Shown here piece by piece: positions 1 to 64,000 of a stretch of 64,000 nucleotides of DNA (positions are counted from its first letter, which is position 1; the number at the start of each line of letters is the position of its first letter). Both the position numbers and the translations under genes were made by a program. Location: the NCBI RefSeq assembly GCF_009914755.1, contig NC_060936.1; one strand, written 5' to 3'. The notes beneath the pieces are model-generated. The model worked only from the letters and a program-made list of their open reading frames with translations, was not told where the DNA came from and did not search any database. The DNA comes from the human T2T-CHM13v2.0 reference genome, Homo sapiens.

Positions 1-3000
1 TTTACAAAACGTTTCTTGAAAAGTAATCAATGTCAAAACATGTTGAGTTCACTTGGGAAAAAAAAGCACATCATCTACATTGTTAACACAAAGCTTGCGT
101 TTACCTTTCAGGACTAGATATTCACATTTTCTGTGTCGGCCTGTTATGTTTGCAATTATTTCTTCCGATATTTGACAAGAGGTGTCTTTGAAAACTGCTC
201 TTAGTTAATACATGTTAAGTTCAGTGAATAAAACAGCACAGCATACATTATTTATGGGCCATATCTTGCCTTTAGCATTCAGGACTGTATAAAGCATATC
301 TCCCTGGAAGCACTAACTGGGCTGCGAAATTTTTTTTTTAGCTTGTACTAAACGTCTTTTTAAAAAGTGATCAATGTCAAAATATGTTGGATTCAATGAA
401 AGAAAACCACTTCATCTAGGTTTTTGACACAAAGCTTGCATTTATTTATTGCAGCTGCATACTCGCATGTTGTGTGTGAACCTACTCTGCTCAGAATTGT
501 GTTGTCTGAGATTTAACAAGTTGTTTCTTTAGAAACTGCTCTTCCTTAATACATGTTGAATTTAGTGAAAGAAAAGGGCACATCATAAATTATTTGTGTG
601 CCATACATTGCTTTTAGCATTTAGGGCTCTATATGCACATCTTTCTGGAAGCAGTAACTGTGCTCGGAAATATTTTTTCTGGGCTTGTACAAAACGTGTT
701 TTTGAAAAGTGATCAATGTCAAAACATGTTGAATTTAGTGAAAGAAAACAGCACATATTCTTTGTTTTTGCACAAACCTTGAGTTTACTTTTCAGCTCTG
801 GAATGCATATGTTCTGTGTCAGCCTACTGTGGTCAGAATTGTGTTTTCTGAGATTTGACAAGCTGTGTCTTTGAAAACTGCTCTTGGTTAATACATATTG
901 AACTCAGTAAAAAAGCACATCTTACATTATTTGTGCACCATATCTTGCTTTTAACATTTGGGAATATATGCACATATCTTCCTGGAAGCACTAAGAGCAT
1001 TGAAATGTTTTACTTTGAGATTCTACAAAAAATGTTTTTGAAAAGTGATCAATGACAAAACATGTTGAGTTCAGTGAAAAAACCCAGCACATCATCTAGT
1101 TGTCTAACATAAATCTTGTGTTTACCTTTTAGGGCTAGATATTAGCATTTTCTGTGTAAGCCTACTATGGTCACAATAGTGTTTTCTGAGATTTGACAAG
1201 ATGTCTTTTTGAAAACTGGTCTTGGTTAATAAATATTGAATTCACTGAAAGAACAAAGTACATCATACATTATTTGTATGTCATATCTTGCTTTTAGCAT
1301 TTAGTGGTGTGTATGCATATCTTCCTGGAAGTGCTAACTGGGCTCCAAAATGTAATTTTCTGAGCTTGTAGAAAACGTGTTATTTAAAGGTGATAAATTT
1401 CAAAATACCCTGAATTCAGTGAGAGAAAACAACACATCATCTAGGTTTTTGGGATAAAGTTTGCATTTAACTTTTAGGGATAAATACTCTCATGTTCTTT
1501 GTGAGCCTACTGTGCTCAGAATTGTGTTTTCTGAGATTTGCCAAGAAGTGTCTTCAAAAACTGCTCTTAGTTAATACATTTTGAATTCAGTGAAAGAAAA
1601 TAGCACATCATACATTATTGGTGTGCCATATCTTGCTTTTAGCATTTAGGGCTCTATATGCATATCTTCCTGGAAGCACGAACTAGGCTCTGAATGTTGT
1701 TCTCCTCAGCTTGTACAAAACATTTTCTTGAGAAGTGATCAATGTCAAAACATGTTGAGTTTAGTGAAAGAAAACAGCACATCATTTTGTTTTTTAACAA
1801 AACACTTGTGTTTACCTTGTAGGGCTAGATATTGACATTTTTCTGGGTGAGCCCACGATGCTCAGAATTGTGTTTTCTGAGATTTGACAAGATGTGTCTT
1901 TGAAAACTGCTCTTAGTTAATGCATGTTGAATTCAGTGAAAGAAAACAGCACATCATACATTATTTGTGTGCCATATTTAGCATTTAGGATTGTATATGC
2001 ATATCTTTCTGGAAGAACTAACTGGGCTTTAAAATGTTTTTTTGGGGAGCTTGTACAGAACGTGCTTTTGGAAGGTGATCAACGTCAAAACATGGTGAGT
2101 TCAAAGAAAAAAAACACAGCACATCATCTACATTTTTGGCGCAAAGCTTGTATTTACCTTTAAGTGCTAGATACATTTTCTGTGTGGGCCTACTATGCTC
2201 AAAATTGTTTCTTCTGAGATTTGAGAAGAAGGGTCTTTGAAAACTGCTCTCAGTTTATACATGTTTAATTCAGTGAAAAAAGACAGCACTTCATACATTA
2301 TTTGTGTGTCATATATTGCTTTAAGTATTTAGGGTGTCTATGCATATGTTCCTGGAAGCTCTAACTGGGCTCCCAAATGTTATTTTCTGAGTGTGTACAA
2401 AACATATTTTTAAAAAGTGATCAATGTCAAAACATGTTGAATTTAGTGAAAGAAAACTGCGTATCATCTAGGTTTTTGGCACAAAGCTTGCATGTACTTT
2501 TTATGCCTAGATACTTGCATGTTTCGTGTGGGTGAACTGTGCTCATAATTGTGTTTTCTGAGATTTGACAAGTTGTGTCTTTTAAAATTGCTCTTAATTA
2601 ATACGTGTTGAGTTCAGAGAAAGAAAACAGCACATCATACATTATCTGTGTGCCATATATTGCTATTAGCATTTATGACTATATATGCATCTCTTCCTGG
2701 AAGTGCTAACTGGGCTTTAACATTTTTTGTGTGTGTGCTTGTACAAAACATGATTTCGAAATGTGACCAATGCCAAAACATGTATAGTTCAGTGAAAGAA
2801 AACAAAGCATCATCTAGGTTTTTGACACAAAGCTTGCATTTGCCGTTTAGGTCTAGATATTCGCATCTTCTGTGTGGGCCTGTTATGCTCACAATTGAGT
2901 TTTCTGAGATTAAAGAAGATGTGCCTTTCAAAACTGCTCTTAGTTAATACATGTTAAATTCAATAAAAGACAATATTATGAGGTCAAGAGATCGAGACCA

Positions 3001-3563
3001 TCCTGGCCAACATGGTGAAACCATGTTTTGTGCCATATCTTGCTTTTAGCATTTAGGTCTCTATATGTATATCTTCCTGGAAGTGCAAACTGGGCTTCAA
3101 AATGTTTTTTTTTTTTTCTGAGCTTCTACAAAACATGTTTTTTTAAAGTGACCAATGTGAAAACATGTTTATTTCAGTGAAAGGAAACAGCACATCACCT
3201 TGGTTTTGGGCCAAACCTTGTGTTTACTTTTTAGGACTAGATACTTACATTACCTGTGGGTGGTTACTATGCTCACAATTTTTTCTTCTGAGATTTGACA
3301 AGATGTGTCCTTGAAAACTGCTCTTAGTTAATGCATGTTGAATTCAGGGAAAGAAAACAGCACATCATACATTATTTTTGTGCCATATCTTGCTTTAAGT
3401 ATTTAGGGCTGTATGTGCATATCTTCCTGGAAGTGCTAACCGGGCTCTAGAATGTTATTTTTTGACAGTGTACAAAATGTGTTTTTGAAAAGCGTCAATG
3501 TCAAAACATGTTGAATTCAGTGAAAGAAAACAGCACATCATCCAGGTTTTTGGCACAAAGCTT
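1..3563 (-). repeat. Degenerate tandem satellite, ~343-bp unit = dimer of two ~171-bp monomers, related to alpha satellite (~10 units, truncated by window start)
   Basis: AAGTGATCAATGTCAAAACATGTTG-like motif recurs at ~21, 365, 707, 1043, 1388, 1733, 2074, 2416, 2761, 3147, 3490. CATGTTGAATTCAGTGAAAGAAAACAGCACATCAT occurs twice per unit ~172 bp apart. The reverse complement (tcactgaattcaac...agagcagttttcaaagacac...ttgtcaaatct...aatatct) is colinear with alpha consensus TCACAGAGTTGAAC...AGAGCAGTTTTGAAACACTC...TTGTAGAATCT...AATATCT. Confidence 0.85.
2980..3022 (+). mobile_element. 43-bp internal Alu fragment (AluSc-type) embedded in the satellite
   Basis: GAGGTCAAGAGATCGAGACCATCCTGGCCAACATGGTGAAACC; no poly-A and no TSD. 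Confidence 0.9.
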
Positions 3564-3700
3564 AAAATCTCTTGTGTTTATGAAGAAAACTGATGATAAT
3601 TATGTTACATATGCATTTCGTGTCTTATTCCATGATGTGCACTTTGAATCTACTGTGGACCTAGATAGACTTGCCTCATTTTTACATGGGAACAATTGAG

Positions 3701-3938
3701 TTTCTTTCTTTTTTTTGAGACAGAGTCTCAGTCTGTCACCAGGCGGGAGTGCATGGCACGATCTTGGCTCACTGCAACCTCTGCCTCTTGGGTTCAAGCG
3801 ATTCTCCTGCCTCGGCCTCCCGAGTACCTGTGCGCCACCACACCCAGCTAATTTTTGTATTTTTAGTAGAGACGGGGTTTCACCATGTTGGGCAGGATGG
3901 ACTCAATCTCTTGACCTCTTGAGCCACTGTGTGCGGCC
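3701..3938 (-). mobile_element. Alu (AluSc-like) with two internal deletions
   Basis: Poly-T, Alu body, TSD-like ACAATT(G/C)AGTT on both sides. Confidence 0.9.
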
Positions 3939-4106
3939 ACAATTCAGTTGCTTAACACTAGTATCCTTTATAAAAATCTCTGATTCCCAGGGGAATCCAG
4001 AATGGAGTGGTGCATTGGGAAGAGAACATCTTTTATTAACTAAAGTGGTTTTCAATTTAAAGTGTGTTCATTAAAAGCCTTCATAAAGGCAATCATAGCA
4101 CACTGT

Positions 4107-4453
<347 letters not shown>

Positions 4454-4738
4454 TAGAAGTCAATCGTCCATCTATGCCTTTTTTATTGCATTCAAATTTA
4501 TCTTCTGCTTTACATGAGATTTTATGCTCTTAACATTTAATTAGCCACACAATCAGTTGGGTCCATGCAAATGTTTTTCATTTATGAATGCAGTAATAAA
4601 TAAGATAACTCCTAGGAGAAAAATACGCAAGAGTCTGGTAATTAATTGGAAATTCAATAAAGAGGTCTAAGAAACAAAGATTAACCAAAGTCTCAAATAA
4701 TGTATCTATTACAATATGCATTATTAAGCATGCAATAA

Positions 4739-4740
<2 letters not shown>

Positions 4741-4800
<60 letters not shown>
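4741..4800. repeat. Compound (CA)n(GA)n microsatellite
   Basis: Seen directly. Confidence 0.97.
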
Positions 4801-4801
<1 letters not shown>

Positions 4802-5215
4802 AAATATAAGGAAGCTTCCTCAATCTGATAAAGAGTATCCACTAAGATTCTTCTGCTATAATTATGCTTAATTGTGAAAGATTGAATGATTTTGCCGCTA
4901 AGATCTGGAACAAGACAAGGACAGTGGTCTTATTCAATATCATATCATCAACTTAGCCAGTGCAATAAAGTGAGAAACAGAAAAGGAAAGGTATACAGAT
5001 TGGAAAGAAAGAAATAAAACCACCTTTAATTTCAGATGACATGACTAAAAATTCTGTAAAATCAATTTTAAAAGCTATTAGAACAAATAAGTGAGTTTAA
5101 CAAGGTTTTAGAAAACAAGGCCAGTATTTAAAAAATTAGTTGTATGTCTACACACTGGCAATGAACAACTGGAAACTGAAATTTGAAAAACATTACTATT
5201 TACAGTAGCTCAAAA
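4801..5215 (+). mobile_element. Old L1M fragment (ORF2 RT region)
   Basis: Degenerate GGAACAAGACAAGGA...GCCAGTGCAATAA...TTTCAGATGACATGA matching the L1 RT region. Confidence 0.7.
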
Positions 5216-5499
5216 ATATCCCCAGTGCATGGCATAGAGAAGGACAACAGAGAATGCCTAATAAATGTTTATTGACTTACTGACTGAGACCAGAGAGGGT
5301 CATAAGGGCCATGCTGAAGTTCTTGTATATGATGATAACAAATTTAGGCTTTTCTCTGAAAGCAATGGGAAGTCAATAACTGTTTCTAAATTGCCAAGTA
5401 AAATTGTATCACTTGATATGATATTGAACATTGTTCTAAGTACTACAAGCAATGGCAACTGGGATAACTGTGAGAAGGAGTTTCAGAATGATTTCATTT

Positions 5500-5665
5500 A
5501 ACATAGATTACTATGTACTTGACTTTGTTCTAAAATTTTTACAAATGTTAAACTCGTGTACTATTCAGAACAACTCTAGAGGTAAATTCTGTTATCATCT
5601 GCACTTTGAAGAAGAAGAGACTGAGGTTGAGAGAGGATACATTTTGCAGGTCATGCAGCAGGAAG
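5500..5665 (+). mobile_element. MIR fragment
   Basis: MIR core-like GAAGAAGAGACTGAGGTTGAGAGAGG...CAGGTCATGCAGC. Confidence 0.55.
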
Positions 5666-5974
5666 ATATGAGGCTGAAAGGAGGAAGTGGCTGGATAACA
5701 TCAGCAAGACAGCATGGATCCAAATGACCATCTCAGACTTTTCACCAAATTACTAGAGAGAAATCCTGAGGAGTCCGACCACCTGCTTTAAGTGGTTGGA
5801 GGAATGATGACTTTTGTTCAACAGTGTCATGCAAAGGCAGAGAGAAGGGTATCTGGCACATAGTTGGTATACAATTAAAGGAAAAATAAATATATAATTA
5901 CCATAATATCACCATATTTACAGAAGGGACCAATTAACTCTTTTGCTTTATGGCTTCATAGGCACATATTGTAT

Positions 5975-6510
5975 GCATTAAATTCACTAATTTTAAGTGT
6001 TTTGAATTATTCAAACTTTAGTAAATATATATAGTCATAAAATCCTCATGACAATCAGGTTTTAGAGCAAAATACCCAAATTTTCTTTGCAGTCAATCCC
6101 CACCCCAACTCCAACTACAGGCCATCTGTCATTACAGTTTAGGCTTTCCTAGAATTTCATGTGAATGAAATTATGAAGCATGGAGTTTTTTTCTGTCTGG
6201 TGAATTTTACTTAGCATGATGTTGGACATTCATTCATGTTGCTGCAGGTATCAGCAATTCATTCCTTTAACTGCCAAGTAGTATTCCATTACATGTACAT
6301 ATTACATTTTATTTTTCCATTTATAAGTTATTAGAAATTTAGATGATTCCCCCTATTGGGGCATTTTGAGTAACATGGTTATGGATATTCATGGACAAAA
6401 CTTCATGTATAAATATTTCACTTAAGTAGATAACTAGGAGTGGAATTGATGGGTCTTATGTAAGTGTATATTTAACTTTTTAAGTAACAGTCAAACTCTT
6501 TTCAAAACTG
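5975..6510 (-). mobile_element. Old L1M (L1ME/MC-like) 3' fragment
   Basis: Typical antisense L1M 3' sequence (GTAGTATTCCATT, CTAGGAGTGGAATTG). Confidence 0.65.
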
Positions 6511-7316
6511 GATGAGGATGACCTATAATCCTTCAGGCTGAAATGAAGAAACACTGGATAGTAACTTGAAGCCATATGCAGAAATGAAGAATTCAGGTAA
6601 ATGTAACTACATGAGAAAATATGAAGCTAGCATTACTGCATGTTCTAATCTGTAATACTTTCTTTTTTTACTATATGATTGAAAAGATAAATTCATAGAA
6701 CAATAATTATAAGACTATGTTAATGGGCACACAAAGAGGAGTTGCTAACTAGAATAACTAGTTTAGAGAGGAACATAAATAACCTTATGGAAAAACACAG
6801 CACGAGAACTTTGTGAAGAATACACAAGTATCAATAGCCGAATTGATCAAGTGGAAGAAAGGATATCAGAGATTGAAGATCAACTTAATGAAATAAAGCA
6901 TGAAGACAAGATTAGAGAAAAAAGAATGAAAAGGAATGAACAAAGCCTCCAAGAAATATGGGACCATGTGAAAAGACCAAACCTACGTTTGATTGGTGTA
7001 CCTGAAAGTGACAGGGAGAATGGAGCCAAGTTGGAAAACACGCTTCAGGATATTATCCAGGAGACCTTCCCCAACCTAGAAAGACTGGCCAACATTCAAA
7101 TTCGGGAAATACAGAGAACACCACAAAGATAGTCCTCGAGAAGAGCAACCCCAAGACAAATAATTGTCAGATTCACCAAGGTTGAAATGAAGGAAAAAAT
7201 GTTGAGGGCAGCCAGAGAGAAAGGTCGGGTTACCTACAAAGGGAAGCCCAACAACAGATCTCTCTGAACAAACCCTACAAGCCAGGAGAGAGTGGGGGCC
7301 AATATTCAACATTCTT

Positions 7317-7669
7317 TGTTTTTTTCAAATTTATCTTTATTAAAATGTGTACTAGAAGCATATGAGTCACAAAAGGAGCTGCTTAAGTCTGACCAAGGTA
7401 ATGAGCAATTTGACCATTTTGCCATTGATTATTTTTGGAATATTTATATTTGGGGGAGGGATAAAGAACATTCAAATTTAAGTATTATTCACTGGGTTTG
7501 AGAGCTGAGTATAGGTGATGCCTAATTGCCTATGTTACCTTCTACTTTACTTTCAAGAAACCCACAATGACCTGTGATTGTGTTGTTAAAAACTCAGGTT
7601 CCAAATAAAAAAAAGTTCCTTTTCCCCTTTGCACCTTGTCACTTGCAAATCAATGAAAGCCCTATTTGC
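7317..7669 (-). other. Retroposed non-L1 polyadenylated 3'-end fragment (orphan transduction or truncated retrocopy) inside L1 ORF1
   Basis: Flanked by TSD TCA(A/C)CATTCTT (7306-7316, 7670-7680). Minus strand ends AATAAAGATAAATTTGAAAAAAACA. Target site TTT/AAGAA fits the L1 endonuclease consensus. Confidence 0.7.
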
Positions 7670-10298
7670 TCACCATTCTTAAAGAAAAGAATTTTCAACC
7701 CAGAATTTCATATCCAGAGACTAACAGCAGATCTCTCTGCACAAACCCTACAAGCCAGGAGAGAGTGGGGGCCAATATTCAACGTTCTTAAAGAAAAGAA
7801 TTTTCAACCCAGAATTTCATATCCAGCCAAATTAAGCTTCATAAGTGAAGGAGAAATAAAATCCTTTACAGACAAGCAAAAGCTGAGAGGTTTTGTCACC
7901 ACCAGCCCTGCCTTACAGTGCTTCCTGAAGGAAGCACTAAATATGGAAAGGAAAAACTTGTACCAGCCACTGCAAAAACATACCAAATTATAAAGACCAT
8001 CGACACTATGAAGAAACTGCATCAATTAACAGACAAAATAACCAGCTAGCATCATAATGACAGGATCAAATTCACATATAACAATATTAACCTTAAATGT
8101 AAATGGGCTAAATGCCCCAATTAAAAGACACAGACTGGCAAATTGGATAAAGAGTTAAGACCCATCAGTGTGCTGTATTCAGGAGACCCATCTCATGTGC
8201 AAAGACACACATAGGCTCAAAATAAAGGGATGGAGGAATAGTTACCAAGAAAATGGAAAGCAAAAAAAAGACAGGGGTTGCAATCCTAGTCTCTGATAAA
8301 ACAGTCTTTAAACCAACAAAGATCAAAAAAGACAGAGAAGGGCATTACATAATGGCAAAGAGATAAATGCAACAAGAAGAGCTAACTATCCTAAATATAT
8401 ATGCACCCAATACAGGAGCAACGTCATTCATAAAGCAAATTCTTACAGACCTACAAAGAGACTTGGACTCTCACGCAATAATAGTGGGAGACTTTAACAC
8501 CCCGCTGTCAATATTAGATCAATAAGACAAAATTATTAAGGATATTTAGGGATTGAACTCAGCTCTGGAACAAGCAGACCTAATAGACATCTACAGAACT
8601 CTCCACCCCAAATCAACAGAATATACATTCTTCTCAGCACCACATTACACTTATTCTAAAATTGATCACATAATTGGTATTAAAGCACTCCTCAGCAAAT
8701 GCAAAAGAATGGAAATCATAACAAACAGCCTCTCAGACCACAGTGAGATCGAATTAGAACTCAGGATTAAGAAACTCACTCAAAACTGCACAACTACATG
8801 GAAACTGAACAACCTGCTCCTAAATGACTACTGGGTAAATAGCAAAATTAAGGCAGAAATAAATAAGTTATTTGAAACCAATGAGAACAAAGACACATTA
8901 TACCAGAACCTCTGGAACACAGCTAAAGCAGTGTTTACAGGGAAATTTATAGCACTAAATGCCCACAGGAGAAAGCAGGAAGGATATAAAATCAACACCC
9001 TAACATCACAATTAAAAGAACTAGAGAAGCAAGAGCAAACAAATGCAAAAGCTAGCAGAAGACAAGAAATAACTAAGATCAGAGCAGAACTGAAGAAGAG
9101 ACATGAAAAAATCCTTCAAAAAATCAATGAATCCAGGAGCCGGTTTTTGAAAAGATTAACAAAATAGATAGACCACTAGCCAGACTAATAAAGAAGAAAA
9201 GAGAGAAGAATCAAATAGACACAATAAAAAATGAAAAGTGGAGATCACCACTGATCCCACAGAAATACAAACTACAATCAGAGAATAAACACCTCTACGC
9301 AAATAAACTAGAAAATCCAGAAGAAATGGATAAATTCCTGGACACATACACCCTCCCAAGACTAAATCAGGAAGAAGTCAAATCCCTGAATAGACTAATA
9401 ATAAGTTCTGAAATTGAGGCAGTAATTAATAACCTACCAACCAAGAAAGCCCAGGACCAGACAGATTCAAGGCCAAATTCTACTAGAGGTACAAAGAGGA
9501 GCTGGCAACATTTCTTCTGAAACTATTCCAAACAATAGAAAAAGAGGGACTCCTCCCTAACTCATTTTATGAGGCAAACATCATCCTGATACCAAAACCT
9601 GGCAGAGACACAACAAAAAAAGAGAATTTGAGGCCAATATCCCTGATGAACACTAATGTGAAAATACTCAATAAAATACTGGAAAACCAAATGCAGCAGC
9701 ACATCAAAAAGCTTATCCACCATGATCAAGTCGGCTGCATCCCTGGGATTCAAGGCTGGTTCAACATAAGCAAGTCAATAAACATAATCCATCACATAAA
9801 CAGAACCAATGACAAAAACCACATGATTACCTCAATAGATGCAGAAAAGGCCTTCAATAAAATTCAACACCCCATTCATGCTCAAACTCTCAATAAGCTA
9901 GGTATTGATGGAACATAGCTCAAAATAATAAGAGCTAGTTATGACAAACCCATAGACAGTATTATACTGAATGGGCAAAAGCTGGAAACATTCCCTTTGA
10001 AAACCTGCACAAGACAAGGATGCCCTCTCTCACCACTCCTATTCAGCATAGTATTGGAAGTTCTGGCCAGGGCAATCAGGCAAGAGAAAGTAATAAAGGG
10101 TATTCCAATAGGAAGAGAGGAAGTCAAATTGTCTCTGTTTGCAGATCACATGATTCTATATTTAGAAAACCCCACTGTCTCAAGCCAAAATCCCGTCAAG
10201 CTGATCAGCAATTTCAGCAAAGGCTCAGGATACAAAATCAATGTGCAAAAATCACAAGCATTCCTACACACCAATAATAGATAAACAGAGAGCCAAAT

Positions 10299-11499
10299 TG
10301 AGAGGTGACAAAGTGCTAGCAGCCCTCGCTCGCTCTCGGCGCCTGCCGGCGCCTCCTCGGCCTCAGCGTTCCCTGTGGCCGCGCTCGTGGAGCCCTTCAG
10401 CCGGCCTCTGTGCACTCTGCTCCAGGGGAAGTGTGAAGAGAGAGGCGCGGGAGGGAGCCCGGGCTGGGCGCCGCGCTCGAGGGCAGGCGCGGGTTCCAGG
10501 TGAGCGCGGCTCCGCAAGCCCCGCACTCAGGCGTGGCCGGCCTCACCTGCTAGGCTTGATAGGAAGCTGAATTCCCTGCGTAGACCGCCGTTCCCTCTTC
10601 ACGGGATCGTTGGCCAAGATAGCAGGTCTCCGTCTCTTTCTGCTTCCCCTCTTTCCCTCTTGATTGTCTGGGAGGAGCTCCCTCTGGGCTGCTGGAGTGC
10701 CCGGGCTAGGTGTCGCAAAGTCCCGCTGCCCTGCCAATGCCAGTGAGAGATGAAGCCGGCTGGGCTTCTGGGACGGATGGGGACTTGGAGAACTTTTCTG
10801 TCTAGCTAAAAGATTGTAAACGCACCAATCAGCACTGTGTCTAGCTAAAGGTTTGTAAACGCACCAGTCAGCGCTCTGTGTCTAGCTAATCAGGTAGGGG
10901 ACTTGGAGAACTTTTGTGTCTAGCTAAAGGTTTGTAAACGCACCAATCAGCACTCTGTCAAAACGGACCACTCAGCACTCTGTAAAATGGACCGATCAGC
11001 TCTCTGTAAAATGGACCAGTCAGCATTATGTGGGTGGGGCCAAATAAGGGAATAAAGGCAGGCCACCGGGAGCCAGCTGCGGCAACCCGCTCTGGTCTCC
11101 TTCCACGGTGTGGAAGCTTTGTTCTTTCGCTCTTCACAATAAATCTTGCTGCTGCTCACTCTTTGGGTCCGCGTCACCTTTATGAGCTGTAGCACTCCCT
11201 GCAAAGGTCTGCAGCTTCACTTCTGAGGCCAGCGAGACCACAAACCCACCAGAAGGAACGAACAACTCCAGACACGCTGCCTTTAAGAGCTGCAACACTC
11301 ACCGTGAAGGTCTGCAGCTTCATTCCTGAAGTCAGCGAGACCACGAACCCACCAGAAGGAAGAAACTCTGGACACATCTGAACATCTGAAGGAACAAACT
11401 CTGGACACACCATCTTTAAGAACTATAACACTCACCGCGAGGGTCTGTCGCTTCATTCTTGAAATCGGCTAGACCAAGAACCCACCAATTCCAGACACA
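10299..11499 (+). mobile_element. Solo ERV9 LTR (LTR12 family, LTR12B-like) inserted in L1 ORF2
   Basis: Begins TGAGAGGTGAC and ends AATTCCAGACACA; 4-bp TSD AAAT; CCAATCAGC repeats; L1 sequence resumes exactly. Confidence 0.95.
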
Positions 11500-13289
11500 A
11501 AATCATGAGTGAACTCCCATTCACAATTGCTACAAAGAGAATAAAATACCTAGGAATCCAACTTACAAGGGATGTGAAGGACCTCTTTAAGGAGAACTAC
11601 AAACCACTGTTCCACTGGTCAAGGAAATAAGATAGGACACAAACAAATGGAAAAACATTCCATGCTTATGGATAGGAAGAATCAATATTGTGGAAATGGC
11701 CATACTGCCCAATGTAATTTATAGATTCAATGCTATCCCCATCAAGCTACTATTGACTTTCTTCACAGAATTAGAAACAACTACTTTAGATTTCATATGG
11801 AACCAGAAAAGAGCCCGTATAGCCAAGACAATCCTAAGCAAAAAGGACAAAGCTGGAGGCATCATGCTACCTGACTTCAAACTATGCTACAAGGCTACAG
11901 TAACCAAAACAGCATGGTACTGGTACCAAAACAGATATGTAGACCAATGGAACAGAACAGAGGCCTCAGAAATAACGCCACACAACTGCAACCATCTGAT
12001 CTTTGACAAACCTGACAAAAAATAAGCAATGGGGAAAGGATTCCCTATTTAATAAATTGTGTTGGAAAAACTGGCTAGCCATATGCAGAAAACTGAAACC
12101 GGACCCCTTCCTTACACCTCATACAAAAATTAACTCAAGATGGATTAATGGCTTAAACATAAGACCTAAAACCATAAAAACCCTAGAAGAAAACCTAGGC
12201 AATACTATTCAGGACATAGGCATAGGCAAAGACTTCATGACTAAAATACCAAAAGCAATGGCAACAAAAGCCAAAATTGACAATTGGGATCTAATTAAAC
12301 TAAAGAGCTTCTGCATAGTAAAAGAGACTATCATCAGAGTGAACAGGCAACCTACAGAATGGGAGAAAAATTTTGCAATCTATCCATCTGATAAAAGGCT
12401 AATATCCAGAATCTACGAAGAACTTAAAGAAATGTACAAGAAAAAAACAACCCCATCAAAAAGTGGGCAAAGGATATGAACAGACACTTCTCAAAAGAAG
12501 ACATTTATGCAGCCAACAAACATATGAAATAAAGCTCATCATCACTGCTCACTAGAGAAATGCAAATTAAAACCACAACAATGAGATACCATGCCAGTTA
12601 GAATGGCGATCATTAAAAAGTCAAGAAATAACAGATGCTGGAGAGGATGTGGAGAAATATGAATGCTTTTACACTGTCGGTGGGAGCATAAATTCATTCA
12701 ACCATTGTGGAAGACAGTGTGGTGATTCCTCAAGGATCTAGAACCAGAAATACCATTTGACCTAGCAATCCCATTACTGGGTATATGCCCCAAGGATTAT
12801 AAATCATTCTACTATAAAAACACATGCACATGTATTGCAGCACTGTTCACAATAGCAAAGACTTGGAACCAACCCAAATGCCCATCAGTGATAGACTGGA
12901 TAAAGAAAATGTGGCACATATACACCATGGAATACTATGCAGCCATAAAAACGGATGAGTTCATGTCCTTTGCAGGGACATGGATGAAGCTGGAAACCAT
13001 TATTGTTAGCAAACTAACACAGGAACAGAAAACCAAATACCGCATGTTCTCACTCATAAGTGAGAGTTGAACAATGAGAACATATGGACACAGGGAGGGG
13101 AACATCACACACCAGGGCCTGTTGGGGGGTGGGGGCTAGGGTAGGGTTAGCATTAGGAGAAATATCTAATGTAGATGATGGGTTGATGGGTGCAGCAAAC
13201 CACCATGGCACTGTATACCTATGTAACAAACCTGCACATTATGCACGTGTCCCAGAACTTAAAGTAAAATTTTAAAAAATTATATATAC

Positions 13290-14920
13290 ATATTTATAGT
13301 ATATGGCATGCCGTTTTGATATACAAATTATATATACATTAAATATATACATTATATATGTGTGTGTATATACACACACACACACACCCCTTGTGAAATT
13401 ATTAAATCAAGCTGGTTGACATATCCATCACCTTACATACATATCATTATTTTGGTGTGGTGAGAACATTTAAAAATCTATTCTCTTAGCAATTTTCAAG
13501 TATATAATAAGTTATTATTAGCTACAGTAGCCTTGCTGTACAATAGATTTCCGGAACTTATTCATCTTGTCTAATTGAAGCTTTGTACCCCTTGACCAAC
13601 ATCTCCCCTTCTCTCCCCTACCTGCCCCCCGACCCTCACAACCACCATTCTACTCTCTGCTTCTATAAGTTCAGTTACTTTAATGAATATTAAGCCCCAG
13701 GACATTACTGCACACTACTGTAGACTTTACAAACACTATACACTTAGGCTGGCTACACTAAATTTATAAAAAGTTTTCTTTCAATTATAAACTTAGCTTA
13801 CTGTAACTTTTTTATTTTATAAATTTTTAATTTTTTTGACTTTTGATTCTTTTGTAATAATACTTAGCTTAAAACACAAGCACATTGTATAGCTGTACAA
13901 AAATACTTTCTCATATATCCTTATTCTGTAAACTTTTTTTCTATTTACATTTTATTTTTAACTTTCAATTTTTTTTATTGAAAACTAAGACTCAAACACA
14001 CACAAATTAGCCTAGGCTTACACAGGGTCAGGATAATCAATATCACTGTCTCCCAACTCTGCAAATTGCCCCACTGGAAGTTCTTCAAGGGCAATAACAT
14101 GCATGGAGCTGTTATCTCCTGTGATGACAACGCTTGCTTCTGGAATACCTCCTGAAGGACATGCCTGAGGCTGTTTTACAATTAATTTTAAAAAATAAGT
14201 AGAAGTAAACCCCAAATAACAATAAATAGTATAGTAAATACATAAACCAGTAATGCAGTCATTTATTATTGAGCATTATGTACTGTACATAATTGCATGT
14301 GCTAGACTTTTGTTATGATGGACAGAACAGTAGGTTTGTTAACATCAGCATCACCATAAACATGTAAGTAATGCATTGCACTACAATATTGAGACAGCTA
14401 TGATGTCACTAGGTGATACAAAATTATCAGCTCCACAATAATCTTATGCATCCACTGTCATATAAAACAGTCTGTCATTGACCAAAATGTCATAATGTGG
14501 CAAATGACTGTGCATCACATTGTCTGTACTCATTCATCCATTAGTGGACACTTTGTTGATTCCATATCTCAGCTAGTGTGAATAATGTATTGAACATGGG
14601 CGTTCAGATATCTCTTTGAGATACTGATTTTATTTCCTTTGGCTATATGCCCAGTAATGGGATTTCTGGATCATGTGATGGCTCTATTTGCAATCTTTTG
14701 AGGAAACTTCACATTATTTTCCATAATGGCTGTAGTAATTTACATTCCCACCAATGTGTGCATAGGTTCCCTTCTGCCACATCCTCGCCAATACTTACTA
14801 TGTTTAGTCTTTTTGATAATGGCCATTTTAATGAGTGTGAGGTGATATTGTGGTTTAATTTGCTTTTCCCTGATGACTTGTGATGTTGGGCATTTTTCCA
14901 TGTACCTGTCGGTAATTTGT
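13290..14920 (-). mobile_element. L1MA-type 3' fragment split by Tigger1
   Basis: Antisense L1MA 3'UTR motifs at 13390-13680 continuing at 14510-14920. Confidence 0.7.
13700..14510 (+). mobile_element. Tigger1 DNA transposon fragment
   Basis: CACTACTGTAGACTTTA...GGGTCAGGATAATCAATATCACTG...ATGACTG terminal. Confidence 0.85.
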
Positions 14921-15560
14921 ATTAGACAAAACATACTTTAAATCAAAACTTTTACAATAGAAATAGAGGACATTATATATTAATAAAAGGGCCAATTCAT
15001 ACATAAGATATAACAATTATAAATATATACACACCAAATAATGGGGTCCTAAAACATATGAGGCAAACAATGAATGAACTGAAGTAAGAAATAGACAGTT
15101 CTACAATAACAGTTGCTGATTTCAACATTCCACCTTCAGTGATGGGTAGAACAGCCAGACAGAAGGTCAATAAAGAAATAGAGGACTTGAACAACATTAA
15201 AAACCAGCTAGACCTAACAGACCTCTCTAGAACGTGCCACCCAACAACTTCAGAATACACATTTTTTCAAGTGCACATGGAACATTTTCCAGAATGAGGC
15301 ATGTTAGGCTACAAAAGAAGTTTGAACAAATTCATAAAGATTGAAATTATATGAATTATATTCTCCAAACGCAATGAAAGGAGGTAGGAATCAATACCAG
15401 AAGCAAAACTAGTTAATTAAAAAAGCATGCAGACATTAAACAATACACTCTTAAACAACCGATGGGTCAAAGAAAAAAAATTATAAGGGAAATAAGTCAT
15501 TCTGGGAATGAATGAAAATGAAAACATAAAATACCAAAACATATGGAATGCTTATGGAAC
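14921..15560 (+). mobile_element. Old L1M ORF2 endonuclease-region fragment
   Basis: Degenerate EN coding sequence (ATATATACACACCAAAT, GATTTCAACATTCCACCTTCA, GAATACACATTTTTTCAAGTGCACATGG). Confidence 0.8.
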
Positions 15561-16289
15561 AACTGTGAGTATGCTCAACAGAGGGAGTATAGGTGGTGCA
15601 CGAGCATGCAGGATGGGAAAGAAAGTGTGTACATATTTCCATAGATGCTGTGCGTGACTCCACATTTCTCTGTTGAGAGAATGCACCAGAATACATGTGT
15701 CTCAGCAGGTGGGGAAAAGGGCCAAGAGAAGGGCATCTGTAGGCTCACTTGTGATAAAAGAGTGTGTGTGTGTTGGCCGTGGGGCAGAGCGTGGACGAGA
15801 GAGACCGAGATGAGGTATAAGAGTGTGTGTGAGAGAGGCTGGAGGAGAGAGTGTGAAAGTGTATACAAGACCCTGTGACAAAGGGTGTGAGTGTGTGCGT
15901 GTGTGTGTTAGAAAAAGAGTGGGTATGTCTCTTTAAGGGAGAAAAGGCTAGAGACAAAGGAAATGTGTTTTTGAGAAAGTGAATTCCTTTATTTAATAGT
16001 TGTGTGTGTCACAGAGGAAGAGGTCTCCCATGGGAAGGGATCCCAGCCATGTCCCATCAAACCTAACCTGCTCCTGCCCTGACCCCAAACCCCAGCCCCC
16101 AGGGCCCCATCTGCCCCATCGGCCTCTCTGGCTGTACCATAGACCTCAAAGTCAAGAAAAGGTCTTTTCGGCTTCCTTCCCTAGCGCCCTAGAGCTGTGC
16201 TACACCATTTGGTAACAATTAGTTGCATGTAGTTTGTTAAATGAAAATGAATTAAGATTAGAAATTCAGTCCTTAATTATGCTAAGGGA

Positions 16290-16748
16290 ACTAGGACAGA
16301 TGCAGAAAGAAAAAAATATTGCATGATCTCACATGTGAAATCTAAAAACGCAAAAGTCAGTTATACAGAAATAGTGAATAAAACAGGGCTGATGGGCCGG
16401 AGGTGGGGAGAGGGAATGGAGAGACGTAGGTCACAGGATGCAAAGTAGCAGCTATGGATGACGAATAAGTCTAGAGATCTAATGCACAGCAAGAGCACTA
16501 CAGGGAATATGAGACGAACAAGTCTAGAGATCTAATGCACAACAGGAGTACTACAGGGAATACGACTGCACACATTTGAGATGCCTGCTAACTCTTAGCT
16601 GCTCTTGCCACAACCCACACCCACCACCAAAAAAAAAGGTGGTAACTGTAAGATGACAGATACTTTAATTTGCTTCACTATAGTAACATTTCACTAGATG
16701 TATCCCATAACATAATTTAAATATACATGATAGCATTTATTTAAAAAA
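16290..16748 (+). mobile_element. L1MA 3' end with ~53-bp internal tandem duplication, inside a MER3/33-type hAT remnant
   Basis: L1MA 3'UTR motifs; GACGAA(T/C)AAGTCTAGAGATCTAATGCACA...ACTACAGGGAATA occurs twice. Confidence 0.65.
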
Positions 16749-17060
16749 CTTCAGCTCCTCATCTGCACTATCCACATTTCAAGTGCTGAACCGAGATGTG
16801 TAGCTGTTTACATCAGTTTGTGCAGCACAGAGAACGTTTCCATATTTCTCAACATTAGAGTTGATACCCTGTCAGAGACCTTTGATTCTCTGTTAAAAAA
16901 AATTAAATTAAAATCCCTGATGCTCTCCACCCCACCCCACACATACCCCACTTCAGCAGAGGAGCTCCAGAGACCTTCAGCATCAGAGCCAGGGCTGGAA
17001 TCCTGTTGGTTGGGGGCATTTTTCTGACTTCAGCTCCTCTGGACAAAGATGCTCCATTCA

Positions 17061-17061
<1 letters not shown>

Positions 17062-17105
<44 letters not shown>
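17062..17105. repeat. (CA)n microsatellite
   Basis: Seen directly. Confidence 0.95.
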
Positions 17106-17107
<2 letters not shown>

Positions 17108-17783
17108 CTCCCCTTCATTCCAGATGTGGTCCAGAGCTGTCCACGCACAGTCTGATGACGCAGATCTCAAGAGATGTTTTCTATTAAAACAGCGAATGAA
17201 AGAAAGAATGGAAAAAATAGGGTAATTACACGTATTCATTCATTCACCTTGAGATCAGCATCCATTTGTGGCAGGGTGATTGCCAGTGAGGTAGGCATCT
17301 TGGGGCCCCATCTTTTAATATATAATAGGGAAAACATGCCATTACTTGCCAGCTCCTATTGAGAGCAACTGTGGTCAGAACCCTCCAGAAAGAGGAAGAG
17401 GAGATGCGGGGTCCTTGGTGCAGTAACATGCTTCTTAGATACTAAGAGAAAAGAAAGAAGAAGCTGAGGAAATGATACAGTTTCTAGGCCCTTACTGACA
17501 TGGTGACTTTTCTCTGGGTACTTATCTTGTCTCTTCCAATTTCAATCACCTCTTAAAGGCCCCACCTCTCAATACTGCCACACTGGAGATTAAGTCCGCA
17601 CGTGAAATATGGGGGACACATTCACACAATCAGTACATAGTATTCATTTGAACTATAAATATGCAAAATAAATATAGTAATTTCAGTTTTCATTTGAAAG
17701 ATAAAGAATGATCTCTTTTTTTTTCTTTTGCTTTCACAGAGGAAGGCATTGCAACAAAAAAGAAGCCTTAAAAGGAAATCCAT

Positions 17784-18129
<346 letters not shown>

Positions 18130-18483
18130 CTACACTTAAAGCAGTAAGTAAAACTGCTGCATTAAACAAAACAAAACATCAAAAAACCTTAAAAAAATTA
18201 GAGTAAAATCTTCAAGACGCTTTCATGTCATGGGCCATGGGGTCTTCCCACATGGCCTTAAGTGCTTTTGGAAGAGTGATCTCTAAAAACAGAATAAAAA
18301 CAAGAAGAAGTGGTTATTAAGAAACAAAGGCAGCAGCGCAGTTTCTCAGTGGGGAGCACCTTGGAAACCCATGGGGAGTGTGTGCTTGTCACAGGGATTG
18401 GGGCCACTGTTGGCATTGAGATGCTGTAGGTAGCAGGCACTAGAAGTCCTGAAAAGTGTGAGGAGTTCCAGGGATCAGCAAAT

Positions 18484-18768
18484 TTCTTCTTCTTCTTCTT
18501 CTTTTTTTTTTAAATTTGAGACAGGGTCTCACTCTGTCACCTAGGCTAGAGTGCAGTGGTGCAAACGCAGCTCACTGCAGCCTCAACCGCCAGGGCTCAA
18601 GTGATCCTCCCAAGTAGCTGGGACCACAGACACCTGGCTAATTTAAATAAATTTTTGTAATGACAAGGTTTCATCATGTTGCCCAGGCTAGCCTCAAACT
18701 CCTGGGATCAAGTGATCCTCCCAACTCGGCCTCCCAAAATGCTGGGATTACAGGCTTGAGCCACCAGA
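18484..18768 (-). mobile_element. AluJ inside a MER58-like element (~18467-18925)
   Basis: AluJ diagnostics (GGGTCTCACTCTG, GCTCAAGTGATCCTCC); flanks CAGGGATCAGCAAAT...GTAAATATTTTAGGCT...TTTGCAGACCTG. Confidence 0.85.
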
Positions 18769-20161
18769 CTGTAAATATTTTAGGCTGTGGAAGGTACTGT
18801 AAGTTCTCTGTCACAACCACCTTAATGTTGTCACTGTGGCATGGAGCAGCCCTAGGAAACCCACCAATAAAACTTATTTACCAAAACAGGCAGCCTATCA
18901 ATGAGTCATATTTGCAGACCTGAGTCTGGGCATTCTGCGATGCGCTGTGTCGGTTTCGCTTCAGCATGGCAAGAGGCACATGACAAAAACTGGCATGAAA
19001 GGAGCTGTTGGAATCAAGGGGCAGGAAAGGACTTCCCTAGAGGATCAGCTAGAAGACGGACGGACATTCTGGGAAGAGAGCAGACACATTCTGGAGGAAA
19101 TAAAGGATTTTCGTTTTAAGGGGATAGGAGGCAAGGGAAGAAGCTGAGAGGGTCTGTGGGTCTGAAATGGGGTCTCTAGGTAGGAAAATGCGTGAGACAA
19201 ATGCAAGGCTGAGAGCAGGAGACGGGGGTCCGCTGCACCGAGTGTGCACAGTTGCAAGCACCGCAGGGGCATCTGCGGCTGTGGGTGGAGAGAAAATCCT
19301 GGAGCACACATCTGAGAGGGGAGGTATGGGTGGGAGTGGCAGGGTGTGTAAGAGAGCATGGGTGACAGGTGAGGGGCTCATGTGTGCAACTGTGCATTCT
19401 GCGAGTGAGAAGGTCTCGGACTGAGGAACTGCATTCAGTGCTCAGGGGTGAGAGTCCCCACGCAAGAACCTGGGGTGTCAACCAAAAAGACCCACACCCA
19501 GGCAGGGCCCTGCGACCTCTGGCGCCACGTGCTGGTTGACAGATTCCACTACCTGAGAAAGGTCCCTCCAGTCCCCTCATTGATCAGCTGTAGATCATAA
19601 ACGGAGCCACAACCCAGGAGCCCCTCCCGCCAACTCACGTCAGCAGAAAAGCCTTGTGGGTGGGCGTGTGTCCACTTCTGCTCCTCTGGACAAAGATGCC
19701 CACGTCGGAAACGCCCATCTGACGCTCCCACCACTCCGATACAGCCCCACCTGCACAGCTCAGAGCACGACCACTGACCTTCTCTGTAGCCCTTGGGATA
19801 TATTTGCTATTGAAAGAACAAAATAAAGTATGTTTATCAAGATTAAATAAGCAAGTCATTAATGGAGGAATTCATTCATTTAACATTCAATTACGGAGGG
19901 CTCACTGCAAACCAGGTTCTCAGTATTTTGAGGGCCTAGTAGGAGGAAACTCTTTAAATGTCAGCTTCTACTGAGAAATGTTGCGGATAGAATATGCTGG
20001 AAAAAAAAAAAGAAATGTAGAGATTCTGGGTTTGGTGCTACTGTGTATTTATCTGATACTGTAAAGAAATAAAGATGCAGAATAAATAGAATTTTATTTC
20101 AGCCCCTACCCATGTGGTGTGCTGCGTTCAAGGTGGTTTACTTAGATTGTCTCCATTTTGA

Positions 20162-20510
<349 letters not shown>

Positions 20511-22220
20511 ACTCCCTCTATTTTTTAAGCCTTCCGCTGAATTAGAACCGTGACATTTTGCTTTTTTTTTTTAAAGAAATGGAGTGATGGCTCAGAGATG
20601 AAATAATCAAATCCATGATTAAATGTAAAGTAAGTAAAATGGAGGGTCTAGCAAACCGATAAATAAATGGTCACTGAGTTGGGCTATGGAAAACCAAGAT
20701 CTGGAAGATGGAGGGGTCTGCCACCCTCATCTGGTAAACTGGAACCCTTTCTCTGCCTTTCATTTATCTGGGACCCTGAACTGTCCTTCAGCCAGGCTCC
20801 CCATACCCTTGGAGGTGCCTAGGTTGGGGGCGGGGGAGCTGTGTCCAAACATCCAGACCAGGGCTGCTGAGGCCCCTCCCCAGGGACTAGAGCAGGAAGG
20901 GTTTCTTGGAAGCCCTAGTGTAAGGAACTTACACTGTGCTTTTGGCCGCCCGGGAACCACACCTCCTTTATCTGGTGGCAGCCCCACATTCCATCTGAGG
21001 AATGACCTGACTCCACCCAGTCCAGTCCTGGCTTGGTGCCAGGGGAAGGGGCTGCCAGCCAGGGTTGCTGCCCTTCTCTGGGTGACCCGTGAGATGCCTT
21101 CTGGGGTATTTAATCTTGGGACAACTCAAGATGGAGTTCCAGAGTCCCTGATTCCTGACCTCTTCCAACTGGGAGCCTCTGCCAGATTTTCTGTCCATCA
21201 TATTCCTCGTCAACCTCTCCAAACATCCCTAATCTGCAGAAGGTAGCTGGTTGGTTCTGAAGGTTGGAACTCAGCAACGCTTTCTGCCATTGAAAGATCT
21301 AGACGCATCTCACAGCAGGTAATGGCACAGCTAACCTTGCCACTCACCTCTTGGGTATTGGCTTTTCCTAAACATCTACACGGAGGCAGCTGTCCCCAAG
21401 GCTGATTTCCAGGACCAGGAATCATAGACCCTCACATCAGCAGTATATAATCCTACTACAGTTAAAATATTAGGATTAAAAAAAGGAGAAAATGTGGAAG
21501 AAATTATATTTATTTCATATTAAATTGAACCATAATTATTATATTCATTTATTTATTTATTTGGTCAAAACCATATATTTTGGATCCATACTCAGGGTTG
21601 CAGTCCCAGTTCTCAATTCCACATTGTACCATGGTTGGTAAGTTAAACACAAGAATGGGCATCTTAAGGCAAGTTGAAGAACACGGGAATATAAGTAAAT
21701 TAATAACCGGTTCTTTTAGAAGTGATCAGAAATTCTCTCTGGGAGAACCAGCTTTGTCTCAGTACTTATGGAAATATTCCTATAGGGAGAAACAACTCCG
21801 TGGGGGCTTAGTTTAGCGGGTTTTCTCCAGGTCAATCAGGCTTCAAGGTTTCAAGGCAGAAGGAAGGGGGTAGTGTAGACGCGTGGAGGCTACTGAAAAT
21901 GTTGGCTGCAAATTGACCCAGGAATTTAAACCATGGTGATTTCCATTAACCTCCTAAGGAAGAGGGAGGAAAATCTCAGGTCTCGAGAGATGTAAATGTC
22001 ATGAAAACTGAGCATGGACGGCGTCGTGTTGGTCCTGGCTCAGTGGTGGGTGTTTCAGGAAGGGGTGGACCTGTACCAGCACCGGGGCGCCCCAGATCCC
22101 TTTTTGAATCTCAACTCAGTGCCTCCTGGGGGTGGCTGCAGGTTTTATTTGTATCCTAAATGAGTGGCATGTTAACAGGGTCTGCAACTGTCACTAAGTA
22201 AAACCTCCACAGGATCTTAG

Positions 22221-22580
<360 letters not shown>

Positions 22581-22854
22581 CAGGCCAGAAATTTCTAAAT
22601 AAATAAAATATAACTGCAACTTGTGAATTATCCATATGACCTCCTCATCTCTATGAATCTCAAAACTATTTAAAATTAGCTTCATTACTTTTGACCATTA
22701 ACTATTTTACATTTAATTGAGAGACAAAACAAGTCAACAGTAACGTTTCTTCTTTCTTATCACTGTTTGGCAATAATACCAAGGAGAAAAATCTTGCTCA
22801 TAAGATGGGAATAAAACATGGCCAAATTCTGTCTCCCCTTTGTTTATTTATTCT

Positions 22855-23140
22855 AATTTCTTTATTAGCACATAATTATCAACACGTTTAGGGGGTTTCG
22901 ATACATATGATGTGTGGTGATCAGATCAGGGTAATTAACACATTCATCATCTCAAACGTTTATCATTTCTTTATGCTGGGAACATTCAATATCCTCCTTC
23001 CAGCTATTTGAAACTATATAATATGTTCTTGTGAACTATAGTCATCCTACAGTGGTATACATCACTAGAACTTATTCCTCCTGTCATGGTCACTGTAACT
23101 TTGTATCTTCTGGCAAATCTCTCCTTATTCCTCTTTTCTC
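22855..23140 (-). mobile_element. L1MA 3' fragment
   Basis: GATCAGATCAGGGTAATTA...CTAGAACTTATTCCTCC. Confidence 0.7.
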
Positions 23141-24052
23141 TTACTTTAGAACATAGTACGGCCTAATAATTGCTTAGCAAACATTCTGCTTATCCATCTT
23201 CCTGGACCTGTTTCTAAGTGCTTTAGCTAAAATAAGTGAGAATTTATATCATGAATTAGTTCAGGGTGAATATTCACAACACTGAAAGTTTTAAATGATA
23301 GAGAAGCCATCAATATTAATTAAATTAAACTGAGAGGTTTTTTTTAAACTTGCCATTGTATTGACTGAAGATTAAACATGAAATCTTTACACACACATGT
23401 ATGACTATAATATATTGTATAATATATATAGTACCTATATATACATACTTATATAAAATGTACTAATATAAGTAATATGTAAATATAATATAGCATAATA
23501 TACAATTATGTAATATATAATATATATAATAATACATAATCTAAGTAATAATGAAGTAGAATATCTAGATTTAATTTATTTATATAAACCTTCTCCTAGA
23601 AGTAAAAGCATCCTTAATAAACAGTAGCCAAAGCAATGGGCTGTGAGATTTGCAAACACTCAAGAAAAGAAATGCCTTTTTAAATGTGAAGTTCAATATC
23701 ATGTAAAATTGTAACACAATTTGGAAATTTTGTTTCTTAATAATATTTAAGTAATAAATTGGAAAGATCAACTATGGGCTATTGTAAAGCCATTGTTGTC
23801 TAAAGTGACTCTTAAGTGAAAATGACATCAATATCCCCTTAAATCACAAAATTAGTGAGAAAAAGTAGTAACCAAAATCTGAAAGTGTGACCCAGCTGCT
23901 GTTGCACGTCTCCTGTCCCTGATCGCACCTTACAGCGCATCACTGGCCTGATCACTGCTGGCTCTGGGCAGGTGAGACCTGACAGGGCCTCACCCTTGGA
24001 CTCCATCAACCCTTAGTGGGTGTTGGAGAATCATGGACATTCACCCACAATC

Positions 24053-24360
24053 TTTTTTTTTTTTTTTGAGATGGAGTCCCACTGTCTCACCCAGGCTGGA
24101 GTGCAGTGGAGTGCAGATCTTGGCTCACTGCAACCTCTGCCTCCTGGCTCCTGGGTTCAAGAGATTCTCCTGCCTCAGTCTTCCGAGTAGCTAGGACTAC
24201 AAGCACATGCCACCACACCTGGCTAATTTTTGTATTTTTAGTAGAGACAGGGTTTCACCATGTTGGCCAGGATAGGCCAGAACTCCTAACCTCAAGTGAT
24301 CCACCTGCATGGGCCTCCCAAAGTGCTGAGATTACAGGCGTGAGCCACCCCACCCAGCCT
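24053..24360 (-). mobile_element. AluS
   Basis: Full Alu; CACAA flanks. Confidence 0.93.
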
Positions 24361-25409
24361 CATCCACAAACTTATGTGTGCCAATTCCCTGAATGTTCTG
24401 CGCTCTACTTCCGTAACTGGAGCCAGCCTCTCCAGGGGTCACGCTGCTGCCTGGACAGACGCCTTAGATGGGGTCTGTTCCTCCCATCACCATTGGCTTT
24501 GTGCATTCATTCCTTCTCGTGAGAGCTGCCAGCGCTTTGCCATCATTGCTCTAGGGTGTCAGCTCCTAGTTTTCTGCTTTTTTACCAAACCATGACCATC
24601 TCAATGCTGGGTGCACCACCGGGCATCTTCTGCAACACGACATTCTCATTCCCCTGCTGGGACTACTGCAGATAAATACATTATGCAGCAGGTTATAGAA
24701 TATTGTTTTCTTGACATCTAGTGGGAATCTTGAGCATTTGCTCATTAACGTGGTCATCAGGACTCCCAAATTCCCTACAAGGTAAATGTACAGGATCAAT
24801 AAATAGCCTAAGTCGTTTCATGCCTCCTGTGATAGCCACCGGCCCTTCTTTCTGCTCAGAAATGGGCCTGGCTGGCTGACAAAATCCTACGTAAACTCAA
24901 AGCCCAACTAAGTGGCTGCTTCCTATATAAGCTTTTTTAAAGCTCAAGATAAATCGTTTCCACCATTTTTTGTTCTGTCATGAGAAATTACACACCGATC
25001 TCACAGAATCCTACTCGCAAGTTTTAGTTTGAATTGTGTCTTTTTCAGTTTTTTTTTCCCCCTTAGAGAATATAGGAGGGCTGGACCCTGTCTTTATATT
25101 TGGGTGAGGAATGACCTAGAATCCAGCAAAACATAAACTACAAAATGATCACTTTATAAACAAAATCCAACTTGATCCAATCATTGGACATCAATCCTAC
25201 ATCTTATTTCCCGAGACTTCATTTCCTTTGTCTAGACACTGAATCACTGAGGCTCATCTCATCCCATTATAAATCATATTTGAGTAGTTCCAAAATTAGG
25301 TATTTTCAAAAATATATACAAAGAATGAAAGAATATTCATTTAATATGTGATACACTTTTAGTGGGGGAAATAGTAAGATTATATTTATTGAAGTTATTT
25401 AAAACTTGA

Positions 25410-25700
25410 GTCTGGGCACAGTGGCTCATGCTTGTAATCCCAGCACTTTGGGAGGCCGAGGCTGGTGGATCATATGAGGCCAGGTGTTCAAGACCAGCCT
25501 GAGCAACATGGTAAAACCCCGATCTACCAAAAATGCAAAAATTAGCCAAGCGTGGTAGTGCACGCCTGTAATCCCAGCTTCTTGGGAGGCTGAGGCATGA
25601 GAATTGCTTGAACTGAGAGGCAGAGGTTACCGTGAGCTGAGATGGTGCCACTGCACTCCAGCCCCTGGGCGATAGAGCGACACTTTGTTTAAAAAAAAAA
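25410..25700 (+). mobile_element. Alu (old S/J)
   Basis: Full Alu with poly-A. Confidence 0.92.
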
Positions 25701-26666
25701 TAGTTATCTAAAAGTTGAAAATGAAGCTGTTCTTCTATAAATTAAGTAGACATTAATCACTTAAATTAACCTAGCCTCTTCCATGATATCTGTAGATTCA
25801 TTATTCCTTTTGCTCAAGATCTGAGTCTCTCTGAGTCATCTGATGCCATGAGGAATCATATTTAAAGAGGACCAGAACTAGGCCTCTCTTTAAAAAAGTA
25901 TATAGAAAGAGAAAAGTTATTTAATCTGTGATAAAATGTGAGATGGGAAAAATAGCAAGATGATATTAGAATCATTTGAATTTTGAAACGAAACTACAAA
26001 TATCTCAGTAGGGGATTTTTATACACAGAAGGGGATTAAAAAGAAAAGACTCAAGGCTGGTTCAAGGGAAAGAAAAGTACGATTTACTTCACTGTTAATG
26101 ATTTCTACTTGAAAACATAAGCAGCAGAGAAAACATTCCCCGTTCTTCAACTCTGGCTTGTATCCTAACACTATGAAGTGCCTAATACCCAGAGTTTAAT
26201 GGTCATTTTTCACAATTTAAATTATTCCTACTATTTATCAAAAATTTTTAGGATAAAAGATGAACAATTTACTTCCAAAGATGGAAGTAAATAAAAACTC
26301 TCTAAAATTTTCTCATTGAGATGCATGCACCTATTACCTTTGAGTCTGATGTATATAAATTTATAGAACTTTGTAAAATTGCAAATGCAATCACACTGAT
26401 AATCTATTTTAGGATTCTAAGCAAAGCTTGATGTGTATAGTATATATCAGCAAAACCATTGCTACTAAAAAATGCTGGAATAATCCCTAAAATAGGCTTA
26501 TAATATTAGTAGGTTAGGTCTAATCTAATCTAAAGTGATGGCAATTTAATCTTATCTTCTTTTTCAAGGTAAATATTATCAGGATGAAGGGTTTTACTAA
26601 GAATATTGTGGACTGCAGATTTATCACCAATAAAAACCTCATTCCCGATATAATTAAATAAACGCC

Positions 26667-26763
26667 TGATTAGGTTAGAGGGGGTGGCAGGGTGTGATCA
26701 TGGAGGATTAGAGGGAGTGGAAGGGTGTGATCATGGAGGGTTGGGCAATCTTGCCAATAAAAG
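26667..26763 (+). promoter_or_regulatory. Putative promoter of RFPL unit 1: DUX4-type motif, 33-bp tandem repeat, TATA-like AATAAAA
   Basis: TGATTAGGTTA (rc TAACCTAATCA) at 26667-26677; AATAAAA at 26756-26762; same layout as the unit 2 promoter. Confidence 0.65.
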
Positions 26764-26785
26764 GCTCTCCTATGCCCTTTCCCCA

Positions 26786-29504
<2,719 letters not shown>

Positions 29505-30336
29505 ACCCCCACTGCATAGAAACAGGATCGGGAAATTAAATTACTTGGTGGGTAGACCTAGGAAGTTTCTGTTGGGTATACATATTTTACAAAATCATAG
29601 CAGAAAAATATAGACCATTCCATGATGTAGTTAACTTCATAGATTCATTAGAATAGAAGCTGAGTTTTAAATATTGATTATTGTCACCATCAAACGTGTT
29701 GAGTTTTGTGTTTATATTTTGTTTCCTAATGATATGTTTTGTATTCTTAATTTCCAAATGCTTTACCTTTTATTTCTGTAAGTTCGGCTTTATGTATTAT
29801 GGAGTTTATAAGTTAAATAAATATTTGGCTGTAACCAAATGGATTATGTGAGTTTCTAAATAATAGGGGTGCAACACTTTTTATTCATAGTGCAATGTGT
29901 GGGTGGGGGGGTGGGCAGGGGTGTGTGTGTGTGTGTATTTGAACAAAACAAATGTGGATAAATACCTGTGTCTTATCCAGCACTGAACAACTTTCCACCA
30001 CCACAGCTCCGTGTAGCTAACATTGTCTTGGACATGAGATTGTCTACATTAACAATGGTAATTCCCCCACTGTAGAATGTACTGCTTTGTCTCGAGTGCA
30101 CTCCTGGTAATACCTGACTCTGATCAGCCGATCCTTCCTCCTTCCGTTATCCCTGTGGGGTCCTCAGTGCTGTGCTCCTCTGGCTGGCACAGCTCTGGTC
30201 ACTCTGGAGATGCATGCTGGGGGCCAGGCAGTCATGCTCTTATCACAAGTCAGTTCCCTGCAGGAGGGATCTACTGAAACTAGTGCTGGCTTTTCAAGTG
30301 TTCTTTGCATTTTAAACCATTGGCAACCTTTACATA

Positions 30337-30640
30337 CTTTTTTTTTAAGAGCCTCACTCTGTCACCCAGGCTGGAGTGCAGTGGTGTGATGTCAGCTAAC
30401 TGCAGCCTTGACCTCCCCAGGTGCAGGTGATCCTTCCACCTCCGCCTCCCTCTAGCCCCAGCTGGGACTACAGGTGTGCACCATCATGCCCAGCTAATTT
30501 CTCCTTTTTTTTTTTTTTAAATAGAAATGGGGTTTCACCATGTTCCCCACGCTGGTCTCAAACTCCTGGGTTCAAGCAATCTGCCCACCTTGACCTCCCC
30601 AAATGTTGGGATTACAGGTGTGAGCCACTGCTCCTGGCCT
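30337..30640 (-). mobile_element. AluJ
   Basis: Diverged full Alu. Confidence 0.88.
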
Positions 30641-30995
30641 TATATCCCATTTTTAAGAATCATTGAAGATGGTCAAGGGTCTGAGGTGTCAGCATTGTGA
30701 GCTGACTTAGAAAAGGCCCTGCCTCCCAGCCACGTGAATGTGCTGGGGATATATGCAATATTCTATGACTGAAAAGTACACTTTCAGCAGAATCAGGAAG
30801 ATCCCAGTATATGTATACCTGTCCTGACTGGCATAGGTAAGTTTCCCAGACTCTGACTCCAGAATTCATGAAGTTTCAGAAAAACTAGTGGAGGGAAAGG
30901 TAGGAGCAGGAGGAAAAGGAAGAAGCCAAGCAAAAGTGAAATTTTTGGTAAAACCCAAGTTTTAAAAATAAAATTTATTATTAATTAATTAATTA

Positions 30996-31103
30996 ATTTT
31001 TTTTAGAGACAGGGTCTCACTATGTTGCCCAGGCTGGTCTGGAACTCCTAGTGTCAAGCTATTCTCCCACCTCAGCCTCCCTAGTAGTTGAGGTTATAGG
31101 TGC
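30996..31103 (-). mobile_element. Alu monomer (FLAM/AluJ left arm)
   Basis: GAGACAGGGTCTCACTATGTTGCCCAGGCTGGTC... Confidence 0.8.
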
Positions 31104-31974
31104 CAGCCACCACATCCTGCCTCAAATATTCTTTAATTTCTCTTGCGACTTCTTTGACCCATGTGTTACTAAATCTCTAAACATTTTCAGAGAAGAGTGT
31201 TGTTTAATATTTTTGAAATTTTCTGTCTTTCTGCTAGAGATGGCTATTCTGATCTATTGTGATCTGAAATCAACCTTTGTATGATTTATATTCTTTTCAA
31301 TATGTGAAGGTGTGTTTTATGGCCCAGAATATGGTCTATATTGAATATTCCTTGAGGGCAGACCGGGCACCGGACCTCAATCTCGGGCGCCATCTTCTGG
31401 TTGTTAGAACAAACTGCCCGAGAAAGGCTCCCTCAAATCCCCTCATTGCTGGGTTCCCCACATGGCAAACTGGATGAACACCAAGGAGCTCCTTTTGCTC
31501 CATGCAGTTCAACAGAAAAGCCCTGTGGGTGGGCATTTGTCAACTTCTCCTCTGGACAAAGATGCCCGGGTCAGAAACACTCCCTGAGACCCTCCCAGCA
31601 TCCAGATAGCAGCCCAGGCTGTGACATCTCACCCTCAGGCCAGATTCAAGCAGTGAAATATATAATCTAATTTCTTCCCCAGCCCAGCCCCTTGAGTCCC
31701 AGTTTTTCATTCTCCCATTCTCAACTCTCCCACCACTGAATGATCTAAAACCACAGGGAAACCTTTTATTGAATTATATTTTAATAAAGAGAGCCATCTC
31801 ATTTCATGTAGTTTGTGATATAAGGAAAATAGTAAGATTATAAAAATATCTTTTACTTTTGACATGGTTACTAACAAAGGGAAAGGAAAAAAAAACGCCA
31901 GAAACTTGAAAAGCCTGATTATCTGGGGCTATTATTCCTGTTTGTTTTAAAATCAAACTTCTAAACACAGATCT

Positions 31975-32231
31975 TAATCCCAGCACTTTGGGAGGCTGAG
32001 GCGGGCGGATCATGAGGTCAGGAGTTCGAGACCAGCCTGGCCAACATGGTGAAACCCCGTCTTTACTAAAAATACAAAAATTGGCCGGGCATGGTGGTGG
32101 GTGTCTGTAGTCCCAGCTACTCAGGAGGCTGAGGCAGGGGAATTGCTTGAACCAAGGAAGCGGATGTTGCAGTGAGCCGAGATCACGCCATTGCTCTCCA
32201 GCCTGGGCGACAGAGTGAGACTCCATCTCAA

Positions 32232-32262
<31 letters not shown>
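31975..32262 (+). mobile_element. AluS (slightly 5'-truncated) with (TAAA)n tail
   Basis: Alu body and tetranucleotide tail. Confidence 0.93.
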
Positions 32263-32359
32263 GAAGCATAAAGAAAAAGCCCATTTGAAGAAATCATGGT
32301 CTAGTGAGGGTGACTTTAGGAAAGACTTAAGATTAGGTTGAATTAATTTCCTTGGTCTA

Positions 32360-32520
<161 letters not shown>

Positions 32521-32800
32521 TGAGGTGGTTTTACTTTGTGAGTAAAAAGTACTTGAAACTAGCTCCATTCATTGCATAAGGGCTAATAGTGATGCCTCAT
32601 ATTTGGCTTTGAAAGTTTTCTGGCCAAATTCCAAATTTTGTCATATGCAAACATGATATTCAAAAGCTAATCCAGAAAAAAGGGTATGTCTATATTAATC
32701 AAAATACAACCACTTGCAGGATAAATTGCTGTCCTTTGCACGTGGTGCTTCTCTATATCTTCAGTAAAAAACTCATTGATTCCAGATTTAAATCAATAAC

Positions 32801-32863
32801 TGATTGAGTTAAAGAGAAGGGGCAGGATGTGGATAAAGTGGGAGGGAGGACTTTCTATAAAAA
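32801..32863 (+). promoter_or_regulatory. Putative promoter of RFPL unit 2: DUX4-type motif and TATA box
   Basis: TGATTGAGTTA (rc TAACTCAATCA) at 32801-32811; TATAAAAA at 32856; donor GTGAGT at 32942. Confidence 0.65.
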
Positions 32864-34207
32864 AGCCCCTTATAGGTGGGTCCCACTCCACATCTCAGCT
32901 CATTTCAGAAGCAGCTGGAGCAAGAGAAGCATCTTGTGGAAGTGAGTCCAGTGTTATTCCTTTCTCACTTCTCAGCTTTCTACAAAAGACAAATATAAGA
33001 GAGCAACATCCAGGGAATGAAGTAATTAATGCTGCAAGTATGATCTGAGGCCAACTCAATGCCAGGCACAGTGGGAGCACTTAGGGACACGGGATCCTCT
33101 GCCCAGAAGCTGAAGGCAGGACTAGATTCTCAATACACAGGCTGGGAGTCTGACAGATTCTTTCAATCAAATCATAGCTTGGGCTACTCTAGGAGATGAT
33201 AACTTGAGTTTCCCCCATTGACTTAACCCTTCAGCTGCTGCTATGGGTCTGTGCCCAGCCAGGTGGGACCAGATGAAGAGCTGGAGGGGCTCTGGGTCTA
33301 GGCTAGGGATGTCTCAGACAAAATAATGTAATTCATATATGTAGCTATGTATTTCCTGATAGCCAAGTTAAAAAATGTAACAAGAAACAAGATAAATTAA
33401 TTTTAATATCCAAAGGATTATAATTTTTAACATGTAAATCAATTTTCACCTTATTAATGAAACATTTTTCTGATAATGTCTTCAAAATCCTGGGCAGATT
33501 TCACACTCAAAGCATGTCTCACTGTAGATAAGCCTCATTGCAGGTGACAAGAGCCACATGTGGTTGGCAGCTCCTATATTAGACAGTCCAGTTCCATTCC
33601 CTTTCACAATCTCAACTCTAAGCCAAGTGACAGATCACACCCTTTATTTCAACTAGAATTTCAAATTCAGAAGACCAGGGCCATTCGCATATGTTCATAT
33701 ATATATATGAAAGAGAGATTCCTTAGCCTTTGCCTTGTGCTAGGGATGGTACATGATATCTCTATGCATGTGAAGATGAAATAGCCCCTGTTCTTTCATC
33801 TCCTGGATCTCCATTACTATTATGTATGTTTCACCCTAGCAGCAGCAGCAAAGGCTGCACACTTTCAAGAAGCAAGCAGATGTCCTATCCATCTTGTAAT
33901 GTGGCTACATCTGCTGCCCCCACTGCTTCAACTTACTGAAGACAGAACCCCAAAAGGAGAGTTTATTGTGCACTTTCTGCTCAATAGTTTCTCAAAAGAA
34001 TGAGATTAAGACAAATTGCCACCTGGGGAAGCTGATTTCCAAGATCAAAGAACTGGAGCCCAGCTGAAAGCTATTCTATGCCTGAACTCAAGGATGCCGA
34101 AGTTCCAAGGTTAGGTATCTGGAGCCCTCCCCATGAAGGCCCCAGAAAAGCCAACGGTGAAAAATGCTCTCCATTAAATATAGGAGTCAGCTGAATTTTG
34201 GCACCTA

Positions 34208-34512
34208 ATTTTTTTTTTTTTTTTTTGAGACAGAGTATCGCTCTGTCTCCCAGGCTGGAGTGAAGTGGCCTGATCTCGATCTCGGCTCACTACAACCTCC
34301 ACCTCCCAGGTTCAAGTGATTCTCTTGCCTCAGCCTCCCGAGTAGCTGGGACTACAGGTGTCTGCCACCACTCCCGGCTAATTTTTGTATTTTTAGTAGA
34401 GACAGGGTTTCACCATATTGGCCAGGCTGGTCTCAAACTCCTGACCTTGTGATCCGCCCGCCTTGGCCTCCCAAAGCGCTGGGATTACAGGCGTGAACCA
34501 CCGTGCCCCGCC
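34208..34512 (-). mobile_element. AluS (in RFPL unit 2 intron 2)
   Basis: Full Alu; TSD-like TTGGCACCTAAT. Confidence 0.93.
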
Positions 34513-34624
34513 AAATGTTGGCACCTAATGTTCTTATGCTCTTTAAGCAACACTAGTTCTCTCTCCTGAGTATGGGTTAGAACCACCTGGATTTTTTGAA
34601 GGATGCGTAATGTTTAGGTCATGC

Positions 34625-35012
34625 CCTATACCTGTGCTGTCCAACATGATAGCCACTGTAACCATTAAGAACTTGAAATGTGGTTACAGCCACATATGGA
34701 AAGAGAATATGTTTGATCAAGTTAAATAAAAATATTATTAAAATTAATTCACCTGTTTCTTTTTATGTTTGATAATGTGGCTACTAGAAACTTTAATATT
34801 ACACATGTGGCTGGCATTATGTTTCTATTGGGAACACTATGCTGTATCATGGCTTTTCAAACTTTTATGCATTAGATTACCTGGGGGACTTGTTAAAATG
34901 CAGATTCTGATCCTGCAGCTCTAGGCTGGTCTGCAAATCTAGATTTCTCTCCCAGGTGCCCAGATGATGCTGTTGCAGCTGGTTCCCACACACACCGAAT
35001 AGCAAGGGCCTG
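34625..35012. mobile_element. hAT-Charlie MITE remnants (MER3/MER33-like then MER5A-like)
   Basis: GTGCTGTCCAA...ATGTGGCTACT; TTGTTAAAATGCAGATTC...GATGCTGTTGCAGCTGGT. Confidence 0.6.
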
Positions 35013-35911
35013 GTATCAGCTGCATCTGAGCTTCTCTCTGGCTGTGAGGCTCATGACTGCAATATTTAGAAGCAGTCTGGTGATTTGTAACAACCCACAA
35101 TGAGTCTTGGCAACCATTATGATCAATGAATTTATTCCAGGGCTAATGCCCCTCAGCAAACAGTGATAAAAGTGCATGTGGTTATTGATCCTGTACATAT
35201 AAATTTGGTTGTGAATTCTGGCCCAGAGCACTACATCATGTGCTAACCACATGTAGCAGGCACTAAAGGAAATAATGCTCGATTCAATATCGCAACTTAA
35301 CTCGGAGTAATTTTTGTAACCCAATTTGGTGGAATGTGTATATTTAAAGTGAATTATCATAACTCAGCTGCCTGTGTAATGTGCTAAAGTCAGCATGCCA
35401 GCCTATACCTACCAGATTCCTGAACGCAGACTCATTTGAATGTGCTAAGTCTTCCTGCATCTCTCTCTGTTCCTAGTGTCTATTACAATGTGTCATAGAA
35501 TTAATGGTGGCTGCATTGGGTTTGAATGCAATACGTGTACTGCCCACTTGCTGAGAGGCTGATTTTTTTCTTTCACAGTAGATATGACCTTGGATGTTGA
35601 CACAGCTGATGAGCTCCTTGTCATTTCTGATGACCTGCAGAGTGTCCAATGTGGGCATATGGAATAGAAGCTGAAAGAACATGCTGAGATTTACCTTCAG
35701 AGTTTGGGCTCCCCTCAGTTCACTTCCAGTTGCTATTATTAGGAGGAAGATTTGGGAACAAGCACAGAATCAGACCTAGGAGCTTGCAAAGAATCTGTTC
35801 ACCAGCGAGGAGAGATCAGACTGTCTACAGAACTTGAATTCTGGACACTGAGTTTGAGAAAGGGAAGGTGCTTCTCAGCCAGCACTGTGCTTCTGAATGC
35901 ACTGTGGGTGA

Positions 35912-36305
<394 letters not shown>

Positions 36306-36774
36306 AATTTTTCTTATAAATTCTTTTTTGGCCCATTAGTCACTTTAGAATGTGTTAATTTCCACATATTTGTGAATTTTCCATTTTTCCTTCTGCTGTT
36401 GATTTCTAGTTTTATTCCATTGGATGTACAATACAGGGCCCATTTTTGCCTAATTTATATAACACCCTGTTTATATCTAGTCTCACATATTTTCTCTGTA
36501 TCCACAGAAAAGTCAAGAATTTGTTATTCTTGCCTCTGGTTTGGCCTTCCCTAGAGCATTCAAAGCTTCTTTTTCACTGTCTGGAAAGGAAAAGCTGGAC
36601 AGGCCCATGGCTTAATTCTCATTCATCCATAAAGTTATTTAGACCAAGAGTTTTCCCAGTGAGCTCTGTTTTGGCCCCGCGAGTGAACCATATGTTGACA
36701 GTTGCACATGGAACAGAGGCAACAGGAAAAAAAACCCCGTTGTGGGCTCAGTAATTATTGGCTATAAACAAATA

Positions 36775-37030
36775 ACATGGTTTTACAGAAGAAATAAGAC
36801 CTAGTATTAGATAGATCAATAGAGTGACTATAGTTTGCGATAGTCTATTATACATTTAAAAATAGCTGGAAGAGAGAATTCAAATGGTTCTAGTATAAAG
36901 AAAAGACAAATATTTAAGGTGATGGATATCCCAAGTATACTGATCGATGTTTACAAATTATATGAATGTGTGAAATTATCACATGTACTCTGAAACTATG
37001 TACATTATGCATCAATAAAAACAAAATAAA
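36775..37030 (+). mobile_element. L1MA 3' end
   Basis: AATAGCTGGAAGAGAGAATTCAAATG...ACTATGTACATTATGCATCAATAAAA. Confidence 0.75.
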
Positions 37031-37592
37031 ACGAAACTCTGTATGTCATTCATTAATTGAGTTCACCTTTACTAGGAGATTCTGCATATTAAAAGAACAC
37101 AGAGAATATTGATTCAAGTCAGGTCCACAGGACACTGAGGGCTGTCTGCTGCTCTCCACTGAGGCTGTTGTTTTCAGCAGAGAGTGTCTATAAATGTCCT
37201 ATAGGAGCAAATTAGCCCAGGCATTCACTTGACTAGTGAAACAGATGCGGTGGAAAGGGGAGGTCTCTAGGCCTCCAGGATGTAAAGGCAGAGTCCCATG
37301 CACCTGGACCCTGAGAAAAGCAGAAGGTCTGATGACACAGGGGTGGCAGAGGTGACTTTGCCTCCCCACCCCAACCCTCAGTAGGTTCCAGTCAGGAGAT
37401 CTGCACATTATAAATGGACAGTGACCTGGAGCTCTTTTCTTTTTCCCCTAAAACTAATTATTCTATGTAACAACAAAACCAAACTTTGCTTATGTCTTTT
37501 AATTAACAAAAAAATTACTATACTGTAATGATAAAACCATAAATTTTATGGTTTTAGTATATGCCAGTGGAAAAAGATTATAGAAGACACAG

Positions 37593-37966
37593 GGCTATAG
37601 ACTGAATGTTTGTGTCCCCCCAAAATTTATACGTTGAAAGCCTCCCTCCCGTGTGATGGTTTTAGGAGGAGGGGCCTTTGGTAGGTGATTGGATCATAAG
37701 GGTTGAGATCTTATGAATGGGATTAGTGCCCTTATAAAAAAGACCCCAGAGAGCTCTCTCACCCCTTCCCCTATGTGAGGACACAAAGAGAAGGCACCAT
37801 ACCTAACAAGCTTCTTGGTTCATAGATGTCCTCACTGGACACTAAATCTGTCAGTGCCTTGATCTTGGACTTCCCAGCCTCCGGAACTATGAGAAATACG
37901 TTTTTGTTGTTTATAAGCCACTAACTATATGGTCTCTTGTTAAAGCAGCGTGAATGAGCTAAGACA
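37593..37966 (+). mobile_element. MaLR LTR (MLT1A/MSTD-like)
   Basis: CTGAATGTTTGTGTCCCCCCAAAAT...GACTTCCCAGCCTCCGGAACT...CTAAGACA. Confidence 0.85.
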
Positions 37967-38670
37967 ATCAGTTTGTTCTTTGTGTTGCCTCCAGACTCTC
38001 AGAATCTGTGTGCTTCCCCAAAGCATCTGGACTTTCCATGTGCTTTTTACACATCTCCAAGCATGGCTAAAATTTAAAAGTCAGAAAATACCAATTGATG
38101 GAGAGGCTGGGGAACAACCAATCTCTTGTCCATGGCTGGCATGAGCATCAGATGGGCATTTCATTTGGAAAACTCTTGGTCAGAATCCACTAAAGGTGGA
38201 CAAAAGCATCCCTGTGCCCTTGCGAATCCTTTGATGAAGGAACAGCCAAAAGAAATGCATGCATAGATTAATGACAAATGACCAACAGGAGGCAGCATCT
38301 GCTATGGCTACGCACACAGGCTCTGGGGTCAGACAACTTCATGTTGATTCAGGCTCTGACACTTGCTGTATGGATGACTTTGCACCAATCACAGCCCTAA
38401 TTTCCTCATCTACTAAATAGGGAGAATAATTGTATCTCTTTCAGAGGGTCAATGAAAGGATGACACAATAGTGTTGCTGTAACAGCACAGTACTTGGGCC
38501 ATAAAAAAGCATTCCGTTCTGAGTAGATATTGTAATTATTTCCATAACCTATCTTATGATTATTATTAGCCTCTACAAAAGTACACTAAAAGGAACAAAA
38601 AGGAGGAAATAACTAGCCAATCTTGGGAAATAAGGCAATACTTGAGGGAGGAGGTGATATTCGAATGTGA

Positions 38671-38984
38671 TTTTCTTTTTTTTTTTTTCTTTTTTTTCTT
38701 TTTGAGACGGAGTCTTGCTCTGTCACCCAGGCTGGAGTACAGTGGCGTGATCTCGGCTCACCGCAAGCTCCACCTCCTGGGTTCACGCCATTCTTCTGCC
38801 TCAGCCTCCTGAGTAGCTAGGAGTACAGGCGCCTGCCACCACGCCCAGCTAATTTTTTGTATTTTTATTAGAGACAGGGTTTCAGCATGTTAACCAGGAT
38901 GGTCTCGATCTCCTGACCTCGTGATCCGCCCGCCTTGGCCTCCCAAAGTGCTGGGATTACAGGTGTGAGCCACCACGCCCGGCC
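38671..38984 (-). mobile_element. AluY
   Basis: GCAAGCTCC/GGGTTCACGCCATT diagnostics; TSD-like TGATTTTC. Confidence 0.93.
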
Positions 38985-39374
38985 ATGATTTTCAAATAAA
39001 TCATACAACTAATATAAACTATTTGCAGAAAATCACAGAGAATCAACATGAAGATCAAGTACCAGTTTGGATCATCCAGAAGACATAAACTACAAGGTGT
39101 TTTAAATAGGGCATGCATAATATAAAGAATAATTAAGCTATGATAGGAGAGTAACCATAAGATGTAAAGAGAACTGCAGGGAGAGTACCCAAGGAAGGAA
39201 ACACTCTTAGAGGGCTCTCTCCCCAAGGATGGGCTTCAGACTTCACAGGAGAGGGTGTGGTTGGAGCCCACTGGATGGGAAGAAGCTTTATGGGCTTCCA
39301 GGGCCAGATCTGGTCCACACTCCCTGGGCTGCAGGAAACAACCTTCCAGGGTGCAGGTGAGATGCAGCTAATAG

Positions 39375-39918
<544 letters not shown>

Positions 39919-40389
39919 CATGCATGGCTTCTTGAACACTTGCCTTGACCGCCCTGCAGTGCCTCCATCTGATTTTGTCTAAACATGTGGAACCCACCCT
40001 CGCTACCAGTACTGTGGAACCAAATGCAGACTCCTTTCTGGTCTACGGGGTCCTGGCTTTCTCAACTGGCAGCTCTCCCCTTTCCAACCCATTCATTCAC
40101 ACGTTCTGTCCTTTTCTTTCCTCTGCAAGTTGGATTCCTTTGTTCAGCTCCTTCCCACACCACCCTCCTTCCAACCCCGCAGTTTAGCTGCCAGTCAGCA
40201 TTGATTCGCTCAATCTTTACTTAGTGCCTAGATCCCCACTCACTGTAGATTCCAAGGAGGGGAATGTGGGTCTCATTCACTGCTGGGTCCTTAGTTCTGA
40301 AACTAGCACTGCCACATTAACAGATGCTCACAAAATTATTTCTTTCTTTTTCTTTTCTTTTTAATAATCTTTTCATCTTCAAATGATCT

Positions 40390-40875
40390 TTTTAATTTTA
40401 ATTTTTAAATGTTTAGTTTTTGTGGATACATAGTAGATGTATATATTTATGGGGTACATGAAATATTTTGATACAGGCATGCAACGCATAAGAATCACAT
40501 CAGGGTAAATAGGGTATCAATCGCCTCAAGCATTTACCCTTTCTTTGTGTTAGTAGCATTCCAATTATACTCTTTAAGTTACTTAAAAATTTACAGTAAA
40601 TTATTGTTGACCATAGTCACTCTGTTGTCCTATCAAATACTAGATTTTATTCATTTTAACTATATTTTTGTACCAGTCAACCATCTCCACTTCCCCCTCC
40701 CTGTGACTAGCCTTCCCAGCCTCTGGTAACCATCAATCTAGTCTATCTCCATAAGTTCAATTGTTTTAATTTTCAGCTCCCACAAATGAGTGAAAACATG
40801 TGAAGTTTGTCTTTCTGTGCCCAGTTTATTTCCCTTAAGATAATGTCCTCCAGTGCCGTTGATGTGGTTGCAGTT
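40390..40875 (-). mobile_element. L1MA 3' end
   Basis: ACATAGTAGATGTATATATTTATGGGGTACATG...CTCCCACAAATGAGTGA. Confidence 0.85.
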
Positions 40876-41209
40876 CAGCCAGATAGCTGAATTATATGGA
40901 TGAGTCAGGATTTATCATTGGAAGAGTATGGAAGTTTATGGGCTGAACAGTTGAGCTGCCCGGTACTTTGAGGTTCCAGGTCACTGTGTCTTTCTCAGAA
41001 GTCTTTATCTTTGGAGGAGTTACACGTCTCCAGGCTGAAACATGAAGGGCCTGGAATGGATGAGCTTTGGAACCCTCTCCAATCCTAGCTCCCATGAGGC
41101 CTGAGCCTGAACATCTCTTGGTATATCTTGTTTGCATTTTCTCTTGTCTTTGTTCTTAGAAACACTGAAAAACTTTCATACTTTTCCAGTGACAAATCCT
41201 GAATCATGC

Positions 41210-42685
41210 CATTATATACATCACTATATATCTCTATATATCACAATATCTATCATTATGTATCACTATATCACTATATATCACAATATACATTACAATA
41301 TATATCACAATACAGATGGCTATATATCCTGACTTATCACTATGTATCTCTCTACATACCATTATATACCACTATATATATCACTATATATATAACTATA
41401 CATCACTATATATATCACTATTGTATTAATCAGGGTTCTCTAGAGGGACAGACTTAATAGGATAGATGTATATATAAAGGAGAGTTTATATTAAGGAGTA
41501 TCGACTCACACGATCACAAGGTAAAGTCCCACAGTAGGCTGTCTGCAAGCTGAGGAGCCAGGAAGCCAGTTTGAGTCCCAAGACCTCAAAAGTAGGGAAG
41601 CCGATAGTGCACCCTTCAGTGTGTGATTGAAGGTCTGAGGGCCCCTGGCAAACCACTGGTGTAAGTCCAAGAGTCCAAAAGCTGAATAATTTGGAGTCTG
41701 ATGATCGAGGGCAGGAAGCGTCCAGCATGGGGGAAAGATGAAGGCTAGAAGACTAAGCCAGTCTAGTCCTTCCATGTTCTGCCTGCTTTTATCCTGGCCA
41801 CATGGGCAGCTAATTAGATTGCACCCACCCAGGTTGAGGGTGGGTCTGTCTTTCCCAGTCCACTGACTCAAATGTTAATCTCCTTTGGCAGCACCCTCAC
41901 AGACACACTCAGGAATGATACTTGCACCCTTCAATCAAGTTGACACTCAATATTAACCATCACAACTATATAACACAATCTGTATCAGTTTATGTCACTT
42001 TATATCCCTACATATCACTATGTATCTCACTATATGTCACTGTATACCACTATGTATATCACTATATACTATTATAAATCACTGCATATCTCACTATATA
42101 ATATATATTACTATATATTCCTACATATCACTATATATCTCACTACATATCACCATATACCACTATGTCTATGACTGTATATTATTATACATCACTATGT
42201 ATCTCACTATATATTCCTACATATCACTATATAACTCACTACATATCATTATTGTATACCACTATGTATACCACTATAAATATCATTACATATCACTATA
42301 TACCACAATATGTATCAGTGTATATCATGACATATATCATGATACTGCTACATATCACAATATATATCATTATATATCTGCATACCACTATATGTATCAC
42401 TATATATTATTATACATCTCTATACATCTCACCATATCTCACTATATGTCACAATATCCCTACATATCACTCTATGTCTCACTATATATCATTGTATACC
42501 ACTATGTATCTCACCATATGCATTATTATACATCACTATACGTCTCATTATATATCACAATATATATCACTATATCCATACATACCATCACATATCTCAC
42601 TACATATCACTGTATACCAATATGCATATTATTATATATATTATTATACCTTACTATATATCTCACCATATACCACTATGTATAA
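41210..42685. repeat. Degenerate AT-rich simple-repeat array built from TATATCAC/TATACCAC variants, split by MLT2A
   Basis: Seen directly at 41210-41421 and 41965-42685. Confidence 0.9.
41422..41964 (-). mobile_element. MLT2A (HERV-L) solo LTR
   Basis: rc begins TGTGATGGTTAATATTGAGTGTCAACTTGATTG; perfect 5-bp TSD ACTAT. Confidence 0.93.
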
Positions 42686-43605
42686 TGGAGGTTCTTCTTC
42701 CTCCTATATACACAATGTGGAGGTTTATGCATAAATGTGGACATGTCCTCCTCCCAAGGAGAGTGACCCAGACTCTTCTTGCTCCTCATTCTTTGATGCT
42801 CTGAATGACAGGGAAGTGTCACTGCCTGTGACTGACCTTCAGGAGGCGGATCTAAATTCATTCACCCATACTGAGATGTGCTAGACTTGGTGACATAGCT
42901 CCAAAGAACCGAGTATAGAGAAGGAAGAGAGTCACTTTAAGGTGGAGCAGGCTGGCACACACGACCTTGACCAAGAGATGAAGGTTAAGGTCAGCAGCGC
43001 TGCCATGTGGATCTCATAATTCTGCAGTTGCTTCTAGCTGAGGGAATACTCTTGGTCTACTGTGCACTTGAGTAACTGATGCCCTGGAATGGTCTCAGCA
43101 AACGGGCCATACAGGATTCTCCTACTAGCAGGGCTTATCCTCTATGTGTTCCTGGCAGGAGGTGTGTCCTTTTGTATGAATCAACCGAAATCTAAATCAC
43201 AGGAGTCTATTTGCTGGAATCTTTAAACAGATAACTTCTCAATTAACAGGAAAATGAAAAAATTATTTTATTTATAAGGTTGATGGAAATATCCAGGGAA
43301 AATTAAAGAAAACGTAGTAATATTTGCTCTGGTGTTTTGAGTGTGCTTACTTGGGGTTACTACCCTATAAACATCTTGTCCTATCGACATTTTTTCCTCC
43401 TAACACTCAACACATTTCTTGTATGGCTTACGAAGTACACTTTCTAGGTGTGATCCAGCTTGGCAGTACAATGAGAAGCATGCCTTTATAGTCTCCTTGA
43501 AAGGTTGAGGACTGTTAATTGACTGTGGGGTGGAAATTATATTCTGAGAAGGATTTTAGCAAACATTTTGATTTCACTTATGAAACAAGTCCTTACATCA
43601 TATAA

Positions 43606-43932
<327 letters not shown>

Positions 43933-44033
43933 ACTGGTTGTTCTTAGTTAAGATGTTCACCTGACATGTAATGAAACTGTTGATCTATTTGATTTTCTTA
44001 GATGAGCCTGTGAATTATTATGGGTATCACTAG

Positions 44034-44712
<679 letters not shown>

Positions 44713-45740
44713 TTTTTAAAAAAAATGCCTTTTTGGGTAAAAGCCAAATAAGACAACCAAAGCCATGTATCACTACTGTGCTATGAAAATGAGTCTCAGT
44801 AGTTCTTTAATATAAACATTCCTATGTAGAAGTAAGTAATGCAAACGGCCCTGTTCCAAAGTCAAAAGGAATTTGACTTTTGCATTATTTTTAAAAAATA
44901 ATTAAAATCAGAGTTATTTTTAAATTCTTATTCTAAAAATAGGGAAGAGAAATTGCCTAAAAAATACAGAGGTGGATAAAAGAAGAGAGATTAAAATTTC
45001 AAATGGATTTGGGAAGTTAAGTGCTGATTAAAGGAGAGATATCAGTTTGTAAGGGATTATCCCTGGGCCTAATTGTTTGAGGATGTGCAGGCTTGTAGGA
45101 AATGGGGAGGACAGACAGGCTGTATTAGAATGCCTGTGTCAGGAGGAGAATGGAAGGCTCTTGAAGACAAGGGTGGTTGCTTGTGTTTCTGTTGAATCCC
45201 CACTAAATGTAATTTTTCTTTTGGAGACATTGGTGTATGGGCACAGTTCTCAGCAGAGTGCTAATGTCTGGGGAAAATGGTTAAAAACTGAAAAATTACC
45301 TTGGCAGTCTGAGGACAAAGCCACAAAACCATAAATTGTTTGGGGGCTTTCTTCAGCTTCACACCTACCAGAAAACTTCTTACCTTTAGAGTTTTCTTAT
45401 CTATCAAAGGATAAGGTTGCAGTGGTTATTGCCGTGAAAGCTCCCCAAATCTAATTTGCTTTTATCCTTCCCGCTGATCTTTCTCCTGCAATTAAAAATG
45501 ATGAACTGTTTCTGGATTTTGAATTAGGGATTTTTCGTTTCTGTATAATTCTACCTCTGATGTATTTTGCATTTTCTCTGGGTATATGCCATTAAAGGAG
45601 ATTTGGATTGCAATTTGGCTGCTTCTTAGGAGAGCAGACAGAATATCACACCATTTTGTTTTTTCTAGTTGCAGCTTTTCATTGATGAAAGCAAAGCTTT
45701 GAGTTTGTGAAGTTCTGACATAATTCTTGCTCTTCTGCAG

Positions 45741-45939
<199 letters not shown>

Positions 45940-46781
45940 ATGAGAAATTTGACCTTCCATTCTGTTAGACATCTTCTGGTAGTCTCTCTATTTTTTTTCA
46001 TAATTGATTGACTTTAGAGATTGACCACTCACCAAGTACTGTTGGATTGATGGGGCCATTAAATTCTGATGTAGGTGAGGTTGAGTTCCACATGACTTGC
46101 TAACCCCATTCGTTTTTCTCTAGCAGGAAATCATTAGATAATGGTGACATCTGTTCTGGGTGTGTCCTCTATGGATGAAAAAGGTTACCATAATGATGCT
46201 GTGAGCACAGGTAGGCAGAGGAATTGTATGATTTAATCCAGAATAATCCACTTTTCATAAAAGTGGAATACAGTTTTAAAAAGTTATGCTTGTGCTCCAA
46301 AGTAAAGTTGTAAAAACAATTATATTTTTAATTGGGTGGAAATTTGTAAGATAACGTTCTCTTCCTTATGAAGTCATGAAGGCTGAGACTTCTTGTTCTT
46401 TTCCAATAGCAAATGGGATGAGAGCACAAGAAAGTATTTCAAAACAAATACAGATTTCAAGTCTAGACATAGGATTCAGCATAGGATTTACTAAACAGTA
46501 TTAACAAGTGGCAGAAATAAAGCGTCTTTACTGAAAGTGGTTCTGTGGGTTCTTCAATTTCAGTTGGCTTCCAAGCCATACTCCTTCCTTCCTTCCTTTA
46601 TCCTCCCAGAGAGCCACTCCAAGGTGGGAGGTTAGATAGGAATTCCGTACATTTGCTGACCAATCACGAATACTGCAGATCAAAATTTGCACTTACTTTA
46701 TTAGCAAATTCTGGAATTGCAAATAATGAAGAAAAAAAAAGCTATGAAGAGGGCCTAGAAACAGTTGTTTTTTTAGTTAGC

Positions 46782-47164
46782 TGATGTGGTTTGGATTTGT
46801 GTCCCTGTCTAAATCTCATATTGAATTGTAATCCCCAGTGTTGGAGGAGGGACCTGGTGGGAGGAGATTGGATGGTGGGGTGGATTTTCCCCTTGCTGTT
46901 CTTGTGATAGTGAGTGAGTTCTCGCGAGATCTGGTTGTTTGAAAGTGTGTAGCACCTCCCTCCTCTCTCTCTTTCTCCTGCTCCAGCCATGTAGGCCATC
47001 CCTGCTTCCCTTTCACCTTCCACCATGATTGTAAGTTTCCTGAGGCCTCCCCAGCCATGCTTGCTGTACAGCCTGTGGAATCATGAGCCAATTACACCTC
47101 TTTTCTTTATAAATTACCCAGTCTTGGGTAGCTCCTTATAGCAATGTCAGAATGGACTGATACA
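46782..47164 (+). mobile_element. MSTA-type MaLR solo LTR
   Basis: TGATGTGGTTTGGATTTGTGTCCC...GGACTGATACA; TSD TTAGC. Confidence 0.92.
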
Positions 47165-47409
47165 TTAGCTTTTAGGAGAAATATGAGTTTGGTAAGTCCT
47201 GAGCTCCCGTGATAAGGACTTGGTACTGGTGAGGATGCCGATGTTGAGTTGCATGACAGCTGTTTCCACTCTGCTTAAAAACACTCAGCTCCCTCCTAAG
47301 CCTGAGCCCCATATATTAAGGGTACATCTCATCATCATGGACCATGTGATTCTGAGAGTGGTTACAATAAAGTGAATTTCTGTTAAAGGATTGTTTCCCA
47401 TTGAATTTT

Positions 47410-50112
47410 TTTCTTTAATTCTCCTTTTATTTTGGAAAAATTTGAACATATACAAAAGTGGAAATACTATAATGAACCACCACGTACCATTAATCAGCTT
47501 CAACACTATCAAGTCCAGTGTTTCCTTTCTCTGCCACTTCCAACTCGATTACTCTGAAGTAAATCCCACAGATATCACTTCATTCATAATTAAGTTATGT
47601 ACCCCTATAATGCAAACTCTTTCCTTTTATTTACCAATTTGAAAATAATGAATCTGTTCCCAAGTATCCTACAAAGATGATTACTGAGTTCTTTTAAGTA
47701 TTATTTTGAACTCGTTAAACATATCTGATGCAGGATGTGCAAACTGTCTATCTTTTGCCAACAGGAGCCTTTTCATGTTGCTTGAGTTCTTCTGACATGG
47801 CCCTAGTAATCCTTGCTAGCTTCCTTAATCTTTCATATGACCTTGTTGATGTGACCATGTTCCCACATTATTTGAACATTTCCTGACCCAGTTCTGGAAT
47901 CAACGACCTCTCCAAAGAGCCTGGAGTTCCTTTTAGAGAGAATGGTATGTAGACACAATCAACAAAATCTTCCTCCCATGCCCAACACCTCAGTTCTCAG
48001 TAACACCAACATAATTACTCATTTGCTTTATCCCCCAATACACACACAACCATCTCAAAATAACAGCAACAGTCTAGTAATAACATGTTTATTGAAAATA
48101 CTAACACTGTTACGTTCTTTTCATTCTCAGGGTATATTCCACTAGAGATGTATTGCCCTATGTTTTGAAGTCACCTAGAAGAGTTCTTAGTGTGGGTATA
48201 TGACTACATCAAGAGTTTTTTACTTTTGATGATTAGGGACTGCTTCTTAAAACTTATTTTAAAACTGATTTTAGTATCTTAAAATACTCACACAGTTCCG
48301 AAGTCACATTTACATAAACAAGGCATATTTGAAGTCCAGGTTTCATCCTTGACCCTCCTACTCTAGGCTCTTCCTTCTCCTAAAGGTAAGCATTTTCATT
48401 CTTTATCCTTTTCATCTTATTGGTATGAACACATGTGTGTCCCCTTCCAGGCAGTCTTCAGTAATGTCACATGTTCCCATGACACCTGTATTGTACTCTT
48501 ATCAGTCATTACATGGAATTTATCTTCCATAAGTATTATTTGGGGTCCTCCATGAGACTGTGAGCATGACCACTGGAGGGTTGCTTCCCATTATATCCAT
48601 ATTATCAAGCACAAGGTCAGGCACAGAGTAAGACTCAAACATGTTTTGGAATGTATGACTGGTATGAACTACAAACCAGTAAGCTGATGTTTTCATTTTG
48701 AGTCTATAAATCTAATGTTTATGGTGGCTTTGTGTATGGCTCAAGGCTCAAATTGTAAAACTTAACATTATGTGACCAAAGCAAGTTATACCCAGAACCT
48801 CAATTTCCTCACCTTCAAAACGGGGCAGAGTTTCTGACTTACTGGTCTACTCTCAGGATTTTAATTAGCTCATGCAAAAACAGCCCTTTATATAAGGTTA
48901 AGTGCTGGATAAATGTTGGCTACTATAATAAAATAAGCCTCTAAGATACTTGGTCAGCACAGGCACTACCCAAGAGTATGCACTGCAGATAAACTGACAA
49001 AATTGTGTATCTAAAACTGGCCAGATGAAAGAGAAACTTTTAAGGGGCCCTTCTGCATGCCCGACACTGTGCTAGGCACTCACACTATCCCGACCTGAGA
49101 AAAAGATCTGGGACCCAGAGGAACTTACCAAGCCTCCAGCATCTTGTGTAGCCCTACTCGTGGGACCATCTGGATACCCGCCTCCTCTTGTCTTTATAGG
49201 GAGCAGAACACACCTGATATATGTCAGGAAACAAAGTCCAGGAAGTATATTTTCACCTGAGGCAATCCTTGAAAATTGTAGGCTCCAGCCTCCAAAGTGA
49301 GTCTTCCTCTCAGTACCTCTCTTCTAGACACATTGAGACCTTTCTTCCAAGCATTAAGTTTAACCACTTAATGAATGAAGTCCTGAAACTGCTTAACCAT
49401 GCTCCCTATAATATCTGAATAATCTTCCTTTTCCGCAACCTCAGGCATAATCTCATCTTGTTTCTATTACAATTTCAAATTCTGGAAAAAGGAAGTTGTG
49501 GTCTGGAGTTGTAAGGTCCAAATGATCTGGTTGTGCACAAGCCTGCTTATGTCCCAATCTCCAGTCTAGGGTCTGATGCTCCTTGCTGCAGTAATACGCT
49601 TTGTGGCATCTGGAGCAAGTTTTGGGGCCTAAACAGCCACAAACACTGCAGAGATGAGCACCAGACTTAAGTTGGAGATACACCGATTCTCCTGTTTCTG
49701 GGGAAGGATTCTCAGAAGGTGGCTCATATGAGTAAAAATCATTTTTCCTGGGTAGCTGATTCCTAGAAACTCGCAGGGCGGCACAGCACGGCGGCTCGTG
49801 GCAGCAGAAGAGGAAGATGCCGCGGTGGAAGGCGTCTTCGCGGCCGGGCAGCGACGCGTACACCTGCCGCCGGAAGAAGAGCGACGGTCGCACAGCTCTC
49901 AGGCCGGGGGCCGGAGCCCCGGCAGCCCGGCCGCGCCCATCCACGCCCAGCCACGCCCAGCCACGTTGGCCGCCCGCCCAGCCTGCTGGGAAACTGCTCG
50001 CTGCGCATTCGCCCGCCCGCGCCGACTTGGCGATGGCCAGCTACACAGGTCCGGCGGGGGCGGCAGCCATGTGGGGCGCGGGCTGGCGTGGGGAGCAGCC
50101 CACAGCTGGGCC
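47410..50112 (-). pseudogene. PDCD2: PDCD2 retrocopy: spliced exons 1-3 plus ~2 kb of intron-3-derived 3'UTR; disrupted CDS 50070-49368
   Basis: [43 protein letters not shown] finger [38 protein letters not shown] are contiguous without introns; ends ...GSMVKQFQDFIH* like the short isoform; TSD TCCCATTGAA(T/C)TTT at 47396 and 50113. Symbol refers to the parent gene. Confidence 0.93.
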
Positions 50113-50335
50113 TCCCATTGAACTTTGATGTGTTTTTCTTTGGAAAACTTTCAACTCTCTTGTATTTTTCTCTCCAAGATACTCCAAGTATATTTTCACC
50201 TGTGAGGCAATATCTGAAAATTGTAGGCTACAGCCTCCAAAGTGAGTCTTCCTCTCAGTACCTCTCTTCTGGACACACTGAGCCCTTTCTTTAAACTCTG
50301 ATTTTTACTTTCTTGTCCGACTTGTTATAACATGA

Positions 50336-50724
<389 letters not shown>

Positions 50725-51634
50725 CAATGCACCTTCTTATTGGCAATATTGATAATCAAAATGCAAGGAGAATCTTTTAATTAAGTTGAATTTTATTTTT
50801 CACTCGGATTCTTAAATATTTCTGCTGAAGGAATTGCTAAGAGGCCACTTAGTACAGTAGACTATTATAAGTGAACTTGATGATTTTGGAGTAGGCTTTG
50901 AACTTAATGACAATAGCATTCCATTATTTTTTAGTTAATTCGTTCAATGAGAGCAAAGGACATTTAGAAACTTCATATTTTCATGTTGAGTTTTATGGTG
51001 AACAGCTAAGACAGCCACAGCTTGTCAATCAAGATCAGACACTAGAACGCCCTTATCTGTTTTGGAGTTAAGAGTTTTTATTCCCCTTTTAATAGACTGA
51101 AGGATAAATTTAAGGCACTTCTTTTTTTACTTAAAAGAAATGGAGCAATTTAGTTAAAACAATCAAAATAAACTTTTGAATGGTTAATCTTCATCTGAGA
51201 TCAGATAGTTCCCTTCAACTTCCAAATTCACAAAAGGCTCTGTGAGTCTGTCTTTGCATTTGCAAGCCATGGGAAACTTTGAATTTCACTTTTACCATTT
51301 AAAGGAGACCTGTGTGCAGTTCTTATCTAACTGGATCTTATTATTTGGTTTATATTTCTATTAAGTGACTTCCATTTCATGTACATGTGTACATATATAC
51401 ATACATATGTATATGTTTAATTGCCTTTCAGAATTAGGATAAACTATGTTACTTTACAAATTATTATGTGTACCTGAAGTGTTGCTTTTTGGAGGAGTCT
51501 CAAGGATTTTTCTCAGGCTATCATATTGTTTGTGTGGCTTTGCTCATTAAATAGTTATTTGTTTTGGAGGAGGTGACATTGGTGTAAACTAAGCCCTGTG
51601 ACAACCATTAGAAATAAGGTTCCTACTTGGGGTT

Positions 51635-52435
51635 ATTTATTTTTTTTACTGTGGCAAAATTTGCCTGACATTAAATTGACCATGTTAAAGAGTACAATCA
51701 GTGGTACTGAGTGCATTCACAATGCTGTACAATAAACACCTCTATCTAGTTTCACAACATTTTAATAAGCCCCAAAGGAGACCTCCATACCCATTAGAAG
51801 TCATTCCCCATTTCCCTCATCCCCAGGCTCTGGCAACCACTAATCTGCTTTCTGCCTCTGTGGATTTACCTACTTTGGATATTCCATGTAAATGGAATAA
51901 TACAGCATGTATTATTTTTTGAATGGCTTTTAAAAAAATAGTATGATTTCCAGGTTTATCCACATTGTAGCATGTACTAGTAATTACAATGGACTGAATG
52001 TTTCTGTTACCCCCAAACTCATATGTTGAATCCTAACCTTCAACGTGATGGTATTAGGAGATGGAGCCCTGGGTATGCAATTAGGCATGAGGGCAGACTC
52101 CTCATGAATGGGATTAGTACCCTTATAAAAGGGACCCTAGAGAGCTCTGGCATCCTCTTTCCACCATGTGAGGGCATAGTGAGAAGTCAGCAGTCTGAAA
52201 TCCTGAAGAGGCTACTAACCAGAACCTGACCATACTGGCACCCTGGTCTAGGATTTCCAGCCTCCAGAACAGTGAGAAATAAATTTCAATTGTTTGTAAG
52301 CCACCTAGTCTATGGTATTTTGTGATAACAGCCCAAACTAAGACAGTACTTCATTCCTTTTTATGGCTGAGTAATATTCCACTGAATGCATAGACCACGT
52401 TTTGTTTATTCAGTCTTGCAATGATGGATTGTGGA
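51635..52435 (-). mobile_element. L1MB 3' fragment interrupted by an MLT1A-like LTR (~51983-52345, +)
   Basis: GGCAACCACTAATCTGCTTTCTG L1MB motif; GGACTGAATGTTT...CCAGCCTCCAGAAC...CTAAGACA. Confidence 0.8.
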
Positions 52436-55400
52436 TAGTGGATAGTCTCATGTTCCCTCTAGATAGCTCTGGGCCTGGGAGCTCTCAGAAGGATATCTGT
52501 GGGAGCAGAACCTGTCTTGTGAGTCAAAAACTTAGGTTTCCCCTTCTTTTCTTTTTTCCTCGGTTTCTGTTCCTTGCTTAGTTACTGCCTAGGCTTGGCA
52601 TCAGCAGCTGCTAGAAATCTGAACCACTATCCACGTTGCCAGGAAGTGTACAAATTTGCCTTATAGGGATGACTGCCCTTTTGATATCTACCTTATAATT
52701 TTGGTGTAATAATTAATATTTGGATAAGGACGATAAGTTTTTCATGTTACAGATGACCACCCAGGTGAGAAAAGCTGCTTTTGAGTGTTTTTCTGTCATG
52801 TTTTTTGAGCAGTAAATCTTAATTCACTTCAGTCAGTATTCTAAGTGTGTAATAATGACCCTTGGTGGTCTCCTTCTTACTCTCCTAGACCCAGCTCAAA
52901 TATTACTTATTCTGATTCCCTGAGACGAGGAAGTCATCTTTTGGGCTCTCTTAGGAACCTGTCTGTACCACTAGTTCCCCATTTCTGGTTAAGCATGTGT
53001 CTGTGTCTGTATGTGTGTGCGTGTGTGTGTACATGCGCACATGTGGAGATTGCACAATAATCAATATATGTTATTTTAAACTGATAAATTTGTGGTAATT
53101 TGCTACACGATCATCTGTAGCAATTACATTAAATAACCTGTGAAAGGCTGCCCAACTCCTCAGTGATGGAGCTGTGAAGAATGAGAAGAGGGAACCAACA
53201 TACTTCTTGGAAGATTCTCAGCCACAGGAACTGAAAGGCAAAGGATTTTCTGATTAGTACTCAAATAACTGGAAAATTCAATTAATCAGAGCCTCATTCC
53301 AGGCCCTAAGATTCATCAGGAGTTTCTGGATTTGAAATCATAGTTTCTGTAGCAATTGGGACAAACACTGGGGCTACCTTGATGCAGCTGAGAAGTACAG
53401 TGACTGCAGAGCTGGGGGAAGAAAGTTCTACATCAGATGCATGCAAAGAGCTGATTCAGAACAGCTTAGCTTTTCCATTTTGGAAATGTGGTTGGGGTTT
53501 CTTATTGAGGAGCAGCTATCTGACTTTGTGCCTCTGCTATATTTCTCTCCATTGAACCACATGGGCTGAAAAATTACATCTCTGGGCTATGACCTATTCC
53601 TTTTAACAACAAAGAATGACTCTGTGCAGGTGGCCACCACCACCACTACCAAGGTTACAATAGCAGCTCACAGTCATTTCAACCTTTCCTGAATCTGACA
53701 CAGAGCCCACCTATGAGAGCCATGGAATATATGGGCAGGCTCATAATTTGGCACCCTTTAGTCATCATTCTGCAATATTTACTTGTCATGTATTTATTGG
53801 AGGTCAGGAAAATGAAATTGCTATTAATATACTCATACACCTTTTTCAGACTTAGAACTTGGATTAGATTCTTCACACAAAACAGGAAAGGAGAAAAAGT
53901 AGGAAAGGAGAAAAATAGGAAAGGAGAAAGAGTTGATTCTAGTCACTCACACCCAGCAGCCAACACAGAGTCAACGACCTGAAAGTATGGGGCAAAATAT
54001 TCTCTCCTTTTCTCTACTCCATTTCCTCACTTCACTTTTCCTTTGCAGCTTCTTAGGAAACAGATTAAAGGATCAACATTTGGATCATGAAATAAACCAC
54101 ATTTCCAGGAGAAAGCTCTGTATTATGGCTGAGTGCAGTGCAAATCCTCAACAGACAAGAGTTGTTGTTGTCTGTTGTCTCAGCACACTAGTGATGAGAG
54201 TCTTCCATTTTTTCACTCATGTTTGCTGTTTTGTCTGGAAGAGGTGTCTGATTTGCATTGTGCCAGTTCTGAGTGTGTGCAAACCTGAGATAACTGGCTA
54301 CGCATTGCCAGTCTAGTCTAGGGCTAGATTTTGTGCTCCCTGCCTGAGTGGCCTATGTCTTAACCTTGTCAGTCTCTGCTGAGCACTTTGAAGAAGGCAC
54401 CTCATGTTTTCCTCCCTACCACTCTCTGAGGCAGGTACTGTTGTTGACCCCATTGCCCAAGCTCACTCAGCCATTAAATGGCAGTGCTGAGATTTGAACC
54501 CAGCACAGCCTGCCCCAGAGCCTGTGCTCTGGGATTCAGCACTAGGATTCAGCACTTCCTAGGAGCTCATTTAGTGTTGTTGAGGGGTGGCCACATCAAA
54601 GGTAAACCCCAGTGTAGCCAGTATGAAAGCAAATGTGAGCTGCTTTGTTGGGAGAAGCAAGGCAGGGAAGGTGTGGGGAGGTATACATGCGCCTGAGCCT
54701 CTGTCACAAGTGACAGACTCCCTAGAGGCTAAAGAACCAAGACTTTGGCATATCTCAGATTTGGACAATACTCATTTGTTTTTATACATTCAATTCATTC
54801 ATTCATTCAATAGGTATTTATCAGGAGCTCAGAGAGCTCTGTGGAGGGTCCCACTGACTCAAACTCCTTCTTCCTTCTCTGAAAATGTCCCTTTACCACC
54901 TGGCTGCTTCCTCCTTCTTTTGATATCCAGCTCCAATTTCAACTTCCCCAGCCTTGGTTAGTGTTCCCTCTAGCGTGTATTTCTTAAGTTCTCATTATTG
55001 GTTCTTCATCCATTTGTCTCACTAGATTGTAATTGCCCCGAGAAAAAGACTTGCCTTTCAGCTCTCTATGCTCAGTGCCCAGCATAGAGGTCTAGCACAG
55101 AATCATCACTCGATACATGTTTTAATAAACTGATATAAAGCACTTGCCTTTTTCTACCATGTGTAAGATGACTTTCCTGAGTGGCGACATGGTTTACAAG
55201 GGTTGCATTTTTAGCACTTGGGTGGGGTGGAGACACAGCTTGGGCCTCGGGGTCAGCCCAACTTGTGGTAGAATTGTAGCCCTTGTGGTTTAGACTAGAA
55301 TCCAGCTTATCTTCTGTACCCAAGACCTGTTATTAATTACTTGGGTGACTTCAGGCAAATTACCTGAGATCTTTATCCCTGTCCATCACTTGTGAATGCG

Positions 55401-55629
55401 CACTTTATAGGGTGGGTATGAACTTTTTACCCTTATTTTAGTTAAAATATCATGAATTTTGTAGTCTCTTTCTGCAAACAGCCCTCCATGCTAAATCTTG
55501 AAAAAAGGAAGATACATACTTAGAGGTACTCTGCTTCTTTTAGGCAGAAGTTGATTCTTTTAAGATGAAAAGAATTAATCTGAACTATGTCACATTCTAG
55601 ACTTAGGATTAAGCTTTTTTCCTTCCCTT

Positions 55630-56040
55630 TTTAAAAGATTTTTAAACATTTCCAACTTTGAAGTTCAGCGGTGCCTGTGCAGGATGTGCAGGTTTGTTAC
55701 GTAGGTAAACCTATGCCATGTGCCACAGTGGTTTGCAGCACACATCATCCCATCACCTAGGGATCCATTGGCCATACTTCCTGATGCTCTCCCTCCTCCC
55801 ACTCCCCACCCTCCGACAGGCCCCACTGTGTTGTTCCCTTCCATGTGTCCATGTGTTCACATCATTTAGTTCCCACTTATAAGCCAGAACAGGTGGTATT
55901 TGCTTTTCTGTTCCTGCGTTTGTTTGCTGAGGATAATGGCCTCCAGCGCCCTCCACATCCCTGCATAGGACATGATCTCATTCCTTTTTATGACTGCCTA
56001 GTATTCCATGGTGTATATGTAGCACATATTCTTTATCCAG
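55630..56040 (-). mobile_element. L1PA (older) 3' end
   Basis: GTGCAGGATGTGCAGGTTTGTTAC...TTCCCACTTATAAG...GTATTCCATGGTGTATATGT. Confidence 0.9.
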
Positions 56041-56671
56041 TTAGACTTAATTTTCTATTGATTACAGAAGAGAGTTTTCTTCCTTGTTTGCCCCAGGCCA
56101 GGAGACTTGATGCTGGGCCTATGTTCTCTAGGTAAGATATATGTGTAAGTGATTTGTCCAAGTTTGAATTAAAAGCAAAAATGTTTGAAAAAGCAATCCA
56201 CATTAAAAAAGACTAAACGTGTAGAGTCTGGACTTCTAGGGATGATCCAGTCTACTCCAAGTCAGAGACCTGTGCTTACAGGCAGGGATGAGTCCCCCGC
56301 CTGTGCCTTCCCTGGGGCCACTTGATCCTGGGCTTAAACCCAAACCATCCCTTAAACCCCAAACACTATTTAATACTGAGTCCTTTTAGCCATTGAGCTG
56401 TGCTGCTTTCCACACCCCATTAGGTAGGTTACAGGAAATTTTAATCCGTTAAATCTGTCACTGCTCATGTAAGTCAATACTCTCTTCACACTTGATTTAT
56501 GGAGCAGAGACATGAGAATTCTTATTGTACAGAAGCAATAACAAAGCTTTATTATAAGTTACACAGAAGACACACAAGGGTTCTGGGGGAAAAAACGGGA
56601 GAGGAGAGTCAACTGTAGGCAGCAGGGAGTATCCCACCTGCTTCAGGACTGGAGTGAAATAAACCAAGGGC

Positions 56672-56894
56672 CCTCTGTCTATTGCTATGAGGACTCTGAC
56701 CACTGGGATAAGACAATTGAAGAGCCTCACACCACCTACTTTCAGACTAAATCTTCAGGGAAGGGGTGGGACTGGAATGCTACCTCTGTCTATTGCTATG
56801 AGGACTCTGACCACTGGGATAGGACAATTTAAGAGCCTCAAACTACCTACTTTCAGACTAAAGCTTCGAGGGAAGGGGTGGGACTGGAATGCTA
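56672..56894. repeat. Two-copy ~111-bp tandem duplication
   Basis: CCTCTGTCTATTGCTATGAGGACTCTGACC...GGACTGGAATGCTA starts at 56672 and 56783. Confidence 0.93.
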
Positions 56895-57299
56895 TATCTC
56901 TAGCCCTCCAGGATGGCAGAGGTAGGGGCTAGCCTTGCATTTCCCAACTAAACAGGCTCACACAAAGTCCAGCCTGGGGGGATGGGTGGGCACTGGCTCC
57001 AGGAAGTTCTCCTCTCAGACCAGCATTTCCCTCTTGGACCCCAAGGGAGTGGAACCCAACCTGGAGGAGGAAGGCCCTGCAGAACCCTGGACAGGGGATG
57101 AGGGAGACCTAAAGGTGAGGTTCTGCCTTTCTGTGCCCACATGGGAAGTACGGTTCCTAGGGTCAGAGGCTGGCGCAGGCATGCACCTAGGGGCAGCCTT
57201 GCTTGCAAGTGGTATTAGGCCCCCAACTTGAAATGTGGGGTTTCTGCTTGGGTAGCCCTCTAGGGATGTGGCTTAAAAAGCATGGGCAACAGTGCCTGC

Positions 57300-59221
57300 G
57301 AACAATTATTCCTGGCGCTGGGTCCCATGGTTTGGGTGCTCTGGCTACAGGGACTACTGCTGTTCAGGCCCAAGCTTCCCCCACGAAGTGTGTGGTGCTT
57401 GGGACCCCTCTCTTTTTTGCTGCAGTGCTCTGTATCTGCCTGATGATGAGGAGGGAGCAGGGTCAGCAAGGCTGAGACCAGGAAGTATGAAGAGGTGACT
57501 GGATGGAGCTCTAAGGGGGAGAACAGGGGCCCTGGTGAGCTGTGCTTCCTCCCAGACACAGGAGGCATAGAGGTAGCCACTGCAGCAGATTCCAGGAGGG
57601 CTACTGGGCCTGGGCAGTCTTGCGTCCTGCGTCCCTCCTCCTGTGCATTAGTCCCAGAGGGTGGAGGGGGTCTGGAGAGGCAGTGGGCAGAGGAGCCATT
57701 GCTGCCGCAGGTGGTGGCAAAATATGGGAAGGCTGCAAGGCTCCCCAGTCCCGGATGGCCTTGGCCTCACCCCACAATGCACTTTTGATGCATAGCAGCA
57801 CTGTTTCCTTCTCCAGGTCCAGGTCTTCAGCCGTGAGTCGGAACCCCAGCTGGGAGGGAGGTACAGCGTCAGAGGCTCCCCTCGCCTGCATGGCAGCAGA
57901 GGAAACTTGCATCGAAGGGGCCAGTACTGTGGATGCGAGGGAGCCATTCTTGGAGGTGAGTTTCTGCCCTTGTGTTGCATCTGCTGCCTTTTCACTCCAG
58001 ATCTTCCTCTGGGAAACCTCTGTAGCCAAAGAGGGAGACCAGGGTCCCTCCTCACTCACTGTCTTTGAGCTCCGGAGGGGCAGCCGGGAGAGGAATGAGG
58101 CTGGCCCCCTCCTCCTCTTCAGTGGCGGGAAACCTCCTGTGGTGCTGTGTGAGCTGGAGACAGCATTTTGGGGGCAGGAGCTCACCTAGAAAGGCTGGGA
58201 TTTCTTGTTCAATCTGACTTCTGATTTCTGGGCATGGAGGTCTCTCTGCAGAGGCCCAGACTTGGGCACGACAGAAGAGAGGCCTCCATTGACCCTCAAG
58301 GACCTAAATGTGATCTGTGCACCCCCAGTATCATCAGGCCCCTTTCTCTAATTATCGAGAACCTCTGTGACTCCAAGGTCCTTGTCCTGCTCAGGTATCC
58401 ATTTCCTCAGGGTCCATTTGAGGGCCCTCAGAGGGCCTTCAAAACCAAAAACAAAACACAGGGTCTGCAGTATCTTAGGATGTTGTCTCCAAGAGGCTCT
58501 AAGAAAAGCCAGTGTAAAGTCACTGAATTCTTGGAGTTGGTCCAGGACCAAGGGTAAGTGCAGAAGCCGGGGCAGCCAAGGAACGGGCCAAGGGCAGGCA
58601 GCCAGCTGCCCTGCCAGCCCCCTGCAGGGGGCGCTGTGGAGCAAAGCTTTCACGGGTAACGGGCAAAGGGGAGCAGTAGTGTCAAGTCAGGTCTTGGCAG
58701 CACAGCGAGGTTGGCGAGTTCTCCTTGGCTGCCAACTCAGCCAAAGGCTCATCCTGCACTGTTGGGCCTGTTGCTGGGATGCACCTTTGGAATGTGTGAG
58801 CCAAGAATGGGCGCGCATGCTCATGGAACCCGCAAGGAAGGCGCACCGGGGAGGAAAGGGAGGGGGCAGAGATCACCCTAGGAATGTGCACAGGGGGCAG
58901 CTGCCGGTGGAGGTGTTTGGTATGAGGGAGACAGGCTCATGGGGAAATGCAGCTGGCCCTCCCGCACTGGGGCCCCAGCGCTGACAGGGGACGGCGTAGG
59001 ACGGGGATCCCTTGGGCTAGGAGGGCGAGAACTGCTGCGCCATCAGGTGGCAGCTTTGGGGTCAGCACCCTCGAGATGTCCTGCCCTTTCTCCAGCGGAA
59101 TTGGGAAGAGCCCCTCAAGGGCTAAACAGATTCTGACGGGGTCTCTTGTGGTGGGGAGGACAGGTGGAGAGAGACATGCTTCCCTTATAACCCAGCAATC
59201 CTGTTCCATGTATTTGCCCAA
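57300..59221 (-). pseudogene. POM121-like (POM121L family) intronless pseudogene; 3' limit approximate
   Basis: VNGGLSSVVPKSGPLQRDLHAQKSEVRLNKKSQ, NAVSSSHSTTGGFPPLKRRRGPAS, LLPCRRGEPL, QLGFRLTAEDLDLEKETVL match POM121/POM121L motifs across several frames, with stops. Possible AATAAA (minus) at 56548-56553. Confidence 0.85.
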
Positions 59222-60243
59222 GAGAAATGAAAACTTCTGGGTGGATGTTTATTCACCCATAACCTGTATGTAGATGGTTTTGGTTGCATTAGTCTTATCT
59301 CCTTGACATAGGACTTTTCATTTTATCCATTTTGTCTTGAATGTGTATGGAATTATTTTTAGGTGGTTGTTCTGGGGATTAGAATATTTATGCCACACTT
59401 TTCAGTCTAATAAGAGGTGTATCTTACCAACTCGAGTAATATGTGAAAGCCTAACAGTCATATACATTCATGTGGCTCTTTATGTTATGGTTGTCATATG
59501 TATTCCATCTACAAGCCTTGAAGCCCCACATCCCTTTCAAATGATGATATGTTTTCATGGTTTGGAAGCAGCTCATCCTGGAAGCGCAGAACCTGCCAGG
59601 CATCTTGCACTTCCTCCTCCCAGTCCCCCTAGGGTTAAAGGCTGCACTCTAAGAAGGCACTAGCCTGTCCCCAGGAGTCTATCCAGATCCCTGGAGGGCT
59701 CCATTTCTGCAGGACGAGGCTACCCCTTGGAATAAATCCTCTCTGCTTCTGCCCAGCCCTGTAAGGGGCACCTTCCATTCTTTCTCCAGCAGGCTTTCCT
59801 CTGCTGACAGGGAAGGAGACAGTGTGGGGCAGAGAGGGATTTATCCTCTTCTCCTTGGGCTGAGGAGAGGGCTGGGAAGTCCTCCAGGCAGCATCTAACT
59901 TCCTCACTCTTTGGGCTGCTGTAAGTGGCCTTCCAGGTCCTTCCTGCTATTTTCATGTTCAAAAATTGAAATTTGAGTTTTCTGAGCTGGAATTTCCTCT
60001 GTTTAAGGCTGCTAGGAAAAATGGCTGCCAGGGGTCCTGTAAAGCAAAGCTTGCTTGGAGAATGGGCGAAGATGTATGTGTAAGTGATTTGCTCAAGATT
60101 ATGCAACCTCCCTGGGCATAGCCCCCACTTCCTTGGGAATTTCCTAGCATGTCCTGGAACGGGCCTCCATCATTCCCCATTTCCTGCTGCATGAGGAGAC
60201 ATTGCCCCCTACATGAACTAGATAGTGTAATATCTGCCCCTGG

Positions 60244-61191
60244 TGTGTCCGGAATTGGTTCCTTCTGGTGGGTTCTTGGTCTGCTGACTTCTAGAATGAA
60301 GCCACGGACCCTCGTGGTGAGTGTTACAGTTCTTAAAGATGGTGTGTCCGGAGTTTGTTCCTTCAGATGTTCAGATGTATCCGGAGTTTCTTCCTTCCAG
60401 TGGGTTCGTGGTCTCGCTGAGTTCAGGAGTGAAGTCGCAGACCTTCACAGTGAGTGTTATAGCTCTTAAAGGTGAGGCATCCAGAGTTGTTTGTTTCTCC
60501 CGGTGGGTTCGTGGTCTCGCAGACTTCAGGAATGAAACCACAGACCCTGCGGTGAGTGTTATAGCTCATAAAGGTAGTGCAGACCCAAACAGTGAGCAGC
60601 AGCAAGATTTACTGTGAAGAGTGAAAGAACAAAGCTTCCACAGCGTGGAAGGGGACCCAAGTGGGTTGCCGGGCTGGCTCGGGTGGCCAGCTTTTATTCC
60701 CTTATTTGGCCCCACCCACGTCCTGCTGATTGCTCCATTTTACAGAGCGCTGATTCGTCCATTTAAAGAGTGCTGATTGGTCTGTTTTACAGAGTGCTGA
60801 TTGGTGCATTTACAAACCTTTAGCTAGACCACAGGGTGCTGATTGGTGTGTTTTTACAGAGTGCTGATTGGTGCGTTTACAAACCTTTAGCTAGACATAG
60901 AGTGCTGATTGGTGTGTTTTTACAGAGTGCTGATTGGTGCGTTTACAAACTTTTAGCTAGACCACAGGGTGTTGATTGGTGTGTTTTTACAGAGTGCTGA
61001 TTGGTGCGTTTACAAACCTTTAGCTAGACACAGCGCTGATTGGTGTGTTTTTACAGAGTGCTGATTGGTGCGTTTACAAACCTTTAGCTAGACACAGAGT
61101 GCTGATTGGTGCATTTACAATCCTCTAACTAGACAGAAAAGTTCTCCAAGTCCCCACTCCACCCAGGAAGTCCAGGTGGCTTCACCTCTCA
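60244..61191 (-). mobile_element. Solo ERV9 LTR (LTR12 family, LTR12F/LTR12_-like)
   Basis: rc begins TGAGAGGTGAAGCC and ends AATTCCGGACACA; 11 CCAATC boxes at 60775-61109; imperfect TSD CTGG/CTGA. Confidence 0.95.
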
Positions 61192-62035
61192 CTGAGATCA
61201 GGAGGTGCTGACTGCCTGGGGTCAGGGATGGGAAGCTTGGGCTGAGCCTGAGGGGTCCTGGAGCCTGAGACTAACTATTTTCTAAAAGAAATGGCAAATA
61301 CAACCATTATTTGTTGTTTTTTTTTCCTTTATTAAGTAAGCAATGAATGTTCTTAGTAGAAAGTGTAGAAATTGCAGATGCATGAAATGAACTAAATGAA
61401 ACCATTCCACAAAAATAATCCCCAAACCAAGGGACCCTTACCATTTGTATTTGAGTAGGCCTCATTCATGTCTTATGTCTACATGAGCCCCCTCCCCATT
61501 ATCCCATAGGAAAGAGAGAATGAGTCCTTAAAAAGTTGTTCATGGGGTAAGGGTTTCTCTCAACTTCATTTTGAATTGCAAAAGGAAGTTTAGAGAAGAT
61601 GCATGGGCTTTAAAGGACCTCTATTAACATGAATACTGGGACCTAAAGAGGTGTCCCAGGAAACCAGGAAAACAAGTGGTAAAGAAATTGGACTCAGACT
61701 TAGCAATTATTCCTTGGAAGATGACCTTACACTTACATGCATGGATGGGGATGTATACAGTGTTTTTACAGTTACTTAAAAGAAGAATCTCACATTGATA
61801 TTGTGGAGGTTTCACACTTAAAGGATTAATTTAGAAATGTCCTAATGCCACATGAATCCCTCGCTGTGGTCAAGAGTTTCCTGATTCAAGGCTTCTGTTT
61901 CTCCCTCCGCTTAGATGAAAGAAAAGATGTGAAGCCCTGGAAAACTTGGCTTTGAAGATGCCAAACTCGCTTTAGAGAAGAGAAAGGCATTACTGTTGGA
62001 GATGCTTGTGAAGAATTTGAGTTAAAAAAATTGTT

Positions 62036-62694
<659 letters not shown>

Positions 62695-62899
62695 CTAAAC
62701 TAGTATTATAAGTACATATTTGTTTTCCCTAAAAGCTTATATAATCTGGACAACCCCAGCATTTCTGTTCACTCACTGGGACATATTTTTTTTTTAATTT
62801 TTGCACTGGGAAAATTGATTCGGGCATTAGTGGTATGTACATTCCAATGTAATTCCCATTGACTTGGGCATTAGTGGTATGTATATTCATATTTTAAAA

Positions 62900-63260
62900 A
62901 ATCTGGAGTATTTTATACATGCTCTTTGATAATCTATTTTTAAACAATACATTTTAGATTATGTTAGTACACCTTTATGATGATCCATTTCCACTTAATG
63001 AATAGTAAATATATTTTTTCTTCCTTATGATTTTAATGTTTTCTTTTTTCTAGCTTACTTTATTGTAAGAATACAGTATCTAATACATATAACATACAAA
63101 ATATGTGTTAATCGATTGTTTATATTATCAATAGGCTTCCAGTCAATAGTAGGCTATTAGCTGTTACATTTCCAAAAACATAGTCAAACATTGTATGAGG
63201 ATTTTCAGCTGCACGGGGTGTTGGTGCTCCAACCCCTGCACCGTGCAAGGTCAATTGTAT
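62900..63260 (+). mobile_element. Tigger2-family fragment
   Basis: CTTACTTTATTGTAAGAATACAGTAT...GGTCAATTGTA terminal. Confidence 0.7.
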
Positions 63261-63311
63261 ATCTATGTCATAGTTTTTATGATCTACACAGTATAAGAAT
63301 ATCATATTGTG

Positions 63312-63624
63312 GTTTTGTTTTTGCTTTTGTTTTAAAAGACAGGGTGTTGCTGTATCACACAATCTGAAGTGTGGTGGCACCATCATAGCTCACTGTAACC
63401 CCAAACTCCTGGGCTGAAGTGATCTTCCCACTTCAGCCTCCTGAGTAGCTAGGACTACAAGGGTGTGCCACCATGCTTGGATAATTAAAAAAAAATTTTT
63501 TTAGTAGAGACAGGATCTTGCCGTGTTGCCCAGGCTGTTCTCAGACTCCTGACCTCAAGTGATCTTCCTACCTCTGCCTCCCAAAGCACTGGGATTACAG
63601 GTGTGAACCATCCATGCCTGGCCC
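63312..63624 (-). mobile_element. AluJ
   Basis: Diverged full Alu. Confidence 0.88.
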
Positions 63625-64000
63625 AAAAATTGTATACTCAAAATTATTGAATGCTTTTCTTATCTCTTTTATGTCGTGTGTGCATGTGTGTGTTTGTGTG
63701 TGCATGTGTGTGTGTGTGTGTTTGTAAGCCACATGCTATGAAAAGCTTTCAGCATAGTCTACTGGGCCTGGAGTTCTAGCCCTGGCCTGGCTCTGCAGCT
63801 TCACATGTCATGGGCTGCCCCCACCTCCTCACTGGCTGATGTCTTTCCACTCCATGTGCTTTTCTGTCACTCCGCCTTTTTCTGTCACCCCTCCTGTCCC
63901 TGCTTCCCCTCTAGGCTGAGAGCCCCCAGGGGCCCCACTTATGCACCACTGTATCCCCAGTGCCTGCTGCAGGCCTGGCATCTGGGAGGTGCTTATTCAA

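What the first reader, a model, noticed from the sequence alone, without database searches (positions are those of the whole stretch)
1..3563. Ancient dimeric alpha-satellite-related array: possible relic of a dead centromere
Seen: ~343-bp period made of two distinct ~171-bp monomers. Copies are strongly diverged from each other, there is no CENP-B box at the equivalent position, and similarity to modern alpha consensus is only patchy. Known: ~340-bp dimeric organisation characterises monkey alpha satellites, and old alphoid layers mark former centromeres. Inference: this is a very old alphoid family lying in ordinary-looking euchromatin next to a duplication mosaic.
Basis: partly seen in the sequence, partly recalled or inferred. 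Interest (0 to 1): 0.72.

Follow-up and report, generated by a model that had tools for sequence, protein, structure and literature searches.

The report
Ancient alpha-satellite scrap at chromosome breakpoint
A 5.7-kb patch of very old centromere-type repeat DNA sits mid-arm on human chromosome 12, inside the published primate-specific 12/22 chromosome break, and shares a worn edge with a sister patch on chromosome 13, so it is likely a copied scrap of an early primate centromere of an already described kind rather than proof that a centromere once stood here.

Summary
Window 7-3563 holds 10.3 dimers of about 344 bp (monomers about 171 and 173 bp; copies 78% alike; the two monomer types 58% alike), with no CENP-B box. 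The array runs 2.1 kb further left (5,657 bp in all). It is alphoid: colinear over the whole unit, 71% to other off-centromere islands, 65% to distal Xp layers, 57-59% to active arrays. The same family lies at 13q12 (consensus 98-99% identical) and forms its own clade. Altemose et al. already describe such pieces (SF13-18, far from centromeres, presumed defunct centromeres). This is likely SF18, the only two-monomer family of that group, but their locus table could not be read. Two additions: (1) the array lies in the primate-specific ASCL4-WSCD2 synteny break, 22 kb from an old copy of the chr22 RFPL locus; (2) its 673-bp left edge is a colinear, 83%-identical twin of one chr13 stretch, so the two arrays share one physical ancestor (about 46-56 Myr on a neutral clock). 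Best reading: an inert, transferred fragment. A centromere in place is possible but not shown. Known kind, modest new context.

The parts
1..3563 (-). Core dimeric alphoid array inside the window: 10 full A+B dimers of about 344 bp (7-3474) and a truncated A monomer (3475-3563). Strand is the orientation in which the CENP-B box of modern alpha satellite reads forward. The array goes on 2.1 kb left of the window, to chr12:107,815,907: about 2.5 more dimers (107,817,157-107,818,006); an internally deleted Alu piece (about 107,817,040-107,817,156); a degenerate edge of four monomers (107,815,907-107,817,036) that is the twin of C13:23,731,438-23,732,114 and holds a full Alu with a 17-bp target-site duplication (107,816,096-107,816,535); then the poly(A) end of an L1-like element (107,815,545-107,815,906). 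Element names by eye.
2975..3026 (+). About 50-bp Alu fragment inside the ninth B monomer (93-100% identical to many dispersed copies)
25815..30068 (+). Context: old genomic duplicate of the chr22 RFPL loci, extending well beyond the annotated pseudogene LOC390358 (72-79% to C22:29.90, 32.65 and 32.82 Mb; the last lies about 35 kb from RtcB)

Best explanation
This is a likely inert 5.7-kb fragment of a very old dimeric alpha-satellite family, likely SF18 of the published SF13-18 group, and it was likely copied to this spot from the array that survives at 13q12 (or from a common source) in an early primate, around the time the 12/22 rearrangement broke this interval. Steps. (1) Shown: alternating A/B monomers homologous to alpha satellite, without CENP-B or pJalpha sites. 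(2) Shown: chr12 and chr13 monomers mix within one clade and share a consensus. Inferred: the family was once homogenised as one pool, as centromeric satellite is. (3) Shown: the chr12 edge and one chr13 stretch descend from one physical copy. Inferred: a segment of at least 0.7 kb moved between the chromosomes when the dimer core was still nearly uniform or had just stopped being homogenised. (4) Published: the site lies in a primate-specific synteny break. Inferred: insertion at or near that break, alongside the RFPL duplicate. (5) Inferred: since then it has decayed neutrally and taken L1 and Alu insertions; it is predicted to have no centromere function today. My odds: alphoid and ancient 0.97; already catalogued among SF13-18 0.85; SF18 in particular 0.7; transferred fragment rather than a centromere in place about 0.55.
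For: Homology: the window's dimer profile hits Xp pericentromeric samples down to E 1.4e-10; a profile from 44 distal Xp monomers gives 17 hits in the array, 6 of 17 at E<1e-3, best 1.2e-9, against best E 4 in 100 shuffles; consensus alignment z 6-9 for active arrays, 10-13 for distal Xp, 12-18 for off-centromere islands. Family: 85 of 425 monomers form a clade (FastTree support 1.0, stem 0.185) holding only chr12, chr13 and chr20 monomers; chr12 vs chr13 consensus 98% (A) and 99% (B); identity within chr12 0.77/0.81, within chr13 0.77/0.80, between 0.77/0.80. Shared edge: 83% over 668 aligned columns; BLAST 81.5% to the twin, 72.8% to a consensus concatemer and at most 72% (over 400 bases or more) to any other natural place tested; the three edge pairs share 16, 19 and 20 non-consensus sites, the top 3 of 1,566 chr12 x chr13 pairs (mean 1.7, sd 1.7). 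Isolation: no alphoid hit outside the array in 94 kb with three profiles, bar one E 0.98 hit. The chr13 array is larger (about 10 kb), has inverted blocks and more divergent monomers, and has a second island of the family at C13:20.48 Mb. Break: Kemkemer et al. list chr12 106.67-107.03 Mb, upstream gene ASCL4, broken in 6 of 6 species. Known kind.
Against: Direction of transfer is not shown. The core dimers show no diagonal excess against chr13 (0.77-0.83 on every in-phase offset), so only the edge is proved to be a copy. A shared edge is also expected if one centromere seeded another. The missing 5' target-site copy of the L1 suggests DNA was lost on the left, so the array may once have been larger. 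Within-type identity (77-81%) is higher than in the grey layer (71%) that Shepelev et al. date to 40-58 Myr, which is odd for a family called older; the age is therefore uncertain (about 30-75 Myr). A profile from 95 active monomers gives no hit at E<1e-3 (0 of 9 hits; best 0.04). The SF18 label rests on elimination, not on the published HMMs. The breakpoint coincidence was noticed after the fact.
Confidence: 0.55

Rival explanations
1. Remnant of a centromere that really functioned here, on the ancestral 12a/22a chromosome next to its 12/22 junction, and was lost at or after the translocation (the reading of the first reader, and the presumption of Altemose et al. for SF13-18).
For: A uniform run of about 12.5 dimers of a family shared between chromosomes; position in a primate-specific break with old duplications nearby; signs of loss at the left end; published presumption for the class.
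Against: Only 5.7 kb; no further alphoid layer in 28 kb left and 60 kb right; the edge is a twin of a chr13 stretch; no paper that I read places an ancestral centromere at 12q23.3 (one direct search, 2 irrelevant papers by their listing).
Confidence: 0.3
2. The chr12 array is the older source and the chr13 stretch the copy, or both are scraps of a third, vanished array; the position in the 12/22 break is chance.
For: The shared edge has no polarity. Small pieces of related families are scattered on many arms, so dispersal is common. About 3% chance that one of four family sites falls in a six-species break is not negligible after the fact.
Against: chr13 holds satellite on both sides of the shared stretch, chr12 on one side only; proximal 13q is near the ancestral centromere of that chromosome (Cardone et al., passages).
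Confidence: 0.12
3. An unrelated AT-rich 344-bp satellite that resembles alpha satellite by chance, or a recent segmental duplicate of pericentromeric DNA.
For: Active-array profile gives no significant hit; with my lenient gap scores shuffled sequences already reach 50% identity.
Against: Same unit length, same phase, graded identity through intermediate families and significant profile hits. The best chr12-chr13 monomer pair in the core is 88%; in the visible part the only flank matches to chr13 were 72-74% hits in masked repeat stretches and short Alu-sized hits (that output was cut).
Confidence: 0.03

Closest known systems
Alpha-satellite suprachromosomal families SF13-SF18, in particular SF18 (monomers Pa and Ta); Altemose et al. 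preprint 10.1101/2021.07.12.452052 (passages read), monomer list in PMC11062924 (passage read)
   Same: Small piece of highly diverged alphoid DNA far from the centromere in the same assembly; two monomer classes, as listed for SF18 alone among SF13-18; the most distant family from active arrays among 22 samples.
   Different: No difference shown. Whether this locus is in their Table S5 could not be read. The shared chr12/chr13 edge and the 12/22 break are not in the passages that I could search.
SF8 olive-green layer (Oa/Na = H1/H2), the known ancient dimeric layer; Shepelev et al. 2009, PMC2729386 (parts 1-3 of 6 read); Miga and Alexandrov 2021, PMC9549924 (passages, supplement part 1)
   Same: Dimeric, about 172-bp monomers, about 79% identity within a monomer type, no CENP-B box.
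   Different: SF8 flanks active centromeres. The dimeric Xp samples that I take for SF8 (inferred, not classified) are only 51-60% identical to A and B; their two classes are 84-85% alike against 70% here; they keep pJalpha-like sites (13 and 5) where this array has none.
Off-centromere monomeric alphoid islands at C3:128.38, C7:65.60, C22:22.55 and C13:22.63 Mb (found; family names unknown)
   Same: Nearest relatives: 69-72% to monomer A; no CENP-B or pJalpha sites; small and away from active arrays.
   Different: Monomeric (lag-1 identity about equal to lag-2) and outside the A/B clade.
New World monkey dimeric alpha satellite (S3S4; named in PMC2729386)
   Different: Sequence relation not tested; no monkey sequence was available.

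Membership tests
Alpha satellite (alphoid) | Tandem monomers of about 171-172 bp | tested here: met
   A 169-172 bp, B 168-175 bp
Alpha satellite (alphoid) | Full-length sequence homology to pericentromeric alpha monomers | tested here: met
   Colinear consensus alignment, z 6-18; E 1.2e-9 with a distal Xp profile, best of 100 shuffles E 4; weak against active arrays alone (best E 0.04). The Xp monomers were cut with a profile seeded from the window, a mild circularity; one search does not share it.
SF13-18 group | Small piece far from the centromere | tested here: met
   5,657 bp at chr12:107.82 Mb; no alphoid hit in the flanks examined
SF13-18 group | More distant from modern alpha than the pericentromeric layers | tested here: met
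   57-59% to active-array consensus, against 70-90% for all Xp layers sampled
SF18 (Pa/Ta) | Two monomer classes | tested here: met
   A-B 58% against 77-79% within type; strict alternation in the core
SF18 (Pa/Ta) | Best score to the Pa and Ta profiles of HumAS-HMMER; locus listed in Altemose Table S5 | not testable with these tools
   Profiles not held; the Science version is not held; preprint supplements are closed
SF8 (Oa/Na) | Monomers mix with the olive-green dimeric layer | tested here: not met
   51-60% to the dimeric Xp samples; separate clade. The samples' identity as SF8 is inferred.
Active or young alpha (SF1-3, SF5) | CENP-B boxes and homogeneous higher-order repeats | tested here: not met
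   0 CENP-B cores; 78% identity between dimers
Dead centromere in place | Ancestral centromere mapped to the orthologous position in outgroup primates | not testable with these tools
   No primate genomes are held; no paper found
Dead centromere in place | Nested layers of other alphoid ages around the site | tested here: not met
   Only a four-monomer degenerate edge, which is shared with chr13; nothing further in 94 kb

The most novel reading that the evidence does not exclude
The array is what is left of a short-lived centromere of a stem-simian 12/22 chromosome, seeded by DNA from the chromosome 13 centromere (hence the shared edge). The break that created human chromosomes 12 and 22 went through or beside it, so the array both marks and dates that translocation and preserves the earliest alpha-satellite centromere family.
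Probability: 0.15. Interest if true: 0.72.

Novelty: already known. Interest (0 to 1): 0.38.

Why it matters
The class is described, with the presumption that each piece marks a long-dead centromere. This locus offers a direct test of that presumption. A physical twin on chr13 shows that at least part of such a piece moved between chromosomes, and the position in the 12/22 break ties the family to a datable karyotype event in early primates, the period in which alpha satellite is thought to have arisen (none is reported in tarsiers and lemurs). If the centromere-in-place reading held, it would place an ancestral primate centromere and link it to the translocation that built two human chromosomes. 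If the transfer reading holds, off-centromere alphoid islands should not be read as centromere markers one by one.

Tried and rejected
Recent segmental duplication from a pericentromere: rejected (best core pair between chr12 and chr13 is 88%). SF8 identity: rejected as far as the Xp samples stand for it. Orthology of core dimers between chr12 and chr13: no diagonal signal. L1 3' transduction of the array: not supported; no poly(A) at the right end, and the chr13 twin continues as satellite where the L1 sits. Looking for chr22 homology between the array and the RFPL block (window 13303-17750) and right of it (44750-50400): none among 40 candidates scored in each, the lists being filled by dispersed repeats, so the exact break was not placed. 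chr13 array as a breakpoint site: no row for it in the Kemkemer table, whose chr13 rows begin at 25.52 Mb. Literature: 10 searches listed no paper that names this locus; the library lacks most subscription papers, and Altemose Table S5 and Supplemental Section 1, the Logsdon supplement and T2T browser tracks, where it is most likely listed, could not be seen. Five of the larger ancient islands (C5:24.0, C1:103.9, C16:38.46, C19:30.2, C23:57.47 Mb) and seven single short hits were not sampled, and six were sampled at 2 kb only, so the tree is not a full survey of SF13-18.

Full report
Observation. The repeat is real. TRF gives period 345 (8.7 copies, 76% matches) at 3-2970 and period 173 at 3025-3541, and 8-mer spacings peak near 172, 343, 515, 685 and 1,025. 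Ten full dimers and an 89-bp partial fill 7-3563, with mean pairwise identity 78% over 45 pairs. The halves are two monomer types, A (169-172 bp) and B (168-175 bp), 77% and 79% alike within type and 58% between types. No CENP-B core (pattern recalled) occurs at up to 2 mismatches, and no pJalpha site (pattern), whereas three active-array samples gave 16, 16 and 9 cores. A roughly 50-bp Alu fragment interrupts the ninth B monomer.

Extent. The array continues 2.1 kb left of the window: chr12:107,815,907-107,821,563, 5,657 bp. It holds about 12.5 regular dimers and a degenerate left edge of four monomers, with a full Alu (17-bp target-site duplication) and a deleted Alu piece, and it abuts the poly(A) end of an L1-like element whose best other copies are 88-90% identical (element names by eye). 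Three profiles found nothing alphoid in the rest of 94 kb, apart from one E 0.98 hit.

Is it alpha satellite? Yes. The window's dimer profile hits 7 of 20 chrX samples, best E 1.4e-10. An iterated monomer profile cut 425 monomers in one phase from 22 samples (kept: at least 60% of the profile and 155-185 bp, so the Alu-bearing monomer and fragments were dropped). Consensus sequences align colinearly over the unit. Identity of monomer A falls in steps: 69-72% to islands at C3:128.38, C7:65.60, C13:22.63 and C22:22.55 Mb; 63-65% to the two most distal Xp samples and two similar islands; 59-61% to the other Xp layers; 57-59% to active arrays. With my lenient gap scores shuffles reach 50%, and z-scores are 6-18. 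A profile of 44 distal Xp monomers hits the array at E 1.2e-9 (6 of 17 hits below 1e-3; best of 100 shuffles E 4), while a profile of 95 active monomers gives none below 1e-3.

Relatives. A genome search with two dimers (36 matches from 12 candidates scored, a lower bound) found the family at C13:23.726-23.736 Mb (up to 81%), C13:20.485 Mb (79%) and, more weakly, C20:4.776, C3:128.39 and C6:57.2 and 61.45 Mb. In a FastTree tree 85 of 425 monomers, all from chr12, chr13 and chr20, form one clade (support 1.0, stem 0.185) in which chr12 and chr13 monomers mix. Consensus A and B are 98% and 99% identical between the chromosomes, and identities within and between arrays are equal. That is the pattern of a family once homogenised across chromosomes and then left to decay (inference, after Shepelev et al.).

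A shared physical ancestor. The four edge monomers of chr12 pair in order with four consecutive chr13 monomers at 81, 76, 82 and 86%. With the Alu set aside, 673 bp align to C13:23,731,438-23,732,114 at 83% over 668 columns and share private changes. The first three pairs share 16, 19 and 20 non-consensus sites, the top 3 of 1,566 chr12 x chr13 pairs (mean 1.7, sd 1.7). The core shows no such diagonal. So at least 0.7 kb was copied between the two sites. At the 0.17-0.21% per Myr that Shepelev et al. give for long-dead arrays the split dates to 46-56 Myr; the core's distance from its consensus gives 57-75 Myr at 0.2% per Myr, an upper bound, because that paper finds intra-array clocks about twice too old. 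Against a simple 'oldest family' picture, within-type identity (77-81%) is higher than the 71% published for the grey layer; an array that left the centromere early and escaped the proposed burst of mutation would look like this (inference).

Position. Kemkemer et al. (PMC2681463; passages and the whole of supplement file 1) list a break at chr12 106.67-107.03 Mb with ASCL4 as upstream gene, broken in 6 of 6 species, the only such row on chr12, and describe it as the border between ancestral 12a-22a and 12b-22b. The downstream gene is given by accession only; that it is WSCD2 is recalled, and fits a WSC domain at C12:108.178 Mb and the Wscd2-Piwil3-Sgsm1 order in hamster, with Wscd2 next to Sgsm1 in mouse and rat (passages; a Piwi gene lies at C22:25.18 Mb). 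ASCL4 ends 78 kb left of the window (hub annotation), so the array is inside the interval. Window 25,815-30,068 is a 72-79% duplicate of three chr22 loci, one about 35 kb from RtcB, in the same orientation. That Ascl4 neighbours Rtcb in mouse is recalled, not checked. My hand tally of 58 six-species rows (centromere rows left out) covers 22.5 Mb, about 0.8% of the autosomes, so about 3% for one of four family sites; this was noticed after the fact. The chr13 array lies about 50 kb from a VIT-domain gene at C13:23.677 Mb (PARP4 recalled), in proximal 13q, the end where Cardone et al. place the ancestral centromere (passages); it has no row in the Kemkemer table.

Mechanism. Most likely (0.55) a fragment spanning the edge of an old dimeric array was copied to this interval in an early primate and has been inert since. 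Reasons: small size, no layers, satellite on both sides of the shared stretch on chr13 but one side on chr12, and a date that could match the rearrangement. A centromere in place (0.3) stays open, because seeding of one centromere by another would also copy an edge, and the left end seems to have lost DNA (no 5' target-site copy at the L1's left end). Reverse direction or a third source: 0.12.

What is known. [quoted passage not shown] Logsdon et al. (one passage) list SF18 as Pa and Ta, the only two-monomer family of the six. The array therefore works like, and very probably is, a catalogued member; the HMM test and the table were out of reach. It is not SF8, the other old dimer, so far as my dimeric Xp samples represent it (51-60%). 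Ten searches listed no paper naming this locus, the shared edge or the breakpoint link, but the unseen supplements may.

Verdict. Observation confirmed; interpretation partly supported; kind already known. The shared edge and the breakpoint position make the 'dead centromere' presumption testable with primate assemblies. Interest 0.38.

Noticed in passing
G000:C13:23,726,100-23,736,200 (L014, L015): About 10-kb array of the same family with inverted blocks, divergent monomer runs and several inserted repeats; the richest copy and a better candidate for a relic centromere than the chr12 array.
   Followed up: partly
G000:C3:128,382,200-128,396,600 (L018, L019): About 14-kb monomeric ancient alphoid array at 3q21, 94-96% consensus identity to islands at C7:65.60 and C22:22.55 Mb; among the nearest outside relatives of the dimer family.
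   Followed up: partly
G000:C20:4,776,370-4,776,750 (L017): Two monomers inside the family's clade but intermediate between A and B (the better one 76% and 73%), possibly near the ancestor of both types.
   Followed up: partly
G000:C6:57,216,850-57,217,090 and C6:61,451,070-61,451,320 (L020, L021): Single ancient alphoid pieces of about 245 bp on both sides of the chr6 centromere, probably the two copies of the duplication that Altemose et al. describe. Several other lone hits of 190-290 bp occur on arms.
   Followed up: no
window 45134-47409: Old inverted duplicate (77-83%) of C12:108.675-108.677 Mb, 0.8 Mb distal.
   Followed up: no
window 47405-50110: The PDCD2-like copy is longer than annotated: 2.1 kb at 90% to C6:171.955-171.957 Mb plus two pieces that skip gaps of about 315 and 554 bp, which looks like a retrocopy of a long transcript.
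   Followed up: no
L011:7907 and L011:8079: The L1 and the full Alu both sit at the same A-rich motif in successive monomers, which resembles the L1 endonuclease target (recalled), so this satellite may offer a target in every monomer.
   Followed up: no
window 41213-42684: AT-rich degenerate minisatellite with periods 10-22, 82 and 118.
   Followed up: no
window 10818-11487 and 60266-60919: Inverted pair, 83% over 675 bp, with internal 24-67-bp tandem repeats; looks like two copies of one LTR family (name not tested).
   Followed up: no
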